In this document: positions 1 to 64,000 of the stretch, in pieces
Layout: the number at the start of each line of letters is the position of its first letter
How positions within the stretch are numbered: the stretch's first letter is position 1
Made by a program: the position numbers and the translations under genes
Assembly: GCF_021151785.1 (NCBI RefSeq)
Contig: NZ_JAGKWP010000001.1
Span: 337-64,336, forward strand
Reading direction: 5' to 3'
From: Flavobacterium sp.
GTDB lineage: Bacteria; Bacteroidota; Bacteroidia; Flavobacteriales; Flavobacteriaceae
DNA length: 64,000 bases
The notes under the pieces: model-generated
What the model was told of the DNA's origin: nothing
The model's database searches: none
Seen by the model: only the letters and a program-made list of their open reading frames with translations

Positions 1-17
1 ATAATTAAATTATCTGT

Positions 18-674
18 TTGAAATATTTAAACATCATGCTTGAGAATCGTTTTATAAATGAATTATTATTAAAAATTGGAGCTAATCGTAATATAATAAA
101 AGTTCCTGTATTAATTGATTCCCAAGCAACTATAGACAATTGCTTTCCTAACGTTTTGGAAAAAATAAAAAGAGATGGAGGTTCAATAATTCACGGTTGG
201 ACAATTCATACTTTTCCTTATATATATGAAGCGGAAAGACATACTGTATGGAAATCAGAAAATAATGAATTAATTGACATAACTCCTAAAAAAATACCTT
301 ATAACCAAATCTTATTTGTTCCTGATAACGATAATACTTGGAACTACACAGGCGAATATATAGATAACATTAGAATAAATATAACTACGAATAGTGTTGT
401 TGACGATTACATTATTTTAAATGAAACAATATCCAAGTTATTCCAAACAGGAAAGCGTAATTTGAATGGTGAATTAATGGTTACTAAACAAATTAATAAT
501 GCTATCGAAATTTTGCAAAGATGGAAAAAAGAACATGAAAAATTTATGTATTCAAATGGAACAATTGATTCATTATGTTATTGTTGTAAAAAGAAACCAT
601 ATAAATTATGTATAGGTTTAAAATTAAGGGGTGAAATGCAATTTATTCTTGAAAATATTAGACAAAAAGCATAA
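18..674 (+). CDS. Cassette gene 0: hypothetical protein with C-terminal SEC-C-like Cys cluster (start may be ATG at 36)
   Basis: 218-aa ORF; C-terminal DSLCYCCKKKPYKLC resembles the SEC-C zinc motif; stop is followed by GCTAAC and the repeated module. Confidence 0.75.
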   Translation: MKYLNIMLENRFINELLLKIGANRNIIKVPVLIDSQATIDNCFPNVLEKIKRDGGSIIHGWTIHTFPYIYEAERHTVWKSENNELIDITPKKIPYNQILFVPDNDNTWNYTGEYIDNIRINITTNSVVDDYIILNETISKLFQTGKRNLNGELMVTKQINNAIEILQRWKKEHEKFMYSNGTIDSLCYCCKKKPYKLCIGLKLRGEMQFILENIRQKA

Positions 675-750
675 AATGCCAGCTGCTAACACAGGTAGCT
701 GTTGCACAACTATCATTTTTTAAAAACAAGCCACAAAAAGTATATATTTC

Positions 751-790
751 AACCTCTTTTAAAGCAATTTAAAAGAGGTTTATTTTTTAG
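751..790 (+). terminator. Intrinsic terminator inside module copy 1
   Basis: Perfect 13-bp stem AACCTCTTTTAAA-gcaa-TTTAAAAGAGGTT (751-780) followed by TATTTTTT. Confidence 0.8.
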
Positions 791-973
791 TTGTAATTCA
801 AATGTAAAAATTTAAATAGCTTACCATCGCGTTTTTGAAGGCTGAAAAGGCTTGTTTTATGATTGTTGCAGGCATTTGCTAAAAGACTCTTTGTGGCTTA
901 ATAGCCCCAACAACTCTAATTTATACACAAGTTAATACCAATAGCTCAGAAAACAAAAAAAGCCTCTTGATGA

Positions 974-1003
974 TTTGTAAGAATAAAAAAAATACTATAT
1001 TTG
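974..1003 (+). promoter_or_regulatory. Bacteroidota housekeeping-sigma promoter in module copy 1, pointing into the next cassette
   Basis: TTTG (974-977), 18 nt, TATATTTG (996-1003) matches the -33 TTTG / -7 TAnnTTTG consensus. Confidence 0.7.
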
Positions 1004-1008
1004 ATAAA

Positions 1009-1089
1009 CGCTACTTTATAGCGCATATACATCCAAAATTGGGTAGATTAGCGATATAATGTAGCGCATATAAACAAGTTGTATGTAAT
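1009..1089 (+). other. attI-like recombination site, copy 1
   Basis: TAGCGCATATA direct repeats at 1019 and 1062, a 1-nt-shorter copy at 1049, IR CGCTACTTTATA/TATAATGTAGCG; ends TAAACAA-GTT (GTT 1078-1080). Confidence 0.55.
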
Positions 1090-1130
1090 TGCACCGCAGA
1101 ACCAGAATAATTAACCTTAAAAAAAACAAA

Positions 1131-1766
1131 ATGTATCTTAAAAGTAAAAAAATGACAACTTTATTTAAAGAACAAAGACTTTCTGAATATCTGAACAATA
1201 TTGAAATAACTTTGAAAAATAAAATAGACAGATATAATGATTTCACTTTAATTAATCTCGATGTTGAAAAAGAAAGTGAAAAACTTATCAAAGAGTTACA
1301 ATTATTTGTTCCCAGATTAATTAAAGAGGATACAACAACTTCAATAAATAAGGAAAAAATTGATGGTCGTCAATTACCGTCAGGTACATATTTTACACCA
1401 GGAAAATTAATTGAAATTGAAATAGCTAATTATAACATTCCTACTTCGGGGAATAATGTTTTTTTTAAGTGTGCTCCCAATGGATTTAATGCAATGGAAA
1501 TAAATGTTGAATTAAATATTCACGATATGAATATTAAACTTACTAATTACTCAACGATAACAGGTAACGATGAAGCAATTGAAGGTTTGAAAAATCTATT
1601 GTTGAAATATATAGAGATAATTGAAAAATATCTTTTAACAATAAAAAATGAAGTTGACGAATTTATACCAATACTAAAAGCCAAACTAGTTAAGTATTTA
1701 ACTGAAAAAAAAGAAAAAGCTATTTTGAAAGACGAAACTAAAGATAAATTAAATCCGTTTAAATAA
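1131..1766 (+). CDS. Cassette gene 1: hypothetical protein (start ATG 1131 or 1152)
   Basis: Open frame 1089-1766, bracketed by GTTGTATGT (1078) and ACATACAAC (ends 1781). Confidence 0.75.
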   Translation: MYLKSKKMTTLFKEQRLSEYLNNIEITLKNKIDRYNDFTLINLDVEKESEKLIKELQLFVPRLIKEDTTTSINKEKIDGRQLPSGTYFTPGKLIEIEIANYNIPTSGNNVFFKCAPNGFNAMEINVELNIHDMNIKLTNYSTITGNDEAIEGLKNLLLKYIEIIEKYLLTIKNEVDEFIPILKAKLVKYLTEKKEKAILKDETKDKLNPFK

Positions 1767-1772
1767 GCAACT

Positions 1773-1910
1773 ACATACAACACTTGCTATAAGAGATTTG
1801 GGCATTTGGCTTAATTTAAAAATGGTCTTGTATTTGGGAAGTTTAGGCAAATCCGAAAATAAGGCTTAATTTAGTCCCAAACCTCTTGTAGCAAGGGAAC
1901 GTTACCAGCA
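1773..1910 (+). other. attC-like hairpin recombination site
   Basis: AAC (1779-1781), arm CTTGCTATAAGAGATTTGGG (1783-1802), arm CCCAAACCTCTTGTAGCAAG (1876-1895; 18/20 complementary), GTT (1901-1903). Confidence 0.8.
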
Positions 1911-1931
1911 ATTTTAAATCAAAAATCATCT

Positions 1932-2540
1932 ATGAAACTAAAAATCAGAATTTTATTCGCCTTCGTAATAATGACAAATTTTGTATTTGCTCAAAATGTT
2001 AAAATGACAAACAACTACGGAAGTGAAAATAAAGAAATTCAAGACTTAATAGATTTTGAAAATATTTATATTGAGCAACTAAATTTTGAAAGTGAAAATC
2101 TAAGAGGTAGATATTACCAAATAAATCTCGAAGAATATAAAAATGGAAAACAAATAAAAACTTATACTCTTTTTGACGGTTCAGAAACTGAATATTTTAA
2201 AATTGACTCTGACAAAGAATCACTTAAATTCTTTTTCAAATTGAGCGACGGAAAATTGAAAACATATATCAGAGGAAAAAAATTCGGAAGTAAAAAATCG
2301 TATTTCAAATTAAATAGCGATTCAGATAAATACGCACTTAAAGATTTTTTTGGAAGTAAAAAAGAATTGAATATTGACCTAAAGAAAAAAAATGCTGTAT
2401 TTGCGATAATAACACCGACAATTCACGAGGACGGTTCAGGTTCTTATTGTGAAGTTGCACAATCAGAAATAGCACCGGAAAAATTGGGCGAACACTTTAA
2501 AATTCCACACTATTTTTTAATCACAATAACATTCAAATAA
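1932..2540 (+). CDS. Cassette gene 2: exported hypothetical protein
   Basis: 202 aa; signal peptide ending FVFA-Q; bracketed by GTTACCAGCA (1901-1910) and its exact reverse complement TGCTGGTAAC (2547-2556). Confidence 0.85.
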   Translation: MKLKIRILFAFVIMTNFVFAQNVKMTNNYGSENKEIQDLIDFENIYIEQLNFESENLRGRYYQINLEEYKNGKQIKTYTLFDGSETEYFKIDSDKESLKFFFKLSDGKLKTYIRGKKFGSKKSYFKLNSDSDKYALKDFFGSKKELNIDLKKKNAVFAIITPTIHEDGSGSYCEVAQSEIAPEKLGEHFKIPHYFLITITFK

Positions 2541-2616
2541 AAAAACTGCTGGTAACAGTGGTAACTGTTGCACAACTATCATTTTTTAAAAATAAACTAT
2601 AAAAAGTATAAATTTC

Positions 2617-2656
2617 AACCTCTTTTAAAGTAATTTAAGAGAGGTTTATTTTTTAG
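2617..2656 (+). terminator. Intrinsic terminator inside module copy 2
   Basis: Same stem as 751-780 with one mismatch (2617-2646), then a T-rich tract. Confidence 0.75.
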
Positions 2657-2840
2657 TTGTGGTTTATAATTCTAAATTTTGAATGGCTTACCATCGCGTT
2701 TTTGAAGGCTGAAAAGCCTTGTTTTATGATTGTTGCAGGCATTTGCTAAAAGACTCTTTGTGGCTTAATAGCCCCAACAACTTTGATTTATACACAAGTT
2801 AATACCAATAGCTCAGAAAAACAAAAAGCCCATTTGATGA

Positions 2841-2870
2841 TTTGTAGGAATAAAAAAAATACTATATTTG
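2841..2870 (+). promoter_or_regulatory. Bacteroidota promoter in module copy 2
   Basis: TTTG (2841-2844), 18 nt, TATATTTG (2863-2870). Confidence 0.7.
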
Positions 2871-2875
2871 ATAAA

Positions 2876-2959
2876 CGCTACTTTATAGCGCATATCCACC
2901 CAAAATTGGGTAGATTAGCGATATAATGTAGCGCATATAAACAAGTCAGCTGTAATACT
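2876..2959 (+). other. attI-like recombination site, copy 2 (core GTC instead of GTT)
   Basis: Same repeats as 1009-1080; ends TAAACAA-GTC (2945-2947). Confidence 0.5.
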
Positions 2960-2976
2960 ACAAAAAACGACTTAAA

Positions 2977-3594
2977 ATGAAAACAAAACTTATAATAATA
3001 TCTTTTTTATTTTTAGCAAAACTGAGTGCACAAACTAAATTCAAAGTTGAACAGAAAGAAACTGAAACTTGGAGAAGTGTGTATTTACTTATTGATGAAA
3101 AAAATAATTTAATAAAAGTGTTAGATTCATCAAAATATTACATAACATTCAACTTTGATAATTATGGATATTTTGCAGTATTTGGAAAAAAAGGAAATCC
3201 TGGTTGGACTGCAATTGATGCAAAAGAAAATATATTATTTCAAGTCTACAATACAAGTATTGGTGAACCAAGTCCAGATTATTTAATTGAAAACAAAATT
3301 AGAATAATTGATGACGAAAATAAAATTGGATTTGCAAACGAAAAAGGTCAAATAGTTATAAAACCTCAATTTGAATTTGTGACTTCATTTCATAATGGAA
3401 AAGCAATAATAGGAGAAAAGTGTAAAAAAGTTCCTTGGAAAGAACACGCAAAAGAAGAAGATTGCCAACATTACTCTATTATTTGCGAAAATTTCGGATA
3501 TATAAATGAAAAAGGAGAAATTTTAAAACTTGGAAATTATTCGTTTGAAGAAATAAAGAAAGAAATTGATTGGAAAGCAGACGAAATAGAATAA
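2977..3594 (+). CDS. Cassette gene 3: exported WG-repeat protein
   Basis: Signal peptide ending LSA-Q; WG-type repeats KIGFANEKGQIVIKPQF and FGYINEKGEI; bracketed by GTCAGCTGTAATACT (2945-2959) and AGTACTACAGCTAAC (3597-3611), 13/15 complementary. Confidence 0.85.
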   Translation: MKTKLIIISFLFLAKLSAQTKFKVEQKETETWRSVYLLIDEKNNLIKVLDSSKYYITFNFDNYGYFAVFGKKGNPGWTAIDAKENILFQVYNTSIGEPSPDYLIENKIRIIDDENKIGFANEKGQIVIKPQFEFVTSFHNGKAIIGEKCKKVPWKEHAKEEDCQHYSIICENFGYINEKGEILKLGNYSFEEIKKEIDWKADEIE

Positions 3595-3605
3595 AAAGTA
3601 CTACA

Positions 3606-3715
3606 GCTAACAGCAGTAGCTGTTGCACAACCATCATATTTTAAAAACAAGCCACAAAAAGTATAAATTTCAACCTCTTTTAAAGCAATTTAAAAGAGGT
3701 TTGTTTTTTAGTTGT
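3606..3715 (+). repeat. Truncated module copy 3 (left end and terminator only), closing the array
   Basis: Matches 685-794, including the perfect hairpin at 3672-3701, then diverges. Confidence 0.9.
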
Positions 3716-3798
3716 TTAAGTAATTTGCTTCAAAGTGTTTTAACCAAAACAGTCTGTTTTTTCCCAAAATAAATGCGCTCAATAAGGACGTCTATGTT

Positions 3799-3806
3799 TA
3801 ATTTTG
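3799..3806 (+). promoter_or_regulatory. Candidate -7 promoter element for sdhCAB
   Basis: TAATTTTG fits TAnnTTTG, ~145 nt upstream of the sdhC ATG. Confidence 0.4.
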
Positions 3807-3950
3807 TTCGGGTAGTAGCGTGGAGCACCAAGAACAAAGGTTAAATTCATTTAAAATCATTATAAATTAAGTTTCAAAGGTTGTATGTTCTACATATAAC
3901 CTTTATTTTTGCTTGAATTTATATATTTCAAATTAACAATAACTATAATT

Positions 3951-4880
3951 ATGGCAAAATCAGCATTTTTAAAGTCATCTATCGCAAAAAAATATTGGAT
4001 GGCATTGACAGGATTGTTCTTGTGCTTGTTTTTGGTTGGTCACTTATTAGGAAACTTACAATTGTTAGCAGGAAGAACTACTGAAGCTGCACTACAATTT
4101 AATAAGTATGCTTTGTTTATGACCTCAAATCCTGCAGTTAAGGTCCTTTCTTATTTAACTTACATTTCAATTCTTTTCCATGCTATTGATGGTATCGCTT
4201 TAGCAATTCAAAACAAAAAAGCTAGACCAGTAAATTATGCTTACAAAAATGATAGCGTGAGCAGTTCGTTTTCTTCAAGAAATATGGCTGTTTTAGGTAC
4301 TTTAGTTTTAGTATTCATCGCTACTCACATGGTTAATTTCTGGGCAAAAATGCACTTTGATAAAAAGATGCCTTTGCAAACCATTACTGCTGAAAACATG
4401 GGGCAAAAAATTGATTTTTACATTTCAACTAACAATGGTTTAGCTGGAAATGATCCCTTTTTAGGTAAGTTTATACCAGCTTCTGCGGTTGATGGGAAAT
4501 ACTATTTTGTTGAAGGAAATTCGATTTATTTAAACAGAGAGTTTAAAGATGTTAATGATGGCAACAAAGTGAAAAAAGAGAAAATTAAAATTGCGGAAGG
4601 GTACAAAGATTTACACAAAATCACTATTGAATTTTTCAAAAGTCAAGGTAAATTATTTGGAGCTATTCCTAATGAGGGCTTATTATTCACTATTTTTTAT
4701 GTGTTTTCAATGGCCGTTTTAGGATTCCATTTATGGCATGGTTTCCAAAGTGCTTTCCAATCTTTAGGAATAAATAACAGATTTACTCCAGCCATTCAAT
4801 TGTTTGGTAAAGCTTTCTCTGTGCTTGTTCCTCTTTTATTTGCAATTATTCCAGTTTACATTCACTTTATATTAAAATAA
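3951..4880 (+). CDS. sdhC: Succinate dehydrogenase cytochrome b subunit
   Basis: KKYWMALTGLFL, GHLLGN, FHLWHGFQSAFQSLG motifs; first gene of the sdhCAB cluster; ATG at 3951 preferred over TTG at 3909. Confidence 0.93.
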   Translation: MAKSAFLKSSIAKKYWMALTGLFLCLFLVGHLLGNLQLLAGRTTEAALQFNKYALFMTSNPAVKVLSYLTYISILFHAIDGIALAIQNKKARPVNYAYKNDSVSSSFSSRNMAVLGTLVLVFIATHMVNFWAKMHFDKKMPLQTITAENMGQKIDFYISTNNGLAGNDPFLGKFIPASAVDGKYYFVEGNSIYLNREFKDVNDGNKVKKEKIKIAEGYKDLHKITIEFFKSQGKLFGAIPNEGLLFTIFYVFSMAVLGFHLWHGFQSAFQSLGINNRFTPAIQLFGKAFSVLVPLLFAIIPVYIHFILK

Positions 4881-4886
4881 AAACAT

Positions 4887-6896
4887 ATGGCATTAGATTC
4901 TAAAATACCTCAAGGTCATATTTCTGAAAAATGGACCAACCACAAGAATCATTTAAAGTTGGTTGCTCCAAATAATAGACCAAAAATCGACGTAATCGTT
5001 GTAGGTACAGGTTTGGCTGGTGCTTCAGCTGCTGCATCTCTTGGAGAGATGGGGTATAACGTAAAAGCGTTTTGTTTTCAAGATTCTCCTCGTAGAGCAC
5101 ACTCTATTGCAGCTCAAGGGGGTATTAACGCAGCAAAGAACTATCAAAATGATGGAGACAGTATATATAGATTATTCTACGATACAATTAAAGGTGGTGA
5201 CTACCGCGCACGTGAAGCAAACGTTCACCGTTTAGCAGAAGTTTCAGGTAACATCATTGATCAATGTGTAGCGCAAGGTGTTCCATTCGCTCGTGAATAT
5301 GGAGGTTTGTTAGACAACCGTTCATTTGGAGGAACTCAGGTACAGCGTACTTTTTATGCTGCTGGTCAAACAGGACAACAGTTGTTGTTAGGAGCTTACT
5401 CAGCTTTGTCTAGACAAATTGGTTTAGGACGTGTAAAAATGTACAACCGTCACGAAATGTTAGACATCGTTAAAGTAGATGGTAAAGCTCGTGGTATTAT
5501 TGCTCGTAACTTGATTACTGGTGAATTAGAAAGACATTCTGCTCACGCTGTAATTATTGCTTCTGGAGGATATGGAAATGTTTATTTCTTATCAACAAAT
5601 GCAATGGGAAGTAATGTTACTGCAGCATGGAAAATCCACAAAAAAGGAGCTTATTTTGCTAACCCTTGTTTTGTGCAAATTCACCCAACTTGTATTCCTG
5701 TTCACGGAACAAATCAGTCTAAATTAACATTGATGTCTGAATCTTTACGTAATTCAGGACGTATTTGGGTTCCAAAGAAAAAAGAAGATGCAGAAGCAAT
5801 CAGAGCTGGTAAATTAAAACCAACTCAAATTGCGGAAGAAGAAAGAGATTATTTCTTAGAAAGAAGATATCCTGCTTTTGGTAACTTAGTTCCACGTGAC
5901 GTTGCTTCTCGTGCAGCAAAAGAGCGTTGTGATGCTGGTTTCGGAATTGAAGCTAATGATACTAACGAAGGTGTATATTTAGATTTCTCTACAGAAATTA
6001 AAAATAAAGGAAAACAAACTGCTTACGCACAAGGAAATCACAATCCTTCTGAAGCTGAAATCATCGCATTAGGAAAAAAATGGGTAGAAGAAAAATATGG
6101 TAACTTATTCCAAATGTATGAAAAAATTACAGCGGAAAATCCATATGAAACTCCAATGAAGATTTACCCAGCGGTTCACTATACGATGGGTGGTGTATGG
6201 GTTGATTACAACTTAATGTCAACTATTCCAGGTTGTTTCGTAGCAGGAGAGGCTAATTTCTCTGATCACGGAGCTAACCGTTTAGGAGCTTCTGCATTAA
6301 TGCAAGGTTTAGCAGATGGTTATTTTGTATTACCTTATACCATTTCAAATTATTTAGCAGATGAGATTAGAACAGGTAAAATATCTACAGATTTACCAGA
6401 GTTCGTTGATGCTGAAAATGAAGTTCGTCAATCAATTGATCGTTTCTTAAATAATAATGGAACGAAATCCGTAGATCATTTCCACAAACGTTTAGGTCAC
6501 ATCATGTGGAATAAAGTGGGTATGGCTCGTAATGAACAAGGTTTAACACAAGCAATTAATGAAATTGCTGAATTAAGAGAGGAATTCTACAAAGATGTAT
6601 TTGTTCCTGGTTCTGCCAACGAATTAAATCCTGAGTTGGAGAAAGCATTACGTGTTGCTGATTTCTTAGAGTTAGGACAATTGATGGCTAAAGATGCTTT
6701 ATTAAGAAAAGAATCTTGTGGTGGACATTTCCGCGAAGAATATCAAGATGCAGAAGGAGAAACATTACGTGATGATGACAACTTCTCTTATGTAGCAGCT
6801 TGGGAATATCAAGGAAGTGATGCAGGAAAATCAGTACTTCATAAAGAAGAATTGAAATACGAATTCATTAAAATTGCAGCTAGAAATTATAAATAG
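4887..6896 (+). CDS. sdhA: Succinate dehydrogenase/fumarate reductase flavoprotein subunit
   Basis: GTGLAG FAD motif, [30 protein letters not shown]. Confidence 0.97.
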
Positions 6897-6971
6897 TCAT
6901 TAGTATGTAGTGAATAGTAATTAGTCCATTTTAGAAAAACTAATCACTTGTTACTTATCACTAATCACTTA
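6894..6971. repeat. 7-nt-periodic imperfect inverted repeat between sdhA and sdhB
   Basis: TAGTcat TAGTatg TAGTgaa TAGTaat TAGT ... ACTAatc ACTTgtt ACTTatc ACTAatc ACTTa. Confidence 0.75.
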
Positions 6972-6984
6972 AAAAAATAAAATT

Positions 6985-7743
6985 ATGGCATCAAAAAGTA
7001 TCAATATTAAATTAAAAGTTTGGCGTCAAAAAAGCGGTCAAACGCAAGGTAAATTAGAAGATTATACCTTAAATAACGTTTCTACTGACAGTTCGTTTTT
7101 AGAAATGATGGACCAATTGAACGAACAATTGGTTAACGAAAGAAAAGAACCCGTAGCCTTTGACCACGATTGTCGTGAAGGTATTTGTGGAATGTGTTCG
7201 ATGTTTATTAACGGTAGAGCACACGGACCAGATACTGGAATTACAACTTGTCAATTACACATGCGTTCTTTCAAAGATGGGGAAACTATTTATGTAGAAC
7301 CATGGAGAAGTAAAGCTTTTCCAGTAATCAAAGACTTAGTTGTTGATAGAAGTTCATTTGATAGAATTCAACAAGCAGGTGGTTTTGTGTCTGTTAATAC
7401 TTCAGGAAATACTATTGACGCCAATGCTATTCCTGTTCCTAAATCAGATGCAGACAAAGCTTTTGAAGCAGCAGCATGTATTGGATGTGGTGCTTGTGTG
7501 GCTACATGTAAAAATGGTTCAGCGATGTTATTTGTTGGAGCAAAAGTTTCTCAGTATGCTTTACTACCTCAAGGTAAAGTGGAGGCAACTCAACGTGTAT
7601 TAAACATGGTACGTCAAATGGATGAAGAAGGTTTCGGAAATTGTACCAATACTGGTGCTTGTGAAGTGGAATGTCCTAAAGGCATCTCTCTTGAGAATAT
7701 TGCTAGAATGAATAGAGAATATTTAAAAGCATCATTAAAATAA
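6985..7743 (+). CDS. sdhB: Succinate dehydrogenase iron-sulfur subunit
   Basis: [16 protein letters not shown] and [12 protein letters not shown] Fe-S motifs. Confidence 0.97.
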
Positions 7744-7766
7744 AACAATCTGTTTTTATATTTTTG

Positions 7767-7798
7767 AAAACGCATATTGAAATCAATATGCGTTTTTT
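7767..7798 (+). terminator. sdhCAB terminator
   Basis: AAAACGCATATTGA / TCAATATGCGTTTT inverted repeat with T tail. Confidence 0.85.
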
Positions 7799-7830
7799 AT
7801 TTATTAAATTTGTTAGTATAAGGATGTAAC

Positions 7831-8598
7831 ATGAAAGTAGCTTTAATACAAACTCATATCAAATGGGAGGATAAGGAGGCAAATTTACAGCACTATGAAC
7901 AATGGTTTACAACAATGGAAGAAGATGTGGATTTGGTTGTTTTTCCAGAAATGTTTACTAGTGGTTTTACTATGTCTCCTCAAAATGTGGCTGAATCAAA
8001 AGCGGGTTTTACATTAAAATGGTTAAAAAGTAAAGCGGCTCTTTTAAATGTAGCTATGACAGGTAGTTTGGTAATCAAGGAGGCAGAAAATTATTATAAC
8101 CGCTTGTTTTTTGTTTTCCCTGATGGTGAAGTTCAATTTTATGATAAGAGGCATTTGTTTACTTTGGCAGGAGAAGAAAAAGTATATACCTCTAACAAAA
8201 AAGAGAAGGTTATAATTCAATACAAGGGTTGGAAAATTTGCCCATTGATATGTTATGATCTTCGTTTTCCCGTTTATAGCCGAAATGTTGAGGATTATGA
8301 TTTGCTTCTTTATGTAGCGAATTGGCCAAAACAAAGAATGCAAGCTTGGGATATTTTGTTAAGAGCAAGGGCTGTTGAAAATTTATCTTATGTTGTTGGT
8401 GTAAACCGTGTAGGTTTTGATGGGAACGGATTAGAATATATTGGACATTCTCAAATAATTGATGAATTAGGCCATTTTGTACTACCCCCTTTTGAGGAAG
8501 AAGCAATTCAATATGCCTTGTTAGATAAAAATACAATGTTAGAAACAAGGACTAAATTAAATTTTTTAAAGGATAAAGATGAATTTTCACTTTTCTAA
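7831..8598 (+). CDS. Nitrilase-family amidohydrolase (omega-amidase/YafV-like)
   Basis: VFPEMF, YDKRHLF and ICYDLRFP give the Glu-Lys-Cys triad. Confidence 0.9.
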   Translation: MKVALIQTHIKWEDKEANLQHYEQWFTTMEEDVDLVVFPEMFTSGFTMSPQNVAESKAGFTLKWLKSKAALLNVAMTGSLVIKEAENYYNRLFFVFPDGEVQFYDKRHLFTLAGEEKVYTSNKKEKVIIQYKGWKICPLICYDLRFPVYSRNVEDYDLLLYVANWPKQRMQAWDILLRARAVENLSYVVGVNRVGFDGNGLEYIGHSQIIDELGHFVLPPFEEEAIQYALLDKNTMLETRTKLNFLKDKDEFSLF

Positions 8599-8651
8599 TA
8601 AAAATGCCCCAAAAAGCTTCAAATTTTTGAGGCATGTCTTTCAGTTTGGGC

Positions 8652-10259
8652 TTATTTATTCAATTCTAACACTTGATCTACATCCCAGTTAGCCCTTACA
8701 TCAATTTTTTCTGAAAAATAAATTAATTCTTCAGGTTGCTTTTTTTGTAAATAGTTACCAGTGTCCCAACTTCTGTTTTTGTTATCATCGTAGTAAATTC
8801 TAATCGTATATAAACTTGGTTTAATTCCTTCAAAGTTAATTTCGGTTTCTTTTTCACTGTAAAAATGATCAACAATAGTATTCTCATTAGCCAGTATTTC
8901 AACTACAAGAGGAAAACGTTTCACATTTTTCAACCGAAGTTTTAAATTACCAAAATCACTAATTTTCGCTGTTTTATAGGTAAAAGCTAAACTATCATTT
9001 TTATTGCCATAAATGTCTTCAATAGCTCCGGGAAGTAATTTTATGTTGTAGCTTTCATTTTCTTCTTTGGTAAAATCAAAAATGATGCTTTCATTATAAA
9101 TATCAGATAAAGTTTCAAAAGGAATTGATATACTATCCCTTTTTTTAAGCTGAATTTTGTCTTTATTGATTTTTGCTACAGGTGTACTCGTTTTTAATTT
9201 GACTAAATCTCTAAAGGTTAAATTTTGATTTTCATTTAATTTAATGGAGAGTGAGTCTGATATTTTCATTTTTTTCAGCTTTACAGAGAACTCTTTTTCA
9301 TAGTTTTCTGCTATAACTTTTAGCTGAAGAGAATCTTTAATGTTTTCAGGTAAAAATATTTGTAAAGTGTCTTTTTTTTCTTCTTTAGAATAATTGGTTA
9401 CAAAAAGAGGGATTTCTTTGTTGTCTTTTTTCCCTACAACTTTTATTTGTCTTTTTTCCCCTTCAAATCCTAAAAATAATTTGTTATTAGATTCTTGAGT
9501 TGGTTTAAAAAATTTTGCTTTTGTTTTTTCTTTAAATAGTTTGAGTAGGTAAGTTGAATCAGTAGGTATTTTTATTTTCTCCTTTCTAAAGGCTATTTTC
9601 TCTGTTTTAGGCTGAAATTTATAGTCGTTGTTTTTGTCTTTTAGGGCAATCAAGTAATATTCACCTGCTTTAATATTTTCAATGGTAAAAGAAGTATTTT
9701 TGTCAAGTGTGTTTGTAACATATCGAGGAACTTCTTTATAAATTGTTGAATCTTTAAATGTGGTAGCATCGTATAATTGAATATTTACATAGTCGTCAGC
9801 TTTGTTTTCAAAGGCATCCATAAATTTACCTGAAACTTTCAAAGAGTCAACAAAACTACCTGTAGAAAATACATATTTAAATTGGTTATAAGGATTTCCT
9901 TCGTTATAGTCTACAATACTTTGCCCAAAATTAAAACTATAAGTGGTATTAGGTTTTAATTCTTCATTCAGTTTAATAGAAATAAATTTGCTGGCACTTC
10001 CTTGAGGAGAAACCGTTGGTTTTTTGTCCATGGGAGGAGAAATAATTAATTGCTTGTTTACATCCTTGATTTTGATGTATTCACTAAAGTCAATTCTAAT
10101 TTCATTTCCATTGAAATTAGTTTCATAATTTTTTGGAACGCTTTTTACTAAAACAGGAGCGATTGTGTCTTTTGGACCGCCTGTGATTGTTCCGCGTTTA
10201 GCACAACTTGTTATAATAAAACCTAGTAATAGAGTTAGAAAAAAGTTTAGATTTTTCAT
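8652..10259 (-). CDS. Lipoprotein with N-terminal Ig-like domain
   Basis: Lipobox IITS-C, then AKRGTITGGPKDTIAP; start at ATG 10259. Confidence 0.85.
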   Translation of the reverse strand: MKNLNFFLTLLLGFIITSCAKRGTITGGPKDTIAPVLVKSVPKNYETNFNGNEIRIDFSEYIKIKDVNKQLIISPPMDKKPTVSPQGSASKFISIKLNEELKPNTTYSFNFGQSIVDYNEGNPYNQFKYVFSTGSFVDSLKVSGKFMDAFENKADDYVNIQLYDATTFKDSTIYKEVPRYVTNTLDKNTSFTIENIKAGEYYLIALKDKNNDYKFQPKTEKIAFRKEKIKIPTDSTYLLKLFKEKTKAKFFKPTQESNNKLFLGFEGEKRQIKVVGKKDNKEIPLFVTNYSKEEKKDTLQIFLPENIKDSLQLKVIAENYEKEFSVKLKKMKISDSLSIKLNENQNLTFRDLVKLKTSTPVAKINKDKIQLKKRDSISIPFETLSDIYNESIIFDFTKEENESYNIKLLPGAIEDIYGNKNDSLAFTYKTAKISDFGNLKLRLKNVKRFPLVVEILANENTIVDHFYSEKETEINFEGIKPSLYTIRIYYDDNKNRSWDTGNYLQKKQPEELIYFSEKIDVRANWDVDQVLELNK

Positions 10260-10360
10260 AAAAACGTTCAATTTTTTAGAAATAGATAAATGCATTTATT
10301 TCTATTTATTTGGCAAAGTAACAACTATATTCTTTTCCTTCATAACTATTTAATCAAAAA

Positions 10361-11065
10361 TTAAGATTGAGAATAAGCAATGGTTAATAGGCTTACTTTG
10401 CTATTTGGAATGGACAGAAGTTCCTTTGCGCAAGCTTCCAATGTTGCTCCTGTAGTAATAACATCATCAACTATTAGAAAATGTTTTCCATGAAGGGAAG
10501 CATCGAAAACAACTTCAAATGGAGTTGTACTCATTTCACTTCGTTCTTTCTTGTTTTTTTTAGTTTGAGATTTTGAATATGATATTCTCTTTAATATAGA
10601 ATTATCATAAGTAATGTTTAATTCTCTTGAAAGTGTTTGACAAAATGTATCTACTTGATTATATCCTCGTTCAAACAACCTTTTCTCATGAAGTGGAACA
10701 GGTATTATGAAATCTACTTTCCTTATTTTCTCGTTGGATTGTAAATGATAAGAAAACAACTCGCCTAAAAAAACACCAATGTCTTGTCTCTTTTTATATT
10801 TTAAATGGTGAATTAAGTTTTGAGTAATTCCGTTTTTGTGAAAATAAAGAAAAGAATAAGCAAATTCTAATGGTAGAATACCATAAAAATTTCGGTTGAT
10901 TTCATTTACACTTAATTCTTGATGTAATGTTAATGGAAGATTGTGTAAGCAATTTGAACATAAAACGTCTTCGTTTTTGAGTAATAATTGTTGACAACCC
11001 AAGCAATACGTGGGGTAAATTATTTTTAACAGATTTTTGTGTATTTTATCGAATAAATGAAGCAT
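10361..11065 (-). CDS. ComF-family phosphoribosyltransferase
   Basis: N-terminal CLGC/CSNC double zinc motif, RGYNQ, LIVDDVITTGATL. Confidence 0.92.
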   Translation of the reverse strand: MLHLFDKIHKNLLKIIYPTYCLGCQQLLLKNEDVLCSNCLHNLPLTLHQELSVNEINRNFYGILPLEFAYSFLYFHKNGITQNLIHHLKYKKRQDIGVFLGELFSYHLQSNEKIRKVDFIIPVPLHEKRLFERGYNQVDTFCQTLSRELNITYDNSILKRISYSKSQTKKNKKERSEMSTTPFEVVFDASLHGKHFLIVDDVITTGATLEACAKELLSIPNSKVSLLTIAYSQS

Positions 11066-11106
11066 TTGATTTTATTAATTTTATTTTTAAAGCAAAATTT
11101 AATTTA

Positions 11107-11910
11107 ATGTCTCGCAAAAACGACAATTCGAATCGATTAATCATATTCTTTTTATCACTATTAATAGTGGTATTGTTTTTTAAAGATTATAAAGATACTA
11201 TTTCTTCTAACAAAATTCAAAATAGTTTGAAAGAAGAAAATTACATAGCACAATCTCAATTATCAGAAATGATTGAGAAGTATGATTCTGTGTTAATTAA
11301 ATTAAATAGTAACAAATACAGTGCAGGAGCAAATAGAAATCAAAATAATGTTGATTTTAATAATTTATCTGGAAAATCGTTTTCTTCTATTGATGAACAA
11401 ATAACCGCAGTTAAAGATTCTATCTTTAGATTGAAAAATAGACTTAGACGTTTACAAACAGAAAGTAGATTAACTCAAAGAGAAAGAAAAAATCAAGAGA
11501 GTATTGAGAAAATTTCATCTGCAAGCAAACTTATTGTTTCTAACTTACAAGCAAGAGGGGTTAAATTTATAAAAGATAATTCAACAAACGCACAAAAGAA
11601 AGAAATCGAACAGATCAGAGTTTGTTTTTCATTTGAAGGAAATCAAATAGTGGATTATGGAAACAAAGAGTTGTTTGTACAAATTGTCAATCCAAAAAAT
11701 GAAATTGTTTCTAAAGATAATTTAGTATTTGAACAAAATAACACAACATTACGCTATAGTAAAAAAGTAGATTTCTTGTACAACAAGCAAATTACGGATG
11801 TTTGTACGTATGTTGATTTAGAAAAAAATAAAATTTATAAAGGACGCTACTTAGTAAATTTATATTCAGGCACAAAGAAAATAGGTTCTACAATCTTCAG
11901 CTATAATTAA
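11107..11910 (+). CDS. Membrane-anchored coiled-coil hypothetical protein
   Basis: N-terminal TM segment, coiled-coil middle, beta-rich C-terminus. Confidence 0.75.
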   Translation: MSRKNDNSNRLIIFFLSLLIVVLFFKDYKDTISSNKIQNSLKEENYIAQSQLSEMIEKYDSVLIKLNSNKYSAGANRNQNNVDFNNLSGKSFSSIDEQITAVKDSIFRLKNRLRRLQTESRLTQRERKNQESIEKISSASKLIVSNLQARGVKFIKDNSTNAQKKEIEQIRVCFSFEGNQIVDYGNKELFVQIVNPKNEIVSKDNLVFEQNNTTLRYSKKVDFLYNKQITDVCTYVDLEKNKIYKGRYLVNLYSGTKKIGSTIFSYN

Positions 11911-11947
11911 TTTACAAAAAAACTTTTCTTTATTCCGTTCCTATTTT

Positions 11948-11955
11948 TACTTTTG
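11948..11955 (+). promoter_or_regulatory. -7 promoter element 4 nt before the glyQS ATG (probably leaderless mRNA)
   Basis: TACTTTTG-CACT-ATG. Confidence 0.6.
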
Positions 11956-11959
11956 CACT

Positions 11960-13504
11960 ATGGCAAAACAAGAAGACTTATTTAAGAATGTAGTTTCGCA
12001 TGCAAAAGAGTACGGATTTATTTTTCCGTCAAGCGAAATTTATGATGGTTTGAGCGCAGTTTATGATTATGCTCAAAACGGGGTAGAATTAAAGAAAAAC
12101 ATCCGTGATTACTGGTGGAAATCAATGGTGCAAATGCACGAAAATATTGTTGGTATTGATGCGGCGATATTTATGCATCCTACTACTTGGAAAGCTTCTG
12201 GTCACGTAGATGCATTTAATGACCCATTAATCGATAATAAAGATTCTAAAAAAAGATACCGCGCCGATGTTTTAATTGAGGATTATGCCGAAAAATTAAA
12301 TCAAAAAGCACAAAAAGAAATCGAAAAAGCTAGAGGTCGTTTTGGTGATGCCTTTGATGAAGCACAATTTGTAGCGACTAATGAAAGAGTAAAAGGGTAT
12401 TTAGACCAAAAAAACAGCATTTTGCATCGTATGGCTAAAGGTCTAGAATCAGGTGATTTAGCAGATGTAAAAGCGTTAATTGAAGAATTGGAAATAGCTT
12501 GTCCAGAATCAGGTTCACGTAACTGGACAGAAGTGCGTCAGTTTAACTTAATGTTTGGTACAAAGTTAGGGGCTTCTGCAGATTCTGCTATGGATTTATA
12601 CCTTCGTCCAGAAACGGCACAAGGAATTTTTGTTAATTTCTTGAACGTTCAAAAAACTGGCCGTATGAAGATTCCTTTCGGAATTGCTCAAACAGGTAAA
12701 GCTTTCCGTAATGAAATTGTAGCTCGACAATTTATTTTCCGTATGCGTGAGTTTGAACAAATGGAAATGCAATTCTTTGTGAAGCCAGGTGAGGAAATGA
12801 AATACTACGAGTACTGGAAAGAAACACGTTTAAAATGGCATTTATCTCTTGGATTAGGTAAGGAAAATTACCGTTTTCATGATCATGAGAAATTAGCCCA
12901 TTATGCTAACGCTGCCGCTGATATTGAATTCAATTTCCCTTTCGGTTTTAAAGAACTAGAAGGCATTCATTCACGTACAGATTTTGACTTAAAAGCACAT
13001 GAACAATATTCAGGTAAGAAATTACAATATTTTGATACCGAAGAAAATAGAAATTATGTTCCATATGTAGTTGAAACGTCGGTTGGTTTAGATCGTATGT
13101 TCTTAGCGGTTTTCTCAAAAGCGTTACAAGAAGAAACATTAGAGGATGGTTCAACAAGAACAGTATTACGTTTACCAAGTGTGTTGGCACCTACAAAAGC
13201 AGCAGTCTTGCCTTTAGTTAAAAAAGATGGTTTACCAGAAGTAGCTAAAGAAATTGTGGAGGAATTAAAATGGGATTTCAATGTAGCTTATGACGAAAAA
13301 GATGCTGTAGGCCGTCGTTATCGTCGTCAAGATGCATTAGGAACGCCTTTCTGTATTACCGTTGACCATCAAACTTTAGAAGATAAAACGGTTACTATTC
13401 GTCATAGAGATTCTATGGAGCAAGCACGTGTAGCGATTGCCGATTTAAGAGGTATTATTGCAAATGAAGTGTCTATGCGCAATTGGCTGATGAAAATGAA
13501 GTAA
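11960..13504 (+). CDS. glyQS: Glycine--tRNA ligase (homodimeric type)
   Basis: YLRPETAQG, FRNEI, REFEQME and ETSVGLDR motifs. Confidence 0.96.
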   Translation: MAKQEDLFKNVVSHAKEYGFIFPSSEIYDGLSAVYDYAQNGVELKKNIRDYWWKSMVQMHENIVGIDAAIFMHPTTWKASGHVDAFNDPLIDNKDSKKRYRADVLIEDYAEKLNQKAQKEIEKARGRFGDAFDEAQFVATNERVKGYLDQKNSILHRMAKGLESGDLADVKALIEELEIACPESGSRNWTEVRQFNLMFGTKLGASADSAMDLYLRPETAQGIFVNFLNVQKTGRMKIPFGIAQTGKAFRNEIVARQFIFRMREFEQMEMQFFVKPGEEMKYYEYWKETRLKWHLSLGLGKENYRFHDHEKLAHYANAAADIEFNFPFGFKELEGIHSRTDFDLKAHEQYSGKKLQYFDTEENRNYVPYVVETSVGLDRMFLAVFSKALQEETLEDGSTRTVLRLPSVLAPTKAAVLPLVKKDGLPEVAKEIVEELKWDFNVAYDEKDAVGRRYRRQDALGTPFCITVDHQTLEDKTVTIRHRDSMEQARVAIADLRGIIANEVSMRNWLMKMK

Positions 13505-13521
13505 AAATATAAGTTTAATAG

Positions 13522-13555
13522 AAATCCCGAAACAATCAAGTTTCGGGATTTTTTA
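13522..13555. terminator. Terminator between convergent glyQS and VOC genes
   Basis: AAATCCCGAAAC-aatcaa-GTTTCGGGATTT. Confidence 0.85.
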
Positions 13556-13915
13556 TTGTGCTGTACCAAACTGTAATAAATATCCATTGTTATCATACAA
13601 AGCAAATTCTTTCATGCCCCATTCAAAAACTTCTGGAGGATAACAAATTTTTGCTTTATCTTTAATTTCCTCCCAAAGCTTATCCACCTCAGTTACTTCA
13701 AAGTATAAACTGCCTGAAAAACCAATTTTCTCAATAGATGTATGTTCATTAGGTAGTGCTAGCATGAGGTTGACTTCCTCTTTTGTTAAAGAAGCCCAGC
13801 CCCAATCTACATTTTTTTCATCTAATTTGAATCCTAAAACAGTACAATAAAAAGTAATGCTTTCTTCTAGACTATTAGTCCAAAGAATGGGACGAATTGA
13901 TTTAAATTGTGTCAT
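13553..13915 (-). CDS. VOC/glyoxalase/bleomycin-resistance family protein
   Basis: FYCTVLGF and WGMKEFALYDNNGYLLQFG. Confidence 0.88.
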   Translation of the reverse strand: MTQFKSIRPILWTNSLEESITFYCTVLGFKLDEKNVDWGWASLTKEEVNLMLALPNEHTSIEKIGFSGSLYFEVTEVDKLWEEIKDKAKICYPPEVFEWGMKEFALYDNNGYLLQFGTAQ

Positions 13916-14963
13916 TGTTTTCCTCTAAAGCATTCCAACCTCTTGCCTTTAAACCAATTTTGGTATTGGCCCGAGTAATAAGGTGTGCGCCTTCATTTTC
14001 GGCAACCATATGACCTATTACAGTAAAATTTGGGTTGTGTTTAATTTTATTGTAATCTTCCATTTTAATAGTAAACAATAATTCATAATCTTCTCCACCA
14101 TTTAAAGCAATGGTTGTAATGTCTAAATTGAATTCTTCGCAAACATTGATTAATTGAGGATCTACAGGAATTTTTTCTTCAAATAAATTACATCCCACGT
14201 TTGATTGTTTACATAAATGTAGGATTTCAGAGGATAATCCGTCTGAAATATCAATCATAGCTGTGGGTTTTATTTCTAATTTTTCTAAAATACCTTTTAT
14301 GTCCTTACGTACTTCAGGTTTTAATTGACGTTCAATTAAATAGGTGTAATCGTCTAATATTGGTTGATTGTTTGGATTTACTTGGAATACTTGCTTTTCG
14401 CGTTCTAGTACTTGTAAGCCCATATAAGCTGCTCCTAAATCTCCAGAAACCACCAATAAATCTCCAACATTTGCGCCATTTCTATAAGTTAGGTCTTCTA
14501 ACAGTGCTTCTCCAATAGCCGTAATACTTATGATTAAACCTTTTTGAGAAGAAGTTGTGTCACCTCCTATAACATCTACGTTATAAATTTCAGATGCAAG
14601 TGTAATACCAGCCATTAATTCTTCTAAGGCTTCTAATGGGAAACGATTAGAAACGGCTAAAGAAACCGTAATTTGTGTAGGAATGGCATTCATCGCACAT
14701 ATGTCAGATACATTAGCTACAACCGCTTTATACCCCAAGTGTTTTAAGGGCATATAACTCAAATCAAAGTGAACACCTTCTACCAATAAATCGGTTGAAA
14801 TAACGGCTTTTTTATCTTTAAAATCTAGAACTGCTGCATCATCACCTATGCTTTTTAAAGTGCTTTCTTGGTTAATTTTGAAGTGCTTGGTTAAGTGTTC
14901 TATCAAACCAAATTCGCCTAAAGAAGCAATACTCGTTCTTTTTTGATTTTTATCTTCTAACAT
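13902..14963 (-). CDS. thiL: Thiamine-phosphate kinase
   Basis: GEFGLI, IGDDAAV, DISDGL, GGEDYELLFT. Confidence 0.95.
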   Translation of the reverse strand: MLEDKNQKRTSIASLGEFGLIEHLTKHFKINQESTLKSIGDDAAVLDFKDKKAVISTDLLVEGVHFDLSYMPLKHLGYKAVVANVSDICAMNAIPTQITVSLAVSNRFPLEALEELMAGITLASEIYNVDVIGGDTTSSQKGLIISITAIGEALLEDLTYRNGANVGDLLVVSGDLGAAYMGLQVLEREKQVFQVNPNNQPILDDYTYLIERQLKPEVRKDIKGILEKLEIKPTAMIDISDGLSSEILHLCKQSNVGCNLFEEKIPVDPQLINVCEEFNLDITTIALNGGEDYELLFTIKMEDYNKIKHNPNFTVIGHMVAENEGAHLITRANTKIGLKARGWNALEENNDTI

Positions 14964-15272
14964 AATGTTTCAAGTTTGCGCAAAGATAAGGCTTTTTGAA
15001 GCCATCTAAAAGGGATTGTTTTCTTAATATTTTGGCGCGGAAGTTAACATTTAAATAATGCCAATACTAGTTTCATTTAACATAGTGATTTTAGATTTGC
15101 CATGTAAAATAAGATAGAATAAAAATGTTTTATAGTTAGATTAATAGTAGTAGTTTTTTTGTTATAGTAGTATTGGCGATTAAGTTGTGTTTTTTGTTAG
15201 TACTTATACAGCACTTGTGAAAGAACGATTAACGGAGATAAGATCGATGTCTTTAGACAAGACTGTAATAAG

Positions 15273-15297
15273 AAGGTTGGGTTTTCCAGCCTTTTTT
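15273..15297. terminator. Hairpin directly after the recX stop
   Basis: AAGGTTGG-gtttt-CCAGCCTT. Confidence 0.6.
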
Positions 15298-15760
15298 ATT
15301 GGGTTAATTCAGTTAATTTATCATAAATTAAATGGGATTCATAGCCTTTTCTTAAAAGGAAGTCTACCCACTTTTTGTTTTTTTTGGTGCTGTTTTTTTC
15401 TGTAATACTATTCCAATGTTTTTCTGCTAGTTCATTAAAATTTTGAATATACAATTCTTCGGGGATTTCTTGTAAAGCAAGTTCAATGTTTTTACTTGAA
15501 ATTTCTCTGGCTTTCAGCTCGATATTAATTCTTTTTTTGCCCCACTTTTTATAATTGTGTTTTCCCCGAACAAAACTTTTTGCAAAACGTTCTTCATTGA
15601 TATAATTATTCTCAATTAAGAAAATCATGATTTGTTCTTTAGCTTCAGGAATTAAATGGAAACTTTTTAATTTTACTTCTACTTCTTTATAGCAACGATC
15701 TTGGTAGCTACAATAGTATTCCATTTTACTTCGAATTTCTTCAAGGTTATAACTTTTCAA
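15296..15760 (-). CDS. recX: Regulatory protein RecX
   Basis: YCSYQDRC, NEERFAKSFVRGK, LLRKGY. Confidence 0.93.
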   Translation of the reverse strand: MKSYNLEEIRSKMEYYCSYQDRCYKEVEVKLKSFHLIPEAKEQIMIFLIENNYINEERFAKSFVRGKHNYKKWGKKRINIELKAREISSKNIELALQEIPEELYIQNFNELAEKHWNSITEKNSTKKNKKWVDFLLRKGYESHLIYDKLTELTQ

Positions 15761-15831
15761 CTTTTATTTTACTTTTGAATCAAAATATTTTACTAAATTA
15801 TAAATTAATTTTGTTTGTTTTGGATAAATAA

Positions 15832-15856
15832 AAAGCCTCTTAATTTAAGAGGCTTT
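15832..15856 (-). terminator. pyrH-frr terminator
   Basis: AAAGCCTCTTA-att-TAAGAGGCTTT. Confidence 0.8.
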
Positions 15857-15877
15857 GCTATTTTCTTTATTAAAGCA

Positions 15878-16444
15878 TTATACTTTCATGATTTCTGCTT
15901 CTTTAACAGCTAATAATTCATCAATCTTTTTGATATAACTATCTGTTAATTTTTGAATATCTTCTTCTGCTTTTTTACAAACATCTTCAGAAGTTCCATT
16001 TTTTTCTTCTTTTTTAATATCTGTATTGGCATCTTTTCTAGCATTTCTTATCCCAATTTTTGCGTCTTCTGCCTCTGATTTTGCTTGTTTTACTAGGTCA
16101 CGACGGCGTTCCTCTGTTAAAGGTGGAATGTTAATAATAATGTTTTCTCCATTATTCATTGGGTTCAATCCTAGATTTGCAATCATAATTGCTTTTTCAA
16201 TAGGTTGTAACATGTTTTTTTCCCAAGGTGTAACGGTTAATGTTCTTGCGTCTGCAGCATTAATATTAGCCACTTGAGAAATTGGTGTTTGAGAACCATA
16301 ATAATCTACAAAAACACCTCCTAACATTTGAGGAGAGGCTTTTCCCGCTCTAATGTTTAAGAATTCTTTTTCTAAGTGTGCAATAGAACCATTCATAGAT
16401 TCTTTAGCACTATCAATGATAAAGTTAATTTCTTCGGTCATCAT
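15878..16444 (-). CDS. frr: Ribosome recycling factor
   Basis: IRAGKASP, IPPLTEERR, IRNARKDAN. Confidence 0.97.
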   Translation of the reverse strand: MMTEEINFIIDSAKESMNGSIAHLEKEFLNIRAGKASPQMLGGVFVDYYGSQTPISQVANINAADARTLTVTPWEKNMLQPIEKAIMIANLGLNPMNNGENIIINIPPLTEERRRDLVKQAKSEAEDAKIGIRNARKDANTDIKKEEKNGTSEDVCKKAEEDIQKLTDSYIKKIDELLAVKEAEIMKV

Positions 16445-16471
16445 GTTATTTTTTAATCGAATATTTTATAT

Positions 16472-17179
16472 TTAGATAGTTACTGTTGTACCAACGGTTT
16501 CTCCTTCACAAACTTTTAATAAGTTACCAGATTTATTCATATCAAATACGATAATGGGTAATTTATTTTCTTGACTTAAGGTGAAAGCTGTTGTATCCAT
16601 TACATTTAGTCCTTTTGCTAATACATCTTCAAAAGAAATTTGATCAAATTTAATGGCATTAACGTCTTTTTCTGGATCAGCCGTGTAAACGCCATCTACA
16701 CGTGTTCCTTTTAAAATTACATCTGCATTAACTTCAATTCCTCTTAGAACAGCTGCGGTATCTGTTGTAAAATAAGGATTTCCAGTTCCTGCTCCGAAAA
16801 TTACAATTCTTCCTTTTTCTAAATGACGTGTTGCTCTTCTTTTGATATAAGGCTCAGCAATAGCTTCAATTTTCAACGCAGTTTGTAAACGAGTTTGCAT
16901 ACCCGCATTTTCTAGAGCACCCTGTAAAGCCATGCCGTTGATTACGGTTGCTAACATGCCCATGTAATCTCCTTGAACACGATCCATACCATTACTCGCT
17001 CCAGCTACACCTCTAAAAATATTTCCTCCACCTATAACGATAGCAATTTCAACCCCTTTATCATGAATTTGTTTAATTTCTGCTGCATATTCAGCTAAAC
17101 GCTTTGGGTCAATACCATATTGTCTTTCCCCCATTAGAGCTTCTCCGCTCAATTTTAAAAGAATTCTTTTATACTTCAT
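16472..17179 (-). CDS. pyrH: Uridylate kinase
   Basis: [26 protein letters not shown]. Confidence 0.97.
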
Positions 17180-17283
17180 AATAAATTAAGGTTTGTTTTT
17201 GAGCACATTATATGCTATGGTTGTGTTGAATTTTATGTTGCAAATATAAATATATTCTATTTCAAAAAAAATGTAGTTTCATA

Positions 17284-18066
17284 TTATCCTTTCTGAGATG
17301 TATAAGATTTTTTTGCTTCCTCATAGCCTAAATGAAAAATAAGATCCATTTTGTTTTTATTTGTTTCAAAAGTGCTAAAATTGGCTAATTCCTTAGGTTC
17401 AATAATCCAATTACACAAACTAAATTTTTGATAGTTACCATGAGCATATAACAAATCGAATGCTCTTGAAGTTACTGATTTTATTGTCTTTAAATCTTCT
17501 TTTACTATGTTTTGAATTGGACTAACATAAATGCCAATGATGGTATCGCATTTTCCTTGTAATATATCTGTTGGGAAATGATTTAAAATGCCACCATCAC
17601 TATATAATTTACCATTAATCTCATAAGGAGACAAGACGCCAGGAAAAGAAGAAGAAGCTAAAACAGCATCAATTAATAAGGTTTCTGGTGGAAAAACTTT
17701 TAATTTACCTTTGACTAAATCAGTAGCAGTTATATGTAAATTAATAGGTAAATCACCAATTTTAGTAGTTCCAAAAATAGCTTTGAAATAAGTTTTAAAG
17801 GAGTCAGAGTCAATAATTCCTGGTTTTTTTAAAGTGAAATGTTTCCAATGAAAAAAATAAATAGATTTAAAAAACTCAAGTATTTCTTCAGGCTTTTTAC
17901 CAAAACAGTATAAAGCTGCGACTATAGCACCAGCACTTGTACCTGCCATTTCGCTTGGAATGAGGTTTTGTTCAGATAAAAATTGTAAAGCTCCAGCATG
18001 AGCAATCCCCTTGGAACCTCCTCCAGAAAGTACAATACCAAGTGATTTAGAGGGTAAATTTATCAT
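17284..18066 (-). CDS. Patatin-like phospholipase
   Basis: GGGSKG, GTSAG and DGG motifs. Confidence 0.92.
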   Translation of the reverse strand: MINLPSKSLGIVLSGGGSKGIAHAGALQFLSEQNLIPSEMAGTSAGAIVAALYCFGKKPEEILEFFKSIYFFHWKHFTLKKPGIIDSDSFKTYFKAIFGTTKIGDLPINLHITATDLVKGKLKVFPPETLLIDAVLASSSFPGVLSPYEINGKLYSDGGILNHFPTDILQGKCDTIIGIYVSPIQNIVKEDLKTIKSVTSRAFDLLYAHGNYQKFSLCNWIIEPKELANFSTFETNKNKMDLIFHLGYEEAKKSYTSQKG

Positions 18067-18154
18067 GCGTAACAAATATTACAATTAATTATCAAAGTTA
18101 AATGTAAATTTGATACCAAATTCAAAAAAACATCTTTTTTGTAAATAAATTGTT

Positions 18155-18763
18155 ATGAGAGAAATTATTGAACAAAGTTTAAAAGACAGTTTGTCTTATG
18201 TTGCTTACAGGAAGCTAATTTCTGATTTATTGGCCGAGGGTAAATCTACCGGTATGATACAGAATGAAGACATGAGACATTACTCAGAATTAAATGAAGC
18301 TAGAATGCATCGATTAGATAAAACGATTGAAGTTTTACCAGAAATAGCCACGGCATTGAATAAATTACCAAAAAAATATATTTGGTTAGTATTGTCTGAA
18401 GGATGGTGTGGCGATGCTGCCAATATAGTTCCAGTATTAAATAAAATGGCAGAGATAAGTGCACACATTGAATTAAAAATTGTTTTGCGAGATGATCATG
18501 ATGCATTGATGCAACATTTTTTAACGAATGGGGGTAAAGCTATTCCTAAATTAATTATTTTGGATGCCGAAACACATGAGGTTTTGAGTGACTGGGGACC
18601 TAGGCCTAATGAAGCCAAACAATTAATTTTAGACTATAAAGCTTCTCACGGCGTGGTGGATGAACCAGCTAAAATTGCCCTTCAGAAATGGTATGTGCAA
18701 AATAAAGGAGTAGCTGTTCAAAATGAAGTTGTGAATTTACACGAATATAAAGCTATTTTATAA
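18155..18763 (+). CDS. Thioredoxin-like protein (Bacteroidota WCGD type)
   Basis: SEGWCGDA, TNGGKAIPKLI, WGPRP. Confidence 0.88.
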   Translation: MREIIEQSLKDSLSYVAYRKLISDLLAEGKSTGMIQNEDMRHYSELNEARMHRLDKTIEVLPEIATALNKLPKKYIWLVLSEGWCGDAANIVPVLNKMAEISAHIELKIVLRDDHDALMQHFLTNGGKAIPKLIILDAETHEVLSDWGPRPNEAKQLILDYKASHGVVDEPAKIALQKWYVQNKGVAVQNEVVNLHEYKAIL

Positions 18764-19385
18764 TCCCAATTATTTTTAATTTATCTGAAGTGGAAATTCC
18801 TCCAGGATTGCATCCCAACTTTCCTTCAGGGATTTCCATTTTTAAATTAGAGTAATAATCAACCCAAACTTGAAAAAAGACTTTGGTTTTAGGAGATTTA
18901 AACGTCATTGGTAATAATTCAAAAAAAGGTTTTCCATAGGCGTTTAAGAAAGCATCATATAAAAGCTCGGAACAATAATATTTTCCATTGTCATACAAGT
19001 AAGCATCATCATATGGCATTCCAATTTGTGTCAAAGAAAAAGAAATTGCTTTTGGAATATATTTTCTATATTTTCTTTTTAGTCGACCAATATACATGGG
19101 TGCTTTAGTATATGTTTGAAAAGTTTGTAGAGGAGTTAGCCGAACAGCATTACCAGAGGCCTCAATCACAAAGGTGCTGTCGTTTTTAATATACACCAAA
19201 CCTATATGGCTAAAATCTTTTCCTTGGTAACCTTCAGTTACTTCATTGATGGCTTCACATAATGGACCGCAATCCATAGATTGAAAAATTAAATCTCCCG
19301 TTTTAAGTGATACATTTTGAGCTTGAGTCAAAGAGCTTATAACAACAATAAAAATAAAGTATTTAAGCCTCCAATTGTTTTTCAA
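18753..19385 (-). CDS. Permuted NlpC/P60 (YiiX/YebB-like) enzyme; start uncertain (TTG 19385)
   Basis: GDLIFQ, FSHIGLV, YYCSEL. Confidence 0.85.
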   Translation of the reverse strand: MKNNWRLKYFIFIVVISSLTQAQNVSLKTGDLIFQSMDCGPLCEAINEVTEGYQGKDFSHIGLVYIKNDSTFVIEASGNAVRLTPLQTFQTYTKAPMYIGRLKRKYRKYIPKAISFSLTQIGMPYDDAYLYDNGKYYCSELLYDAFLNAYGKPFFELLPMTFKSPKTKVFFQVWVDYYSNLKMEIPEGKLGCNPGGISTSDKLKIIGIIK

Positions 19386-20055
19386 ATTCTTCAGGAGTAA
19401 CTCCATTATCCACGTCATATTTTCCAATTTTTGTTCGTCTTAATGCTGTTAGATGTCCGCCAGATTGCAAAGCTTTACCAAAATCATAAGCCAAAGATCG
19501 GATATAAGTTCCTTTGCTACAAACCACTCTAAAGTTTATTTCAGGTAGTGCAATTTTTGTAATTTCAAATTCATGAATACTTACTTTTCTTGCGCTAATT
19601 TCTACTGCTTCTCCAGCTCGGGCATGTTCATATAATCGTTTTCCGTCTTTTTTTATTGCTGAGAAAACAGGGGGGAACTGTTCAATTTCACCTAAAAATT
19701 GTTTTGCAGTTTCTAAAATTAATTGGTCTGTAATGTGTGCTGTTGAGAAGGTAGCGTCGATTTCAGTTTCTAAATCATAGGAAGGTGTGGTAGCCCCTAC
19801 AGTTATGGTACCAGTATATTCCTTTTCCATACCCATTAATTCAGTAATTTTTTTAGTGAATTTACCCGTACAAACGATTAGTAAACCTGTAGCTAGTGGA
19901 TCTAATGTGCCTGCATGCCCAATTTTAAATTTTTTGGGCAAGTTGAACTTTCTTTTTAAACTATATTTGAGTTTGTTTACGGCTTGAAATGAAGACCATG
20001 TTAAAGGTTTGTCAATCAACAAGATTTTTCCGTTTAAAACATCTTCTGCCTTCAT
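19363..20055 (-). CDS. truB: tRNA pseudouridine(55) synthase
   Basis: KIGHAGTLDPLATG, CSKGTYIRSL. Confidence 0.96.
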   Translation of the reverse strand: MKAEDVLNGKILLIDKPLTWSSFQAVNKLKYSLKRKFNLPKKFKIGHAGTLDPLATGLLIVCTGKFTKKITELMGMEKEYTGTITVGATTPSYDLETEIDATFSTAHITDQLILETAKQFLGEIEQFPPVFSAIKKDGKRLYEHARAGEAVEISARKVSIHEFEITKIALPEINFRVVCSKGTYIRSLAYDFGKALQSGGHLTALRRTKIGKYDVDNGVTPEEFEKQLEA

Positions 20056-20840
20056 TAGATAATGGTTAATTTTTGAACAAAGAAATGAATAAGTAATATA
20101 GCAATTCCAGCTATAATTCTATAATAACCAAAGATTCTAAATCCATTTTTTTGCAAGAAACCAATAAACGATTTTATAGCGATTAGAGCAACAATAAAAC
20201 CGACAACATTTCCAATGATTAATAAGTTGATTTGGTCTTGAGAAAGTTCAAATCCAGCTTTATAATAATCATATGATTTTTTTACAGTAGCTCCTAGCAT
20301 AGTAGGAATAGCAAGAAAAAAAGAAAATTCTGCTGCTGTTGTTCGAGATAATTTTTGAGTCATTCCACCAACAATACTTGCGCCACTTCGAGAAACACCA
20401 GGAATCATGGCTAAACATTGGAATAAACCAATTTTAAAAGCGGTTAAATAAGAAATTTTAGTTTCTTCGGAATGGCTAAACCACTCGTCTACTTTTAATA
20501 ACAGTACCCCTCCAACAATTAAAGATACGGCCACAGTTATCGGATTTTCCAATAAACTGTCAATAGCATCGCTAAACAACAAACCAAAAATGACAGCTGG
20601 AATAAAACCAACAAACAATTTGAGATAAAAGTCAATACTTTGAAAAAAGCGTTTAAAATACAATACCACTACAGATAAAATGGTACCTAATTGAATGACT
20701 ATGGTAAAAAGTTTAGTGAAATCATCTTGTGCAATTCCAAAAAAGGAAGAGACAATAATCATATGTCCAGTTGAAGAAACGGGTAAAAATTCCGTGATTC
20801 CCTCAATTATCGCTAGTATAATAGCTTCTAGTGTATTCAT
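20055..20840 (-). CDS. uppP: Undecaprenyl-diphosphate phosphatase
   Basis: [21 protein letters not shown]. Confidence 0.96.
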
Positions 20841-20846
20841 AAAAGA

Positions 20847-21083
20847 TTATTTCTTCGGATTTTTTAAAATCGAATATATTGTTATTCCAAAACCAATTAA
20901 AACTAAAGTGGGAGCCAAACGAATACGTCTGAAACTGAAAACCGCTTCATTAAATTCATTAGGATTTTCATTAGCTCCACCACTCATTAAAATAAATCCT
21001 AGGGCAATTACAGCTAATCCAATCAATAGTATTTTATAATTGACTTTTTCAAAAAGAAATTCTGGTTTGTTATTATTTTCCAT
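20847..21083 (-). CDS. Small membrane protein (DUF3098-like)
   Basis: Two TM segments, FSFRRIRLAP; position between ftsX and uppP. Confidence 0.8.
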   Translation of the reverse strand: MENNNKPEFLFEKVNYKILLIGLAVIALGFILMSGGANENPNEFNEAVFSFRRIRLAPTLVLIGFGITIYSILKNPKK

Positions 21084-21117
21084 TTTGTATATTTTTTAAT
21101 CTTCGGAGAACCAAATG

Positions 21118-21993
21118 TTAATAAAGATCGTCAGTTCTTAAATTCAAGAATCGAGTAGTCGCAAAATAAGTGCTAATCCAAGTGATAATCGTTCCTACAA
21201 TCAATACACCTGCTGCTACCATAACAAAAGAAGTAACATCTTTTGCAATTCCTAATGTTGGGAATAATCCATCTACGTATAACCAAACAAAAACCAATCC
21301 AATAATTGCTAATAAGGAACCAATTAGTCCTAAAATGATGCTTCTAATAATGAATGGTTTTCTAATAAAAGACTTTGTAGCTCCCACCATCTGCATGGTT
21401 TTGATTGTAAATCGTTGAGAGTAAATCGAAATTCGAATAGAACTATTAATTAATAACATGGCAATAACTGCCAAAATTCCACTTATAATCAAAATCCAAA
21501 AACTAATTTTAGTAACATTTTCATTTACTAAATCTACCAATTCTTTTGGATAAATTACATCTGAAATTAACGGGTTTCGTTTAATTTCCATTTCAATTTT
21601 ACGAATTTCAGCACTCGTAACATAGTCGGCTTTTAAATGGATATCAAATGAATTTTGTAACGGATTGAATCCTAAAAACTCTTTAAAATCTTTGCCAACA
21701 ATGTCTTCATTGTTTTTTGCTGCTTGCTCTTTGTCAACAAATTTATAACTACGAACGTACTTTGCATTTTTTAACTCGGTGTCAAAGGCTTTTAAAAGCG
21801 TATCATTGGCTTCATCTTTAAAATAAACGTTCATCGGAATATTTTCCTTGAAATCATTTGAAATTTTTTCAGAATTGATCACAAAAAGGCCTAAAGCACC
21901 TAACAAGAATAACACTAAAAAAATACTAAAAACAACCGAAAAGTATGAGGAAATCAATCTTCTACGTTGATATTGTTCAAATGATACTGCCAT
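21118..21993 (-). CDS. ftsX: Cell-division permease FtsX
   Basis: Four TM segments, NPL motif, TMQMVGATKSFIRKPF. Confidence 0.92.
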   Translation of the reverse strand: MAVSFEQYQRRRLISSYFSVVFSIFLVLFLLGALGLFVINSEKISNDFKENIPMNVYFKDEANDTLLKAFDTELKNAKYVRSYKFVDKEQAAKNNEDIVGKDFKEFLGFNPLQNSFDIHLKADYVTSAEIRKIEMEIKRNPLISDVIYPKELVDLVNENVTKISFWILIISGILAVIAMLLINSSIRISIYSQRFTIKTMQMVGATKSFIRKPFIIRSIILGLIGSLLAIIGLVFVWLYVDGLFPTLGIAKDVTSFVMVAAGVLIVGTIITWISTYFATTRFLNLRTDDLY

Positions 21994-22083
21994 ATATATA
22001 TAGAATTATGCTGTAAAAATACTAAAGAATTTTTGTTTACATAGAATATAACTACAAAGTTTTAAGTTTAGTGTAATAAAATG

Positions 22084-22091
22084 TATTTTTG
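22084..22091 (+). promoter_or_regulatory. -7 promoter element for leuS
   Basis: TATTTTTG-CA. Confidence 0.55.
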
Positions 22092-22171
22092 CAGGGAAAA
22101 ATAGTAATTAGTCGCAGTTGCAGTTATCAGTTGTTCAAATTGATACAAAAACGGAGATTGAAAATTGAAAT

Positions 22172-25141
22172 ATGAAATACTTCCACAACGAAATCGAAGC
22201 CAAATGGCAACAATATTGGGCCGAAAACGGTACTTTTAAAGCATCAAATAATAGTGATAAACCTAAATATTATGTATTAGATATGTTTCCTTATCCATCT
22301 GGAGCTGGGTTACATGTAGGACATCCGCTGGGTTATATTGCTTCTGATATTGTGGCACGATTTAAAAGACATCAAGGTTTTAATGTGTTACACCCACAAG
22401 GGTACGATTCATTTGGTTTGCCAGCTGAACAGTATGCAATTCAGACTGGTCAACATCCAGAAAAAACAACTCGTGAAAACATTGCGCGCTACCGTGAACA
22501 ATTAGATAAAATTGGTTTTTCGTTTGATTGGAGTCGTGAAGTACGTACTTCTAATCCGGATTATTATAAACATACACAATGGATTTTCATTCAGTTATTC
22601 GAGTCTTGGTACAATAACGATACGAACCAGGCAGAAGCGATTGCAACGTTAATCGGAAAATTTGAAAAAGAAGGAAATGTTAATGTTAATGCGGTTTGTG
22701 ATGAGAATATCGTTTCTTTTACGGCAGCTGAATGGAATTCTTTTTCTTCAGAACAACAACAAAAAATTCTATTACAATACAGATTAACCTATTTGGCGGA
22801 AACCGAAGTAAACTGGTGTCCGGCTTTAGGAACGGTTCTAGCTAATGACGAAATCGTAAACGGCGTTTCGGAACGTGGCGGGCATCCGGTAATTCGTAAA
22901 AAAATGACGCAATGGTCGATGCGTATTTCGGCGTATGCAGAACGTTTGTTACAAGGTTTAGAAACGATTGACTGGACTGAATCATTGAAAGAATCACAAC
23001 GTAATTGGATTGGAAAATCAGTTGGAGCAATGGTTTCGTTTAATGTAAATAATCACGATGCTAAAATTGATGTATTTACAACAAGACCTGATACGATTTT
23101 TGGAGTAACGTTTATGACGCTAGCACCAGAACACGAATTGGTTGCGAAAATCACAACTCCTGAACAAAAAGCAGCGGTAGACGCTTATGTTGAAGCTACT
23201 GCAAAACGTTCGGAAAGGGAAAGAATGGCAGATGTTAAAACGATTTCAGGTGTTTTCACTGGCGCGTATGCAGAACATCCGTTTACCAAAGAACCCATTC
23301 CAGTTTGGATTGGCGATTATGTATTAGCCGGTTACGGAACGGGTGCGGTTATGGCGGTTCCATGTGGTGATGAGCGTGATTATGCTTTCGCAAATTTCTT
23401 CAAAGGAACACACGGCATGCCCGAAATTAAAAATATTTTCAATCAAGATATTTCAGAAGCCGCTTACGGTGAAAAAGGTGGTTTTGAATTAGTAGATTCC
23501 GATTTCTTAAACGGACTAGATTATAAATCGGGAACTAAGAAAGTTATTGAGGAATTAGAAAAAATTGGTACTGGAAAAGCAAAAGTAAATTACCGTTTAC
23601 GTGATGCGGTTTTCTCTCGCCAAAGATATTGGGGCGAACCATTCCCAGTATATTATGTGAATGGTTTACCACAAATGATTGATAAAAAACACTTACCAAT
23701 AGTACTTCCAGAAGTTGAAAAATACTTACCAACGGAAGATGGGCAACCACCATTAGGAAATGCAACCGTTTGGGCTTGGGATACCGAGAAAAATACAGTA
23801 GTAAGCAATGATTTGATTGATAATGTAACTGTATTTCCATTAGAGTTAAACACCATGCCGGGTTGGGCAGGTTCGTCTTGGTACTGGATGCGATACATGG
23901 ATGCCCAAAATGAAAACGAATTTGCTAGTGAAGAAGCACTAAAATATTGGGAAAATGTAGATTTATACATTGGAGGAAGCGAGCATGCTACCGGACATTT
24001 ATTGTACGCTCGTTTTTGGAACAAATTCTTAAAAGATAGAGGTTTTGCACCAACCGAAGAACCATTCAAAAAGTTGATTAATCAAGGAATGATTTTGGGA
24101 ATGAGTGCTTTTATATATAGATGGGAATATATAGTAAATTCTGAGGATAAAAAGAAAAAAGTTATTTTTTTTAGTAAAAACATAATTGATAAAGCGGTTA
24201 AAGAAAAAGCATTTATAACAGATTCTAATCAACAATCAAAAGATGTTTTAGAAAGTTTGGTAAAAACATATGGTAGAATTAAACAGTCTGAAGCAAATTG
24301 GAATAACTTTACTCCAATCCACGTTGATTTATTTTGTATCAATGATATCACTAACGAATTAGACATTGAAAAATTCAAGGCGCATCCTTTATATTTGGAT
24401 TATGCTAACGCGGAATTTATTTTGGAAGATGGTAAATACATTGTAGGTCGCGAAGTAGAAAAAATGTCGAAATCGAAATACAACGTAGTCAATCCTGATG
24501 ATATTTGTAACGAATATGGTGCGGATACGTTGCGTTTATACGAAATGTTCTTGGGTCCGTTAGAACAAGCGAAACCTTGGAACACGGCTGGTATTACAGG
24601 CGTTTATGGTTTCTTGAAAAAATTATGGCGTTTGTATTTCGACGATAATGGGTTGAACATCACCAATGACGAACCAACGGCAGATATGTACAAATCGCTA
24701 CACAAAACCATTAAAAAAGTAACCGAAGACATCGAGAATTTCTCGTTTAATACGTCGGTTTCGCAATTCATGATTTGTGTAAATGAATTATCGCAACAAA
24801 AATGTCATCATAGAGCCATCTTAGAACCTTTAGCGGTTTTAGTTTCGCCTTATGCGCCACATATCGCGGAAGAATTGTGGTGTGCATTAGGTCACGAAGG
24901 TTCTATTGCCACAGTAGCTTTCCCTAAATTTGAAGAAAAATATTTAGTAGAAAGTGAAAAAGAATATCCGGTTTCATTCAACGGAAAAATGCGTTTCACT
25001 ATTAAGTTGCCGTTAGATTTAACCGCAGCACAAATTGAAGAAATCGTTATGGCCGATGAGCGTACACAAAACCAGTTACAAGGTAGAACACCAAATAAAG
25101 TGATTATCGTTCCAGGAAAGATTATTAATTTGGTGGGATAG
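22172..25141 (+). CDS. leuS: Leucine--tRNA ligase
   Basis: MFPYPSGAGLHVGH, GTGAVMAVP, KMSKS. Confidence 0.97.
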   Translation: MKYFHNEIEAKWQQYWAENGTFKASNNSDKPKYYVLDMFPYPSGAGLHVGHPLGYIASDIVARFKRHQGFNVLHPQGYDSFGLPAEQYAIQTGQHPEKTTRENIARYREQLDKIGFSFDWSREVRTSNPDYYKHTQWIFIQLFESWYNNDTNQAEAIATLIGKFEKEGNVNVNAVCDENIVSFTAAEWNSFSSEQQQKILLQYRLTYLAETEVNWCPALGTVLANDEIVNGVSERGGHPVIRKKMTQWSMRISAYAERLLQGLETIDWTESLKESQRNWIGKSVGAMVSFNVNNHDAKIDVFTTRPDTIFGVTFMTLAPEHELVAKITTPEQKAAVDAYVEATAKRSERERMADVKTISGVFTGAYAEHPFTKEPIPVWIGDYVLAGYGTGAVMAVPCGDERDYAFANFFKGTHGMPEIKNIFNQDISEAAYGEKGGFELVDSDFLNGLDYKSGTKKVIEELEKIGTGKAKVNYRLRDAVFSRQRYWGEPFPVYYVNGLPQMIDKKHLPIVLPEVEKYLPTEDGQPPLGNATVWAWDTEKNTVVSNDLIDNVTVFPLELNTMPGWAGSSWYWMRYMDAQNENEFASEEALKYWENVDLYIGGSEHATGHLLYARFWNKFLKDRGFAPTEEPFKKLINQGMILGMSAFIYRWEYIVNSEDKKKKVIFFSKNIIDKAVKEKAFITDSNQQSKDVLESLVKTYGRIKQSEANWNNFTPIHVDLFCINDITNELDIEKFKAHPLYLDYANAEFILEDGKYIVGREVEKMSKSKYNVVNPDDICNEYGADTLRLYEMFLGPLEQAKPWNTAGITGVYGFLKKLWRLYFDDNGLNITNDEPTADMYKSLHKTIKKVTEDIENFSFNTSVSQFMICVNELSQQKCHHRAILEPLAVLVSPYAPHIAEELWCALGHEGSIATVAFPKFEEKYLVESEKEYPVSFNGKMRFTIKLPLDLTAAQIEEIVMADERTQNQLQGRTPNKVIIVPGKIINLVG

Positions 25142-25168
25142 TTATTGATCTATTTTGAAAAATTAGAG

Positions 25169-25249
25169 AGACTGCCTTAAAAGTCTAATTTTGTCAAGCG
25201 GAGTTTATATAAATTTGCAATGACAATATGAGGATTTTTTAGGCAGTCT
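25169..25249. repeat. ~80-bp imperfect inverted repeat after leuS (terminator or REP/MITE-like)
   Basis: AGACTGCCTTAAAAGTCT...TTGTCA // TGACAA...GGATTTTTTAGGCAGTCT. Confidence 0.65.
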
Positions 25250-25283
25250 TTTTTATTTAATTGATTGTTCTAAAGATAATCTG

Positions 25284-25832
25284 TTATTTTTTGGCTTTTT
25301 TCCATGCCGTTTCATATCCTAAAAGAATAGCTGGGTGAACAAATTTTACAAAGTTTAATATTTTGTTACGGTCGGCTTCTTCGGCTTTAAATAAGGAGGG
25401 GAAAACATTAATTTCTGTATTAAACATGCTTGTCAATGAACCTTTTTCTTCAAAAGCGAAAGCATAATTGTTCATTAAGTATCGCGTTCTTCTTTTTACA
25501 ATGTAGAATCTTTCCATTTTATTTAAATCAATGGTTTCTGATTTGTGAAAAATTTTTCCAGTAGTTGTTTTATTGTAGAAATTTATTGTATTTCCATCAC
25601 TTTCTACAACAAGCATAATTTCTTTATTTGTTACATATGTGTATAGTTTTGAGAGGAAAAGAATTTCGCCACTCACTAGCAATAAACCTATGATTAGTAT
25701 CCACCATGAGAATCCGTCTTTAAAAAGAAAACCACCAAAACTTATGATTCCAAAACCACAAAAAAGAGCAGCTATAATGCATAAGATAAATTTTAATTTT
25801 CTTTTTACTAATATGATTTCTAATGTTTCCAT
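25284..25832 (-). CDS. Hypothetical membrane protein (2 TM plus soluble domain)
   Basis: 182-aa ORF with two N-terminal hydrophobic helices. Confidence 0.75.
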   Translation of the reverse strand: METLEIILVKRKLKFILCIIAALFCGFGIISFGGFLFKDGFSWWILIIGLLLVSGEILFLSKLYTYVTNKEIMLVVESDGNTINFYNKTTTGKIFHKSETIDLNKMERFYIVKRRTRYLMNNYAFAFEEKGSLTSMFNTEINVFPSLFKAEEADRNKILNFVKFVHPAILLGYETAWKKAKK

Positions 25833-25854
25833 AAGGGTTAGTACGTTATGTTAA

Positions 25855-26121
25855 TTAAAAGCGACCGGTTGCAATGTAGAAAAGTATCCAACCTAAACAA
25901 CCAATCGCCAATCTCCAAATTAATTTCTTCAATAGTTGATGAGAATATAACTTTCCTCTTTCTAAATACTCATCTGTATTGTCATTTGATGTTCCTACTT
26001 TTTTAGAAATTTTAGTACCTGCAACAGCACTAAGTGATAGTACATAGAGAATGGCTACCCAAGCAGCATTAGCAAATCCTATAAGCATTAATATCATTCC
26101 GATGATTGATAGTGTATCCAT
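25855..26121 (-). CDS. Small hypothetical membrane protein
   Basis: 88 aa, hydrophobic at both ends. Confidence 0.7.
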   Translation of the reverse strand: MDTLSIIGMILMLIGFANAAWVAILYVLSLSAVAGTKISKKVGTSNDNTDEYLERGKLYSHQLLKKLIWRLAIGCLGWILFYIATGRF

Positions 26122-26176
26122 TTTATTTTTTTAGTATGGTGATTTATTTACTCCTATTTTTTTGTAGAAAGACAAG

Positions 26177-26725
26177 TTATTTTGACACAGTAGCTTTAGC
26201 TGCTTCATACATTACTTTGATGTCTTCGTCACTATATTTTGTAAACTTATCAGGGGATTTGTCATAAGACATTCCTTCTGTAATTGTGATTGCTTTATCT
26301 CCTGATTTTACACCATAAAAGAAACTTAGTCCTGATTCACTTCTTTTCAGAAAACCATTTTGCTCATCTGATTCGAATTTTTTAAATCCTGGACTTAACT
26401 CAGAGTCACTAGCTAATATTTTAAGGTCAGCTATTTTTTCTGCAATGCTATTGTATTTTTCATCTTCATTAAAAGGATTAGAAAAATCTTCTTTGATGAA
26501 TGTAATTTTAAAATATTTGCCACCATAAACTACAATGTTGTTTCCGTCCTGAATAATTTTAGCTCCCTTTGGGGCTTTTGTTATTACATTTATTCCTTTA
26601 CTACTTAAATCAAAATCAATTAAATCTGATGTTTTGTAATGGATATCAATATTGTTGTTTTTTGAAGTTTGAGCTTGAGAAATAGTAAATCCTAATAGTA
26701 GAAATAGTAGATTAATTTTTTTCAT
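26177..26725 (-). CDS. Exported hypothetical protein
   Basis: Signal peptide ending SQA-Q. Confidence 0.8.
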   Translation of the reverse strand: MKKINLLFLLLGFTISQAQTSKNNNIDIHYKTSDLIDFDLSSKGINVITKAPKGAKIIQDGNNIVVYGGKYFKITFIKEDFSNPFNEDEKYNSIAEKIADLKILASDSELSPGFKKFESDEQNGFLKRSESGLSFFYGVKSGDKAITITEGMSYDKSPDKFTKYSDEDIKVMYEAAKATVSK

Positions 26726-27100
26726 TGTGTTTACAGGTTATAAGTTAGTTTGTATTTATTTCATTCAAAACTAGAAGAAGTGTATTAACTAACCAATTTA
26801 TCTATTGGACTATTTATAAAAAATCATAAACTTTAAATTGTATATATACTTGTTTTTCAAAAGGTTATTTTTATTATAAGACTTTTATATGAGCTAAATG
26901 TGAGATAGTGTTTGGCCTTAATTTATGTTGAATTATTGTGCTAGGAACGTGCATTAAAAAATAGTTTTGAATAGTCTTGTTTAGGATATTAGCTAAGAAA
27001 TAAAATATTACTAAATAGGGATTGTGAATAGATTGTAATATTATTTTTAATTAAAATAATAAAAGAGTTAGTTTTGAGTTATAGTAAAAAACATTTAATC

Positions 27101-27874
27101 ATGAGAAAATATTTATTTTTATTTTTAATTTATGCTGGTGTATTACAAGCACAACAATTTCAATTTTTAAGTAAAAATGCAAAAGAATTAACACTAACTG
27201 AATTTCAAGCGTATAAATCTAAAGATTCACTATGGGTCATAGAAAGTTTTTTAGAAAACGGTAAAAAATATAACAAAGTGTTTATCGACTCGATTGTAAA
27301 AACTAAAACTTTTGGGAAGTATAAACAGCATTTTTTTAGAGATACTATTGAGAATACTTTTACTATTGTATTAAGAAAAATGAGTGATGACGAAATTAAG
27401 AAAAGAAATGAGGAGCTAAATGCAAAAGTTGAAGGAGATAAAAAAAATAAAAAAATGATGCTGGGGAAATCTATGCAAAATCTTGTTTTTAAAGACATGG
27501 ATGGTGCAGTTTACACTTCAGAAGAATTAAAAGGAAAAGTAGTTGTTGTGAATTTTTGGTTTACAAAATGCGTCCCGTGCATTAGGGAAATACCCGATTT
27601 AAATGCATTGAAAAAAGAGTTTGGTACAGATCAGGTGCTTTATTTTGCGATAACCTATGATAATAAAGATTTGATTAATGAATTTGTAAAAAAACACCCC
27701 ATTGATTTTACAATAATTCCTGAAGATAAGAATTCAATTAATCAGTTTTTAGTTGGTTTTTATCCCACTAATTTTATACTAGATCAAGCAGGAAAAGTAG
27801 TTTTTGTTAATGACTTTTTTATGCAAAACATGTTTAAAGACATGAGAAAAACAATAAAGAAATGTTTAAATTAG
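27101..27874 (+). CDS. TlpA/ResA-family thiol-disulfide oxidoreductase
   Basis: VNFWFTKCVPCIREIP, YPTNFILD; signal peptide from ATG 27101. Confidence 0.9.
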   Translation: MRKYLFLFLIYAGVLQAQQFQFLSKNAKELTLTEFQAYKSKDSLWVIESFLENGKKYNKVFIDSIVKTKTFGKYKQHFFRDTIENTFTIVLRKMSDDEIKKRNEELNAKVEGDKKNKKMMLGKSMQNLVFKDMDGAVYTSEELKGKVVVVNFWFTKCVPCIREIPDLNALKKEFGTDQVLYFAITYDNKDLINEFVKKHPIDFTIIPEDKNSINQFLVGFYPTNFILDQAGKVVFVNDFFMQNMFKDMRKTIKKCLN

Positions 27875-27880
27875 TAAAAT

Positions 27881-27913
27881 AAAAAAAGCGTTTAAATTTT
27901 AAACGCTTTTTTT
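27881..27913. terminator. Bidirectional terminator
   Basis: AAAAAAAGCGTTTAAA / TTTAAACGCTTTTTTT between convergent genes. Confidence 0.85.
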
Positions 27914-27919
27914 AGAATA

Positions 27920-28678
27920 TTATTTGGTTTTATTAACTTCGGCAACATATTTTTCCAAAGCTCCAGTCATTGATGGTGTTCCAGGAGCAGGAGCCATTAT
28001 ATCAATACGAAGTCCGTGTTCTAAAGCTTCTTTTTTTGTGGTTTCTCCAAAAACAGCTATTCTAGTATTGTTTTGTTGAAAATCAGGAAAGTTCTTAAAC
28101 AATGATTTAATCCCTGTTGGGCTAAAGAAAGCTAAAACGTCATAATAAACATCTTTCAAATCTGATAAATCGCTCATTACTGTTTTGTAGAAAATACCTT
28201 GCTTCCAATCTACTTTTAAACTTTCTAATGTTTGAGGCACATCAGCATTTAATTGATCTGTATTAGGTAACAAGAATTTTTCATCTTTATACTTTTTGAT
28301 TAATGGGGCTAAATCAGCAAATTCTTTTTGACCTACATAAATCTTTCTTTTTCTATATACTACATATTTTTGTAAATAAAAGGCAATAGCCTCTGCTTGA
28401 CAAAAATATTTTAAATCTTCCGGAACTTTATAACGCATTTCCTCTGCTACTCTAAAAAAGTGGTCTACAGAATTTTTGCTAGTAAAAATAATGGCAGTAT
28501 AATTTTTTAAATCGATTTTTTGTGCTCTAATTTCTTTCGCAGGAACGCCTTCCACATGAATAAATGGTCTAAAATCAACTTTAACCTTCCATTTATTTTG
28601 CAGGTCGAAATAAGGGGAGTTTTCCACCTTTGGCTCTGGTTGTGAAACCAAAATAGTTTTCACTTTCAAATTTGACAT
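27920..28678 (-). CDS. hemD: Uroporphyrinogen-III synthase
   Basis: KVKTILVSQPEPK, AFFSPTGIKSL; Bacteroidota HemD pattern. Confidence 0.85.
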   Translation of the reverse strand: MSNLKVKTILVSQPEPKVENSPYFDLQNKWKVKVDFRPFIHVEGVPAKEIRAQKIDLKNYTAIIFTSKNSVDHFFRVAEEMRYKVPEDLKYFCQAEAIAFYLQKYVVYRKRKIYVGQKEFADLAPLIKKYKDEKFLLPNTDQLNADVPQTLESLKVDWKQGIFYKTVMSDLSDLKDVYYDVLAFFSPTGIKSLFKNFPDFQQNNTRIAVFGETTKKEALEHGLRIDIMAPAPGTPSMTGALEKYVAEVNKTK

Positions 28679-28690
28679 ATCTAACAAATA

Positions 28691-29353
28691 CTAATTTTTT
28701 GTTATCCAATAATACATGAAATAATACGGTGCTATTTCAAGGGTGCAAAGATACAAAATAAAATAAAATATTTTACCTATGATTATTTTTTGATAAGTCT
28801 TTATCAAAAAGTAATAAGTAAGCACGTTGTAAAGCACAAAAACACCGAGAATTATATAAAATACTAACTGAATTGGCGTTTGATTATAATATAAAAAAAT
28901 ATTTATAGGCAATAATACTAAACCTAAAAAAGCACGATAATTAACTTTAACTAAATTAAATTGTTCTACGAAACTTTCAACATTTAAAGTAGTTCCAACA
29001 ATCTTTTCAATCAAAAATTTAGATAAAATAAAAACAAAGAGAAAAGTAAATATCTGAATGAAGGAAATGTAATTATCTGTTTTTGTATAATTAAAATAAC
29101 TTAAAAGCAATAAAATGAAAAAAGAAAAAGAAATCAATTGGATGATGAACATAGAAATAGTAAACCAGTTCATTAAATTACTCGTGTCTTTATAAATTTT
29201 GTTGTACTTATCTGAAATTCCTAATTTAAGAAATTCATTAAAACGAACCTCAAAAACAGTTTTATTGGTAGCAATAATTATGGCGGCTAAAACAAACAGA
29301 ATAGTAGCCCAATCTTTATTTACCAGTATACGTTCAATAAGTAATATATTCAT
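28691..29353 (-). CDS. DUF4271-like membrane protein
   Basis: Multiple TM segments, FYFILYLCTLEIAP C-terminus, next to hemD. Confidence 0.8.
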   Translation of the reverse strand: MNILLIERILVNKDWATILFVLAAIIIATNKTVFEVRFNEFLKLGISDKYNKIYKDTSNLMNWFTISMFIIQLISFSFFILLLLSYFNYTKTDNYISFIQIFTFLFVFILSKFLIEKIVGTTLNVESFVEQFNLVKVNYRAFLGLVLLPINIFLYYNQTPIQLVFYIILGVFVLYNVLTYYFLIKTYQKIIIGKIFYFILYLCTLEIAPYYFMYYWITKN

Positions 29354-29451
29354 GGTGCAAAAGTAACAAAAATATTTGCTATCAATAATTATAAAATTAT
29401 TAAGATTTAGAATGTAAAAAAAGCATAATTTTGCAAAGTAAATAAATTGAT

Positions 29452-30174
29452 ATGTCTGCTGGTATAGTTATCATTCCCACTTATAACGAAATAGAAAATA
29501 TTGAAAGAATTATTCATGCGGTTTTTCAGTTGCCCTCTTCCTTTCATTTGTTAATTGTTGATGATAATTCACCCGATGGGACAGCAGCTAAAGTTAAAGA
29601 ATTACAAATCAAGTATAATGACCGTCTTTTTCTTGAGGTTCGACAAAAAAAATCTGGATTAGGAACAGCTTATGTTCACGGTTTCAAATGGGCGCTAAGT
29701 CATAATTATGAATACATTTATGAAATGGATGCTGATTTTTCTCACAATCCTAATGATTTAGAAAAATTGTATGAAGCTTGTAAAAATGGGGCTGATTTAG
29801 CCATTGGGTCTAGATATTCAAAAGGGGTTAATGTGGTGAATTGGCCCTTAAACCGAGTTTTGATGTCTTATTTTGCTTCTGTTTATGTAAAGATGATTAC
29901 GGGTATGAAAATTCATGACGCCACGGCTGGTTTTATTTGTTACAGACGCAATGTGCTCGAAACGATTAATCTTGATAAAATAAAATTTGTAGGTTATGCG
30001 TTTCAAATTGAAATGAAGTATCGAGCTTTCGTGAAAAAATTTAAAATAGAAGAAGTGCCTATCATTTTTACAGATCGTACTTTAGGTGAATCAAAAATGA
30101 GTGGAGCAATTATAAGAGAAGCCGTTTTTGGTGTAATCATGCTTCGAATCAGAAAAATATTTAATAGACTTTAA
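29452..30174 (+). CDS. Polyprenol monophosphomannose synthase (GT2)
   Basis: IIPTYNE, VDDNSPDGT, EMDADFSH. Confidence 0.92.
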   Translation: MSAGIVIIPTYNEIENIERIIHAVFQLPSSFHLLIVDDNSPDGTAAKVKELQIKYNDRLFLEVRQKKSGLGTAYVHGFKWALSHNYEYIYEMDADFSHNPNDLEKLYEACKNGADLAIGSRYSKGVNVVNWPLNRVLMSYFASVYVKMITGMKIHDATAGFICYRRNVLETINLDKIKFVGYAFQIEMKYRAFVKKFKIEEVPIIFTDRTLGESKMSGAIIREAVFGVIMLRIRKIFNRL

Positions 30175-30183
30175 TATAAAAAA

Positions 30184-31524
30184 ATGAGTACATTTTTAAT
30201 TAAAAATGCTAAGATTGTAAATGAAGGCTCTCTTTTTGAAGGGGATGTGTTAATTGAAAATGAAATAATTAGCCAAATAGGAGAAAGTATAAGCGCTAAA
30301 CCAAATTATACTATTGTAGATGCGGAGGGGTCTTTCTTATTACCAGGTGTAATTGATGATCAAGTACATTTTAGAGAACCAGGATTAACTCACAAAGGAA
30401 CAATAGCAACCGAAAGTAAGGCGGCAGTAGCTGGTGGAACTACATCTTTTATTGAGCAGCCTAATACTGTTCCAAATGCCATTACACAAGAATTATTAGA
30501 GCAGAAATATGAGATTGCGCGTCAGTCTTCTTATGCAAATTATTCTTTTATGATGGGTGGTACTAATACAAATTTAGATGAGTTGCTTAAAACCAATCCA
30601 AAAAATGTAGCTGGAATTAAATTGTTTTTGGGTTCATCAACGGGGAACATGTTAGTGGATGACCAAGAGGCATTAGAGAAAATTTTTTCGTCTACTAAAA
30701 TGTTAATTGCAGTACATTGTGAAGACGAAGGTACAATCAAAGCTAATTTAGAACAGTACAAAGCGGAGTATGGTGAAAATATTCCTGTAAAGTTCCATCA
30801 TTTAATTCGTAGCACGGATGCTTGTTATTTATCTTCTTCTAGAGCTATTGAATTAGCAAAAAAGACAGGAGCAAGATTGCATGTTTTCCATTTGTCTACA
30901 GCAAAGGAAATGGAGTTGTTTACGAATAAAATTCCATTAGAAGAAAAGCAAATTACCGCTGAGGTTTGTGTACATCATTTGTGGTTTACAGATAAAGATT
31001 ATGAAACCAAAGGTTCGCTGATTAAGTGGAATCCTGCCGTAAAAACTCAAGATGATCAAGATGCTTTATGGAAAGCCCTTTTAGATGATCGAATAGATGT
31101 TATTGCTACTGATCACGCTCCACATACATTAGAAGAGAAAAACAATCCTTACACGAGTTCGCCTTCTGGAGGACCTTTAGTACAACACTCATTAGTTTTA
31201 ATGATGGAGGCTTATGCGAAAGGGAAAATTTCTGTGGAGAAAATTGTGGAAAAAATGTGTCACAATCCGGCTAGGATTTTTAAAATAGAGAAAAGAGGGT
31301 TTGTTAGGGAAGGATACTTTGCAGATCTAGTTATTGTAAATCCACATTTACCATGGAATGTTAAGAAGGAAAATCTATTGTATAAATGTGGTTGGTCTCC
31401 GATAGAAGGGATGAACTTAAAATCTAGAGTAACACATACTTTTGTAAATGGTAAATTGGTATATCAAAACGGAAAGGTAAAAGAAGTATTAGCAGGTCAG
31501 CGTTTAACTTTTGATCGAGAGTAA
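30184..31524 (+). CDS. pyrC: Dihydroorotase
   Basis: DDQVHFREPG, KWNPA, ATDHAPH. Confidence 0.92.
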   Translation: MSTFLIKNAKIVNEGSLFEGDVLIENEIISQIGESISAKPNYTIVDAEGSFLLPGVIDDQVHFREPGLTHKGTIATESKAAVAGGTTSFIEQPNTVPNAITQELLEQKYEIARQSSYANYSFMMGGTNTNLDELLKTNPKNVAGIKLFLGSSTGNMLVDDQEALEKIFSSTKMLIAVHCEDEGTIKANLEQYKAEYGENIPVKFHHLIRSTDACYLSSSRAIELAKKTGARLHVFHLSTAKEMELFTNKIPLEEKQITAEVCVHHLWFTDKDYETKGSLIKWNPAVKTQDDQDALWKALLDDRIDVIATDHAPHTLEEKNNPYTSSPSGGPLVQHSLVLMMEAYAKGKISVEKIVEKMCHNPARIFKIEKRGFVREGYFADLVIVNPHLPWNVKKENLLYKCGWSPIEGMNLKSRVTHTFVNGKLVYQNGKVKEVLAGQRLTFDRE

Positions 31525-31532
31525 TTTTACGT

Positions 31533-31850
31533 ATGAAAAAAACAGTATTTTTTATAGGTTTAGTTTTAGTTGTTTCTTGTTCAAGAAATCCAGTTCCAAA
31601 GCCCGATCGTTTGCTTGATGAAGAAACCATGGAAAACATTATGTATGATGTGGTGATTTTACAAGGTGCGACAGCAAGTGCCCCTGAACAATTAATTCAA
31701 AATAACATCAATTCTAAAGAATACATATACAAAAAGTACAAGATTGATAGTGCTACTTTTCATCAGAACAATAGGTATTATGCAGCTGATGTTAGAAACT
31801 ATAAGTTTATGTATAAACGCGTACTAGAGCGTATTCAAAATCATAAATAA
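31533..31850 (+). CDS. DUF4296-like lipoprotein
   Basis: Lipobox VVS-C; KYKIDSATFHQNNRYY. Confidence 0.8.
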   Translation: MKKTVFFIGLVLVVSCSRNPVPKPDRLLDEETMENIMYDVVILQGATASAPEQLIQNNINSKEYIYKKYKIDSATFHQNNRYYAADVRNYKFMYKRVLERIQNHK

Positions 31851-31885
31851 ATAAAAAATCACGCTTTATGCGTGATTTTTTATTT
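31849..31885. terminator. Bidirectional terminator
   Basis: AAATAAAAAATCACGC / GCGTGATTTTTTATTT. Confidence 0.85.
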
Positions 31886-32875
31886 AAAGTCTTGGGCTAA
31901 TTTTGTTAGATAGGATTCCATAGGGGAAAATTCAAACGGTATAGTACTTTTTATTTTTTGTGAACTATAGAATTCTTCGTTGTGTAAGGATTGTGCTGCT
32001 GCTTTTGTTAATTTTCTTCGAGTAAAAAATAAGGTCGAAAAAATCCAATCCAAACGCCAAATAACAGCGGTTAATACTTTTGAAGCATGCCATTTTGGAG
32101 GATGAACGTTGAAAGCTTTAGCTAAAATGCAGAACAATTGATGGTAAGTTGGGTTTTCTGCTACAAGAATAAAACGCTCTCCAGATATAGGGCTATTCAT
32201 AAGCAAGTACATAGTTTGAACAACATCTTCTACAGCCACTATTCCTATTTTGCCTTTGGTGTAAAAAGGTAAACCCTTTTTGATTTTAGTAAAGAATAAA
32301 CTACTGCCTGAATTTTTGAATCCAGAGCCAAAAATTACACCTGGATTGACAATTACAATTGGTAATCCTTCTTGATATCCTCGCCAAACTTCTAACTCGG
32401 CTCCGTATTTAGAAATGGAATAATCGCTATAATGGAGTTCATTGTTTCGTTCAGTTTCTTCAGTAATGCAAAGTTGGTGCTCGGTTCCGTTACCTAAAGC
32501 TGCAATTGAACTCACATGACACAGCTTTTCTACTCCAAAAGCCAAACATAGATTAACTACATTAGCCGTGCCAACAATATTGTTTTTGTAAAGAGCTATA
32601 TGATCTTTGGGTTCAAAAGAAACCAAAGCAGCACAATGGTAGACCTGTGTTATGTCTTGAAAAGCTAATTCAAGTGAGGGGATGTCTAGTAAATCAGCTT
32701 GAAACCAATCAATTTGTTTAAAAATATGAAGTTGATTTTGCGCCTTAAATAAGTTTTTAATATGGTCTTTTTTTGCTTCCAATCGGTACAGTGCGCGAAT
32801 AGGTGTAGCTTCTTTCGACAACAATTGCATCAAATGAAACCCAACTAAACCGGTAGCGCCTGTAATTAAAATCAT
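31880..32875 (-). CDS. NAD-dependent epimerase/dehydratase
   Basis: ITGATGLVG, YSISK, NPGVIFG. Confidence 0.9.
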   Translation of the reverse strand: MILITGATGLVGFHLMQLLSKEATPIRALYRLEAKKDHIKNLFKAQNQLHIFKQIDWFQADLLDIPSLELAFQDITQVYHCAALVSFEPKDHIALYKNNIVGTANVVNLCLAFGVEKLCHVSSIAALGNGTEHQLCITEETERNNELHYSDYSISKYGAELEVWRGYQEGLPIVIVNPGVIFGSGFKNSGSSLFFTKIKKGLPFYTKGKIGIVAVEDVVQTMYLLMNSPISGERFILVAENPTYHQLFCILAKAFNVHPPKWHASKVLTAVIWRLDWIFSTLFFTRRKLTKAAAQSLHNEEFYSSQKIKSTIPFEFSPMESYLTKLAQDFK

Positions 32876-32988
32876 GAGGTAAAAATAGGGAAAATGCCCT
32901 AATCAAGCAATAAAAAAGCGGTTTAATGTCGTTTTATAAAATGCTTTGAATGTGCGTATCAACATTTTATTAACTCATTTTTTCGCAC

Positions 32989-32996
32989 TATATTTG
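32989..32996 (+). promoter_or_regulatory. -7 promoter element for asnS
   Basis: TATATTTG-CA. Confidence 0.6.
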
Positions 32997-33019
32997 CACT
33001 TTTAATGAAAAGATAGGAA

Positions 33020-34456
33020 ATGAAACATACTAAGATTGTTGATTTATTAAACAACACCAAAACGTTACAAGAAGTAACCGCTAAAGGATGGGTACGTACA
33101 TTTAGAAATAACCAATTTATTGCGTTGAACGACGGTTCAACTATTCATAATATTCAGTGTGTTGTTGATTTTGAAAACACCCCTGAAGAAACATTAAAAA
33201 GAATTACTACTGGTGCTGCCATTTGTGTAAAAGGTACGTTGGTTGAAAGTCAAGGTGCTGGTCAAAATGTTGAAATTCAAGTAGCTTCATTAGAAATTTT
33301 AGGTGATTCGGATGCGGAAAAATTTCCAATGCAACCCAAACGCCATTCGCTTGAATTTTTACGTGAAAATGCCCATTTACGTGTAAGAACTAATGTTTTT
33401 GGTGCCATTATGCGTGTGCGTTCAGCTTTGTCGTTTGCAGTGCATCAATACTTCCAACAAAAAGGATTCGTATATGTAAATACACCCATTATTACAGGAT
33501 CGGATGCAGAAGGTGCAGGCGAAATGTTTCAAGTAACCGCGTTACCTTTAGATGGTTCGGCACCGAGAAATGAAGATGGAAGTATTAATTATAAAGAGGA
33601 TTTCTTCGGAAAACAAACAAACTTAACCGTTTCTGGTCAGTTAGAAGGAGAAACATTTGCTATGGCTTTAGGTCAGATTTATACTTTCGGACCTACATTC
33701 CGTGCAGAAAATTCAAATACATCACGTCACTTAGCTGAATTTTGGATGATTGAACCTGAAGTGGCATTCAATGATTTAGCAGACAATATGGATTTGGCCG
33801 AAGATTTTATTAAATATGTAATAAAATATGCTGTGGATCATTGTGCAGATGATTTAAAGTTCTTAGATGAACGTTTTGCTCAAGAAGAAAAACAAAAACC
33901 GCAGGCAGATCGCAGCGAAATGACTTTGTTAGAAAAATTAAATTTTGTTTTAGAAAATAATTTTAAGCGTGTTTCGTATACAGAGGCAATTGATATTCTG
34001 AAAGATTCTACACCTAACAAGAAAAAGAAATTCCAATATTTAATTGAAGAATGGGGCGCAGATTTACAATCGGAACACGAACGTTTCTTAGTTGAAAAAC
34101 ACTTCAAATGTCCGGTTATTTTATTTGATTATCCAGCAAAAATTAAAGCGTTTTACATGCGTTTAAATGAAGATGGAAAAACGGTAAGAGCCATGGATAT
34201 TTTATTCCCTGGTATCGGCGAAATTGTAGGAGGTTCTCAACGAGAAGAACGTTATGAGGTATTGGTAGAAAAAATGCAAGCGTTAGGAATCGATGAAGAA
34301 GAGTTGTGGTGGTATTTAGATACGAGACGATTTGGATCAGCCGTACACTCTGGTTTCGGGTTAGGATTTGAGCGTTTGGTATTATTCGTTACAGGTATGA
34401 CAAACATTAGAGACGTTATTCCTTTCCCAAGAACACCACAAAACGCAGAATTTTAA
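33020..34456 (+). CDS. asnS: Asparagine--tRNA ligase
   Basis: [26 protein letters not shown]. Confidence 0.96.
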
Positions 34457-34465
34457 AAAACAGTT

Positions 34466-34534
34466 GTTTCAAGTTTAAAGTTTCATGCTATTGTTTAGTT
34501 TGAAACTTTTGACTTTTAATTTTTGACTTGAAAA
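34466..34534. repeat. 7-nt-periodic imperfect inverted repeat between asnS and rpoN
   Basis: GTTTCAA GTTTAAA GTTTCAT ... TTGAAAC TTTTGAC TTTTAAT TTTTGAC TTGAAAA. Confidence 0.7.
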
Positions 34535-34535
34535 T

Positions 34536-36002
34536 ATGCTTAAACAGAATCTACATTTAAAACTTTCACAGAAACTTTCGCCTCAGCAAATTCAGTTGAT
34601 GAAACTGATTCAATTGCCTACGCAAGCTTTTGAACAGCGTTTGCAAGAAGAAATGGTTGAAAATCCAGCTTTAGAAGGTGATGTGGACGCTTCTTTAGAT
34701 TCTTATGAAGATTCATTTGATAATTCAAATGACGATTATGACGATTACGATAACGAGCATATTGATACTGGTGATTTGAATATCGACGAATATTTAAGTA
34801 ATGATGAAACACCGGATTATAAGTATCAAACGAATAATTATAGTGATGATGACGAAGATAAATCGTTGCCTATTGCTGCCCAAATGAGTTTTCATCAAGA
34901 TTTAATTAATCAGTTGAACACTTTTATTTTGTCAGATGAAGACCGTGAAATTGCCGAGTTTTTAGTGGGTAGTATTGAGGATTCTGGTTATATAAGAAGG
35001 ACAATTCAAGATATCGTGGATGATATGGCCTTTACTCAGGGGATTTATACAGATGAGAAGACTGTTGAGCGAGTGTTGACTGTTGTTCAACAACTAGAAC
35101 CTTCAGGTGTGGGGGCTCGTGATTTGCAAGAATGTTTGCTTATTCAATTAAAACATAAAACACCTACGGAATCGGTAAATTTAGCGATAGATATCATAGA
35201 TAAGCAGTTTGAAGCTTTTACTAAAAAACATTATGATAAATTACTTCAAAAGTTTGATGTAACTAAGGAGCAATTGAAAAAAGCGATAGATGAAATTGAG
35301 AAATTAAATCCAAAACCAGGAGGGAGTTATGACAGTAGTAGTCGTGTGATAGAACATGTTGTGCCTGATTTTACCATTCGGGTGGTGGATGGAGAACTTG
35401 AATTGACCTTGAATTCTAGAAATGCACCAGAGTTGCATGTTTCAAAGGACTATCAAGAGATGTTGCAAACGTATAAAGTTTCAAGTGAGAAATCTGCAGC
35501 TCAGAAAGATGCTGTTCAGTTCATCAAACAAAAATTGGATTCGGCCAAGTGGTTTATTGATGCAATTAAGCAACGACAAGAAACTTTATTGGTTACTATG
35601 AATGCCATTATGCATTTTCAATACGAATATTTTTTAGAGGGAGAAGAGACAAAATTAAAGCCTATGATTCTAAAAGATATTGCGGATATGGTAGGCTTAG
35701 ATATTTCTACTGTTTCACGAGTAGCTAACAGTAAGTATGTTGATACTCCTTATGGGACCAAGCTGATTAAAGAATTTTTCAGTGAAGCGATGAAGAACAC
35801 GGAAGGTGAGGATGTGTCTACGATTGAGATTAAAAAGATTTTGGAACAAGTAATTGCCGAGGAAGACAAGAGCAAGCCTTTGCCTGATGAAGATTTGGCT
35901 GTTATTTTGAAAGAACGGGGCTATCCTATTGCCCGTAGAACTGTGGCCAAGTATAGAGAACAGTTAGATATACCAGTAGCCCGATTAAGAAAGAAAATCT
36001 GA
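34536..36002 (+). CDS. rpoN: RNA polymerase sigma-54 factor
   Basis: Gln-rich N-terminus, ISTVSRV, RpoN box ARRTVAKYRE. Confidence 0.97.
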   Translation: MLKQNLHLKLSQKLSPQQIQLMKLIQLPTQAFEQRLQEEMVENPALEGDVDASLDSYEDSFDNSNDDYDDYDNEHIDTGDLNIDEYLSNDETPDYKYQTNNYSDDDEDKSLPIAAQMSFHQDLINQLNTFILSDEDREIAEFLVGSIEDSGYIRRTIQDIVDDMAFTQGIYTDEKTVERVLTVVQQLEPSGVGARDLQECLLIQLKHKTPTESVNLAIDIIDKQFEAFTKKHYDKLLQKFDVTKEQLKKAIDEIEKLNPKPGGSYDSSSRVIEHVVPDFTIRVVDGELELTLNSRNAPELHVSKDYQEMLQTYKVSSEKSAAQKDAVQFIKQKLDSAKWFIDAIKQRQETLLVTMNAIMHFQYEYFLEGEETKLKPMILKDIADMVGLDISTVSRVANSKYVDTPYGTKLIKEFFSEAMKNTEGEDVSTIEIKKILEQVIAEEDKSKPLPDEDLAVILKERGYPIARRTVAKYREQLDIPVARLRKKI

Positions 36003-36613
36003 TGCAGACCAAATATTTATTAGTTCCCTTTTCTTATATATTTCATCCTATTTTTGTTTCTTTATATGGAACTCTATTGTATTTTACTTTTGAAGGGAAT
36101 GTCATTTCTGATATTCATACGTATTTTACTTTTTTTCAGATACTTCTTTTAACAGTTGTCTTACCTTTATGCTTTTATTTGTTACTGCGTATTTTAAATT
36201 TGGTTTCCTCTTTTACAGAAGCTACTTTAGAAGAGCGTAAAATACCCATTTTCATTCAGATGGCACTCATGTATGTTTTGTTGAGGTATGGTGGTCTACA
36301 AGAGTCTGATCCAGCATTAAGTCATTTTTTTGAAGGAGGTTTTATTAGTTCATTTATTGTACTTATTTCTGTATCATTTGGGTTCAAAGCTAGTTTGCAC
36401 ATGATTGGAGTAACGTCTTTATTTGTTTTTACACTTTTATTAATTAGCTATTTACACATACCAGCTATCAATACTCTAGTTACTTTATTACTATGTATGG
36501 GTTTCGTGGCTTCTTCGCGTTTATTTATGAAAGCACACACGCCTGTAGAATTGGTTGTGGGTTTATTAATTGGTGTAATTCCTCAGTATTTGGTTTGGAT
36601 TTATAAAATATAA
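36002..36613 (+). CDS. Multi-TM membrane protein (PAP2-like C-terminus)
   Basis: KASLHM and SSRLFMKAHT motifs. Confidence 0.75.
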   Translation: MQTKYLLVPFSYIFHPIFVSLYGTLLYFTFEGNVISDIHTYFTFFQILLLTVVLPLCFYLLLRILNLVSSFTEATLEERKIPIFIQMALMYVLLRYGGLQESDPALSHFFEGGFISSFIVLISVSFGFKASLHMIGVTSLFVFTLLLISYLHIPAINTLVTLLLCMGFVASSRLFMKAHTPVELVVGLLIGVIPQYLVWIYKI

Positions 36614-37257
36614 AATTGAAACCCAATGTTGAGGTTGCTTATTTTAGAACCGTCTTTAAAGATAGGATTTATTCCATAGTAAATATAGGGATTCCAAGTG
36701 TTGAATCCTGCAGTAATATAGGCTCCAAATTGCCAACGATTGACTTCATTTGTTATAGATTGTTTATCTTTTCCAAAAGAAGTTTCTAAATTTAATCGAG
36801 CATCAAGAATATAAGTTGCTTTGAAGCCGGTATAAATTCTCCAAAACTTGTGGCTCAAAGGTGTTGAATTGCGCCATCTAATTTCTAATGGAAATTCTAA
36901 TCCATGGGCAATGATGGTAGTTCTGATATTTTCAGAAGGTGTAATGGCTCCTACACCTAATAACTCCTCAGAATTAATAAATTGTTTAATGTTATTATAT
37001 GAGTAACCCATACCTGAGGCAATAGCCCAATGTCTATTTTTAGTGAATGGCATATCACGTAAGAAGCCAACACTAATCCCTGGTGAGAAAGAGAATTGTT
37101 TGAAACCTGTAGGTCGATTTTGGACTAAGTTATAACTTAATGAAAAGTAGAATTGATCTTCTCTATATAATGAGTCGATTTCTTGTCTAGGTTCTTCTAT
37201 AGAGTTTTGCGACCACAAAAAAAAGGGTGTTAGCAAAAGAAAAACAATTCTATACAT
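36601..37257 (-). CDS. Outer-membrane beta-barrel (porin/PorT-like) protein
   Basis: Signal peptide, YREDQFY, aromatic C-terminal strand; real start ATG 37257 (longer ORF runs through the tRNA). Confidence 0.82.
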   Translation of the reverse strand: MYRIVFLLLTPFFLWSQNSIEEPRQEIDSLYREDQFYFSLSYNLVQNRPTGFKQFSFSPGISVGFLRDMPFTKNRHWAIASGMGYSYNNIKQFINSEELLGVGAITPSENIRTTIIAHGLEFPLEIRWRNSTPLSHKFWRIYTGFKATYILDARLNLETSFGKDKQSITNEVNRWQFGAYITAGFNTWNPYIYYGINPIFKDGSKISNLNIGFQFYIL

Positions 37258-37271
37258 ATAATTTTTTTTAG

Positions 37272-37359
37272 CAGAGAGGAAGGGATTCGAACCCTCGATG
37301 CCCTTTTGGGGCATACACACTTTCCAGGCGTGCGCCTTCGACCACTCGGCCACCTCTCT
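37272..37359 (-). tRNA. tRNA-Ser(GGA), 88 nt, CCA not encoded
   Basis: Acceptor stem AGAGAGG/CCTCTCT, anticodon arm CACGC-CTGGAAA-GTGTG, long variable arm, GGTTCGAATCC T-loop. Confidence 0.97.
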
Positions 37360-37361
37360 TT

Positions 37362-38399
37362 TTATTCATTCATTTCACCCCTTAAGGACGTTTCAAATAT
37401 GGTTTTAAATACAGTTGGGGCCACATTTTGTCCTAATAAATACATTAGTTTAGTAATCGCCGCTTCTGTGGTAATATCTTTTCCTGAAATTAAACCTAAT
37501 TCTTTTAATTTAGTACTTGTTTCATAGGTCCCCATCATTACACTTCCACCACTGCATTGAGTTACATTAATAATATGTAAACCTTTTTTTGTAGCGAGTT
37601 CTAATTCTTCAATAAACCAATTATGCATAGGAGCATTTCCAGCACCATAAGTTTCTAGAACGACTCCTTTTAAGTTTGGTATGGCTAATAATGAAGCTAA
37701 AACCGCTCTTGTAATACCAGGGAACAATTTAATAACTAAAACATTAGTGTCAAAATTTTTATTTACAATTAATGTTTTATTTTTTGGAGATGAAAATAAA
37801 GCATCATAGTTTATATTTAAGTGAACACCAGATTCTACTAATTCTGGAAAATTGGGAGATATAAAAGCATTAAAATGTTCAGCACTAATTTTAGTAGTTC
37901 GATTTCCTCTGTATAATTTATATTCAAAATATAAGCAGACTTCTTGTACAACTGGTTTTCCTTTTTGCTGTAAAGCAGCAATTTGAATTGCAGTAATTAA
38001 ATTTTCTTTTGCATCAGTTCTCAAATCTCCAATAGGCAATTGTGATCCTGTAAAAATTACTGGTTTAGTTAAGTTTTCAAGCATAAAACTTAGAGCTGAA
38101 GCACTATATGACATAGTGTCTGATCCATGAAGCACTACAAAACCATCGTAGTTATGGTAATGTTGTTCAATAATATTAGCCATTTGAACCCAATTTTGAA
38201 CTTCCATATTTGAAGAATCTATAGGTTGATCAAAAGAGATAGATTGAATGGTGCAATCCAAGAGCTTTAATTCAGGAATTCCTTTTATTAATTTTTTAAA
38301 GTTAAAAGCTTTCAACGCTCCAGTATCGGCATCTTTAACCATACCAATGGTACCACCCGTGTAAATCAATAAGATGTTCGGTTTGTTAATTGGTTTCAA
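37362..38399 (-). CDS. ansA: Type I L-asparaginase
   Basis: IYTGGTIGM, HGSDTM, TGSQLP. Confidence 0.92.
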   Translation of the reverse strand: MKPINKPNILLIYTGGTIGMVKDADTGALKAFNFKKLIKGIPELKLLDCTIQSISFDQPIDSSNMEVQNWVQMANIIEQHYHNYDGFVVLHGSDTMSYSASALSFMLENLTKPVIFTGSQLPIGDLRTDAKENLITAIQIAALQQKGKPVVQEVCLYFEYKLYRGNRTTKISAEHFNAFISPNFPELVESGVHLNINYDALFSSPKNKTLIVNKNFDTNVLVIKLFPGITRAVLASLLAIPNLKGVVLETYGAGNAPMHNWFIEELELATKKGLHIINVTQCSGGSVMMGTYETSTKLKELGLISGKDITTEAAITKLMYLLGQNVAPTVFKTIFETSLRGEMNE

Positions 38400-39528
38400 T
38401 AGTTTGGTATTTTAATTTATTAATAACGGGATTGGCATACATGGCTAAAAAGCTTTCTTTTTGTTTTATGTCGTCAGCATTGATGCGTAATTCCAATCTT
38501 CGTTCAAAAAGTTGTTTTTCTTTTTCTGTATACTTACAACTATAAGTAGATGTTTGGTGTAATAAATCGTAGGCAATAAAATTGGTCGGCCATAGTTGGT
38601 AAGATTGCAAAATAGAATCATCTATTGCTTGAGCTAAGGCCTGTATTTGTTTATTGTTATTATCGTTTGTTGCTTTTATTTGGTCTATTTCATGATTTAA
38701 AACATCGCCTACATGAATATGGATACGTTTTTTTTGGCCAATAATTCCACTTAAAAGTGTTATAAAATCTTCATTCTTATCTTTTATGTAAATTTCATCA
38801 TTGGCTTCGGCCATTAATTGAGGCATTTTTAAAGCATCTGTAGGGTCATATTCATAGGATATTGATACGGGAACTAATTTAATTTTCTTAAAAAAGTCCA
38901 TTACATCAGCTTCATCATTTGCCATGGCAATCATTTTTAATACGCCTTGGTGGGTAGCATCATTACCATCTTTCGTTCTGCCTTCACGTTGTGCTATCCA
39001 AACAGATCTATTTTCTCTAGATACCAAATGATACATGTATTCAGATAATAATTTAGAACTTTGCAACAATTCTCTAGGAGGTAATCCACGTTGTACTAAA
39101 AAATTACGATTTAATTTTGATAACTTCAATAAAAAATCTTTTTTGACTAAATTATCACCAATTGCCGATGCGGTCATAATTAAATCATGATCAAACAAGC
39201 ATACATTTAAAAGCGATGTGTCTAAAATGATGTCACGATGATTGGAGATGAAGAAATAAGCCGTGTGAGGTTCTAATTTTTCAAAACCTGAAGTGGTTAA
39301 GCCGTCAGATGTTTTTTCTAAAATTTTCTTAATGGCTTGATACGCAAAATTAATTTGGAAATCACGAATTGAATATGTGCGTAATAAATGTTCTTTCCAA
39401 ACAGAATCTTCCACATTCGGATACGCAAAATTCATCATCGCTTTCATCATGGGATGATGTGCCAATTCTCTCAAAGCATGGTTTACTTCGGAGTCATAAT
39501 AAGGACGAATTTTATCGAATTTTGACAT
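38386..39528 (-). CDS. Glycerolipid acyltransferase (PlsC-like)
   Basis: SNHRDIILD, IAQREGRTKDG. Confidence 0.88.
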   Translation of the reverse strand: MSKFDKIRPYYDSEVNHALRELAHHPMMKAMMNFAYPNVEDSVWKEHLLRTYSIRDFQINFAYQAIKKILEKTSDGLTTSGFEKLEPHTAYFFISNHRDIILDTSLLNVCLFDHDLIMTASAIGDNLVKKDFLLKLSKLNRNFLVQRGLPPRELLQSSKLLSEYMYHLVSRENRSVWIAQREGRTKDGNDATHQGVLKMIAMANDEADVMDFFKKIKLVPVSISYEYDPTDALKMPQLMAEANDEIYIKDKNEDFITLLSGIIGQKKRIHIHVGDVLNHEIDQIKATNDNNNKQIQALAQAIDDSILQSYQLWPTNFIAYDLLHQTSTYSCKYTEKEKQLFERRLELRINADDIKQKESFLAMYANPVINKLKYQTIETN

Positions 39529-39586
39529 GGCTAATTTCTATGGTACAAAAAAACAAAAAAAATGGGAATTAAAGTTAAAATTCATC

Positions 39587-40354
39587 TTAAAATCCAAATA
39601 CATTTTTTGAATTATCAGTGGTAATTTGTGCAATTTCTTCAACTGTAGTACCATATATTTGGGCTAATTTTTCAGCAACTAGATATACATAACTACTTTC
39701 GTTTCTTTTACCACGATAGGGCACAGGAGCTAAATAAGGGGCATCTGTTTCTAAAACAATGTGTTCCAGTGGAATTTGTTTTAAGAATTGATCTATTTTC
39801 CCATTTTTAAAAGTAGCTACGCCCCCAATACCTAGTTTTAAACCACAATCAATAGCTTGTAAGGCTTGTTGGTAGTCTCCTGTAAAGCAATGGAAGATTC
39901 CAAAAAGTTTTTTTTCTTTCTCTTGTTCTAATAATTCGAAAATTTCATTAAAAGCGTCTCTACAATGAATATTTATTGGTAATTCATATTTTTTGGCTAA
40001 CTTAATTTGATGTATAAAAGCTTCTTGCTGTTCTTTTAAATAGGTTTTATCCCAATATAAATCTAGTCCAATTTCACCAATAGCGGCAAATTTTCTTTTT
40101 TTTAGTTCATTTTCAACATGTTGTAATTCTTCAAGATAATTCTCTTTTACATAACATGGGTGTAGACCAATCATTAGAAAAACTTGATTAGGATATTCTT
40201 TTTCTAATTCATACATTTTTTGTGTATAACTACTGTCAATTGAAGGAACGAATAACCGAGTTGTATTTTTTTCAAAGGCTCGCTGTATCATTTCTTTTCT
40301 GTCTAAATCAAATTCTTCAGCATATAAATGGCTGTGTGTATCGGTTAGTATCAT
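39587..40354 (-). CDS. TatD-family hydrolase
   Basis: DTHSH, GEIGLD, ETDAPYL; start ATG 40354. Confidence 0.92.
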   Translation of the reverse strand: MILTDTHSHLYAEEFDLDRKEMIQRAFEKNTTRLFVPSIDSSYTQKMYELEKEYPNQVFLMIGLHPCYVKENYLEELQHVENELKKRKFAAIGEIGLDLYWDKTYLKEQQEAFIHQIKLAKKYELPINIHCRDAFNEIFELLEQEKEKKLFGIFHCFTGDYQQALQAIDCGLKLGIGGVATFKNGKIDQFLKQIPLEHIVLETDAPYLAPVPYRGKRNESSYVYLVAEKLAQIYGTTVEEIAQITTDNSKNVFGF

Positions 40355-40453
40355 TTTTAGAGGAAATATATTGTTTTTCAATTTACATTTTTTCTCGTTG
40401 TCCGCAGCATTCGATGATTAGCTCTTATCGAGTCTATTGATTACTTTTGTTTT

Positions 40454-41434
40454 TTATTGCACCATTAAATTGCAACCTCTTATGTCACTATTGTCAAATC
40501 TACCCAAGACTTCAAAAGTTTGGTTTTCATATTTTTTGCCTAAATCTTGTGTCGCTATAAAGGAGCAAGAATTGACATTAGCCAAATCAATAACATTGAT
40601 GCCACCAGTTCTATTATAACCAATAGGGCTTAGTGCGTCTTCCGTATCTCGAATCAAAATATCCATCCATGGGGGACATTCAAAAATACCATTTCCAAGA
40701 GAATAGGCTTGTGATAATAATTCTGTCATACCATATTCAGAATGTATTGCCTTTACTCCAAATCCTTTACAAAGTAGTGCATGCAATTCTTCTCGAATCA
40801 TTTCTTTTCGTTTGCCCTTCATGCCGCCTGTTTCCATAATAAGAGTGTTTTTCAAGCTGAATGAATGCATTTCAATTAAGTCTAATAAAGCATAAGTAAC
40901 TCCTAGTAATAAGACATTTTGCCCAGCTTCATCTAATTCAATGATTTTTTTAATCAATTGTTTGTATTCATTTAAATAAAAACCACTATCAGGGTGTTGA
41001 CTACCTTCTATTAAATCTTGTGCCATGTAGATTAATGAAGAGCCTTCGCGTTCTAAATAGGAAGGTAATAATGCTAATATACAGTAGTCCTCCATGTTGC
41101 CATAAAATAAGGAAAATGCTTGCCTAAAACTCGTTTCATATACTTTTAAGTCGGTAACGTGATGTTTACTTGTGATCATTCCTGTTGTTCCACTACTTGT
41201 AAATATCTTTTCATCTGAGTTTGTATTAGAAACAATACGATTTGATTTAAAAAATTGTATAGGTAAAAAAGGGATGTCTATTATTCGTTTTACGTTTGAC
41301 GGGTTCTTTTTCAATAACGTACAAAACTGACGATACACAGCGTTGTGTTCATATTGGTGTCTAAACACTTTCAAGGTTATTTTTTCAAATTCCTTTTTAG
41401 ACGCTATCGAAAATATATCTGAGGTTGAAATCAA
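40454..41434 (-). CDS. LuxE-like acyl-protein synthetase / acyl transferase
   Basis: FTSSGTTG, ETGGMKG, HSEYGMTELLSQAY, RGCNL. Confidence 0.87.
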   Translation of the reverse strand: MISTSDIFSIASKKEFEKITLKVFRHQYEHNAVYRQFCTLLKKNPSNVKRIIDIPFLPIQFFKSNRIVSNTNSDEKIFTSSGTTGMITSKHHVTDLKVYETSFRQAFSLFYGNMEDYCILALLPSYLEREGSSLIYMAQDLIEGSQHPDSGFYLNEYKQLIKKIIELDEAGQNVLLLGVTYALLDLIEMHSFSLKNTLIMETGGMKGKRKEMIREELHALLCKGFGVKAIHSEYGMTELLSQAYSLGNGIFECPPWMDILIRDTEDALSPIGYNRTGGINVIDLANVNSCSFIATQDLGKKYENQTFEVLGRFDNSDIRGCNLMVQ

Positions 41435-41476
41435 TGTGCAACAATTTTATGCAAAAATAACATTTAATAAAGACAT

Positions 41477-41509
41477 AAAAAAAGCACCAATTCATATTGG
41501 TGCTTTTTT
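41477..41509 (-). terminator. Terminator of the T9SS cargo gene
   Basis: AAAAAAGCACCAAT-tcat-ATTGGTGCTTTTTT. Confidence 0.85.
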
Positions 41510-41528
41510 AATATAATAGTGTATGAAA

Positions 41529-43406
41529 TTAATCAATAACTAATTTTTGAGTAGAAGTTTTATCTTCTTCTGTTATTTTAACTACATAAATACCACGAGT
41601 AAGGTTAGCTACATTAATTGTATTGTTTACCACTTTAGTATTTACTACTTCTTTTCCAACTAAATCAAAAATAGCTACATTAATGTCTCCATTTAAAGCA
41701 GTTTCAATGTGTAAGTTTCCTTCTTTAACAGGGTTTGGATACATTTTTAAACCATTAATTTGAGAGAATGATGCTGATGATAACGTAAAGTTAGGTGTAG
41801 TATCAATAGTTATTTCATCAATGATAATTGTAGGAGTATTTGTTGCTGTATCTTGTCTTAGCATAAATCCGCCTAAATTAGCAAAAGCTGAAGTTGGTGT
41901 TACAGCAACTGTAGGAGATGCTGTGCCTCCTATTGTTGGATTAACAAATAGTCTTAGAGAGTTAGCTGTAAAGTCATAACCCAAAACTAAGTATTGTGTC
42001 GTTCCAACATTGTATAAATTAGCATCCCAATCTGTAGCTGTTGCTCCAGTGCCTAAACCAAATTGATATTGCGTTCCATTTTTTCTTATCCAAATTCTAG
42101 CATTTGTAGTTGCGCCTGTATTGTCAGTAAATAAAGCAAAGTATGCACTTGTTAGATCAGTAGTTACATTTGAATAATCTGAGGAGTTAAAAAGCATTGA
42201 AGCATAAATTGAACCACTAGTAGTACTAGTAAATAATGTTCTAGATTCAGCTCCAGTTCCACTGAAAGAAACTGAGTTACCCGTAGAGTTAATACCTGTA
42301 TAATTTAAGTTGCCAGCAGTAACCAATATATTGTCCCCTGTATTAACTATTGACCATTTTTGTTCTCCATTTAAAGAATTGCCTACAGTGTAAGGGAATG
42401 GTTCGTTGAATGGTATTGTATTGATTGGTTTACATTCTGGAGCTGAAATGTTTTTAGAGATTGTACATGCGCCATTAATTGTTAAAGTCACATTAGTTCC
42501 CTCGTTTATACCACTAATAACAATATTTCCTGATGCTGTAGTAGAAGGGTTATCTCCAGAAATAGTTCCGCTTGTAGTTGATAAAGTATAAGAACCTGTA
42601 TTTCCGCCAGTGAAAGGGACAGTTATGCTGTAAGTGTCAATAGCTGAGGTTACTGTATTACATGCTGTGGTTTCGGTTCCAAGGTTTAATGCGCAACTTG
42701 TTGTGTTAAACCAAGTTGTGTAAACTCTCAAGCCATCAATAGTTATATTTTGACCTGTATTATATTGTCTTAAATACACTCCAGCAACAGTTGCGGTACC
42801 TGATCCTGAAGCTGTAGCAGTTGGTGTTCCAGCAGCAGCTTCTGTAGCAGGAATACCTGAAGGAATAATCCAAAGACTTGTTGATCCAGTAGTCGAAACG
42901 TTATATTTTATAACTGCTAAATAAGTCGTATTTGGATCAAAATCAGTAGCAGAATAAACAGCAGCTGAGTTGCCGATACCAAAATTAATTTTTCCTGCAG
43001 TAGTTGATGGTTTGGCATACAATCTAGCAAAAAAAGTTGTTGTACCTGTTCCTAAACTTAGGAAATAACCGTCAACAGCTGTTGTTACATTAATCAAAAA
43101 AGAAACATATAAATCTCCAGATGTAGAAGGGGTTGCAAATGCTTTATTTATATCTTCTCCATTATTGTCAAGACGAACTGCATTTCCAACCGCAGCAGCA
43201 GTAAATCCAGTAAGACCTGAATAGCCTGAATAGGTTAAGCCATTAGAAGTACCTACGTCAATAGCCTGCGAACCAGCCCCACTATGTGCGGTCCATCCAT
43301 TAGCTGTTAAAAGTGCTCCATCTGCATAATTGAAATCATCAGATAATAACTGACCAAATGAAGCAAATGAAATTAAACCAATAAAAATTGAGTAAAGTTT
43401 TTTCAT
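41529..43406 (-). CDS. T9SS-secreted protein with two homologous beta-rich domains and a type A CTD
   Basis: Signal peptide SFG-Q; C-terminal MYPNP...GIYVVKI...QKLVID. Confidence 0.9.
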   Translation of the reverse strand: MKKLYSIFIGLISFASFGQLLSDDFNYADGALLTANGWTAHSGAGSQAIDVGTSNGLTYSGYSGLTGFTAAAVGNAVRLDNNGEDINKAFATPSTSGDLYVSFLINVTTAVDGYFLSLGTGTTTFFARLYAKPSTTAGKINFGIGNSAAVYSATDFDPNTTYLAVIKYNVSTTGSTSLWIIPSGIPATEAAAGTPTATASGSGTATVAGVYLRQYNTGQNITIDGLRVYTTWFNTTSCALNLGTETTACNTVTSAIDTYSITVPFTGGNTGSYTLSTTSGTISGDNPSTTASGNIVISGINEGTNVTLTINGACTISKNISAPECKPINTIPFNEPFPYTVGNSLNGEQKWSIVNTGDNILVTAGNLNYTGINSTGNSVSFSGTGAESRTLFTSTTSGSIYASMLFNSSDYSNVTTDLTSAYFALFTDNTGATTNARIWIRKNGTQYQFGLGTGATATDWDANLYNVGTTQYLVLGYDFTANSLRLFVNPTIGGTASPTVAVTPTSAFANLGGFMLRQDTATNTPTIIIDEITIDTTPNFTLSSASFSQINGLKMYPNPVKEGNLHIETALNGDINVAIFDLVGKEVVNTKVVNNTINVANLTRGIYVVKITEEDKTSTQKLVID

Positions 43407-43510
43407 TTTCTAAATATTAAAATTTTCTACAAAGATATAAACAATCTAGTTAAGCAACTAGTATTTTATGTAAAATTTAGATTAAATTTCTAATTTTAAC
43501 AACTGCTTAA

Positions 43511-43849
43511 TTAGTTGATAATAAGTTTTCTAGTTGACGAAGCATCGCCTTCTTTGATTTTAATGATGTAAACACCAGGATTCAAATTAGTAATATTCAA
43601 TTCTTTGCTGTAAAGAGTTACATCAATCACTTTTTTACCAAGAACATCAAAAATTTCAACTTTTTTATCTAGGTTCAATTTAGATGTTATGAAAACTTTT
43701 CCGGTGTTATTAGGGTTGGGGTATACATTTAGCCCTTCAATAGTGGGGTCTTGAGTTTTGTTCACAGAACTTCTGCTGTCTTGTGCAACTACACTAGCAG
43801 AGAAAGAAAAAAAGAATAACAATAAAAAATAAATGTAATTTTTCTTCAT
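43511..43849 (-). CDS. Minimal T9SS type A CTD protein (112 aa)
   Basis: Signal peptide VVA-Q, ~15-aa linker, VYPNP...GVYIIKI...RKLIIN. Confidence 0.88.
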   Translation of the reverse strand: MKKNYIYFLLLFFFSFSASVVAQDSRSSVNKTQDPTIEGLNVYPNPNNTGKVFITSKLNLDKKVEIFDVLGKKVIDVTLYSKELNITNLNPGVYIIKIKEGDASSTRKLIIN

Positions 43850-43961
43850 GCGAACCATTTGTTTTGTAAAGATATAAAAAAATAAATCAATCTTTGTGCC
43901 ATAATTAAAAAAAAGTGTATTTTTTTATCTTTGGAAGATTTAATAATATAATATATTACAA

Positions 43962-43993
43962 AAAAAAGCATCAATTACAATTGATGCTTTTTT
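43962..43993 (-). terminator. pckA terminator
   Basis: AAAAAAGCATCAAT / ATTGATGCTTTTTT. Confidence 0.85.
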
Positions 43994-44020
43994 AAATATA
44001 GTAGTAGTTAGTTTGTAAAA

Positions 44021-45649
44021 TTAACTTAATTGTGGACCAGCTTTTACCAATGTAGCCCCTTCTTCGTTGTCTGTATATTGAACGAAATTCTTAATAAATC
44101 TACCTGCTAAGTCTTCAGCTTTTGTACTCCATTCAGAAGCATCAGCATAAGTGTTTCTAGGATCTAAAATGTTTGCGTCTACATTAGGTAATGCAGTTGG
44201 CACCGTAAAGTTAAAAACTGGAATTACTTTGGTTTCTGCTTTTTCAATAGAACCATCTAAGATTGCGTCAATAATAGCGCGAGTATCTTTAATAGAAATA
44301 CGTTTTCCTGTTCCATTCCATCCTGTATTTACCATATAAGCGGTTGCATTATGTTTTTCCATTTTTTTCACTAATTCTTCTCCATATTTTGTAGGGTGAA
44401 GTGATAAAAATGCTTTTCCAAAACAAGCCGAAAAAGTAGGCTCAGGTTGTGTAACTCCTCTTTCTGTACCAGCTAATTTTGCTGTAAATCCAGATAAGAA
44501 ATAGTATTTAGTTTGTTCTGGAGTTAATTTTGAAACAGGAGGCATTACACCAAAAGCATCTGCAGTTAAGAAGATTACTTTAGTTGCATGACCTGCTTTA
44601 GAAACAGGTTTAACAATATTCTCAATATGATAAATTGGATAAGAAACACGCGTGTTTTGTGTAACAGAACCATCTTTGAAATCAATTTTTCCATTAGCAT
44701 CAACTGTTACGTTTTCTAGCAATGCATCTTTTTTAATTGCTCCATAGATATCTGGTTCGTTTTCTTTACTTAAATCGATTGTTTTTGCATAACAACCACC
44801 TTCGAAGTTAAATACCCCGTCGTTATCCCAACCATGCTCGTCATCACCAATTAACTCACGTTTTGGGTCAGTTGATAATGTCGTTTTTCCTGTTCCAGAT
44901 AAACCAAAGAAAACTGCAACATCACCATCTTTACCTTTGTTAGCAGAACAATGCATGGAAGCAATTCCTTGTAGAGGTAAGTAATAATTCATCATGGAGA
45001 ACAATCCTTTTTTCATTTCTCCACCATACCAAGTTCCACCTATTAATTGAATTTTCTCAGTTAAATTGAAAGCTACATAAACTTCAGAATTTAATCCATG
45101 CGCTTTGTAGTCTTTAAAAGAAGTTTTAGACGCATTCATTACAATAAAGTCTGGCTCACCAAAATTTGCTAATTCTTCAGCTGAAGGACGAATGAACATA
45201 TTTGTAACAAAATGAGCTTGCCATGCCACTTCCATGATGAAGCGAACTTTTAATCGTGTATTCTCATTAGCACCACAAAAAGCATCTACTACAAATAATT
45301 TTTTTCCAGATAATTGATTAACAGAAGTTTCTTTTAAGGCATTCCAAGTTTCTGTTGAAATAGGTTTGTTGTCATTTGCTGCTTTGTCAGAGTTCCACCA
45401 AATGGTGTTTTCTGTAACACTATCTTTAACAATGTATTTGTCTTTTGGGGAACGCCCTGTAAATTCACCTGTCATTACATTAACAGCGCCAAGTTCTGTT
45501 AATTGCCCTCTTTCAAAACCTTGTAAATGATCATTTAATTCTTCATTATATAGTAAGTCATATGAAGGGTTATAAATGATTTCCTGAACGTCTTTAATAC
45601 CATATTTTTCTAACGAAATCGTTTTCGTAAATTGAGCATGTGTATTCAT
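44021..45649 (-). CDS. pckA: Phosphoenolpyruvate carboxykinase (ATP)
   Basis: [33 protein letters not shown]. Confidence 0.97.
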
Positions 45650-45722
45650 AAATAATAAGTTATGTTGCTTTATATTAAAATGCGAAAATAAAAATTAAAT
45701 TTTAGATATAAGGTGATATTAG

Positions 45723-46106
45723 CTATTTTTTTGTTAGAAGTTTATATATAAGCATTCCCCAATCAGCTATTAAAAATAGCCCACCAATAGGGGTTATGGG
45801 ACCTAAAATTTTAGACTTAATGCCAGTAATACTAGAAGTTGTCAATAAATAAATAGATCCAGAAAAAAATAAAACACCAATTAAAGTGAAATAAAAGATG
45901 AACTCTTTGTCTTTCATAGTTAGTAAGCTGGTTGTGCCAACAAATAATAAGAATAAGGCATGATACATTTGGTATTTTACTCCTGTCTCAAAAGAAGTAA
46001 GTTGGTCAAGGGTTAATACCTTTTTTAAAGCATGGGCACCAAAAGCACCTAAAATGATAGCAAAAAAACCAAAAACGGCAGCAACTACCAAGATCTTTTT
46101 TTCCAT
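45723..46106 (-). CDS. DUF423-family membrane protein
   Basis: GAFGAH, YQMYHA, GPITPIGG. Confidence 0.9.
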   Translation of the reverse strand: MEKKILVVAAVFGFFAIILGAFGAHALKKVLTLDQLTSFETGVKYQMYHALFLLFVGTTSLLTMKDKEFIFYFTLIGVLFFSGSIYLLTTSSITGIKSKILGPITPIGGLFLIADWGMLIYKLLTKK

Positions 46107-46239
46107 TTCTTTCTAAATTTCGGACAAATATATGAAAGTATACTAAAACTTTATCAATAAAATGCATTTTAACTTTTTAAAAATATAACATTTTATTACC
46201 TTCGTGTTATAATTCTATTAAACAAACCAAAACAACAGA

Positions 46240-47610
46240 ATGAAAAAAATACTAATTATTGGTGCAGGTCGTTCGGCATCGTCCTTGATAAAATACTTAA
46301 TTGAAAAATCAACTTCCGAAAATTTACACATAACAATTGGAGATTTATCAGAAGAATTAGCTAGAAAAAAGACCAATAATCATTTAAATGCCCGACCTAT
46401 AGCTTTCGACGTATTCAATGAAGTGCAAAGAAAAGAAGAAATTCAGCAAGCAGATTTAGTAATTTCCATGTTGCCTGCTCATTTACATATTGAAGTTGCT
46501 AAAGATTGTATCGCTTATAAAAAGCACATGGTTACAGCTTCTTACATTAGTCCAGCAATGCAAGAATTAGATGAAGTGGCCAAAGCAAATAATCTGATTT
46601 TGATGAATGAAATCGGCTTAGATCCTGGTATTGATCATATGAGTGCTATGAAAGTAATGGATGAGATTAGAGCAAAAGGAGGACAAATTATTTTATTTGA
46701 ATCTTTTTGTGGTGGTTTAGTAGCACCAGAAAGCGATACTAATTTATGGAATTATAAATTTTCATGGAATCCAAGAAATGTGGTTTTAGCTGGTCAAGGA
46801 GGTGCTGCTAAATTTATTCAAGAAGGAAAATACAAATACATTCCATATAACAAATTATTTAGAAGAACCGAGTTTTTGGAAGTAGAGGGTTATGGTAGAT
46901 TTGAAGCCTATGCCAATAGAGATTCGTTAAAATACAGGAGTATATATGGTCTTGACGATGCTTTAACATGTTATCGAGGAACCATTAGAAGAGTGGGTTA
47001 TTCAAGAGCTTGGGATATTTTAGTGCAGTTGGGAATGACTGATGATACTTATATAATGGAAAATTCTGAAAACATGACTTACAGAGAATTTACCAATTCT
47101 TTTTTGCCTTATCATCCAACAGACACGGTTGAAATTAAATTAAGACATGCGCAAAAAATAGATCAAGATGATGTTATTTGGGATAAATTAGTGGAATTGG
47201 ATTTGTTTGATGGAACAAAAAAAGTAGGTTTAAAAGAGGCTACTCCTGCTCAAATTTTAGAAAAAATATTAGCAGAAAAATGGGCTTTGCAACCCCAAGA
47301 TAAAGATATGATTGTAATGTATCATAAGTTCGGTTATATTCTGAATGGAGAGAAAAAACAAATAGATTCAACCATGGTTTGTATTGGAGATGATCAAACC
47401 TATACAGCAATGGCTAAAACTGTAGGTCTACCTGTTGCTATTGCTGCATTAAAAATATTAAAAGGTGAAATAACAACTCCAGGAGTTCAACTTCCAATTT
47501 CAAAAGAAGTTTATGAACCTATTTTGAAAGAATTAGAAGACTATGGTGTTATTTTTAAAGAAATAGAGGTGCCTTATTTAGGTTACAACCATCTAAACAT
47601 TACTAATTAA
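46240..47610 (+). CDS. Saccharopine dehydrogenase family protein
   Basis: IIGAGRS, NEIGLDPGIDH, YKFSWNP, TAMAKTVG. Confidence 0.92.
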   Translation: MKKILIIGAGRSASSLIKYLIEKSTSENLHITIGDLSEELARKKTNNHLNARPIAFDVFNEVQRKEEIQQADLVISMLPAHLHIEVAKDCIAYKKHMVTASYISPAMQELDEVAKANNLILMNEIGLDPGIDHMSAMKVMDEIRAKGGQIILFESFCGGLVAPESDTNLWNYKFSWNPRNVVLAGQGGAAKFIQEGKYKYIPYNKLFRRTEFLEVEGYGRFEAYANRDSLKYRSIYGLDDALTCYRGTIRRVGYSRAWDILVQLGMTDDTYIMENSENMTYREFTNSFLPYHPTDTVEIKLRHAQKIDQDDVIWDKLVELDLFDGTKKVGLKEATPAQILEKILAEKWALQPQDKDMIVMYHKFGYILNGEKKQIDSTMVCIGDDQTYTAMAKTVGLPVAIAALKILKGEITTPGVQLPISKEVYEPILKELEDYGVIFKEIEVPYLGYNHLNITN

Positions 47611-47629
47611 GATAAAGCTTTTGCTCTTG

Positions 47630-47665
47630 AATCCTTTTCTAAAACAATTGAAAAGGATTTTTTTG
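47630..47665 (+). terminator. Terminator
   Basis: AATCCTTTTC / GAAAAGGATT plus T run. Confidence 0.7.
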
Positions 47666-47711
47666 CTTCTAATTGTAACTAATTTTATATCTTTAATTAA
47701 AAATTGTTAAC

Positions 47712-48182
47712 ATGAAGTTAAATCATTTACAAATTGAAATTGACGGAATAGATAAAGAAATTCTGCGAGATTTGATGGAAGATGCTAGGAAGCCTATTTT
47801 ACAAATTGCAAATAAGATAGGTATTTCAGGAGCAGCTATTCATCAAAGGCTAAAAAAATTAGAGCAAGCAGGTGTAATTTCTGGGTCTAAGTATGTGGTA
47901 GACAGCAAAGTATTAGGATATAAAACTATGGCTTTTGTTGGGATTTATTTAGAAAAAGCTTCAAGTAATCCTGAAGTTGTAAAAGAATTAAAAAAAATCC
48001 CTGAAGTATTGGAAGCACATTATACTACGGGTAATTGGAGCATTCTAACTAAAATTATTTGTCAAGATAATGAGCATTTGATGAATTTATTGAATAAAAA
48101 AATTCAAATAATAAAAGGTGTCTCAAGGACAGAAACATTTATTTCATTAGAACAGCAAATAGAAAGACAAATTCAGCTCTAA
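47712..48182 (+). CDS. Lrp/AsnC-family transcriptional regulator
   Basis: DGIDKEIL...RLKKLEQAGVI helix-turn-helix; RTETFI. Confidence 0.93.
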   Translation: MKLNHLQIEIDGIDKEILRDLMEDARKPILQIANKIGISGAAIHQRLKKLEQAGVISGSKYVVDSKVLGYKTMAFVGIYLEKASSNPEVVKELKKIPEVLEAHYTTGNWSILTKIICQDNEHLMNLLNKKIQIIKGVSRTETFISLEQQIERQIQL

Positions 48183-48202
48183 AAACATTAGATTTAAAGA
48201 AA

Positions 48203-48236
48203 AACAATCCAAATACTTTTAAATATTTGGATTGTT
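48203..48236. terminator. Terminator between convergent genes
   Basis: AACAATCCAAATA / TATTTGGATTGTT. Confidence 0.75.
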
Positions 48237-48258
48237 GAATGTTTTTAAAAATGAGAAA

Positions 48259-48957
48259 TTATTCTCTTCTGCCAAAAACTTGTAAAGCCCAATATAACAT
48301 AGATGCTACGGCTCCAATTGCAGCTACTAAATAAGTACGAGCGGCCCATTTTAAGGAATCTTCAGCACCAGCATATTCTTGTTGAGAAACCATGTTTTTA
48401 TTTTTCAACCAAGCTAATGCTCGATTACTAGCATCATATTCAACAGGTAAGGTAATTAATGAAAATGCAGTTGCAATTCCCATTAATATCAATCCAACAA
48501 TCGCAACAATGTATCCAATCGACAAACCTTTAGAAGCGATTCCTAAGATTAATCCCCCTACAATTAACCATTGTGATAAAGAAGAAGAAACGTTAACTAT
48601 TGGCACCATTTGAGAACGCATTGTTAGCCAACTGTAAGCTGTAGCATGTTGAACCGCATGACCACATTCGTGTGCAGCTACAGCAGCAGCAGCAGCATTT
48701 CTTTGATTGTATACCGCTTCAGATAAATTAACCGTTTTGTCTACTGGGTTGTAATGGTCAGTTAAACGTCCGGGTTTTGAAATAACCTTAACATCATAAA
48801 TCCCATGATCGTGAAGCATTTGTTCTGCAATTTCAGCTCCACTCATACCATTTCTTAAATGAACTTTAGAATAATAATCAAACTTACTTTGTAAACGGTT
48901 ACTAACCAGCCAACTTACTAAAGCAATTCCCGCTATTAAGATATAATATCCAAACAT
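48259..48957 (-). CDS. Membrane zinc metallopeptidase (YugP-like)
   Basis: LTDHYNP, AHECGHAVQH, PVEYDAS. Confidence 0.9.
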   Translation of the reverse strand: MFGYYILIAGIALVSWLVSNRLQSKFDYYSKVHLRNGMSGAEIAEQMLHDHGIYDVKVISKPGRLTDHYNPVDKTVNLSEAVYNQRNAAAAAVAAHECGHAVQHATAYSWLTMRSQMVPIVNVSSSLSQWLIVGGLILGIASKGLSIGYIVAIVGLILMGIATAFSLITLPVEYDASNRALAWLKNKNMVSQQEYAGAEDSLKWAARTYLVAAIGAVASMLYWALQVFGRRE

Positions 48958-49198
48958 ATTTTTCTAATTTTTGATTTCAAAAGCTATAGCAATTTTTGAG
49001 CCAATTTAGAAAAAATGACAACTTGTCAAGATTCTTTTTTTTAAAATAATGAAACATATCTTTTGTTCCAAAATTGCTAATTTCTTAAAAATTAAACAAC
49101 ATGAACTTTGAATTATCAATGATTGGCAAATTAAGGTTTAAAATTTTGTTATATTCTTCGTGAGTTGTGTTTTAAAATGTATATTTGCCACTAGATAA

Positions 49199-50563
<1,365 letters not shown>

Positions 50564-50585
50564 TTACAAATTGTTATATAAAAGT

Positions 50586-50617
50586 AAAGCAGTTTTCCAT
50601 GGAAAACTGCTTTTTTT
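50586..50617. terminator. gdhA terminator
   Basis: AAAGCAGTTTTCC / GGAAAACTGCTTT. Confidence 0.85.
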
Positions 50618-50628
50618 GTTTCTTGTTA

Positions 50629-51273
50629 TTAAGCTTCGCCTTCCCATTCTGCATAGAATTGTGCTAAAAAGCGTTCCATGAAAGCATGCCTATTAGCCGC
50701 TATTTTTTTTGCGGTTTCTGTATTCATTTTGTCTTTGAGTAATAATAATTTTTCGTAAAAATGATTTATGGTAGGCGCAGTTGAATTTTTGTATTCCTCT
50801 TTAGTCATATTCATTTTAGGAGAGATTGAAGGATCGTAGAGACTTCTATTTTTAAAACCACCATAGTTAAACGTACGAGCTATACCTATCGCACCGATGG
50901 CATCTAGACGATCAGCATCTTGAACAATTTCTAATTCTTTAGAGTGAAATTTTGACTTGAAGTTTCCTCCTTTAAATGATAGATTTTCGATGATAGCTAT
51001 CACATGATCAATTGTGGTTTTATCAAGTTGTTCTTGCTCTAGAAATTGTCTGGCTATTTTTGGTCCAATCTGTTCATTTCCATCATGAAATTTGCTATCC
51101 GCAATATCGTGTAAGAGCGCCCCTAATTTAATAACGGTGAGGTTGCAGATTTCGGTTTGTGCAATTAGAAGCGCATTTTTATACACACGTTCAATGTGAA
51201 ACCAGTCATGACCGCCTTCAGCCTCTTTTAATTTATTTTTTACAAATACTATTGTGTTATCAATGCTACTCAT
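50629..51273 (-). CDS. HD-domain phosphohydrolase
   Basis: GHDWFH, LLHDIAD, DADRLDAIG. Confidence 0.92.
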   Translation of the reverse strand: MSSIDNTIVFVKNKLKEAEGGHDWFHIERVYKNALLIAQTEICNLTVIKLGALLHDIADSKFHDGNEQIGPKIARQFLEQEQLDKTTIDHVIAIIENLSFKGGNFKSKFHSKELEIVQDADRLDAIGAIGIARTFNYGGFKNRSLYDPSISPKMNMTKEEYKNSTAPTINHFYEKLLLLKDKMNTETAKKIAANRHAFMERFLAQFYAEWEGEA

Positions 51274-51314
51274 AGGAAAAAAAATCCTTTCGTTTTTGAA
51301 AGGATTGTTATTTG

Positions 51315-52304
51315 TTATTTAATTAAAGCGGGTTGTACCCATTTGAAAATATGAGTTTGATCTGGAAGTACTAGTCGCTCTGAAATTTTTTTCATTCTGT
51401 CTGGTAATCTCATAATGAAATCTCTGGCTTTTTCTGCTTCATCTGTAAGACCGTTGATTTTATCAATCTCCCATTTATCAATAAGTTTTTGCATGATTTC
51501 AACATAATCCATAGCGGTATATACTCCTAGTTTTTGAGCTGAAGTAGAGAACTGCTCAAAAGCGGTACTTATTTTTTCCCCTGACTCCCTTAAGAAGTGG
51601 GCTGGCATGGTGATTTTTAACTTCATCATGTGTTGGAAAGCCAGCATCATTTCACTTGGATCTACTTTAAAAATTTGATTTACAAATTCACTATAGGCTA
51701 AGTGATGGCGCATTTCATCTCCAGCAATTAAATTACACATTTTGTGTAATTTTTTATCTCCAAATTTTTTAGCAATTTGTGCTACACGATTATGTGAGAT
51801 GTAAGTAGCTAATTCTTGAAAACTTGTATAAACAAAATTTTTATAAGGATCTTTACCAGTACCAATATCAAAACCATCGTTAATCAAGTGGTGTGTTGTT
51901 TGTTCAACCTCTTTCATGTTTACTCTACCTGAAAGATACAAGTACTTGTTTAATACGTCTCCGTGGCGGTTTTCTTCTCCGGTCCAGTGACGAACCCATT
52001 TGCTCCATCCGTTACGGCTTTCATTGTCTACGCCTTCTACTTCCATTAACCATGATTCATAAGTTGGTAGTGCCTCTTCAGTAATAGTATCTCCTACAAG
52101 GACTACCCAAAAATCATAAGGTAAATCTTTTGCAATTTCTCTTAATTCTGTTACATCGTCTAAAAAAGTTTCGCTTTCAGAGTGAGGTAACAAATCGGTT
52201 GGTTGCCAAATTTTTTCCACTGGAATTAAAAAATCGTTCATGAAAGAATCGATCTTTTTTTCTAGCAGTTGCATAACTTCCAACCTTACATTTTTTAATG
52301 ACAT
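51315..52304 (-). CDS. Acyl-ACP desaturase (soluble diiron type)
   Basis: TEEALPTY, WTGEENRHG, FQELAT, DEMRH. Confidence 0.92.
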   Translation of the reverse strand: MSLKNVRLEVMQLLEKKIDSFMNDFLIPVEKIWQPTDLLPHSESETFLDDVTELREIAKDLPYDFWVVLVGDTITEEALPTYESWLMEVEGVDNESRNGWSKWVRHWTGEENRHGDVLNKYLYLSGRVNMKEVEQTTHHLINDGFDIGTGKDPYKNFVYTSFQELATYISHNRVAQIAKKFGDKKLHKMCNLIAGDEMRHHLAYSEFVNQIFKVDPSEMMLAFQHMMKLKITMPAHFLRESGEKISTAFEQFSTSAQKLGVYTAMDYVEIMQKLIDKWEIDKINGLTDEAEKARDFIMRLPDRMKKISERLVLPDQTHIFKWVQPALIK

Positions 52305-52310
52305 GTTTTA

Positions 52311-53042
52311 TTATTTTATATTTTGGGTTATTATTTTTTCTGTTTTTTCAATTAGTTCCTCAAAACTATAGTCGGCTCCTTTCAAAGCTGGATGAATCAT
52401 AAACTCTAAACGATTACCTAGACCTAATGGAAATTGTCCATATCGTGTCATTTTCCAAGAATTATTTATAGTGACTGGAAGAAAATAAGCATCAGGGGCA
52501 AATTTATATAACATTTTTAAACCATTGACTGAAAATTCTTTTGGTTTGCCATTTTTACTTCTTGTACCTTCAGGAAAAATAACTACTGAATAATTATTTT
52601 CGTTGATGTATTCGGCCACTTTTTTAATAGCAGGCAAGGCTTGTTTTGGGTCTTTTCTGTCAATTAGTGCAGAACCGCCATGGCGTAAATTATAAGAAAC
52701 ACTAGGTATGCCTTTTCCTAATTCTTTTTTGCTGATGAATTTAGGATGCAATTTTCTTAAAAACCAAATAAAAGGCGGAATGTCATACAAACTTTGATGG
52801 TTAGAAACTATAATTACTGGAACATTGTTAGGAACATTTTCAAATCCAGTTATTCTATATGTGGTACCTAAAATATGTGTAGAACGAACTAAAAACCAGT
52901 TGAGCACGGCTACACTAATTCGGTGAGCATTGTAACCAAAAAGATTGAAACAAATCCATTGAATCGGATGAAAAATCACTAAACAAAGGCCAAAAACAAA
53001 ATAAAAAATAACCGATAAAGGATAAGAAAGTATTTTTTGCAT
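52311..53042 (-). CDS. Lysophospholipid acyltransferase
   Basis: SNHQSLYD, FPEGTRS. Confidence 0.92.
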   Translation of the reverse strand: MQKILSYPLSVIFYFVFGLCLVIFHPIQWICFNLFGYNAHRISVAVLNWFLVRSTHILGTTYRITGFENVPNNVPVIIVSNHQSLYDIPPFIWFLRKLHPKFISKKELGKGIPSVSYNLRHGGSALIDRKDPKQALPAIKKVAEYINENNYSVVIFPEGTRSKNGKPKEFSVNGLKMLYKFAPDAYFLPVTINNSWKMTRYGQFPLGLGNRLEFMIHPALKGADYSFEELIEKTEKIITQNIK

Positions 53043-53072
53043 GGTATTTTTTTGTCAAAGATATTCCTTAAA

Positions 53073-53108
53073 ACAATAAAAACCATCAAAAAGGATGGTT
53101 TTTATTGT
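53073..53108 (-). terminator. Terminator
   Basis: ACAATAAAAACCATC / GATGGTTTTTATTGT. Confidence 0.8.
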
Positions 53109-53123
53109 TCAATTGCTCATTTA

Positions 53124-53534
53124 TTAGCAAAATTCGTTATAAGCATCTTTTAAGTTTTCCGCAATTAAGTCGGCTGGTCTACCTTCGATGTGATGTCTTT
53201 CAAGCATGTGAACTAATTCACCGTTTTTGAATAAAGCCATACAAGGAGAAGAAGGAGGGAAAGGGAACATATGTTCTCTCGCTTTATCTACCGCTTCTTT
53301 GTCTACTCCTGCAAAAACAGTTACTAATTGTGTAGGTACTTTAGTATTGTCTAAACTCATTTTTGCGCCTGGGCGCGCGTTTCTTGCGGCACATCCACAA
53401 ACGGAATTAACCACCACTAGAGTAGTGCCTTCTTTAGCTAACGCTTGTTCAACTTCTTGTGCATTATATAATTCTTGGAAACCTGCTTCTGATAATTCAG
53501 CACGCATTGGTTTTACTAATTCTTCTGGATACAT
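53124..53534 (-). CDS. BrxA/BrxB-family bacilliredoxin
   Basis: [25 protein letters not shown]. Confidence 0.92.
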
Positions 53535-53679
53535 ACTAATTTGATTTCAACATTAATGATGTACAAATTTACAAAGAATTTTAGTGTAGACCCAATACAA
53601 AATCATAAAGATTTGTTATTGTTTTTATAGAAACTTCTTATTGCCAAAAGAACCTAATATCTTTGCTAAAAATATACAT

Positions 53680-54486
53680 ATGAAAAATTGGTTGTTTTTT
53701 TTATTTTTTACTTTTTTAGTTCAAGCACAAAATGAAAAAGAAATAGAGGTTGTTGTGGTAAAAAAAGCCCCTAAAATAGCTACTGTTTTAAAACGGTTAA
53801 ATAAACAATTGTTGAAAAATGTCGATACTACAACTTATGTTTATCAATTAAATCAACTCAATTTTGAAAACACAGATACCATTATTTCTAGAAATGAAAA
53901 ACAACTTTTGAAGTTTACTGATTTTGCTGGTCAATTTTCTAAAAAAAATGAGATTGAAAACAAAGACAATTGGTTCACTAAGATTAAAGAAACGTTTAAA
54001 GATTATTCGGCAAAAGAGTCTCCAATAGGTTGGATTTCTGGTTTTCCTGTCCGAAAAAATATTACGATAACAGACTTAGATTTTATTCGAACCACTAGAG
54101 GTTATGCCTATAAAGTCGAATGGATTAATGATGAAGATTTACTAATTTCATTTCAATCTGCTAATTTTTATAAAGGTCAATTTGTAGTAGATAGAAATTA
54201 CAATTTACTTTCTCTATCATACGAAGTTCAAGCACCATATCCGTTTTATTACACTAGTGATCAGAGTGTAGGAAAGTATCACACCTTTACTTCAAGTTGG
54301 ATTTACCAGCGCGAGAAAGTAGCTATGACTTTTGCAATAGTTAAAAAGAAAATGGCTTTAGTTTCTTTGTCAATTGAAGAAAAATTGCGTGATTTTGTTT
54401 TTAACAGATACAATAAAGAAGGTGTAACATTCACCAAAAAGACTAATTTCTCTACTCAAATAGAATTGTTTAGACGTATTGAATAA
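53680..54486 (+). CDS. Exported hypothetical protein
   Basis: Signal peptide VQA-Q from ATG 53680; TATCTTTG element at 53658-53665. Confidence 0.78.
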   Translation: MKNWLFFLFFTFLVQAQNEKEIEVVVVKKAPKIATVLKRLNKQLLKNVDTTTYVYQLNQLNFENTDTIISRNEKQLLKFTDFAGQFSKKNEIENKDNWFTKIKETFKDYSAKESPIGWISGFPVRKNITITDLDFIRTTRGYAYKVEWINDEDLLISFQSANFYKGQFVVDRNYNLLSLSYEVQAPYPFYYTSDQSVGKYHTFTSSWIYQREKVAMTFAIVKKKMALVSLSIEEKLRDFVFNRYNKEGVTFTKKTNFSTQIELFRRIE

Positions 54487-54591
54487 ATTCTAGGAGCATA
54501 CATTATTTTTCAAAGATTTTTTGTCCTGCTTTTTGCATTACAAGGTAGTTTGCTATAATTAAGGCTACTCTGGACGTTTTGTTTTCATAAC

Positions 54592-55737
54592 CTAAAAACT
54601 TTTAAAAATTCTATTCCACAAGGCTTTAATGAAAATACCTTTTGGGCATTTATTAATAACTTGTAGGTCTTCCCAAAGAGAAGTTTCTTCATCAAGAAAT
54701 TTGAAAATGAGTGCTACTTTTCCGTCATGAAACAAGGCGCTAAAAATTTGGTTTCCAACTTTATTGTTTTGGTGTAAAATATCAATAAGTAATAAATCAT
54801 AGAACCAGAATTTATTTTTGGTATGAAACTGTCTAAAATCGCTATTGCTTTTGCTAAATGTGCTAAGCTTTTTTGCTTTTTTATAGGCATTTTTAAAGGT
54901 GTAACCCGTGCTTGCTTTAGTCCATCCTCCTGCTGAGCCAATATGAATGATATTTGCTGTGTTGTGTTTCCAAAAAGGATAACAAGTCATTGGGATATTG
55001 CCTTGTTCTTTCTCAAGTATTTCGAAATGTTGTACACCTAAGTCATTTAGGTAATGTGTAATGGCTTGCTCATATTCCTCTTTAGGCAGAAGGTCTTTAG
55101 AAAACAAGGTATATTCAATAAGTGCTTCATTTTTGGTGTTAGGTAAAACATACATGAATCGGGTATTACCTTTTTGCTTAATAGAAAAATCCATAAAGGT
55201 TGGACAATTTTCTGTGAATACCGCTTCTTTCGTTTGCACTACCCATCCTATAAAATGTTGTTGAACTAAGGGGAATTTAGTTTGTGAAGCTACCCAATCG
55301 GGGTTGTAGATGCTATTAAAAACGCGATTACAAGTGTAGAGTTGTATATTAGTTTTTACCGTGCAATGGGTACCAAGTTCTGTCACATCAATTACTTTTT
55401 GATGGGCAAAGTGAACGTTTGGATGTTGTTTAGCTAGATTGTAGATGAATTGGTAAAAAGTGCTGCTTCTCAGTTTTTTATAACGGTAAGGATGAAGCAA
55501 CATTTGTTGTGTATGTGTATTGTCTTTAAACCATGCTTTTAGCCAAATCTTCTCTGATTGTTTGTCAAATAAAGAAGAAGAGTCCCAAAAACACCAGGTG
55601 CGGTCGTTGGAGTTTTTTATTTCTTGATCTAAGATAAGGATTGAGGAATCTTTAAAAAACGGGTCTTCAAGAAAATGGTAAAGAGTGAGCAGAGCAGCTA
55701 GTCCGCCTCCTGTGAATATGTAATTATAGTGTTGCAT
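54592..55737 (-). CDS. Lycopene cyclase family FAD-dependent protein
   Basis: GGGLAAL, DRTWCFW, FMDF, FMYVLP, IEYT, STGYTF. Confidence 0.85.
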   Translation of the reverse strand: MQHYNYIFTGGGLAALLTLYHFLEDPFFKDSSILILDQEIKNSNDRTWCFWDSSSLFDKQSEKIWLKAWFKDNTHTQQMLLHPYRYKKLRSSTFYQFIYNLAKQHPNVHFAHQKVIDVTELGTHCTVKTNIQLYTCNRVFNSIYNPDWVASQTKFPLVQQHFIGWVVQTKEAVFTENCPTFMDFSIKQKGNTRFMYVLPNTKNEALIEYTLFSKDLLPKEEYEQAITHYLNDLGVQHFEILEKEQGNIPMTCYPFWKHNTANIIHIGSAGGWTKASTGYTFKNAYKKAKKLSTFSKSNSDFRQFHTKNKFWFYDLLLIDILHQNNKVGNQIFSALFHDGKVALIFKFLDEETSLWEDLQVINKCPKGIFIKALWNRIFKSF

Positions 55738-55809
55738 AGCTTCTTTTTTGGTAAAATTAACCTTAAATTTATTTATGAAAAAATTAATATATAGAAAATA
55801 TTTTCTTGT

Positions 55810-55817
55810 TACCTTTG
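55810..55817 (+). promoter_or_regulatory. -7 promoter element 4 nt before the GTG of the His-rich ORF
   Basis: TACCTTTG-TATA-GTG. Confidence 0.6.
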
Positions 55818-55821
55818 TATA

Positions 55822-56205
55822 GTGAAAAAGTATATAACGCTAGCCTTTTTATGTGTGTATTTGTTTTCAATGACTGAAGTTCATCAGTTATTGAAGATGC
55901 CTTTATTGGTTGAGCATTACTTAGAACACAAACAAGAAAACAAACAATTGTCTTTGTTGAGTTTTTTTGAAATGCATTATTTGAATGGTCAACATCTTGA
56001 TTCAGATCATGATAAAGACATGCAGTTGCCCTTTAAAAATTTTCAAGACAATCATCCTAATGTTGTTTTAGCTTTACCAGAATCGGTAGAATTTATCCCT
56101 CCGTATGTATTTCCTCAAGATGTTATGGTGCTTAATTTTAATGAGCATCAAATATTTATTTCCAATTTTTTGACTTCAATTTGGCAACCGCCTAAAATAG
56201 CTTAA
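55822..56205 (+). CDS. Small His/Asp-rich protein with N-terminal hydrophobic segment and C-terminal IWQPPK; candidate regulatory leader
   Basis: 127 aa; HYLEHK...HYLNGQHLDSDHDKD; directly upstream of the heavy-metal RND gene. Confidence 0.8.
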   Translation: MKKYITLAFLCVYLFSMTEVHQLLKMPLLVEHYLEHKQENKQLSLLSFFEMHYLNGQHLDSDHDKDMQLPFKNFQDNHPNVVLALPESVEFIPPYVFPQDVMVLNFNEHQIFISNFLTSIWQPPKIA

Positions 56206-56264
56206 TTAATGTTTTTATTTTCGTCCTTTTCAAGGATGAATGACTTTCTGTATTCATTAATTAA
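56202..56264 (+). promoter_or_regulatory. Nested RNA hairpin from the leader stop codon to 12 nt before the RND start
   Basis: TTAATTAATG (56202-56211) / CATTAATTAA (56255-56264) enclosing TTCGTCCTT / AAGGATGAA (56220-56240). Confidence 0.6.
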
Positions 56265-56276
56265 AGTTCCTTATTC

Positions 56277-59200
56277 ATGTTAAATAAAATTATAGAGTTT
56301 TCTGTAAAGAATAAACTCCTTGTAGCCTTGTTCACCCTTGTTTTAATAGGATTTGGGGTATATAATGTGCAAAAATTACCTATCGATGCTGTGCCCGATA
56401 TTACCAATAATCAGGTACAAGTTATTACGGTAGCGCCTTCGTTTGGAGCCACAGATATAGAGCGATTAGTTACTTTTCCTATCGAACAAGCCAATGCTAA
56501 TATTGCTGGTTTAAAAGAGATAAGAAGTTTTTCTCGTTTTGGTTTATCTTTAGTAACTATAGTATTTGAAGACCAAGTAGATGTGTACTGGGCTCGTCAG
56601 CAGGTGGCTGAGCGATTACAAGAGGTTCAAAGCCAATTACCTCAAGGGATGGGTACGCCAGCATTGGGCCCAATTTCTACTGGACTAGGTGAAATTTATC
56701 AATATGTAGTTCGTGCTAAAAAAGGGTATGAACAAAAGTATGATGAAACTGCATTACGTACAATACAAGATTGGGTTGTTAAGCGTCAATTAGCAGGTGT
56801 GAAAGGCGTCGCTGAAGTCAGTAGTTTTGGCGGAAAATTGCGTCAGGTTGAAATTAGTATTCAGCCCAATAAATTAAATGCTAATGGGATTACTATTACC
56901 GATGTATTTGATGCCTTAGAAAAAAACAACCAAAATACTGGAGGGGCTTACATTGAAAAAGAGGCTTCTGTTTTATTCATTCGCAGTGAAGGCTTGATTC
57001 AGAATCTGGAAGCGATTGAAAACACTCCAATCACAACAAAAGGAGGTGTACCTTTATATATTAAAGATGTTGCTGAAGTTAAAAATGGATTTGCCACCCG
57101 TTATGGTGCGATGTGTTATAATAATGAAGGAGAGGTAACAGGAGCAATTGTAATGATGTTAAAGGGCGCCAATAGTAGTGAAGTAATTAAAAATGTAAAA
57201 GAGCGTATTGAGCAGATTCAAAAAACCTTACCAGAGGGCGTGGTTATTGAGCCCTTTTTAGATCGAACCAAAATGGTAAATAATGCCATAGGTACTGTTG
57301 AGAAGAACTTAATTGAAGGAGCTTTAATTGTTATTTTTGTTTTGGTTGTTTTCTTAGGGAATTTAAGAGCAGGTTTATTAGTTGCTTCTGTTATTCCTTT
57401 GTCCATGTTGTTTGCAATCATTATGATGAATCTTTTTGGGGTGAGTGGTAACCTAATGAGTTTAGGAGCCTTAGATTTTGGATTAATTGTAGATGGAGCG
57501 GTTATTATTGTTGAAGCAGTGATTCATCAAATTTATCATCGTCATCAAAAAGAAGAATCGATTCATTTGACTAAAGATGAGGTAAATAAAGAGGTAGAGT
57601 CTTCTGCAAAAAAAATGATGAATAGTGCAGTTTTTGGACAAATCATTATTTTAATAGTCTATCTGCCTATTTTCACTTTACAAGGAATTGAAGGTAAAAT
57701 GTTTAAGCCAATGGCTCAAACGGTTGCTTTTGCCTTGGTGGGCGCTTTTATTTTATCTCTTACTTACATACCAATGATGAGTTCAATTGTGTTAAAAAAC
57801 ATAAAACACAATCCGCAACACTTTTCAGAGCGTATGATGGCCTTTTTGGAGCGTATTTACATGACTCGTTTAATTCAGGCTTTACACAATCAGAAAAAGA
57901 TTATAATTGTAACTTTTGTAGCCTTTATTGGAGCCATAGTGGTTTTGTCTCAGTTAGGAGGCGAATTTATCCCTGCTTTAGAAGAAGGTGATTTTGCAGT
58001 TGAAACCCGTGTTTTAACGGGAAGCAATTTAAATACGACAATTTCGTCTACTCAAAAAGCTGCGGGTATACTTAAGGCAAAGTTTCCTGAAGTAGAAAAA
58101 GTAGTTACTAAAATAGGAAGTGGAGAAGTGCCTACAGACCCAATGCCTATGGAAGCTGCTGACATGATGGTGATTTTAAAAGACAAAAGTGAATGGACTT
58201 CAGCATCAACTTTTAATGAGTTGTCAGATAAGATGTCCGCTGCTCTACAAGATGTACCTGGAATTACAGTTGGCTTTCAATATCCTGTTCAAATGCGTTT
58301 TAATGAGTTAATGACTGGAGCTCGTCAAGATGTAGTATGTAAAATTTATGGAGAAGATTTAGATACTTTGTCTAAATATGCTAATAAAGTCGGCAAGATC
58401 GTCAATTCTATTAAAGGAGCCAAGGATTTATATGTTGAACCTATAGGAGGGATGCCTCAAGTAGTAATTGAATACAAACGAAACCTTTTGGCACAGTACC
58501 AACTGAATGTTTCTGATGTGAATAAAGTAGTAAATGCTTCCTTTGCTGGACAAAGTGCCGGATTGTTGTTTGAGGGTGAGCGTCGTTTTGATGTTGTTGT
58601 TCGCGTGGATGCGAACCAAAAACAAAACCTACAAGATATACAGAATTTATTGATACCAACACCTAAAGGGATACAGGTGCCATTGCAAGTACTAGCCGAT
58701 GTAAACATAATTAATGGACCTAATCAAATCCAACGTGAGGATACCAAAAGAAGAATTGTAGTTGGTTTCAATGTACATGATTCGGATGTTCAAACGCTAG
58801 TAAATGAAATGAAACAAAAAGTGGAAACTCAAATTAAATTTCCTAGCGGCTATTACATTACTTATGGGGGAAGTTTTGAAAACTTAAATGCGGCCAAAGA
58901 TCGTTTGATGATTGCCGTCCCTATTTCATTACTTTTGATTTTCTTATTGCTTTATTTCGCATTTAAGTCGATCAAACAAGCTCTATTGATTTATACTGCA
59001 ATTCCACTTTCTACCATCGGAGGGATTTTATTTTTAGCTCTTAGAGGCATGCCTTTTAGTATTAGTGCAGGCGTTGGGTTCATCGCTCTATTTGGAGTAG
59101 CTGTTTTAAACGGTATTGTATTGATTGCTGAGTTTAATGCGCAAAGAAAACAAGGTATTTCCGATTTAACCGAGATTATATTAACAGGTACTAAAAACCG

Positions 59201-60608
59201 CCTTCGACCTATATTAATGACTGCTTTTGTAGCCTCTTTAGGCTTTCTGCCTATGGCTATTAGCAACGGTTCTGGGGCAGAAGTACAGCGACCATTAGCT
59301 ACAGTAGTTATTGGCGGGTTGTTAATTGCTACTTTTTTAACGTTATTTCTTTTACCTATTTTATATATGATATTTGAAAAAAAATCTATTCGTGTTTTAC
59401 CTAAAAGCGGAGTAGTGGTTTTGTTTTTCCTGTTTAGTTTTATGGGTATGGCTCAGCAAAAAATGCCCTTAGATAAGGTTATTGAACAAGGATTGAATTC
59501 TAATTTAATTCTTAAAAATGACAAACAACGAGTAGCTGCTGCCCAAGTCATGATAAAATCAGCTCAAGAAATACCAGCATTCAACTTAGTGGGTGAGTAT
59601 GGACAATTAAACAGTGCTTTTAATGATAATCGAGTTGGGATAACACAAAATATTAGTTTCCCTTTTTTAAATGCTAAAAAGAAAAATTGGTACGAAGTGC
59701 AAACAGAGTTGGCACAATTGAATTATCAATCTTCAGAACAAACCATAAAAAAAGCTATTACTCAAACTTTTTATGATTTAATTTATGCTGTGGAACGCGA
59801 AAAAGTCTTGCAACAATCGGATTCTATTTATACCCAATTTTTAGAAAAAGCCAAATTACGATTACAAGCAGGTGAAACAAACCATTTAGAAAAAAATGGG
59901 GCAGAATTAGCCTTAGCTTCTATTAAAGCTGATTTTAAAAAGAATCAAGAGATGATTTACCAACTTCAATTGCAAATGCAATATTTGTTGTCTACCACTG
60001 ATTGGGTAATGCCAGCTTATACAGATTTGAAAATTGAAGGACAAATTGCTGCTGATTTTGAAACGAATCATTTGCGTTTACAACTCATTGAAAAAGAGAA
60101 AAGAGCTAATGAAGTGGCGATACAAGTTGAAAAAGCAGCGTTATTTCCAGAAATTACCTTAGGTTATTATAGTATGACGATGCAAGGAATGGGGGCAGAT
60201 GATGTGCAATATGGAAGTGGAGTACGATTTCAGTCATTTCAATTGAATTTAGGTATTCCTGTTTTTAATGGAGCCAATAGGGCTCGAAGAGCAGCTTATA
60301 AAATTAATGGGACCATTTTAGCTAATCAATCTGAATTACAGAAAAAAGAATTAGAACAAGCTAAGTTGGCTTTTCAAAATAAACATCAAAATGATGTATT
60401 GGTTCTAAAAAATTATGAAAATCAAGTGCTTCCAGGAGCACAATCAATGATTAAAACAGCTGATAAACAACTTTTTAAAGGTGAAATTAACTTTATGGAA
60501 TGGTCGTGGATTATGCAGCAGGCATTAGCCTCAAGATTAGATTATTTAGAAAAAGTGAAGTCTTATAATGACGCTTTAATTCAGGTATTGTATCCAACTA
60601 TAAATTAA
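56277..60608 (+). CDS. CusA/CzcA-family heavy-metal RND pump fused to a TolC-like outer-membrane factor
   Basis: IDAVPDITNNQVQV, DFGLIVDGAVIIVE, RLRPILMTA, QRPLATVVIGG; ~385-aa C-terminal helical OMF-like region. Confidence 0.93.
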   Translation: MLNKIIEFSVKNKLLVALFTLVLIGFGVYNVQKLPIDAVPDITNNQVQVITVAPSFGATDIERLVTFPIEQANANIAGLKEIRSFSRFGLSLVTIVFEDQVDVYWARQQVAERLQEVQSQLPQGMGTPALGPISTGLGEIYQYVVRAKKGYEQKYDETALRTIQDWVVKRQLAGVKGVAEVSSFGGKLRQVEISIQPNKLNANGITITDVFDALEKNNQNTGGAYIEKEASVLFIRSEGLIQNLEAIENTPITTKGGVPLYIKDVAEVKNGFATRYGAMCYNNEGEVTGAIVMMLKGANSSEVIKNVKERIEQIQKTLPEGVVIEPFLDRTKMVNNAIGTVEKNLIEGALIVIFVLVVFLGNLRAGLLVASVIPLSMLFAIIMMNLFGVSGNLMSLGALDFGLIVDGAVIIVEAVIHQIYHRHQKEESIHLTKDEVNKEVESSAKKMMNSAVFGQIIILIVYLPIFTLQGIEGKMFKPMAQTVAFALVGAFILSLTYIPMMSSIVLKNIKHNPQHFSERMMAFLERIYMTRLIQALHNQKKIIIVTFVAFIGAIVVLSQLGGEFIPALEEGDFAVETRVLTGSNLNTTISSTQKAAGILKAKFPEVEKVVTKIGSGEVPTDPMPMEAADMMVILKDKSEWTSASTFNELSDKMSAALQDVPGITVGFQYPVQMRFNELMTGARQDVVCKIYGEDLDTLSKYANKVGKIVNSIKGAKDLYVEPIGGMPQVVIEYKRNLLAQYQLNVSDVNKVVNASFAGQSAGLLFEGERRFDVVVRVDANQKQNLQDIQNLLIPTPKGIQVPLQVLADVNIINGPNQIQREDTKRRIVVGFNVHDSDVQTLVNEMKQKVETQIKFPSGYYITYGGSFENLNAAKDRLMIAVPISLLLIFLLLYFAFKSIKQALLIYTAIPLSTIGGILFLALRGMPFSISAGVGFIALFGVAVLNGIVLIAEFNAQRKQGISDLTEIILTGTKNRLRPILMTAFVASLGFLPMAISNGSGAEVQRPLATVVIGGLLIATFLTLFLLPILYMIFEKKSIRVLPKSGVVVLFFLFSFMGMAQQKMPLDKVIEQGLNSNLILKNDKQRVAAAQVMIKSAQEIPAFNLVGEYGQLNSAFNDNRVGITQNISFPFLNAKKKNWYEVQTELAQLNYQSSEQTIKKAITQTFYDLIYAVEREKVLQQSDSIYTQFLEKAKLRLQAGETNHLEKNGAELALASIKADFKKNQEMIYQLQLQMQYLLSTTDWVMPAYTDLKIEGQIAADFETNHLRLQLIEKEKRANEVAIQVEKAALFPEITLGYYSMTMQGMGADDVQYGSGVRFQSFQLNLGIPVFNGANRARRAAYKINGTILANQSELQKKELEQAKLAFQNKHQNDVLVLKNYENQVLPGAQSMIKTADKQLFKGEINFMEWSWIMQQALASRLDYLEKVKSYNDALIQVLYPTIN

Positions 60609-60614
60609 AAAATA

Positions 60615-61739
60615 ATGAAAAATATATATGTTTTAGCACTTGTGCTTTTGTTTTTAGGTTGTCAGTCCAAAATAGAACCACAAACCGCTGGTAAGCAAGC
60701 GGATGAGAATCAAGTTACATTAACGAGTCAGCAATTAAAAAATGCCGATTTATCATTAGGGAATATTGAAGAACAAGCTCTTCAAAGTACTGTTAAAGTA
60801 AATGGGAAAATAACTTTATCTCCTGAGGCAGTAGCGAGTGTAAGTATGCCATTAGGAGGCTATGTGCAAGCAATTAAGGTAATGCCTGGGATGAAAGTTC
60901 AAAAAGGACAAGTATTGGCTGTTGTTGAAGATCAAGCTTTTGTTCAATTGCAACAAGATTATTTGACAACTAAACAACAATTGATTTTCGCAACCAAAGA
61001 TTATCAACGTCAAAAAGAACTCAATGCCTCACAAGCGAGTAGTGATAAAAGTTATCAATTAGCAGAGAGTGAATGGGCGAAACATAAAATCACACTCAAG
61101 GCTTTAGATGAAAAATTACGTTTAATACATATTAATCCAGCGACATTAACAGAAAATAGTATTTCTAAATCGGTTCGTATTTTGGCTCCCATTTCAGGTA
61201 TGGTTACCCAAGTTAATATAAATATAGGTAAATATATAACAGCTACTGATGCATTATTTCAATTAATGGATAACACTAGTATGTATGCACAATTACAAGT
61301 ATTTGATAAAGATGCTGCCCTTTTGCAAATAGGTCAGCCGGTAACGGTTTTTACTAATGCCCAACCTAATGTGAAGTATACTACAGCAGTTGCTTTTGTA
61401 AATAAAAATTTTGAAGCCCAATCAAATGCGATTGAAGTCTATGCAAAAATTAATAATCGTACTAATACATTGATTCCAGGAAATTATGTTAATGGCGTAA
61501 TTGAGTTAAATAATGCTCATGCTTTTGTAGTGCCAAATGATGCGGTTGTTCATTTTGAAGGTAAGGATTATGTTTTTATCCAAACAGCATCTTCGGTATT
61601 TGAAATGGTTGCAGTTCAAACAGGAATTGTTACAAAAGAGGTGATTGAAATTAGGAATTATGAAACTCTAATAGGAAAAAAAATAGTTATCAAAAATGCC
61701 TATACAGTTTTAATGGCTTTGAAAAACAAAGAAGAATAG
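60615..61739 (+). CDS. RND periplasmic adaptor (CusB/CzcB-like lipoprotein)
   Basis: Lipobox FLG-C; lipoyl-like halves VMPGMKVQKGQVL and APISGMV. Confidence 0.92.
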   Translation: MKNIYVLALVLLFLGCQSKIEPQTAGKQADENQVTLTSQQLKNADLSLGNIEEQALQSTVKVNGKITLSPEAVASVSMPLGGYVQAIKVMPGMKVQKGQVLAVVEDQAFVQLQQDYLTTKQQLIFATKDYQRQKELNASQASSDKSYQLAESEWAKHKITLKALDEKLRLIHINPATLTENSISKSVRILAPISGMVTQVNINIGKYITATDALFQLMDNTSMYAQLQVFDKDAALLQIGQPVTVFTNAQPNVKYTTAVAFVNKNFEAQSNAIEVYAKINNRTNTLIPGNYVNGVIELNNAHAFVVPNDAVVHFEGKDYVFIQTASSVFEMVAVQTGIVTKEVIEIRNYETLIGKKIVIKNAYTVLMALKNKEE

Positions 61740-61754
61740 AGAATAGATTTTTTT

Positions 61755-61796
61755 TGCACTGCCCCAAAAGTAAACACTATTTTTTGGGGCAGTCTA
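61755..61796. terminator. GC-rich palindrome between convergent genes (bidirectional terminator; resembles IS3-family end repeats)
   Basis: ACTGCCCCAAAA (61758-61769) / TTTTGGGGCAGT (61782-61793). Confidence 0.7.
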
Positions 61797-61811
61797 TTTA
61801 TAAAGCCTTTT

Positions 61812-63848
61812 TTAAATTTTGTAGCGTATTCCAAAGAATCCTCTTCTACCTTGATTAGGAGCATAGACATAACTAGGGTCAAAAGTTAAGGCATAAGGAT
61901 TGTTAGGTGTGGCTAATACATTTCCATTTGAGTCGTATTGTATATTTTGATCAAACGGGTCATTAGCTCGCGCAATAAGAAAAGGGGTGTTTTTATTTGG
62001 GGTCCAATTTAGAAGGTTTTTTATGCCACCATAGATTTCAAATCCCTCCCATTTTTTATAGCTTAATTGAATGTTTTGGATACTCCACCAAGGAGAATTT
62101 GGGCTTCTTGGGTCTAGTTGGCTCAATAAAGGCAAACGCATAGGACTGTAAGCATTGCCAGTATAATCTAAACTGATATACCAAGAAGGAATATCATAAC
62201 TCAATGTCCAATTAGCACTCCATTTTTCGGTAAGAATAGGTCGTGTTTTAATGCGATTTTCCATTTTGTAGCTCTCCATATAAGTGGTGCCAACTATTGC
62301 TTTTAATCCGAAACTAGATACGTAATCTAAATTTAAATTGATACCCTTAGTTGTGGCATATCCTTTTAGATTTTGGTAGAGAATGGAATTTGGGTTTGAG
62401 TCGTAATCTGGTAAGATTTGGTTGTAAAAATAGGTGTACCAAACTGAGGTTTCAAGAGAAAGTAAGGAATAATCTTCGAATCGAATTTTTTTCATAAAGT
62501 TTACATTGGCATTAATTGATTTTTCGGGTTTTAGATTTTCACTGATTTTTATTTCTCTAGAACCAGTTAAGGCAGCATGTTCTTCAGTAAATAAATTCAC
62601 CACACGAAAACCAGTTCCTGAATTGATGCGTATGCTATTGTTACTGTTCCATTTAAATCGATACGCTACTCGTGGGGTTTGGATCCAGCCGTGATTGTTG
62701 TTATAGTCTAATCGATAGGCAAGCATTAGCTTGTGTTTTGAATTTAATGCTATTTCATTTTGAAGAAAAATACTTCCTATTTGTAAGCGTTCTGCATCTC
62801 GTGTAGCAGGCGTGTTATCGTTGTAATATTGGTATCGATGAGCTAGTCCAATTAACAAGTCTTGATTTGAAAACACCTTGTTCCATGTTAATTGATTGAA
62901 ACTAATTCGTTGATTAGCTAAATAAAAAACATGACCATAAACTGAATTTTGTTCGTGATTAGTAAATGAAAAGGCAAAATTTATGTTTTCTTTAAAAGGT
63001 AAACTATATTTTGCAATAATTTCTTGTCTCTTAGTGTAAATACTTTCCCCATAAATTGCTGTGCCACCTCTATAAGATTTGTTCCATTGCATTTGTCCGC
63101 CCCATCTGTCTTCATAAAAAAATCGCCCTGCCAGAGTTAGCGTTTTACTACTTTTTCTAATGACATTCCATTTATTAAAAACAGAAATGCGTTCTTGTAA
63201 AGTTACATCGGTAAATCCATCATGATTGTTATCTTTAGGAGAATTATAGTTGAAATAATTTAGCCCAAGTAAGGATTGTGTTTTTTTGCCAACTTGAAAT
63301 TTATACCCTAAATCTAAGTTGTTTTCTAACCAAGAAGTAGTGAAGAAATCAGCTGATAAGAGAGGAGTGTTTTGGGGTGATTTGGTAATGATGTTTATCA
63401 ACCCTCCCACCGCTTCACTACCATACAATGTAGACGCAGGTCCTTTTATTACTTCAATTCGATCAATAAGCGCATTGGGAATCCCAGACAAACCATATAC
63501 AGTTGATAGTGCACTGACAATGGGCATCCCGTCGATTGTAACCATGGTATAAGGTCCTTCTAAACCATTGATGTGAATGTCGCCCGTATTGCAAATGTTA
63601 CAATTGAGTTGTGGACGAACCCCATTTATGTTTTGTAGTGCTTCAAACAAATTTGAAGTAGGATTCTTTCTTAAGAAGTTAGTTGTATAAATTTCAACTG
63701 GAACAGTTGTTTCGCTTCGTATTACAGGTTTTAATGTTCCAGAAATTACAATTTCATCTATGCCTTTGTCGTTTTTAGCAATGCTGTCTTTTTTTTGAGA
63801 CCAAGCAAAACTCGAAATCAAGATTGTAAAAATATATTTTTTAATCAT
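61812..63848 (-). CDS. TonB-dependent receptor, probably metal uptake
   Basis: Signal peptide, EIVISGT TonB-box-like, RIEVIKGPASTLYGSEAVGGLINIITK plug motif, C-terminal FFGIRYKI. Confidence 0.93.
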   Translation of the reverse strand: MIKKYIFTILISSFAWSQKKDSIAKNDKGIDEIVISGTLKPVIRSETTVPVEIYTTNFLRKNPTSNLFEALQNINGVRPQLNCNICNTGDIHINGLEGPYTMVTIDGMPIVSALSTVYGLSGIPNALIDRIEVIKGPASTLYGSEAVGGLINIITKSPQNTPLLSADFFTTSWLENNLDLGYKFQVGKKTQSLLGLNYFNYNSPKDNNHDGFTDVTLQERISVFNKWNVIRKSSKTLTLAGRFFYEDRWGGQMQWNKSYRGGTAIYGESIYTKRQEIIAKYSLPFKENINFAFSFTNHEQNSVYGHVFYLANQRISFNQLTWNKVFSNQDLLIGLAHRYQYYNDNTPATRDAERLQIGSIFLQNEIALNSKHKLMLAYRLDYNNNHGWIQTPRVAYRFKWNSNNSIRINSGTGFRVVNLFTEEHAALTGSREIKISENLKPEKSINANVNFMKKIRFEDYSLLSLETSVWYTYFYNQILPDYDSNPNSILYQNLKGYATTKGINLNLDYVSSFGLKAIVGTTYMESYKMENRIKTRPILTEKWSANWTLSYDIPSWYISLDYTGNAYSPMRLPLLSQLDPRSPNSPWWSIQNIQLSYKKWEGFEIYGGIKNLLNWTPNKNTPFLIARANDPFDQNIQYDSNGNVLATPNNPYALTFDPSYVYAPNQGRRGFFGIRYKI

Positions 63849-63849
63849 A

Positions 63850-63885
63850 AAAAATTAAATTTAGACAAAGCTAAAAATAATTTTT
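63850..63885 (-). promoter_or_regulatory. Palindromic operator (DtxR/MntR-like) overlapping the receptor's -7 element
   Basis: AAAAATTAAATTTAG-ACAAAG-CTAAAAATAATTTTT (13/15 IR); minus-strand TAGCTTTG at 63866-63873. Confidence 0.6.
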
Positions 63886-64000
63886 AAACATAATAATTTT
63901 GTTTGATAATTAAATAACAAATTTCTTTTTAGTTGATTTTGTTAAAAGAGATTAAGATGATTTGTTATGATCTGTAAAACAACGCTTATTAAAGACAATC

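Follow-up and report, generated by a model that had tools for sequence, protein, structure and literature searches.

Clusters of recombinase-associated acquired interbacterial defence genes (rAID-1) have been described, if only loosely, in gut Bacteroidales (Ross et al. 2019, bioRxiv 10.1101/471110; PMC12247911). Their definition covers Bacteroidales alone and requires at the 5' end a XerD-like recombinase at least 44% identical to BF9343_RS08045 of B. fragilis (10.1101/471110); their cargo consists mainly of T6SS and polymorphic-toxin immunity genes, their repetitive intergenic motifs are 'reminiscent of integrons', and neither the structure of their sites nor their mechanism is known, according to these sources (10.1101/471110; PMC12247911). 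Integrons, in the sense of IntegronFinder, encode an integrase with an IntI-specific domain near patch III, and their intI gene diverges from the array, with attI and Pc in between; an attC site spans 57-141 nt, from R''...AAC through an imperfect L''/L' hairpin to R' GTT..., and is conserved in structure but not in sequence; a CALIN comprises at least two attC sites within 4 kb without an integrase close by. In the pdif modules of Acinetobacter plasmids, discrete gene modules are surrounded by XerC/XerD sites, which are 28-bp dif-like duplexes of 11-6-11 layout.

The first 3,715 nucleotides of a 64,000-nt stretch of Flavobacterium sp. DNA (hereafter the window) form the terminal part of an array of swappable single-gene cassettes that varies between strains and follows an integron-like hairpin-site grammar. 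Probably this is where a chromosomal array, belonging to an integron-like system of Bacteroidota, ends on its sdhC side; the recombinase of that system most likely acts in trans. Unique sdhC-upstream DNA begins at 3716 and sdhC itself at 3951. The array is co-directional, repeat-bearing and low in GC (27.4% versus 32.2% in the flank), and its four genes are mutually unrelated and all on the + strand (Table 1), as the earlier note had described. Two of the four proteins have no match in Pfam or PADLOC.

Table 1. Features of the cassette array, in positions of the window.
Feature	Position	Strand	Remarks
Cassette 0	36..690	+	5' end incomplete, upstream word outside the window
Cassette 0 gene	36-674	+	212 aa, no family, C-terminal Cys-rich SEC-C-like motif
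Cassette 0 downstream word	end 690	+	...GCCAGCTGCTAAC
T module copy 1	688..794	+	AAC-N4-GTAG-CTGTTGCACAAC, A/T-rich stretch, terminator hairpin, end TAGTTGT
Intrinsic-terminator hairpin of T copy 1	751-780	+	followed by T run
P module copy 1	795..1080	+	linker, recombinase-gene relic, promoter, attI-like hairpin
Recombinase-gene relic in P copy 1	about 910-980	+	last ~45 codons; stop TAA 978-980
Bacteroidetes-type promoter, P copy 1	974-1003	+	TTTG-N18-TAtaTTTG
attI-like hairpin, P copy 1	arms 1010-1024 / 1051-1065	+	end GCATATAAACAA|GTT, GTT 1078-1080
Cassette 1	1078..1781	+
Cassette 1 upstream word	1078-1092	+	GTTGTATGTAATTGC
Cassette 1 gene	1131-1766	+	211 aa; PADLOC candidate defence family PDC-S54, E 2.6e-20
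Cassette 1 downstream word	1767-1781	+	GCAACTACATACAAC
Short attC-like unit	1779..1903	+	AAC, A, ~21-nt arm, ~70-nt loop, ~21-nt arm, GGAAC, GTT
Cassette 2	1901..2556	+	upstream word GTTACCAGCAATTTT
Cassette 2 gene	1932-2540	+	202 aa, signal peptide, no family
Cassette 2 downstream word	2542-2556	+	AAAACTGCTGGTAAC
T module copy 2	2554..2660	+	terminator hairpin 2617-2646
P module copy 2	2661..2947	+	attI-like hairpin, end ...ATAAACAA|GTC (2945-2947)
Recombinase-gene relic in P copy 2	about 2777-2847	+
Promoter-like site in P copy 2	2841-2870	+
Cassette 3 (WG)	2945..3611	+	upstream word GTCAGCTGTAATACT
Cassette 3 (WG) gene	2977-3594	+	205 aa, signal peptide, WG_beta_rep
Cassette 3 (WG) downstream word	3597-3611	+	AGTACTACAGCTAAC
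T module copy 3	3609..3715	+	terminator hairpin 3672-3701; array end

Each complete gene of the array is preceded by a word beginning GT(T/C) and followed by the reverse complement of that word, ending in AAC. The three pairs recorded in the earlier note (GTTGTATGT... at 1078 with ...ACATACAAC ending at 1781; GTTACCAGCA at 1901 with TGCTGGTAAC ending at 2556; GTCAGCTGTAATACT at 2945 with AGTACTACAGCTAAC ending at 3611) are present and prove longer than was thought, pairing at 13/15, 14/15 and 13/15 positions, respectively. All three share a mismatch at position 11, with A in the upstream and C in the downstream word; this C·A mismatch, 11 nt from GTT/AAC, is invariant within a pairing span of 14-15 nt. 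The word rule is found in more than 28 cassettes from at least five orders of Bacteroidota, and was seen in cassettes of six related arrays as well as in other genera. For 55 other genes of the window, the best upstream/downstream inverted repeats are A/T-rich and just 4-9 nt long, apart from a single poly-A/T run of 11. Among 28 curated cassettes, 97.4% of cells are paired (66.7% in shuffles), the covariation score is 0.78 versus 0.17 (0/500 shuffles as high) and C5/A32 do not vary. A few cassettes lack a recognisable downstream word, and the occurrence of the GTTACCAGCA pair around different genes in the window, L124 and L103 counts against the main reading.

Both words are untranslated, one 5' and one 3' of the gene, with a promoter before and a terminator after them; they might instead pair in mRNA, closing the two ends of the transcript or forming a processing stem, or they might delimit per-gene invertible switches, in which Bacteroidota are rich. 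This reading without DNA recombination, already disfavoured, is scarcely tenable: G·U pairs are essentially absent from the 392+470 paired cells, and the sense strand bears an invariant A·C mismatch. The words also keep the orientation of the array where the gene inside is reversed (cassettes c1 and c2 of L125, c1 of L140 and all of L220), the polarity of the mismatch is unflipped there, and no strand-switch joint occurs among those listed in the contig data.

The short unit between cassettes 1 and 2, an attC-like imperfect hairpin of ~125 nt with strongly covarying stems almost devoid of G·U, is the only simple hairpin junction of the window and had not been singled out as such before; the other junctions are composites of two modules, T and P. 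It is the top match (120.7 bits) of the covariance model R1, with 32 matches, of which 13 fall outside the training set. In 21 loci, the short units span 112-123 nt from AAC to GTT in nearly all cases, and each folds as a long imperfect hairpin with similarly placed internal loops. In R1, 91.7% of cells are paired (53.5% in shuffles), the covariation score is 0.87 versus 0.20 (at most 0.09 in slid controls), and G·U pairs number about 7 in 470 stem cells, a scarcity that indicates pairing at the DNA rather than the RNA level. The bottom strand is the more stable in 12/21 units and both strands fold equally well, which counts against the main reading. Units of the AAC-hairpin-GTT type around single genes, whose absence elsewhere would have refuted the earlier proposal, are present in many other genomes.

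The composite junctions are ~410 nt long. T is a terminator-carrying element without an ORF; P contains the last ~45 codons of a tyrosine-recombinase gene as a relic, a Bacteroidetes-type promoter and an attI-like hairpin whose end reads ...ATAAACAA|GTT. The P modules of the window align at the nucleotide level to the 3' end of the recombinase gene plus attI, with ...KS.(F)DDL* and the stop codon preserved. The two complete ~410-nt repeats (688-1080 and 2554-2947; 93% identical over 283 nt) and the truncated third copy, which consists of T alone, had not been noticed in the earlier note. In metagenome contigs, repeat units are 10-100 times deeper than single-copy flanks. The T+P unit lacks L''/L' pairing beside the R boxes, again a point against the main reading.

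Searches with a custom covariance model of the short unit, as the earlier note had suggested, led to arrays that carry an Xer/IntI-like recombinase and an attI-like site. An intact 347-aa tyrosine recombinase heads arrays with the same sites in seven loci of relatives (L103, L140, L143, L144, L145, L146 and L228, the last on a Chryseobacterium plasmid). In 7/7 of these close-homologue loci the recombinase gene runs in the direction of the cassettes, and just past its stop codon come a promoter and an attI-like hairpin (...ATATA.ACAA|GTT plus word), with R1 units following on the same strand. More distant homologues (41-49% identity) show the same word rule, with 122 R1 matches in 45/80 loci, 121/122 of them on one strand relative to the recombinase; the arrangement differs in a distant recombinase subgroup. 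Arrays with the same sites occur in Flavobacteriia and Sphingobacteriia. Their cargo includes candidate phage-defence genes, a PARIS-like pair, mer genes, a beta-lactamase-family gene and secreted proteins; families across arrays comprise WG_beta_rep, PDC-S54, TPM_phosphatase, DUF1801, HEAT, Zeta_toxin, DUF4365, M48 and BRCT, and no immunity family was detected in array cargo. No recombinase of the array-heading family is encoded in the 64-kb window, which counts against the main reading.

These arrays share many features with integrons: unrelated, mostly co-oriented small genes; cassettes that start with (G)TT... and end with a complementary ...AAC, after which comes a ~120-nt imperfect hairpin whose length is conserved and whose stems are hypervariable and covary; an Xer/IntI-branch recombinase at the head, then an attI-like site and promoter; and strain-variable, low-GC content in chromosomal (fixed-locus) and plasmid versions. 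Integron attC sites are parasitised by group II introns and IS110-family elements, and here, too, group II intron RT genes are lodged in two of the arrays and an IS110-family transposase gene in one, on the strand opposite to the cassettes. The cassette start is complementary to its own R'', the signature of G|TT exchange, and, judged on architecture alone, the short units (112-125 nt, AAC/GTT ends, covarying) agree with the attC definition. Ordinary attC sites served by a true IntI elsewhere in the genome would fit the AAC/GTT ends, the hairpin and the own-cassette complementarity, and integrons and CALINs have already been reported in Bacteroidota (PMC8618304). Such a canonical integron or CALIN is nevertheless highly improbable. 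The array-linked recombinase of the relatives falls below the integron-integrase cut-offs (206.6 bits versus 265 for TIGR02249; 131.5 versus 435 for PRK15417); both matches are split into two stretches that skip model positions ~180-255, IntI4 (PDB 2a3v) likewise aligns in two pieces, and among PDB entries XerA matches best. The system thus does not count as a canonical integron: its recombinase lacks the IntI-specific insert and runs in the same direction as the cassettes instead of diverging from them. No integrase with the IntI-specific domain is encoded in the window, R1 does not match the CALIN in Polaribacter phage P12002L, which has an IntI1-active attC, and a search of Rfam returned nothing. 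Unlike in integrons, the R boxes form a stem not of 7 but of 14-15 bp, in which one C·A mismatch is invariant, a 4-6-nt ...AAC spacer immediately precedes GTT, and many junctions are T+P composites (terminator, recombinase-gene relic, promoter and attI-like site), modules that have no integron counterpart and fall outside the attC definition; the window contains a single canonical-looking unit. Since T+P junctions carry a promoter, most cassettes have their own. The arrays resemble pdif modules in having single-gene modules between inversely oriented short Xer-type sites with no need for a recombinase in cis, but pdif sites have neither a long hairpin unit nor AAC/GTT own-cassette complementarity, and the array sites do not fit the 11-6-11 layout.

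Cassettes turn over between near-identical strains. In L124, L125 and L126, sdhC/sdhA are 99.7-100% identical to those of the window, whereas the cassettes and their order differ; the genes upstream of sdhC, the comparison of which the earlier note had called for, are thus not fixed. The rearrangements that it had anticipated are also evident: the WG cassette adjoins sdhC in the window, lies 8 kb away in L124, and is 667/667 identical between strains whose sdhCA are 96.8% identical (flanks 3.2% different). The [P-WG-T] block is present or absent with base-exact limits at TAGTTGT|. Other breakpoints lie elsewhere: the block shared around TPM stops about 48 nt short of the next GTT, for one cassette the promoter segment moves with the downstream gene, and in L125/L126 the WG gene is joined to the downstream word of another cassette at the microhomology GAATAAAAA. 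None of these three cases ties the crossover to G|TT, which counts against the main reading.

SNP mosaics and breakpoints fall inside P and T, not at GTT, and the array is clearly also remodelled by homologous recombination between its long repeats. Such recombination might even suffice, if the sites were fossils of an old integron-like platform and cassettes were exchanged by RecA-dependent recombination only, without a site-specific step, the ~110-nt T and ~285-nt P repeats acting as portable homology arms, as might happen after natural transformation. The long repeats share 84-93% identity and surround most genes, the L125/L126 junction is one of microhomology, no recombinase stands beside the array in the window or at the array start of L125, and the recombinase copies within P are dead relics. 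Cassette shuffling driven by transformation has been documented in chromosomal integrons (PMC12614218). Even so, a purely relic array appears unlikely. Strict Watson-Crick covariation and the invariant C·A mismatch are kept in the window array itself, and the maintenance of words and hairpins in this state suggests that the sites are still under selection; the short unit that borders cassette 1 has no long homology arm; the [P-WG-T] limits are base-exact; and both congeners and a plasmid carry intact platforms with these same sites.

A further candidate driver is an IS91-type rolling-circle (HUH Y2) transposase, for which the cassettes would be non-autonomous elements with ori/ter-like hairpins, cut beside CAAG or GAAC. 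In F. alvei L085, an IS91-family element encoding a 323-aa IntI-related tyrosine recombinase and a Y2 transposase (NF033538, E 4e-131) sits exactly between a cassette word plus AAC and a T module, and in L001 the N-terminus of that element's recombinase abuts the first T of the sdhC array. Junctions of the form ...CAAG|TT and ...GAAC|GTT are frequent, CAAG and GAAC being target tetranucleotides of IS91. Recombinases associated with IS91 are members of the IntI subgroup (bioRxiv 10.1101/542381). This driver is nonetheless quite improbable, because the element is missing from most arrays, including 7/7 platform loci, its placement resembles that of an IS targeting a hairpin site, and several units end otherwise (AAAC, AACC, TGAC, TGAG). 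Paired end-words with a fixed mismatch next to hairpin units are not a known IS91 feature and differ from ori/ter ends. The window array contains no Y2 HUH transposase; one was encountered solely in the L085 insertion, and another is inferred from the recombinase fragment of L001.

The integron-like cassettes with non-standard sites proposed in the earlier note are therefore supported, although neither circles, excision junctions nor a G|TT crossover was observed in the assembled contigs and excision remains an inference. A cassette consists of one or a few low-GC genes, starting with GT(T/C)+N7+A+N3-4 and ending with the complementary N3-4+C+N7+AAC. Once circularised, its two words would pair across the junction unit into a 14-15-bp 'R-box' stem with the fixed C·A mismatch, adjoining the unit's own imperfect hairpin, which is how an integron attC is arranged. 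The junction units in use are of two kinds, the ~125-nt hairpin and the T+P composite; P is a decayed platform head (recombinase 3' end, promoter and attI-like hairpin ...ACAA|GTT) that would re-supply a promoter and an insertion site within the array. As the enzyme, the 347-aa recombinase heading intact arrays in relatives is the most likely candidate. Catalysis by this recombinase, an exchange at AAC/G|TT or close to it, folding of a single-stranded substrate and excision in circular form are inferences. With the recombinase in trans, the window locus would be CALIN-like, resembling an attC cluster that lacks an integrase.

The closest known system is rAID-1, to which recombinase homology has not been established. 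Both have GC below that of the host, repetitive intergenic motifs, strain-variable content and hosts of the same phylum, and the recombinase-bearing relatives meet the rAID-1 criterion of at least two co-directional low-GC downstream genes with repetitive intergenic motifs. However, the hosts here are Flavobacteriia and Sphingobacteriia, not Bacteroidales, and the recognised families of the cargo are mixed. Whereas the sites and mechanism of rAID-1 are stated as unknown, the site grammar is resolved here.

The array of the window comprises four unrelated genes, all on the plus strand and immediately 5' of sdhC (3951), sdhA and sdhB, with a GC content of 27.4% against 32.2% in the flank. Pfam and PADLOC gave no match for two of the four array proteins, and exact look-ups of genes 0, 1 and 2 returned none on record. 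The array is probably a recombinase-less secondary array, comparable to a CALIN (a cluster of attC sites without an integrase), of an integron-like system of Bacteroidota, in which a Xer/IntI-like recombinase acting in trans would exchange cassettes at structured AAC/GTT sites. Elsewhere the window encodes a LuxE-type acyl-protein synthetase and an acyltransferase, with a TatD-type DNase gene between, as well as a lycopene cyclase; these are pigment or lipid genes with no relation to the array.

The earlier note had inferred that the four genes are individually mobile cassettes, and comparison of the region upstream of sdhC across strains supports this: in three related genomes (L124, L125 and L126) sdhC and sdhA are 99.7-100% identical to those of the window and the cassettes are different. 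The cassette of gene 3 (the WG cassette) lies 8 kb off sdhC in L124, with other cassettes intervening. Two further genomes (L001 and L003) have sdhC and sdhA about 96.6-97.0% identical to the window and a WG cassette identical at 667 of 667 positions. A six-way alignment gives a near-perfect block that begins no more than 22 nt from the GTC and extends as far as the stop codon or the end of T, which together with P makes up the ~410-nt junction; the P and T modules beside the WG block are mosaics. Breakpoints are not always at GTT, and in metagenome contigs the depth of the repeat units exceeds that of WG or sdhC by a factor of 10-100. Homologous recombination between long repeats clearly contributes to the array dynamics. 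That it alone reshapes the array, as the breakpoints off GTT, the P/T mosaics and the recombining repeats would favour, is an unlikely alternative but one still to be reckoned with; set beside it is the P-WG-T block, whose presence or absence is exact directly after TAGTTGT. In L124 the sdhC upstream region and first codons are doubled. The two copies are separated by ~2 kb with four small genes, and a 169-aa ORF begins in the inner copy; the arrangement resembles the outcome of an insertion into the sdhC 5' end that duplicated ~170 bp.

Cassette genes are preceded by a word, a short sequence starting with GT(T/C), and followed by its reverse complement plus AAC. The three word pairs of the window lie where the earlier note had placed them, and their pairing is longer than noted there (13-14 matches in 15). 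Among 55 other window genes taken as a control, the best upstream/downstream inverted repeats were A/T-rich and 4-9 nt long, the one exception being a poly-A/T run of 11. The word rule is also obeyed by cassettes in related arrays and in other genera. The upstream word has the general form GTT-N7-A-N3-4 and the downstream word N3-4-C-N7-AAC, and the two form a stem of 14-15 bp in which position 11 is always a C·A mismatch, sometimes adjoined by an extra A. For 28 curated cassettes, 97.4% of cells were paired (66.7% when shuffled) and the covariation score was 0.78 versus 0.17, a value matched by 0 of 500 shuffles; a single G·U pair occurred in 392 cells, and both the C and the A of the mismatch were invariant. 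This set was curated and is therefore biased to good pairs. About ten further cassettes have a bulged variant, and in a few the downstream word is not recognisable. RNA-level stems or inversion switches are barely credible as the source of such pairing: mRNA end-pairing and per-gene inversion were rejected on the lack of G·U pairs, the invariant sense-strand A·C and a word polarity that stays constant around reversed genes. Four different genes, in different strains and species, are followed by one and the same 13-nt downstream word, CCGAACGGCTAAC; the words are thus a limited set of popular types and not gene-unique. Word pairs of GTTACCAGCA bracket different genes in three genomes, and the WG cassette of L125 and L126 has a foreign downstream word, with the joint at GAATAAAAA.

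The window also contains a short attC-like unit that reads AAC, A, a ~21-nt arm, a ~70-nt loop, a ~21-nt arm, GGAAC and GTT. Of 21 such units in ten genomes, nearly all have an AAC-to-GTT distance of 112-123 nt, and all fold as a long imperfect hairpin with similarly placed internal loops and unrelated arm sequences. The proposal that the unit at 1773-1910 could seed a covariance model proved sound: R1, a model trained on 19 short units, recovers like units in relatives and matches 32 in all, 13 of them new; its single match in the 64-kb window is the unit itself. Across these 32 units, 91.7% of cells were paired (53.5% when shuffled), the covariation score was 0.87 against 0.20 for shuffled and at most 0.09 for slid controls, and G·U pairs were almost missing from the stems. 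These figures are somewhat inflated because the alignment was fitted by the model; the effect is nonetheless very large. Folding energy does not tell the strand, top and bottom of the short units being no different, and the sole hint comes from the invariant C·A of the word stem, which on the bottom strand is G·T. The Polaribacter phage P12002L has a CALIN with a site recombining with IntI1 (PMC9892861). An R1 scan of that CALIN found no match; thus, it offers no functional bridge to IntI1.

The ~410-nt repeats of the window are composites of T and P. T starts with AAC-N4-GTAG-CTGTTGCACAAC, carries a 13-bp terminator hairpin with a T run, and ends with TAGTTGT. A 16-nt T core motif, scanned against the genome collection, is a short pattern and gave mostly chance matches among the matches listed. 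The full AAC-N4-GTAN-CTGTTGCRCAAC context was present in about 38 of the 120 listed, all in Bacteroidota (Flavobacteriales, Cytophagales, Chitinophagales, Sphingobacteriales, Saprospiraceae and one Bacteroidales); a metagenome scan with a 22-nt pattern yielded only six short contigs. T in F. psychrophilum has a 12-bp inverted repeat as its boundaries (CTGTTGCACAAC / GTTGTGCAACAAG), and the next element is an entire short unit. From this and the Bacteroidota context we infer that T looks like an ORF-less, terminator-carrying cassette. Rfam found nothing relevant, its weak PyrG-leader matches being T terminators and nothing more.

P contains a promoter of Bacteroidetes type and a hairpin with arms GCTACTTTATAGCGC / GCGATATAATGTAGC, and terminates in ...GCATATAAACAA/GTT. 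The window P modules align at the nucleotide level with the 3' end of the recombinase gene and the attI-like region of platforms, arrays headed by an intact ~347-aa Xer/IntI-like recombinase and an attI-like site. They still read ...TT.IYT.V.T.S..N.KS.(F)DDL before a stop codon; P is thus a decayed copy of a platform head. Together, T and P would supply most cassettes with a terminator and promoter of their own. No L''/L' pairing is obvious in the T+P unit, and a dif/pdif-like 11-6-11 layout for the P end and T start was rejected on sequence inspection, the arms not being mutual inverted copies. In metagenome contigs the P end (…CAAGTT) is fused straight to the T start with 0-5 nt between, for example GTTGTAACAG…; judged from joint positions only, the contig sequences being unread, such gene-less joints may represent platforms without cassettes or the exact loss of a gene. 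Insertion sequences of IS1182/DDE_Tnp_1 type lie repeatedly in the P body a few tens of nt past T, which suggests that this stretch is an insertion hot spot.

In F. alvei an IS91-family element lies exactly between a cassette word plus AAC and a T module; it encodes a 323-aa IntI-subgroup tyrosine recombinase and a Y2 transposase, with GCTGTT/AACAGC at both junctions. This position prompted the idea that cassettes are mobilised by IS91-type rolling-circle transfer, which we regard as very unlikely. At the start of L001, the first T of the sdhC array is directly adjoined by the N-terminus of this same recombinase and the same end sequence (…GCTACCGAAGGTTTAGTTC/AAC); as part of an IS91-family element, this fragment was ruled out as the array integrase.

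Coordinates of features in the window and in related loci (L, loci of related genomes; X, metagenome runs)
Feature	Sequence	Position	Strand	Remark
Array gene 0	window	36-674	+	
Array gene 1	window	1131-1766	+	match to PADLOC candidate defence family PDC-S54
Array gene 2	window	1932-2540	+	
Array gene 3	window	2977-3594	+	WG_beta_rep repeat
Short unit	window	1779-1903		
T+P repeats	window	688-1080, 2554-2947		full
T+P repeat	window	3609-3715		truncated
P promoters	window	974-1003, 2841-2870		
LuxE-type, DNase and acyltransferase genes	window	38386-41434	-	
Lycopene cyclase gene	window	54592-55737		
CCGAACGGCTAAC word	L003	645-657		
CCGAACGGCTAAC word	L125	9650-9662		
CCGAACGGCTAAC word	L126	2105-2117		
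CCGAACGGCTAAC word	L018	~4215	-	
P-T joints	X1, X2, X5, X18	window 1080 to 2545-2561 or 3593-3641		
IS1182/DDE_Tnp_1-type IS	L018	44-1639		
IS1182/DDE_Tnp_1-type IS	L134, L139, L119			524-aa ORFs
IS1182/DDE_Tnp_1-type IS	L103	1-230		
Doubled sdhC start	L124	7555-7912, 9882-10050		
IS91-family element	L085	100-2450		F. alvei
IS91-family fragment	L001	1-135		
Last Pedobacter cassette	L103	330-1180	-	
Platform	L140	9098-11044		Flavobacterium sp. 83
Platform	L146	9274-11044		F. glaciei
Cassette behind recombinase	L145	11175-13339		
Group II intron RT/maturase or IS110-family genes	L144	15173-16630, 19025-20278	opposite to cassettes	
Group II intron RT/maturase or IS110-family genes	L228	15765-17081, 13299-14300	opposite to cassettes	
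Palindromes	L125	2440-2560		

No recombinase of the platform family is encoded in the 64-kb window. A motif screen of loci identified a small Pedobacter array (L103) headed by a tyrosine recombinase (368-aa ORF; 348 aa in the protein database). Its stop codon is followed by a promoter-like stretch, a hairpin ending ...ATATATATAA/GTT plus word, three cassettes that obey the word rule with short units between them, and then a T module. The last of these cassettes encodes a MerT/MerP-like heavy-metal transport fusion and a small Cys-rich protein. The recombinase family has at least 8000 homologues of ~347 aa each and is common across Flavobacterium and Pedobacter. At six more recombinase loci (L140, L146, L143, L144, L145 and the Chryseobacterium plasmid L228), an attI-like hairpin lies directly 3' of the recombinase stop, with same-strand R1 units downstream (6/6). 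Distant homologues (41-49% identity; 80 'viral' contigs) are accompanied by 122 R1 matches across 45 loci, 121 of which share one strand relative to the recombinase; L220, the only such locus read closely, has the same word rule, its genes however being on the other strand.

The best NCBIfam model for the recombinase is XerA_Arch / 'integron integrase'. Integron-integrase models match it below cut-off and in two stretches, skipping the IntI-specific insert, and the closest solved structures are, in order, XerA, IntI4 (in two stretches again) and XerD. The enzyme thus belongs to the Xer/IntI branch and is not IntI. The system works like an integron, but its recombinase lacks the IntI insert and is not divergent from the array; with these two defining tests unmet, a canonical integron is most improbable.

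Flavobacterium sp. 83 and F. glaciei have the platform at one shared chromosomal site, downstream of guaA, a chloride channel gene, DHH and three FKBP/cyclophilin PPIase genes, a sedentary location like that of chromosomal integrons. The cassette behind the L145 recombinase is a single one and encodes an AAA_15 ATPase and a DUF4435 protein, the two genes that make up the PARIS anti-phage system. Group II intron RT/maturase genes and one IS110-family transposase gene are lodged in the arrays of L144 and L228; group II introns and IS110-family elements are known to target integron attC sites. The L125 array starts next to a PKD-domain gene and a non-coding stretch in which four CCCTAGGG-centred palindromes (…AATTCCCCTAGGGGAATT…) lie right before the first, P-only unit; proteins may bind this region at the head of the array.

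Integrons are the classic system by which bacteria stockpile and shuffle genes. To our knowledge they are essentially proteobacterial, and in Bacteroidota nothing but the loosely characterised rAID-1 clusters is known. The layout of rAID-1 of Bacteroidales (10.1101/471110) resembles that described here. Its recombinase was reported to be restricted to Bacteroidales, and as of 2025 the rAID-1 authors considered the mechanism of array biogenesis undefined (PMC12247911). The literature searched yielded no published account of rAID-1 site structure and mechanism, and no description of the present site grammar or of Flavobacteriia/Sphingobacteriia arrays.

The locus and its relatives supply concrete parts, namely the limits of the cassettes, an attC-like unit for which a covariance model works, an attI-like site, a recombinase family and natural evidence of turnover, and so make the mechanism directly testable. 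It would also become possible to annotate cassette arrays throughout Bacteroidota; integron finders now in use would overlook them there because IntI is absent. Among the cargo are candidate genes for phage defence and for interbacterial defence. We hold tentatively, with less than even confidence, that the system is a phylum-wide Bacteroidota analogue of the integron, with an IntI-sister recombinase without the insert, its own site grammar, T and P modules of a kind that integrons lack, and a rAID-1 branch. Such a system would exist in chromosomal, plasmid and phage-like versions, with rAID-1 as its gut-Bacteroidales branch. Its sites would combine a 14-15-bp R stem proper to each cassette, the invariant C·A, an ...AAC/GTT junction and a ~118-nt covarying hairpin, and P would be a portable platform-head relic that re-seeds a promoter and attI-like site within arrays. 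If this is true, single-strand hairpin recombination and the genesis of cassettes would have a second, independent model system.

Follow-up and report, generated by a model that had tools for sequence, protein, structure and literature searches.

A repeated module combining an IS1182-family end with a predicted promoter and attI-like site in an integron-like gene-cassette array of a Flavobacterium-type genome

Bacteroidota abound in cassette arrays associated with a recombinase. One known system, rAID-1 of the Bacteroidales, consists of a XerD-family recombinase followed by a gene array with intergenic repeats "reminiscent of integrons" (10.1101/471110; PMC12247911). How recombinase-associated cassette arrays are built and expressed, and by what mechanism rAIDs arise, is stated to be unknown (PMC12247911), and IntegronFinder detected almost no integrons in Bacteroidetes (PMC9024848). 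In the literature searched we found no prior description of the 13-mer, of IS1182 at attC, or of integron-like Bacteroidota elements such as the one reported here, in which a module of ~385 bp is repeated inside a gene-cassette array of a Flavobacterium-type genome.

The window (the whole 64,000-nt stretch of DNA that was analysed; all features described below lie on its forward strand) opens with the array, which occupies positions 1-3716 and has a GC content of 27.4% vs 32.6% elsewhere in the window. The array's four ORFs (202-218 aa, ORF GC 25-27%) all point the same way; one contains a WG_beta_rep domain, with no other Pfam match among the four. The module is present at 695-1078 (module A) and at 2561-2945 (module B), the two copies being identical at 358 of 387 positions (92.5%, global alignment), which is far above the chance level. 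This bears out a previous sequence-only reading of the same DNA, which had described a repeated terminator, promoter and attI-like unit with its sub-features in both copies. That reading listed these two copies and missed a third one consisting of the 5' IS end only (module copy C, 3616-3716, ending after TTTTTTAGTTGT), with its inverted repeat at 3616-3631 and its terminator at 3672-3701; copy C forms the right border of the array and sdhC comes next. In a repeat search of the window, 807-1089 matched 2674-2956 with 93% identity, and 671-813 matched 2537-2679 and 3592-3734 with 84% and 79% identity. Identity of ~90% among copies is also compatible with recent spread or gene conversion, not selection. 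The true 5' start of the repeat is an IS inverted repeat, at 695 and 2561; the 14 nt preceding it (R'' plus a 4-nt spacer) are the upstream cassette's own and are unlike between copies. Judged by its homologies, the module is a mosaic in which a copy of the array's promoter and insertion site appears joined to an IS1182-family end. Rfam searches returned no explanatory family for the module, only sub-threshold PyrG-leader matches on the terminator; across the whole window tRNA-Ser was the only Rfam family found.

The first part of module A (695-860) corresponds to an IS1182-family end, with inverted repeat, hairpin and a degenerate transposase-distal tail. The 16-bp inverted repeat GTAGCTGTTGCACAAC (695-710 and 2561-2576) is followed by terminator hairpins at 751-780 and 2617-2646, each with a 13-bp stem and a T-run (781-790 in module A; z = -5.8 and -3.8, respectively, for the DNA fold). 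Positions 1-190 of module A align with IS ends in five related contigs (L035, L017, L044, L039 and L014), and the IS-derived share of the module is its first ~165-190 nt. In 12 loci, L035 among them, the 16-mer is the inverted repeat of a full-length element that encodes a protein of ~520 aa matching NF033551 (IS1182) with 313 bits (model cut-off 270 bits), and in L035 the full IS interrupts an attC-like site of the kind found between cassettes 1 and 2. At least 118 genome stretches contain the 16-mer; AAC-N4 directly precedes it in 85 of the 118, in many Bacteroidota families, and the other 33 matches are mostly from other phyla, at chance expectation. Across Bacteroidota this IS lineage is inserted 4 nt past the cassette 3' end (...AAC), and the searched literature yielded no description of IS1182 strictly targeting cassette recombination sites. 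A terminator-like hairpin follows the IS repeat at 32 of 101 sites vs 4.6% of shuffles, and these hairpins comprise 22 different sequences. The sequence-only reading had attributed the terminator and the "conserved spacer" to an amplified expression and insertion platform; these two belong to the IS1182 end, but the claim is largely right and holds for the 3' ~165 nt, which are homologous to the platform adjacent to a recombinase. In sister arrays, IS-end fragments with differing cut points are joined to other sequences, and a TAnnTTTG-bearing segment nearly always lies between the IS-end terminator and the next ORF.

An IS end at this position could also mean that the module is a MITE, a non-autonomous derivative of IS1182, copied by transposase and with an outward promoter that is incidental. 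Genuine MITEs of the family (118-660 bp, with both repeats and 4-bp duplications) are common at the same cassette-end position, one of 285 bp lies in a contig apparently from the window's own lineage, and in L132 a MITE carries an outward GTATATTTG promoter that abuts its second repeat. Both repeats are present in 26 elements, nine of which have perfect 4-bp duplications. The modules in the window, however, have one inverted repeat each (695-710, 2561-2576 and 3616-3631), with neither a second repeat nor a duplication on the 3' side; no transposase is encoded in the window, where similarity is limited to the degenerate IS tail, and the module 3' end coincides with a predicted attI crossover homologous to recombinase-adjacent sequence. 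A MITE is on this evidence a quite improbable explanation. The earlier reading had set its proposal against a known IS or MITE residing mostly away from cassettes: an IS end is indeed present, but the IS is found at cassette ends and not elsewhere.

Module A continues with a filler (part 2, 861-917) between the IS end and sequence resembling the 3' end of a tyrosine recombinase gene. The 3' half of the module, in which the TAGCGCATATAAACAAG segment is located, is in all likelihood platform sequence and not IS sequence. The platform share amounts to the last ~165 nt: module positions 248-410 align with contig L128, which contains a recombinase gene, at 66-68% identity over ~180 nt (blastn, E 1e-15 to 1e-17), including an exact 21-mer at the crossover. 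The recombinase fossil (part 3, 918-980 in module A and ~2785-2847 in module B) represents the last ~64 nt of the gene; it aligns with nt 975-1038 of the L128 recombinase, from the EIYTHV codons to the stop, whose TAA-equivalent in module A is at 978-980. A fossil reaching upstream of module position 248 was rejected, the similarity of module ~190-247 to the recombinase gene being not significant (score 12 vs 9.3 +/- 1.4 in shuffles). Also rejected was TTTATACACAAGTT within the module as a second attI crossover, this sequence being the recombinase EIYTHV codons.

A predicted sigma-A promoter, a copy of Pc, is located at 974-1003 (-33 element TTTG at 974-977, 18-nt spacer, -7 box TATATTTG at 996-1003), the same TTTG-N18-TATATTTG arrangement is found at 2841-2870 in module B, and transcription starts are predicted at ~1008 and ~2875. 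The -7 box of Flavobacterium has been described as TAnnTTTG at -12 to -5 (PMC9723704). In L128 the homologous TTTG-N19-TACATTTG overlaps the recombinase stop codon. Taken alone, the promoter pattern is no more frequent in the window than by chance (4 matches vs 4.5 expected, two of the four being the modules), and the motif carries weight because it is conserved, not because of pattern statistics. A poly-A tract makes the length of the -33/-7 spacer range between 14 and 18 nt among module copies, and promoter strength may therefore differ among copies. The predicted attI copy follows at 1019-1078, with three TAGCG(C)ATATA boxes (TAGCGCATATA at 1019-1029, TAGCGATATA at 1049-1058 and TAGCGCATATA at 1062-1072; in module B, 2886-2896, 2916-2925 and 2929-2939) and the crossover AACAAG/TT at 1078/1079 (2945/2946 in module B); AAACAAGT is found at 1072-1079 and 2939-2946. 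RNA libraries do contain the IS-end and attC repeats, no RNA runs containing this array were found, and in metatranscriptome contigs high depth was seen on the multi-copy IS-end and attC repeats only, with transcript ends not resolvable.

In a scan with the 21-mer, L128 and L133 were found to have a recombinase followed directly by the same attI. The recombinase and attI are identical in L128, L133 and L135, and the three sequences part exactly after AAACAAG; in these contigs and in L136 and L069 the recombinase lies directly upstream of, and co-oriented with, the cassettes. These alignments mark the recombinase-adjacent platform as a real insertion point. The system is not a classical integron, with which the sequence-only reading had compared it: its Xer-like recombinase runs in the cassette direction and scores below the integron-integrase cut-offs. 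The nearest solved structure to the L128 recombinase is XerA (5hxy), with XerC-like proteins and XerD as further close relatives; it scores 222 bits on the XerA/integron-integrase model (cut-off 220), 201.9 bits, in two stretches, on TIGR02249 (cut-off 265) and 111.5 bits on PRK15417 (cut-off 435), and IntI4 (2a3v) matches it in two stretches, the IntI-specific insert being absent. At E <= 1e-40 the recombinase family comprises at least 7997 proteins from Flavobacterium, Sphingobacteriales and Chitinophagales, annotated as XerD or site-specific integrase. No recombinase gene was found in the 64,000-nt window, and none within 10 kb upstream of sdhA in L005, whose array opens with a truncated module adjoining an unrelated gene; the internal attI copies may therefore be without a partner enzyme.

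The cassettes have their own conserved ends. Each opens with GTT and ~12 further nt, closes with the reverse complement of those nt followed by AAC, and usually has a palindromic attC of ~130 nt; the 15-nt terminal complementarity was found in 50 distinct cassettes, with a fixed mismatch at arm position 11 (A/G asymmetry). The cassette upstream of module A starts left of the window and contains the ORF 18-674 (GC 25.9%, no Pfam match), followed by its R'' and spacer (676-694); R'' (...GCCAGCTGCTAAC) ends at 690, and the spacer ACAG (691-694) is the IS target/TSD position. Cassette 1 (1078-1781) has the 5' arm GTTGTATGTAATTGC (1078-1092), an ORF ending at 1766 and the 3' arm GCAACTACATACAAC (1767-1781), the two arms being reverse complements with the single mismatch at position 11. 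Cassette 2 (1901-2560) begins with the 5' arm GTTACCAGCAATTTT, encodes a protein with a signal peptide (ORF 1932-2540), and has a 3' arm (...CTGCTGGTAAC) ending at 2556 with spacer AGTG (2557-2560). Cassette 3 (2945-3615), with the 5' arm GTCAGCTGTAATACT, the WG_beta_rep ORF (2977-3594), the 3' arm GTACTACAGCTAAC ending at 3611 and spacer AGCA, is the final cassette in every sister strain. Exact-protein look-ups of ORFs 1932-2540 and 36-674 returned no match. The start of the TPM cassette, GTTGTGCAACAG, was considered as a second IS repeat and rejected, since it pairs with its own cassette's 3' arm.

Between cassettes 1 and 2 lies an intact palindromic attC-like site (1767-1903, 137 nt) without IS, promoter or terminator, which folds as a long imperfect hairpin and shares 70-82% identity with sites of F. 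psychrophilum, F. calami and F. flavipigmentatum. The module could itself be viewed as an unusually long attC of the upstream cassette, recombining as folded single-stranded DNA from R'' to R', and it does sit between ...AAC and GTT..., the exact place of an attC. It lacks L''/L' self-complementarity, however, its interior consists of IS, recombinase fossil and attI, and an ordinary attC of this array, a palindrome, is the 137-nt hairpin. A giant attC was accordingly rejected as contradicted by the homologies to IS, recombinase and attI, and we give it hardly any credence.

Sister strains with identical SdhA differ in the cassettes that precede sdhC (TPM_phosphatase, Zeta_toxin, DUF4365, Fic/VbhA and Gp49/HTH are among the cassettes of sister arrays), and the change of cassettes from strain to strain occurs at the crossover. 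Sister arrays carry full and truncated modules in many more copies; the window has two full Pc/attI copies, and sister arrays have at most three each. Altogether 20 attI copies precede 15 distinct cassettes. Among them, each of the 11 module-type copies directly precedes a complete cassette (5 different cassettes, 6 start variants), in support of the earlier reading; in all 11 an IS repeat lies 374-413 nt upstream, a recombinase fossil and a TAnnTTTG box are present, and module identity ends exactly at AAACAAG. Between diverged lineages, whose overall identity is 62-68%, the columns that never vary fall together in three places, the -7 box, the attI boxes and the crossover. Such columns speak against modules that are inert scars, i.e., an IS end and a dead platform dragged along by duplication or homologous recombination, with cassette expression driven from elsewhere and no use ever made of the internal attI copies. 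Part of the module is plainly debris, namely the single IS end, the fossil of the recombinase and the filler without explanation; the IS-end fragments of sister arrays are cut at several points and fused to other sequences, and no recombinase is seen beside the array. But the identity of 11 copies ends at AAACAAG before five different complete cassettes, and the TAnnTTTG segment after nearly every IS-end terminator fits selection restoring expression. We consider inert scars unlikely.

We propose, with a probability of roughly 70%, that the array is integron-like and rAID-like and that the module is an IS end joined to a platform copy in present use. To judge from the sequence, expression and cassette entry probably take place at several points of the array and not at a single one. 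An IS1182-family element would have inserted 4 nt past a cassette's ...AAC, bringing a strong intrinsic terminator, and a deletion would have joined its remnant to a platform copy (the ~64-nt recombinase tail, the promoter and attI). This fusion probably had a single origin because all copies share the IS repeat, the recombinase fossil and the layout. Recombination of one attI with another, or homologous recombination among modules, may have carried the fused module to further sites in the same array and to other arrays. Transcription of the upstream cassette would stop at the hairpin and be restarted by the promoter at ~1008 and ~2875 for the following one or two cassettes, and the internal attI copies could take up cassettes if the recombinase comes in trans. 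We infer these terminator, promoter and attI activities from homology and position; the layout agrees with the units of terminator, promoter and one or two cassettes that had been proposed for this anatomy.

Internal terminator-promoter units of this kind could allow distal cassettes to escape polarity, and the locus is a plausible case of an IS remnant and a truncated recombinase platform reused as array infrastructure. More tentatively, at somewhat less than even odds, the array may belong to a phylum-wide Bacteroidota integron analogue with a Xer-like recombinase, in which an IS1182 lineage sits on attC and fusions make arrays multi-promoter and multi-attI. The attI/attC logic of such an analogue may be readable from sequence (G/TT crossover, 15-nt arms), and the A/G asymmetry at position 11 may mark the recombining strand. 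If true, this would provide a concrete mechanism for rAID biogenesis, still called unknown in the 2025 literature. The IS1182 lineage at cassette ends could locate arrays invisible to integron finders, and the locus and its relatives supply testable sites, i.e., attI boxes, the G/TT crossover and strand-asymmetric cassette arms.

Features in common with rAID-1 are co-oriented short low-GC genes, preceded in related contigs by a Xer-like recombinase (XerD-family in rAID-1), a chromosomal location and strain variability, and the window contains at least two co-directional short low-GC genes with intergenic repeats, as in the definition of rAID-1. The differences are the host (Bacteroidales there, a Flavobacterium-type genome here), the attI, crossover, cassette arms and palindromic attC sites defined here, and the internal platform copies and IS ends, of which the rAID-1 texts make no mention; immunity genes as in rAID-1 are not evident in the window (Pfam: WG_beta_rep in one of four ORFs). 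With classical integrons the array shares insertion at an attI ending in AAACAAG/TT next to a recombinase, with upstream repeats, complementary RYYYAAC-like and GTTRRRY-like cassette ends, imperfect-palindrome attC sites and a platform promoter; class 1 attI1 ends in ...AAAACAAAG/TTRRRY and may resemble the attI here. It differs in its recombinase, which lacks the IntI insert and is co-oriented instead of divergent, in its 15-nt arm complementarity with the fixed mismatch at position 11, and in having several Pc/attI copies per array, not one. As a possible lead, the box TAGCGCATATA looks by eye like GGTGCGCATAA, the arm of E. coli dif for XerC, and the cassette starts TTRnnnGYAAT like TTATGTTAAAT, its XerD arm; XerCD/dif serves dimer resolution, whereas cassettes are captured here. 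Full elements at the same position are like other IS1182 members in having a transposase, 16-bp terminal inverted repeats and 4-bp duplications, whereas the window retains a single end of the element. In classical integrons, the IS1111-attC group and group IIC-attC introns insert at a fixed position in cassette sites. The IS lineage described here is likewise a mobile element specialised for a fixed position in cassette recombination sites, but it is a DDE element of the IS1182 family in another phylum, it inserts 4 nt after R'', and its remnant is now a recurring module.

Two full copies of the module, A at 695-1078 and B at 2561-2945, are real, as the sequence-only reading had it: they are identical at 358 of 387 positions in a global alignment, and a repeat search of the window paired 807-1089 with 2674-2956 at 93% identity and also returned a three-copy family (671-813, 2537-2679 and 3592-3734). 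Each full copy carries a terminator hairpin of 13 bp with a T-run (751-790 in A and 2617-2656 in B, fold z-scores -5.8 and -3.8), a match to the promoter pattern TTTG-N18-TATATTTG (974-1003 and 2841-2870), and one set of three TAGCG(C)ATATA boxes followed by AAACAAGT. A terminator scan found 6 terminator-like sites against 1.3 expected; the strict promoter pattern occurs at chance level in the window. The third copy, C (3616-3716), comprises only the first ~100 nt and lies at the array end, directly before sdhC. This right border (3704-3716) is common to the sister strains, with equivalents in loci L001, L003 and L004: the insertion-sequence (IS) end breaks off after TTTTTTAGTTGT and abuts the region upstream of sdhC. 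In L004 the same cassette instead precedes a longer module and further cassettes. The layout is common to all module copies, and their identity runs up to the flanking cassette arms on either side and no further. As judged by sequence comparison, the module is a mosaic of an IS end, an unassigned segment of ~55 nt, a recombinase fossil, a promoter and an attI.

The array (1-3716) contains four co-oriented ORFs of ~200 aa and has a GC content of 27.4% versus 32.6% in the remainder of the window. Upstream of sdhC, contigs that encode the very same SdhA differ in their cassettes and contain both full and truncated modules, which makes the region a cassette array that varies between strains. Each cassette opens with GTT and ~12 further nt, and at its other end stand the reverse complement and AAC; the end pairs in the window are 1078-1092 and 1767-1781 (cassette 1), 1901-1915 and 2541-2556 (cassette 2), and 2945-2959 and 3598-3611 (cassette 3). 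In 50 distinct cassettes, drawn from many families of Bacteroidota (loci L001-L123), the first 15 nt are reverse-complementary to the last 15 nt, with a mismatch at arm position 11 in 48 (the 5' end having A in place of the expected G in 44) and at position 10 in 11. The position-11 asymmetry, an A.C mismatch on one strand and a G.T wobble on the other, is possibly a strand-choice mark. What lies between cassettes 1 and 2 is not a module; it is an imperfect palindrome of 137 nt (1767-1903), which folds into a long hairpin and has counterparts of 70-82% identity in F. psychrophilum, F. calami and F. flavipigmentatum. In the sister array L005, a palindromic CCCCTAGGG(G)AA motif occurs four times at 1490-1610, just left of the first (truncated) module.

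At its 5' side the module consists of an end of an IS1182-family element. The 16-mer GTAGCTGTTGCACAAC at the module start matched 118 or more stretches in a scan of one genome per species, for which ~280 chance matches were expected in the DNA searched, and roughly 30 matches in other phyla look like chance. At 85 loci the context is the same, the motif lying after a small ORF and exactly 4 nt past ...AAC, in Flavobacteriaceae, Weeksellaceae, Chitinophagaceae, Hymenobacteraceae, Cyclobacteriaceae, Bacteroidales and others. Full elements were found at 12 loci, with the 16-mer as one of their terminal inverted repeats. This repeat is followed by 60-100 nt that include a hairpin, then by a ~520-aa transposase encoded on the opposite strand, an outward-facing TAnnTTTG box and finally the second repeat, GTTGTGCAACAnGCAC. 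The transposase reaches 313 bits on the NCBIfam IS1182 model (cut-off 270), and about 25 loci contain remnants. Module positions 1-190 are 68-74% identical to IS ends over 170-190 nt (E down to 1e-26), and L132, seemingly from the window's own lineage, has the same end within a 285-bp MITE. Elements with both repeats (n = 26) comprise copies of 1.65-1.8 kb and MITEs of 118-660 bp; perfect 4-bp duplications, all ANNN, flank 9 of them. In L035 and L014 the IS splits a palindromic site of the 1767-1903 type, between R'' (the cassette 3' inverted-repeat arm) and the stem. A terminator-like hairpin follows the repeat at 32 of 101 sites, versus 4.6% of shuffles, in 22 different sequences, so the structure is kept and not the sequence. 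This lineage and its MITEs (loci L010-L127) insert 4 nt past the ...AAC of the cassette phylum-wide, with a terminator at one end and the outward box at the other; we found no prior description of it in the literature searched.

The 3' part of the module is, on alignment, a copy of the array platform, i.e., recombinase gene, promoter and attI. A 21-mer from the module end matched seven contigs in a metagenome scan. L128 and L133 encode a tyrosine recombinase of 345 aa in the same orientation as the cassettes, and ~90 nt after it come TAGCGCATAT ... TATATGCGCTA ... TAGCGCATATAAACAAG, directly past which the two loci diverge; L135 encodes the identical protein and has a third cassette at the same divergence point. 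By alignment and by blastn, module positions 248-410 correspond to the 3'-terminal ~64 nt of the recombinase gene (EIYTHV codons through the stop) together with the promoter and attI (66-68% identity over ~180 nt, E 1e-15 to 1e-17); similarity of the module upstream of position 248 to the recombinase gene was not significant. The 20 attI copies stand before 15 distinct cassettes; in all 11 of the module type the IS repeat lies 374-413 nt upstream and both the recombinase fossil and the -7 box are present, and these 11 stand before 5 different cassettes (6 start variants). The proposal that the platform itself had been amplified was right in substance but incomplete, since the terminator third of the presumed unit is an IS1182 end. 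Shorter orphan platforms occur in other genomes after trxA (L130) and after a sodA-like gene (L131). A second attI type is present in the same arrays (L004 1480-1604 and 2192-2362; L001 ~431-555 and ~1143-1314), with boxes like AGCGAAATA / TTTCGCCTATC / TGCGATACTAG, the end TTTCG(C/T)ATATAAACAAG and its own TATTTTTG box; it may serve a second recombinase. Box TAGCGCATATA resembles the XerC arm of E. coli dif and the cassette starts TTRnnnGYAAT resemble the XerD arm, with the 6-nt AACAAG between the two arms, and this analogy suggests a possible dif-like core at 1019-1092.

The L128 promoter, TTTG-N19-TACATTTG, overlaps the recombinase stop codon. The Flavobacterium -7 consensus TAnnTTTG is located at -12 to -5 (PMC9723704), and from this position transcription starts are predicted near 1008 and 2875, the same placement as in the sequence-only reading. 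The promoter spacer (978-995 and 2845-2862 in the window; ~436-449 in L004; ~1824-1837 in L005) is 14-18 nt across module copies, with 18 nt in the window's modules and in those of L001 and L003, and 14 nt in those of L004, L005 and L007. A poly-A tract within it varies in length among copies, which could tune or switch promoter strength. The array was not found in any RNA run, metatranscriptome contigs containing multi-copy repeats only. In wastewater metatranscriptome assemblies, contig word depth was 30-790 over the IS-end/terminator and palindromic attC repeats (bins 601-800, 1801-2000, 2401-2600 and 3601-3800), ~18 over sdhCAB and ~0-5 over the promoter/attI segment, a pattern that multi-copy repeats plus DNA carry-over could explain.

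We propose that an IS1182 element entered the attC of a cassette, that a deletion then fused the IS interior to a truncated recombinase-platform, and that either attI x attI recombination or homologous recombination between modules of ~90% identity would then have spread the fusion. Of the 26 IS/MITE copies, 17 have mismatched duplications, which suggests that such repeat-mediated exchange is common. The module would act as terminator, restart promoter and additional insertion site: A would drive cassettes 1 and 2, linked by a promoter-less attC, and B would drive cassette 3, ending at the terminator of copy C. This anatomy fits the suggested mini-operons of 1-2 cassettes. Other IS-end fragments in sister arrays likewise precede some promoter-bearing segment, which suggests selection to repair the polarity imposed by the IS terminator.

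No recombinase was found within the 64-kb window or beside the array in L005. The platform recombinase has as its best solved relatives XerA (1e-42), a XerC-like protein, IntI4 (two stretches) and XerD; it scores 222 bits on the "XerA / integron integrase" model, just above the cut-off of 220, and falls below the cut-off on both integron-integrase models. The enzyme is Xer-like and lacks the IntI insert, and the classical-integron frame placed on the array earlier was wrong. Its family has at least 7997 proteins at E <= 1e-40 (top matches 65-83% identity), annotated as XerD or as site-specific integrase and found in Flavobacterium, Sphingobacteriales, Chitinophagales and Bacteroidia. Directly upstream of the gene in L128 (1845-2849) lies an IS110-family (RNA-guided type) transposase gene (NF033542, 149 bits, cut-off 140). 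According to IntegronFinder 2.0, Bacteroidetes have hardly any classical integrons. Short arrays come after the recombinase in L069 (Maribellus), L135 and L136, within ordinary chromosomal neighbourhoods. Loci of this type match the published definition of rAID systems, which comprises a tyrosine recombinase, short genes in one orientation and conserved motifs between them; published descriptions call the biogenesis of these systems unresolved. The array is rAID-like / integron-like in kind and not a classical integron.

What the first reader, a model, noticed from the sequence alone, without database searches (positions are those of the whole stretch)
55810..56280. Candidate metal-sensing ribosome-arrest leader controlling a heavy-metal efflux operon
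Seen in sequence: a promoter, then a 127-aa ORF with a signal-like N-terminus, a His/Asp cluster and I-W-Q-P-P-K-I-A-stop. An RNA hairpin follows; its 5' arm (56202-56211) includes the stop codon and its 3' arm (56255-56264) ends 12 nt before the RND ATG. Established knowledge: SecM, MifM and VemP, and the DUF2946 protein CruR with its C-terminal RAPP-like motif, control the downstream gene by export-coupled ribosome stalling; XPP motifs slow elongation. Inference: a ribosome paused at QPP (56185-56193) would cover the start of the 5' arm, open the hairpin and free the RND initiation region, with metal binding to the His cluster tuning the pause. This would be a Bacteroidota WQPP-type counterpart.
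Basis: partly seen in the sequence, partly recalled or inferred. Interest (0 to 1): 0.75.

Follow-up and report, generated by a model that had tools for sequence, protein, structure and literature searches.

The report
Proline-stall leader gene before metal pump
A small, widely conserved Bacteroidota gene sits directly in front of a heavy-metal efflux pump gene and has the sequence design of a metal-sensing "ribosome-stalling" leader, a control device so far shown by experiment only in unrelated proteins of Proteobacteria.

Summary
ORF 55822-56205 encodes 127 aa: an export signal, a His/Asp/Glu-rich helical domain, a roughly 50-residue linker variable in sequence but fixed in length, and IWQPPK two residues before the stop.

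The family has 2,465 clusters at 50% identity, is found in at least 555 species genomes, and matches no Pfam, NCBIfam, PDB or Rfam entry. [IV][WF][QHN]PP[KR] is present in 265 of 269 members, with synonymous codon variation. In all 77 loci with enough downstream DNA, the next gene is a CzcA-type RND pump.

The stop-codon region pairs specifically with the 25 nt before the pump's ATG (own partner -8.5 versus other loci's -5.3 kcal/mol, p<=5e-5). A modelled ribosome opens this stem only once its P site reaches the first Pro codon.

A -7 promoter box 4-6 nt before the start codon predicts a leaderless mRNA.

Best reading (confidence about 0.6): a cis-acting, exported arrest leader like CutF/CruR, built from an unrelated sequence with His/Asp/Glu instead of Cys ligands. 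Stalling, metal binding and direction of control are untested. A 2023 survey listed CutF-like Bacteroidota proteins upstream of RND genes, so this is a new variant of a known kind.

The parts
55810..55817 (+). Bacteroidota sigma-A -7 promoter box TACCTTTG. The spacer TATA follows, so the predicted transcription start is at the G of the GTG start codon (55822), giving a leaderless mRNA.
   Evidence: Sequence. A box starts 12-15 nt before the start codon in 46 of 81 loci. Aligned boxes show a T-rich tract at -16..-21 and almost no G at -10/-9. Box numbering (T-12..G-5) and the 4-5 nt distance to the start site are from PMC6847099.
55822..55872 (+). Residues 1-17 of the leader ORF: an export signal (MKK, a 12-13 residue hydrophobic core, and a small residue at position 16).
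   Evidence: Codon-position pattern 0.28/0.11/0.45 shows it is translated from this start. AlphaFold predicts a helix at residues 2-17.
55873..56046 (+). Residues 18-75: the conserved helical domain carrying the candidate metal ligands H32, E35, H36, H52, D60, D62 and D66, plus the invariant LPFK (69-72).
   Evidence: Alignments A1 and A3. AlphaFold pLDDT is about 90 for residues 1-55, with helices at 26-39 and 45-54.
56047..56178 (+). Residues 76-119: a linker that varies in sequence, is conserved in length, and is predicted to be unstructured.
   Evidence: LPFK-to-PP spacing is 50-54 residues in 251 of 258 members. Substitution rates are highest here. Modelled as coil with pLDDT 64-77.
56179..56196 (+). 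I120-W-Q-P-P-K125: the candidate arrest motif. The Pro codons are at 56188-56193.
   Evidence: [IV][WF][QHN]PP[KR] occurs in 265 of 269 family proteins, with 2-5 residues after PP in 261 of them. There are 478 synonymous versus 140 non-synonymous codon differences, and all four Pro codons are used.
56199..56211 (+). P1 5' arm (AGCTTAATTAATG), covering the last sense codon, the stop codon 56203-56205, and 6 nt beyond it.
   Evidence: MFE folds. Own-versus-cross duplex tests.
56220..56240 (+). Inner hairpin P2 (TTCGTCCTT-TTC-AAGGATGAA) inside the P1 loop. Its role is unknown.
   Evidence: An inner hairpin is present in most loci.
56255..56268 (+). P1 3' arm, ending 8 nt before the czcA ATG. It occupies the -9..-22 part of the pump gene's initiation region.
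   Evidence: median gap to the ATG is 7 nt in 57 loci. Accessibility modelling.
56277..60608 (+). CzcA-type heavy-metal RND transporter fused to an OEP/TolC-like domain (1443 aa): the controlled gene.
   Evidence: PF00873 E=1.5e-279, PF02321 E=5e-19, TIGR00914 1153 bits. It is the next gene in every locus with enough DNA.
60615..61739 (+). Periplasmic adaptor (CzcB-like), the third gene of the module.
   Evidence: PF16576 and TIGR01730. Conserved in the loci.

Best explanation
The 127-aa ORF is proposed to be a cis-acting regulatory leader for the czcA(-OEP)-czcB efflux operon.

Proposed sequence of events:
1. Transcription starts at or 1 nt before the leader's own start codon, so the mRNA is leaderless (predicted).
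2. The nascent chain is targeted to the Sec translocon by its N-terminal signal (inferred).
3. The ribosome reaches W-Q-P-P with the two Pro codons in the P and A sites. By then the linker of about 50 residues fills the exit tunnel and the translocon. The conserved His/Asp/Glu domain (residues 18-72) is already on the periplasmic side (inferred from lengths).
4. Peptide-bond formation at Pro-Pro is slow, and the conserved I-W-Q context strengthens the pause (inferred, from E. coli data on PP contexts).
5. The front of a ribosome paused there covers the first bases of stem P1. P1 otherwise pairs the stop-codon region with positions about -8 to -25 upstream of the czcA ATG. The pause therefore frees the pump gene's ribosome-landing region. 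That matters in a phylum that uses no Shine-Dalgarno sequence and depends on unstructured upstream RNA (shown in silico only).
6. Binding of a divalent metal (Zn, Co, Cd or Ni, suggested by the CzcA-type pump and O/N ligands) to the exposed domain is proposed to change the pulling force or export of the chain. That would lengthen the pause and turn pump synthesis up when periplasmic metal is high (inferred by analogy with CutF).

What is shown and what is not: the conserved anatomy and its geometry are shown. Stalling, metal binding and the direction of control are not.
For: The family is real.
- A first search found 166 homologues.
- A profile search found 2,465 clusters at 50% identity, all about 125-130 aa.
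- At least 555 species genomes carry it.

The motif is selected as a peptide.
- [IV][WF][QHN]PP[KR] is present in 265 of 269 members, with 2-5 residues after PP in 261.
- It shows 478 synonymous versus 140 non-synonymous codon differences.

The linker has a fixed length of 50-54 residues but is poorly conserved and predicted to be coil. CruR shows the same kind of spacing rule (45 +/- 2 residues; PMC9426467).

Synteny is complete: a CzcA-type gene follows in all 77 loci with enough DNA, across an intergenic gap of 52-105 nt in most.

Neighbouring genes vary and no conserved regulator sits next to the module.

The hairpin is conserved with co-varying arms.
- The stop-codon window pairs with its own pre-ATG window at -8.5 kcal/mol, against -5.2 for other loci's windows (75 loci, p<1e-4).
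- The result holds for 47 de-duplicated loci (p<=5e-5).

The geometry fits a stall at PP (62 loci).
- With no ribosome, the modelled unpaired probability of czcA positions -24..-11 is 0.377.
- With the P site two codons before the first Pro it is 0.381.
- With the P site on the first Pro it is 0.566, and on the second Pro 0.606.
- For a terminating ribosome it is 0.606.
- In the clade with a 5-residue tail after PP (L003-L008), P1 still begins 8 nt after the second Pro codon starts, so it is fixed relative to PP rather than to the stop.

Precedents from the literature.
- CutF: a stall at PPP melts a stem-loop that shields cutO, and the signal peptide is needed.
- CruR: arrest was toeprinted with the two Pro codons in the P and A sites.
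- In E. coli, Q and W upstream of PP strengthen the arrest (PMC5811046).
- In Flavobacterium johnsoniae, initiation is tuned by structure between -20 and +20 (PMC6847099).
Against: - No experimental datum exists for this family: no toeprint, Ribo-seq or reporter assay.
- In the window alone the fold is not better than shuffled sequence (z = -1.5).
- The modelled gain in accessibility is moderate (0.38 to 0.57-0.61).
- A ribosome that merely terminates opens P1 equally well, so plain translational coupling explains the hairpin without any stall.
- QPP was not listed among the strongest E. coli stall triplets in the source I read. CutF's proline-rich motif did not act as a strong stalling sequence on its own in a LepB fusion.
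- The N-terminal domain is modelled with high confidence as a folded helical unit. That would also suit a stable, trans-acting protein.
- A subgroup ending in FQPPR has intergenic regions of 176-297 nt and no clear P1.
- Signal-peptide cleavage and topology could not be predicted with a dedicated tool.
Confidence: 0.6

Rival explanations
1. The small protein is a stable, trans-acting accessory of the pump. It could be a membrane-anchored or periplasmic metal-binding protein (like CusF or CzcI) or a small pump partner (like AcrZ). In this reading its flexible tail presents IWQPPK as a C-terminal docking motif. The hairpin provides only ordinary translational coupling, so that pump synthesis follows leader translation.
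For: - The N-terminal 55 residues are modelled with pLDDT about 90 as a helical unit.
- His, Asp and Glu residues are strongly conserved.
- A tail of fixed length with a conserved end is also what a tethered docking peptide would look like.
- A terminating ribosome opens P1 as well as a stalled one in the model.
- C. metallidurans CzcI, encoded upstream of czcCBA, lacks the PP motif and is regarded as a metal-sensing regulator.
Against: - Pro-Pro placed 2-5 residues before the stop is the hallmark of proven arrest leaders.
- In the clade with a longer tail, P1 begins at a fixed distance from PP rather than from the stop.
- The 52-105 nt structured gap is unlike simple coupled genes.
- There is no structural or sequence relative among solved proteins.
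- CutF, the closest analogue, is degraded after export and acts only in cis.
Confidence: 0.22
2. The leader does stall ribosomes and does control czcA through P1, but it does not sense metal. It would report on export or membrane status (Sec/YidC capacity or envelope stress), as SecM, VemP and MifM do. Alternatively it sets a constitutive expression level.
For: - The signal-like N-terminus and the C-terminal arrest-like motif match the design of monitoring substrates.
- Metal binding has not been shown.
Against: - The downstream gene is always a heavy-metal RND pump and never a Sec or YidC component.
- Three invariant or near-invariant His, three Asp and one Glu are conserved in the exported domain.
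- No separate metal regulator is conserved next to the module.
Confidence: 0.1
3. Control acts on transcription, as for CruR. A ribosome paused at PP would shield the nascent RNA from Rho, or from a terminator hairpin. P1/P2 would then be a termination or RNA-processing signal rather than a block on translation.
For: - CruR works through Rho-dependent termination across a 162-nt intergenic region.
- The FQPPR subgroup has intergenic regions of 176-297 nt without a clear P1.
Against: - Most intergenic regions are only 52-105 nt and A/T-rich, with no C-rich, G-poor tract.
- No terminator-like site was found in the window's intergenic region.
- In most loci P1 is followed by A-rich rather than U-rich sequence.
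- The 3' arm sits on the pump gene's initiation region.
Confidence: 0.06

Closest known systems
CutF of Rhodobacter capsulatus (cutFOG operon; DUF2946-like)
   Same: - A small exported protein encoded directly upstream of a metal-detoxification gene.
- An N-terminal Sec signal.
- A metal-binding motif in the exported part.
- A C-terminal proline motif a few residues before the stop.
- An intergenic stem-loop that shields the downstream initiation region and is opened by the paused ribosome.
   Different: - No detectable sequence relation.
- Ligands are His/Asp/Glu rather than CxxxC.
- The motif is WQPP(K/R) rather than PPP.
- The target is an RND pump rather than a multicopper oxidase.
- The host phylum uses no Shine-Dalgarno sequence, so the stem covers an upstream landing region rather than an SD.
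- The mRNA is predicted to be leaderless.
- Nothing has been tested experimentally here.
CruR of Bordetella pertussis (Bp2923, DUF2946)
   Same: - An upstream ORF with an export signal.
[quoted passage not shown]
- It heads a metal-homeostasis operon.
- Arrest occurs with the two Pro codons in the P and A sites.
   Different: - CruR uses CxxC and RAPP.
- It controls a TonB-dependent importer.
- It acts through Rho-dependent termination across a 162-nt G+C-rich region.
- Copper relieves its arrest.
- Its signal peptide is dispensable.
RAPP-like arrest peptides (ApdA, ApdP, the RQH family) and SecM/VemP/MifM
   Same: - A conserved C-terminal arrest motif ending in Pro-Pro or Gly-Pro.
- An N-terminal localisation signal.
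- A downstream initiation region held in a stem-loop.
   Different: - Those peptides monitor Sec or YidC, which is encoded downstream.
- Their essential residue is Arg at -3, whereas here it is Trp-Gln.
- RAPP/RGPP upstream ORFs of Cu-related genes were reported absent from Bacteroidota.
'CutF-like proteins' catalogue of Ozturk et al. 2023 (list D, 5,334 proteins, 19% from Bacteroidota)
   Same: The operational criteria are all met here:
- fewer than 150 aa;
- PP within the last 15 residues;
- a signal peptide;
- a same-strand downstream gene within 1 kb.

ACR_tran (CusA/CzcA) is one of the listed neighbour classes.
   Different: - Membership of that list rests on iterative jackhmmer homology to CutF-like seeds, which I could not test. 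The list itself (File S1) is not held.
- The paper describes His-only clusters (14 and 17) only next to HupE/UreJ genes.
- It reports no WQPP motif, no hairpin covariation and no leaderless promoter.
CzcI and SilD of Cupriavidus metallidurans pMOL30
   Same: Small signal-bearing ORFs encoded immediately upstream of HME-RND operons (czcCBA, silCBA).
   Different: - hhalign against the family profile aligns only the signal peptide (probability 7% for CzcI and 1.5% for SilD).
- Both are Cys-containing.
- CzcI ends in RAPD... with no PP, and gives a weak DUF2946 hit (E=0.026).
- SilD carries PRPPPRP 12 residues before its end.

Membership tests
DUF2946 (PF11162; CruR/CutF family) | Match to the Pfam DUF2946 profile | tested here: not met
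   No Pfam hit at E<=1 for the window protein. None at E<=10 for 30 diverse members. As a positive control, CzcI of pMOL30 gives DUF2946 at E=0.026.
DUF2946 (PF11162; CruR/CutF family) | Conserved CxxC or CxxxC copper-binding motif | tested here: not met
   No conserved Cys column in A1 or A3. The conserved candidate ligands are H32, E35, H36, H52, D60, D62 and D66.
DUF2946 (PF11162; CruR/CutF family) | C-terminal RAPP (CruR) or PPP (CutF) motif about 3 residues before the C-terminus | tested here: inconclusive
   Pro-Pro is present at the same place (2-5 residues after PP in 261 of 265 members). The preceding residues are W/F-Q rather than R-A, and there is no third Pro.
DUF2946 (PF11162; CruR/CutF family) | Fixed spacing between the metal motif and the proline motif | tested here: met
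   LPFK-to-PP spacing is 50-54 residues in 251 of 258 members. In CruR it is 45 +/- 2.
DUF2946 (PF11162; CruR/CutF family) | N-terminal export signal | tested here: met
   M-[KR]-[KR], then 12 hydrophobic residues (mean hydropathy 2.33) and a small residue at position 16 in 135 of 140 members. This was judged by inspection only; no dedicated signal-peptide predictor was available.
'CutF-like proteins' (operational definition of PMC9973294) | [quoted passage not shown] | tested here: met
   127 aa, PP at residues 123-124 of 127, a signal-like N-terminus, and czcA 71 nt downstream.
'CutF-like proteins' (operational definition of PMC9973294) | Retrieved by iterative jackhmmer from CutF-like seeds (presence in list D) | not testable with these tools
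   The list (File S1) is not among the held supplements. hhalign to two labelled list members, CzcI and SilD, shows no relation beyond the signal peptide.
Regulatory ribosome-arrest peptides (SecM, MifM, VemP, RAPP-like) | Demonstrated elongation arrest at the motif (peptidyl-tRNA accumulation, toeprint) | not testable with these tools
   This needs in vitro translation or Ribo-seq. The metatranscriptome contigs were uninformative.
Regulatory ribosome-arrest peptides (SecM, MifM, VemP, RAPP-like) | C-terminal motif conserved at the amino-acid level, not the nucleotide level | tested here: met
   478 synonymous versus 140 non-synonymous codon differences in residues 119-125. All four Pro codons and both Gln codons are used.
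Regulatory ribosome-arrest peptides (SecM, MifM, VemP, RAPP-like) | The downstream initiation region is held in RNA structure that a ribosome at the arrest site disrupts | tested here: met
   In silico only. Own-versus-cross duplex test p<=5e-5. Accessibility steps from 0.38 to 0.57 exactly when the P site reaches the first Pro codon.
Regulatory ribosome-arrest peptides (SecM, MifM, VemP, RAPP-like) | The downstream gene encodes the Sec or YidC component being monitored | tested here: not met
   The downstream gene is a CzcA-type RND pump in every locus.
Periplasmic metallochaperones or regulators of HME-RND systems (CusF, CzcE, CzcI) | Sequence or fold similarity to a characterised member | tested here: not met
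   No Pfam or NCBIfam hit. No PDB sequence hit at E<=10. No Foldseek PDB hit at E<=10. hhalign to CzcI gives probability 7%.

The most novel reading that the evidence does not exclude
Bacteroidota would have their own, independently evolved arrest module, (I/V)(W/F)QPP(K/R). It would be built into a self-contained, transcription-factor-free sensor of periplasmic divalent metal. In this reading a leaderless mRNA encodes an exported His/Asp/Glu domain that reports metal occupancy through the Sec translocon to the ribosome. The ribosome then unmasks an SD-less initiation region of an RND efflux pump. That would extend 'transmembrane stalling' from Cys/Cu systems in Proteobacteria to N/O-ligand metals in a phylum whose translation initiation works differently.
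Probability: 0.4. Interest if true: 0.75.

Novelty: new variant of a known kind. Interest (0 to 1): 0.62.

Why it matters
Heavy-metal RND pumps are usually thought to be switched on by two-component systems or MerR/ArsR-type regulators. In at least 555 Bacteroidota species this pump module carries no conserved regulator gene. It has instead a leader gene with the anatomy of a nascent-chain sensor.

If confirmed, the finding would:
1. Show that the CutF/CruR principle has been reinvented with a different sequence, different metal ligands and a different arrest motif.
2. Provide a first natural Pro-Pro arrest context (W-Q-P-P) for Bacteroidota ribosomes.
3. Provide a case of structure-gated initiation in a phylum without Shine-Dalgarno pairing.
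4. Explain a large family of 'hypothetical proteins' (2,465 clusters at 50% identity).
5. Offer a compact metal-responsive switch for genetic tools in Flavobacteria and Chitinophagaceae.

The conserved leaderless promoter with mostly UUG or GUG start codons is also unusual and merits a test of its own.

Tried and rejected
- **Protein family libraries.** Pfam and NCBIfam scans of the leader found nothing.
- **Solved structures.** A profile search of PDB sequences and a Foldseek search of the AlphaFold model against PDB found nothing, so no known fold can be named.
- **RNA families.** Rfam found nothing in the window's intergenic region at E<=1 or in 11 long-intergenic loci at gathering scores. 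The structure is not a known riboswitch or leader.
- **Sigma-70 promoter scan.** The scan does not apply to Bacteroidota promoters, and its only + strand hit lies inside the ORF's end. I replaced it with a TAnnTTTG search.
- **Alignment-based covariation.** The MAFFT alignment of the intergenic regions (A2) does not align the 3' arm reliably because the inner region varies in length. I did not run RNAalifold or pair counts on it. I used an alignment-free test instead, comparing each locus's own partner with other loci's partners.
- **Sequencing runs.** No isolate RNA-seq holds this locus. Wastewater metatranscriptome contigs cover the region at 92-95% identity. They also cover the upstream divergent gene and carry no strand or end information, so they give no start site.
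- **Other proline-ended ORFs.** A search of the window and 80 loci for further small ORFs ending in PP plus 1-6 residues (for example before TonB-receptor genes) returned only spurious frames.
- **The published catalogue.** I tried to find the family in the CutF-like list of PMC9973294, but the list is not held.
- **Intrinsic terminator in the intergenic region.** No such site was found. In most loci P1 is followed by A-rich sequence.
- **Lipoprotein signal.** The Cys at residue 11 is not conserved and there is no lipobox.


Full report
**1. What is in the window**

ORF 55822-56205 (+ strand, GTG start) encodes 127 residues: MKKYITLAFLCVYLFSMTEVHQLLKMPLLVEHYLEHKQENKQLSLLSFFEMHYLNGQHLDSDHDKDMQLPFKNFQDNHPNVVLALPESVEFIPPYVFPQDVMVLNFNEHQIFISNFLTSIWQPPKIA. 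The next gene starts 71 nt downstream.

- The next gene (56277-60608) is a 1443-aa protein. Its first 1033 residues are a CusA/CzcA-type heavy-metal RND transporter (PF00873 E=1.5e-279; TIGR00914 1153 bits). Its C-terminal part is an OEP/TolC-like domain.
- A CzcB-like adaptor gene follows at 60615-61739.
- Upstream lies a divergent lycopene cyclase gene.
Its 5' arm is 56199-56211 (last codon, stop, and 6 more nt). An inner hairpin lies at 56220-56240. The 3' arm is 56255-56268 and ends 8 nt before the ATG.
- On this sequence alone the fold is not better than shuffles (z = -1.5). The case therefore rests on comparison with other loci.

**2. The ORF is a member of a large, unnamed protein family**

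- No Pfam or NCBIfam model matches the window protein at E<=1. No Pfam model matches 30 diverse members at E<=10.
- A word-indexed search found 166 homologues, all about 127-130 aa and all labelled 'hypothetical'. They come from Flavobacterium, Chitinophagaceae and Sphingobacteriaceae.
- A profile search of 1.84 billion cluster representatives found 2,465 clusters at E<=0.001.
- L001, an uncultured Flavobacterium MAG, is 98% identical to the window.

**3. Conservation pattern of the protein**

In a 140-sequence alignment with 29-87% identity to the window protein, the features are as follows.

- *N-terminus.* It reads M-[KR]-[KR], then 12 hydrophobic residues (mean hydropathy 2.33), with a small residue at position 16 in 135 of 140 members. 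This is a signal-peptide-like pattern.
- *Conserved domain.* Residues 18-72 are well conserved. H32 and H52 are invariant, and H36 is present in 139 of 140. E35 (127), D60 (114), D62 (134), D66 (137), T18, K25, P27 and L69-P-F-K72 are also conserved. No Cys column is conserved.
- *Linker.* Residues 76-118 vary strongly in sequence, yet the distance from LPFK to PP is 50-54 residues in 251 of 258 proteins.
- *C-terminal motif.* [IV][WF][QHN]PP[KR] is present in 265 of 269 proteins. The commonest forms are IWQPPK (186) and IWQPPR (48). Between 2 and 5 residues follow PP in 261 proteins, and exactly 3 in 196.
- *Bias check.* One of the two patterns used for the genome scan contained IWQPPK, so the loci from that scan are biased toward it. 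The IWQPPR and IFQPPR members found through the other pattern, and the two protein searches, are not.
- *Codon analysis.* The signal region is translated from the predicted start (differences per codon position 0.28/0.11/0.45). The motif is selected as a peptide: 478 synonymous against 140 non-synonymous codon differences, with all four Pro codons in use.
- *Structure model.* AlphaFold2 on the 140-sequence alignment gives mean pLDDT 79.6. Helices fall at 2-17, 20-23, 26-39 and 45-54 with pLDDT about 90. Residues 78-127 are coil with pLDDT 64-77.
- *Solved structures.* Nothing in the PDB resembles the family by sequence or by fold.

**4. Genomic context**

In every one of the 77 loci with enough downstream DNA, the next gene is a CzcA homologue at 64-99% identity. 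It is usually the same RND-OEP fusion of about 1,440-1,475 aa, followed by the adaptor gene.

The intergenic distance is 52-105 nt in most loci. It is 176-297 nt in thirteen.

The genes around the three-gene module differ from genome to genome: seryl-tRNA synthetase, a DUF3667 protein, or a TonB-dependent receptor. No regulator gene is conserved next to it.

**5. The hairpin is conserved and its arms co-vary**

Minimum-energy folds of most loci show the same design despite very different sequences. A long-range stem P1 has a 5' arm made of the last one or two codons, the stop, and the next few nucleotides. Its 3' arm lies just upstream of the czcA ATG, and the stem encloses one or two local hairpins.

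MAFFT cannot align the 3' arm, so I used an alignment-free test.

- *Method.* I computed the best duplex energy between a 24-nt window around the stop and the 36 nt before the ATG. I did this for each locus's own pair and for all cross-locus pairs.
- *Result, 75 loci.* Own pairs average -8.5 kcal/mol and cross pairs -5.2. None of 10,000 permutations reached the observed mean.
- *Controls.* Windows shifted into either coding region gave -4.4 and -6.1.
- *De-duplicated set.* After reducing to 47 loci with less than 75% identity in the 5' window, the result holds (-8.5 against -5.3, p<=5e-5). For the 37 short-intergenic representatives the mean z against dinucleotide shuffles is -1.9.
- *Position of the stem.* In the 57 loci with a duplex of -7 kcal/mol or better, the 5' arm begins 3-9 nt after the first base of the second Pro codon. 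The 3' arm ends a median of 7 nt before the ATG.
- *Anchoring to PP.* In the clade with a five-residue tail after PP (L003-L008), the arm still begins 8 nt after that base. This is 10 nt before the stop rather than 4-6, so its position follows PP and not the stop. That clade represents only one evolutionary event.
- *Known RNA families.* No Rfam family matches.

**6. Geometry of ribosome and hairpin**

I modelled a ribosome as an unpaired block from -12 to +15 around the first base of the P-site codon. I then computed the unpaired probability of czcA positions -24 to -11 in 62 loci.

| Ribosome position | Unpaired probability |
|---|---|
| No ribosome | 0.377 |
| P site ten codons before the first Pro | 0.369 |
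| P site five codons before the first Pro | 0.375 |
| P site two codons before the first Pro | 0.381 |
| P site on the first Pro | 0.566 |
| P site on the second Pro | 0.606 |
| Terminating ribosome | 0.606 |

The step on reaching the first Pro is significant (p = 2e-9). Pro-Pro therefore sits at the first position from which a ribosome opens P1.

The freed segment is where Flavobacterium mRNAs need low structure and A-rich sequence for initiation in the absence of Shine-Dalgarno pairing (PMC6847099).

The same numbers show the weakness of the argument. Termination alone opens the stem equally well, so the hairpin by itself proves coupling, not stalling.

**7. Promoter**

In 46 of 81 loci a Bacteroidota -7 box TAnnTTTG starts 12-15 nt before the leader's start codon, and at exactly 13 nt in 31 loci.

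- Aligned on the box, the sequences show a T-rich tract at -16 to -21, almost no G at -10/-9, and a purine at the predicted +1 in 36 of 45. This agrees with the refined consensus TAHHTTTG (T-12 to G-5) and the 4-5 nt distance to the start site reported for F. johnsoniae.
- The predicted 5' untranslated region is therefore 0-1 nt. In the window the box is 55810-55817 and the predicted start is the G of GTG at 55822.
- Leaderless mRNAs are about 5.5% of transcripts in F. psychrophilum.
- The leader's start codon is TTG in 45 loci, GTG in 15 and ATG in 21. That is odd for leaderless translation and I cannot explain it.

**8. How it most likely works**

Taken together, the anatomy matches the design of CutF and CruR.

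- *CutF.* It is an exported protein with a CxxxC motif and a C-terminal PPP. [quoted passage not shown] CutF acts only in cis, needs its Sec signal, and is degraded after export.
- *CruR.* It has CxxC and RAPP three residues before its end, 45 +/- 2 residues apart. It controls a TonB-dependent transporter through Rho. Its arrest was toeprinted with the two Pro codons in the P and A sites.
- *This family.* When the ribosome reaches P123/P124, about 35 residues should be in the exit tunnel and some 15-20 in the translocon. Residues 18 to about 70, the conserved His/Asp/Glu domain, would then be exposed on the periplasmic side. These tunnel and translocon lengths are my own estimates. I propose that metal occupancy of that domain modulates the release of a WQPP-dependent pause, and so the time during which P1 is open.
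- *Likely effector.* The pump is of the CzcA type. From memory, its TM4 motif DFGLIVDGAVIIVE resembles the divalent-cation HME-RND signature rather than the Cu/Ag one. I did not test this. Zn, Co, Cd or Ni are therefore the likely effectors.
- *Direction of control.* More metal giving a longer pause and more pump is inferred only from physiology and from CutF.
- *Motif context.* Q and W upstream of PP strengthen arrest in E. coli.

**9. Rivals**

- The protein may act in trans as a tethered metal-binding partner of the pump. IWQPPK would then be a docking motif and P1 a plain coupling device. The well-folded N-terminal model and the equal effect of a terminating ribosome keep this alive.
- It may stall ribosomes without sensing metal.
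- It may act on transcription, as CruR does. That is conceivable mainly for the FQPPR subgroup, which has long intergenic regions and no clear P1.

**10. Comparison with what is known**

*Membership by sequence fails.*
- There is no DUF2946 hit, whereas CzcI of pMOL30 gives a weak one (E=0.026).
- hhalign of the family profile against CzcI and SilD aligns only the signal peptide.

*The operational definition is met.*
- The family satisfies every criterion of 'CutF-like proteins' in Ozturk et al. 2023.
- That survey found 5,334 such proteins, 19% of them from Bacteroidota, with CusA/CzcA-type genes among the neighbours.
- I could not check whether this family is in their list.
- Their His-only clusters sit next to HupE/UreJ genes, not RND pumps.

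*Other literature.*
- A 2025 survey of RAPP/RGPP upstream ORFs found none upstream of Cu-related genes in Bacteroidota.
- Full-text searches for WQPP, IWQPPK and FQPPR returned nothing relevant. The same was true for arrest peptides combined with czcA in Bacteroidetes.

**11. Verdict**

This is a new variant of a known kind: a sequence-unrelated Bacteroidota counterpart of the CutF/CruR leaders, based on His/Asp/Glu ligands. It has its own arrest-like motif, a co-varying stop-codon/pre-ATG stem and a predicted leaderless mRNA.

Noticed in passing
window 55810-55824; loci L002-L078: The leader mRNA is predicted to be leaderless. The -7 box TAnnTTTG ends 4-6 nt before the start codon in 46 of 81 loci. 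Yet the start codon is TTG (45) or GTG (15) far more often than ATG (21). Leaderless translation from UUG would be unusual. A second group (L011, L028, L035, L047, L051, L060, L075, all with ATG starts) has the box 37-43 nt upstream instead.
   Followed up: partly
window 56277-60608 (junction near residues 1035-1065, about 59380-59470): The RND transporter and the outer-membrane-factor (OEP/TolC) domain are fused in one 1443-aa ORF. A hydrophobic, signal-like segment (VVVLFFLFSFMGMAQQ) lies between them. The fusion is conserved in most loci (1,439-1,489 aa), but the two parts are separate genes in some (L016, L048, L074, L076). How the OEP part reaches the outer membrane is unclear.
   Followed up: partly
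L026, L027, L040, L045, L072, L080: A subgroup ends in IFQPPR(V/I), often with only 2 residues after PP. It has intergenic regions of 176-297 nt without a clear stop-codon/pre-ATG stem, so it may use another mode of control, for example Rho-dependent termination as in CruR. In L062 the stop-codon arm pairs with the czcA start codon itself.
   Followed up: partly
window 61812-63848 (-); L081 7671-9968 (+); L083 17244-19496 (-): A TonB-dependent receptor gene lies next to or near the module in the window (convergent, just after the adaptor gene). In Flavihumibacter profundi it ends 33 nt before the leader ORF on the same strand. It is also nearby in a Flavobacterium MAG. A possible functional link (metal uptake versus efflux) was not examined.
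   Followed up: no
alignment A2 columns 17-26; window 56197-56208: The last residue of the leader is Cys in 52 of 140 members, and the DNA consensus around the stop is TTGTTAAT. This terminal Cys codon is part of the P1 5' arm, so its conservation may reflect RNA pairing rather than a protein function.
   Followed up: no
window 56098-56103 (residues P93-P94, FIPPYVF): The window protein has a second Pro-Pro in the linker. It is not conserved in the family, so it is unlikely to be part of the mechanism.
   Followed up: no
L084 25176-25523 (pMOL30 czcI); L085 20023-20418 (silD): CzcI of C. metallidurans ends ...NARAPDRPQWQRLA (RAPD instead of RAPP) and scores below threshold on DUF2946 (E=0.026). 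SilD carries PRPPPRP 12 residues before its end and matches no Pfam family.
   Followed up: partly
window 55500-57500, runs X25, X29-X31: Close relatives of this locus (92-95% identity) occur in wastewater and freshwater metagenomes and metatranscriptomes. One run's assembly breaks between 56095 and 56263, the end of the leader and the hairpin. This may reflect strain variation there.
   Followed up: no
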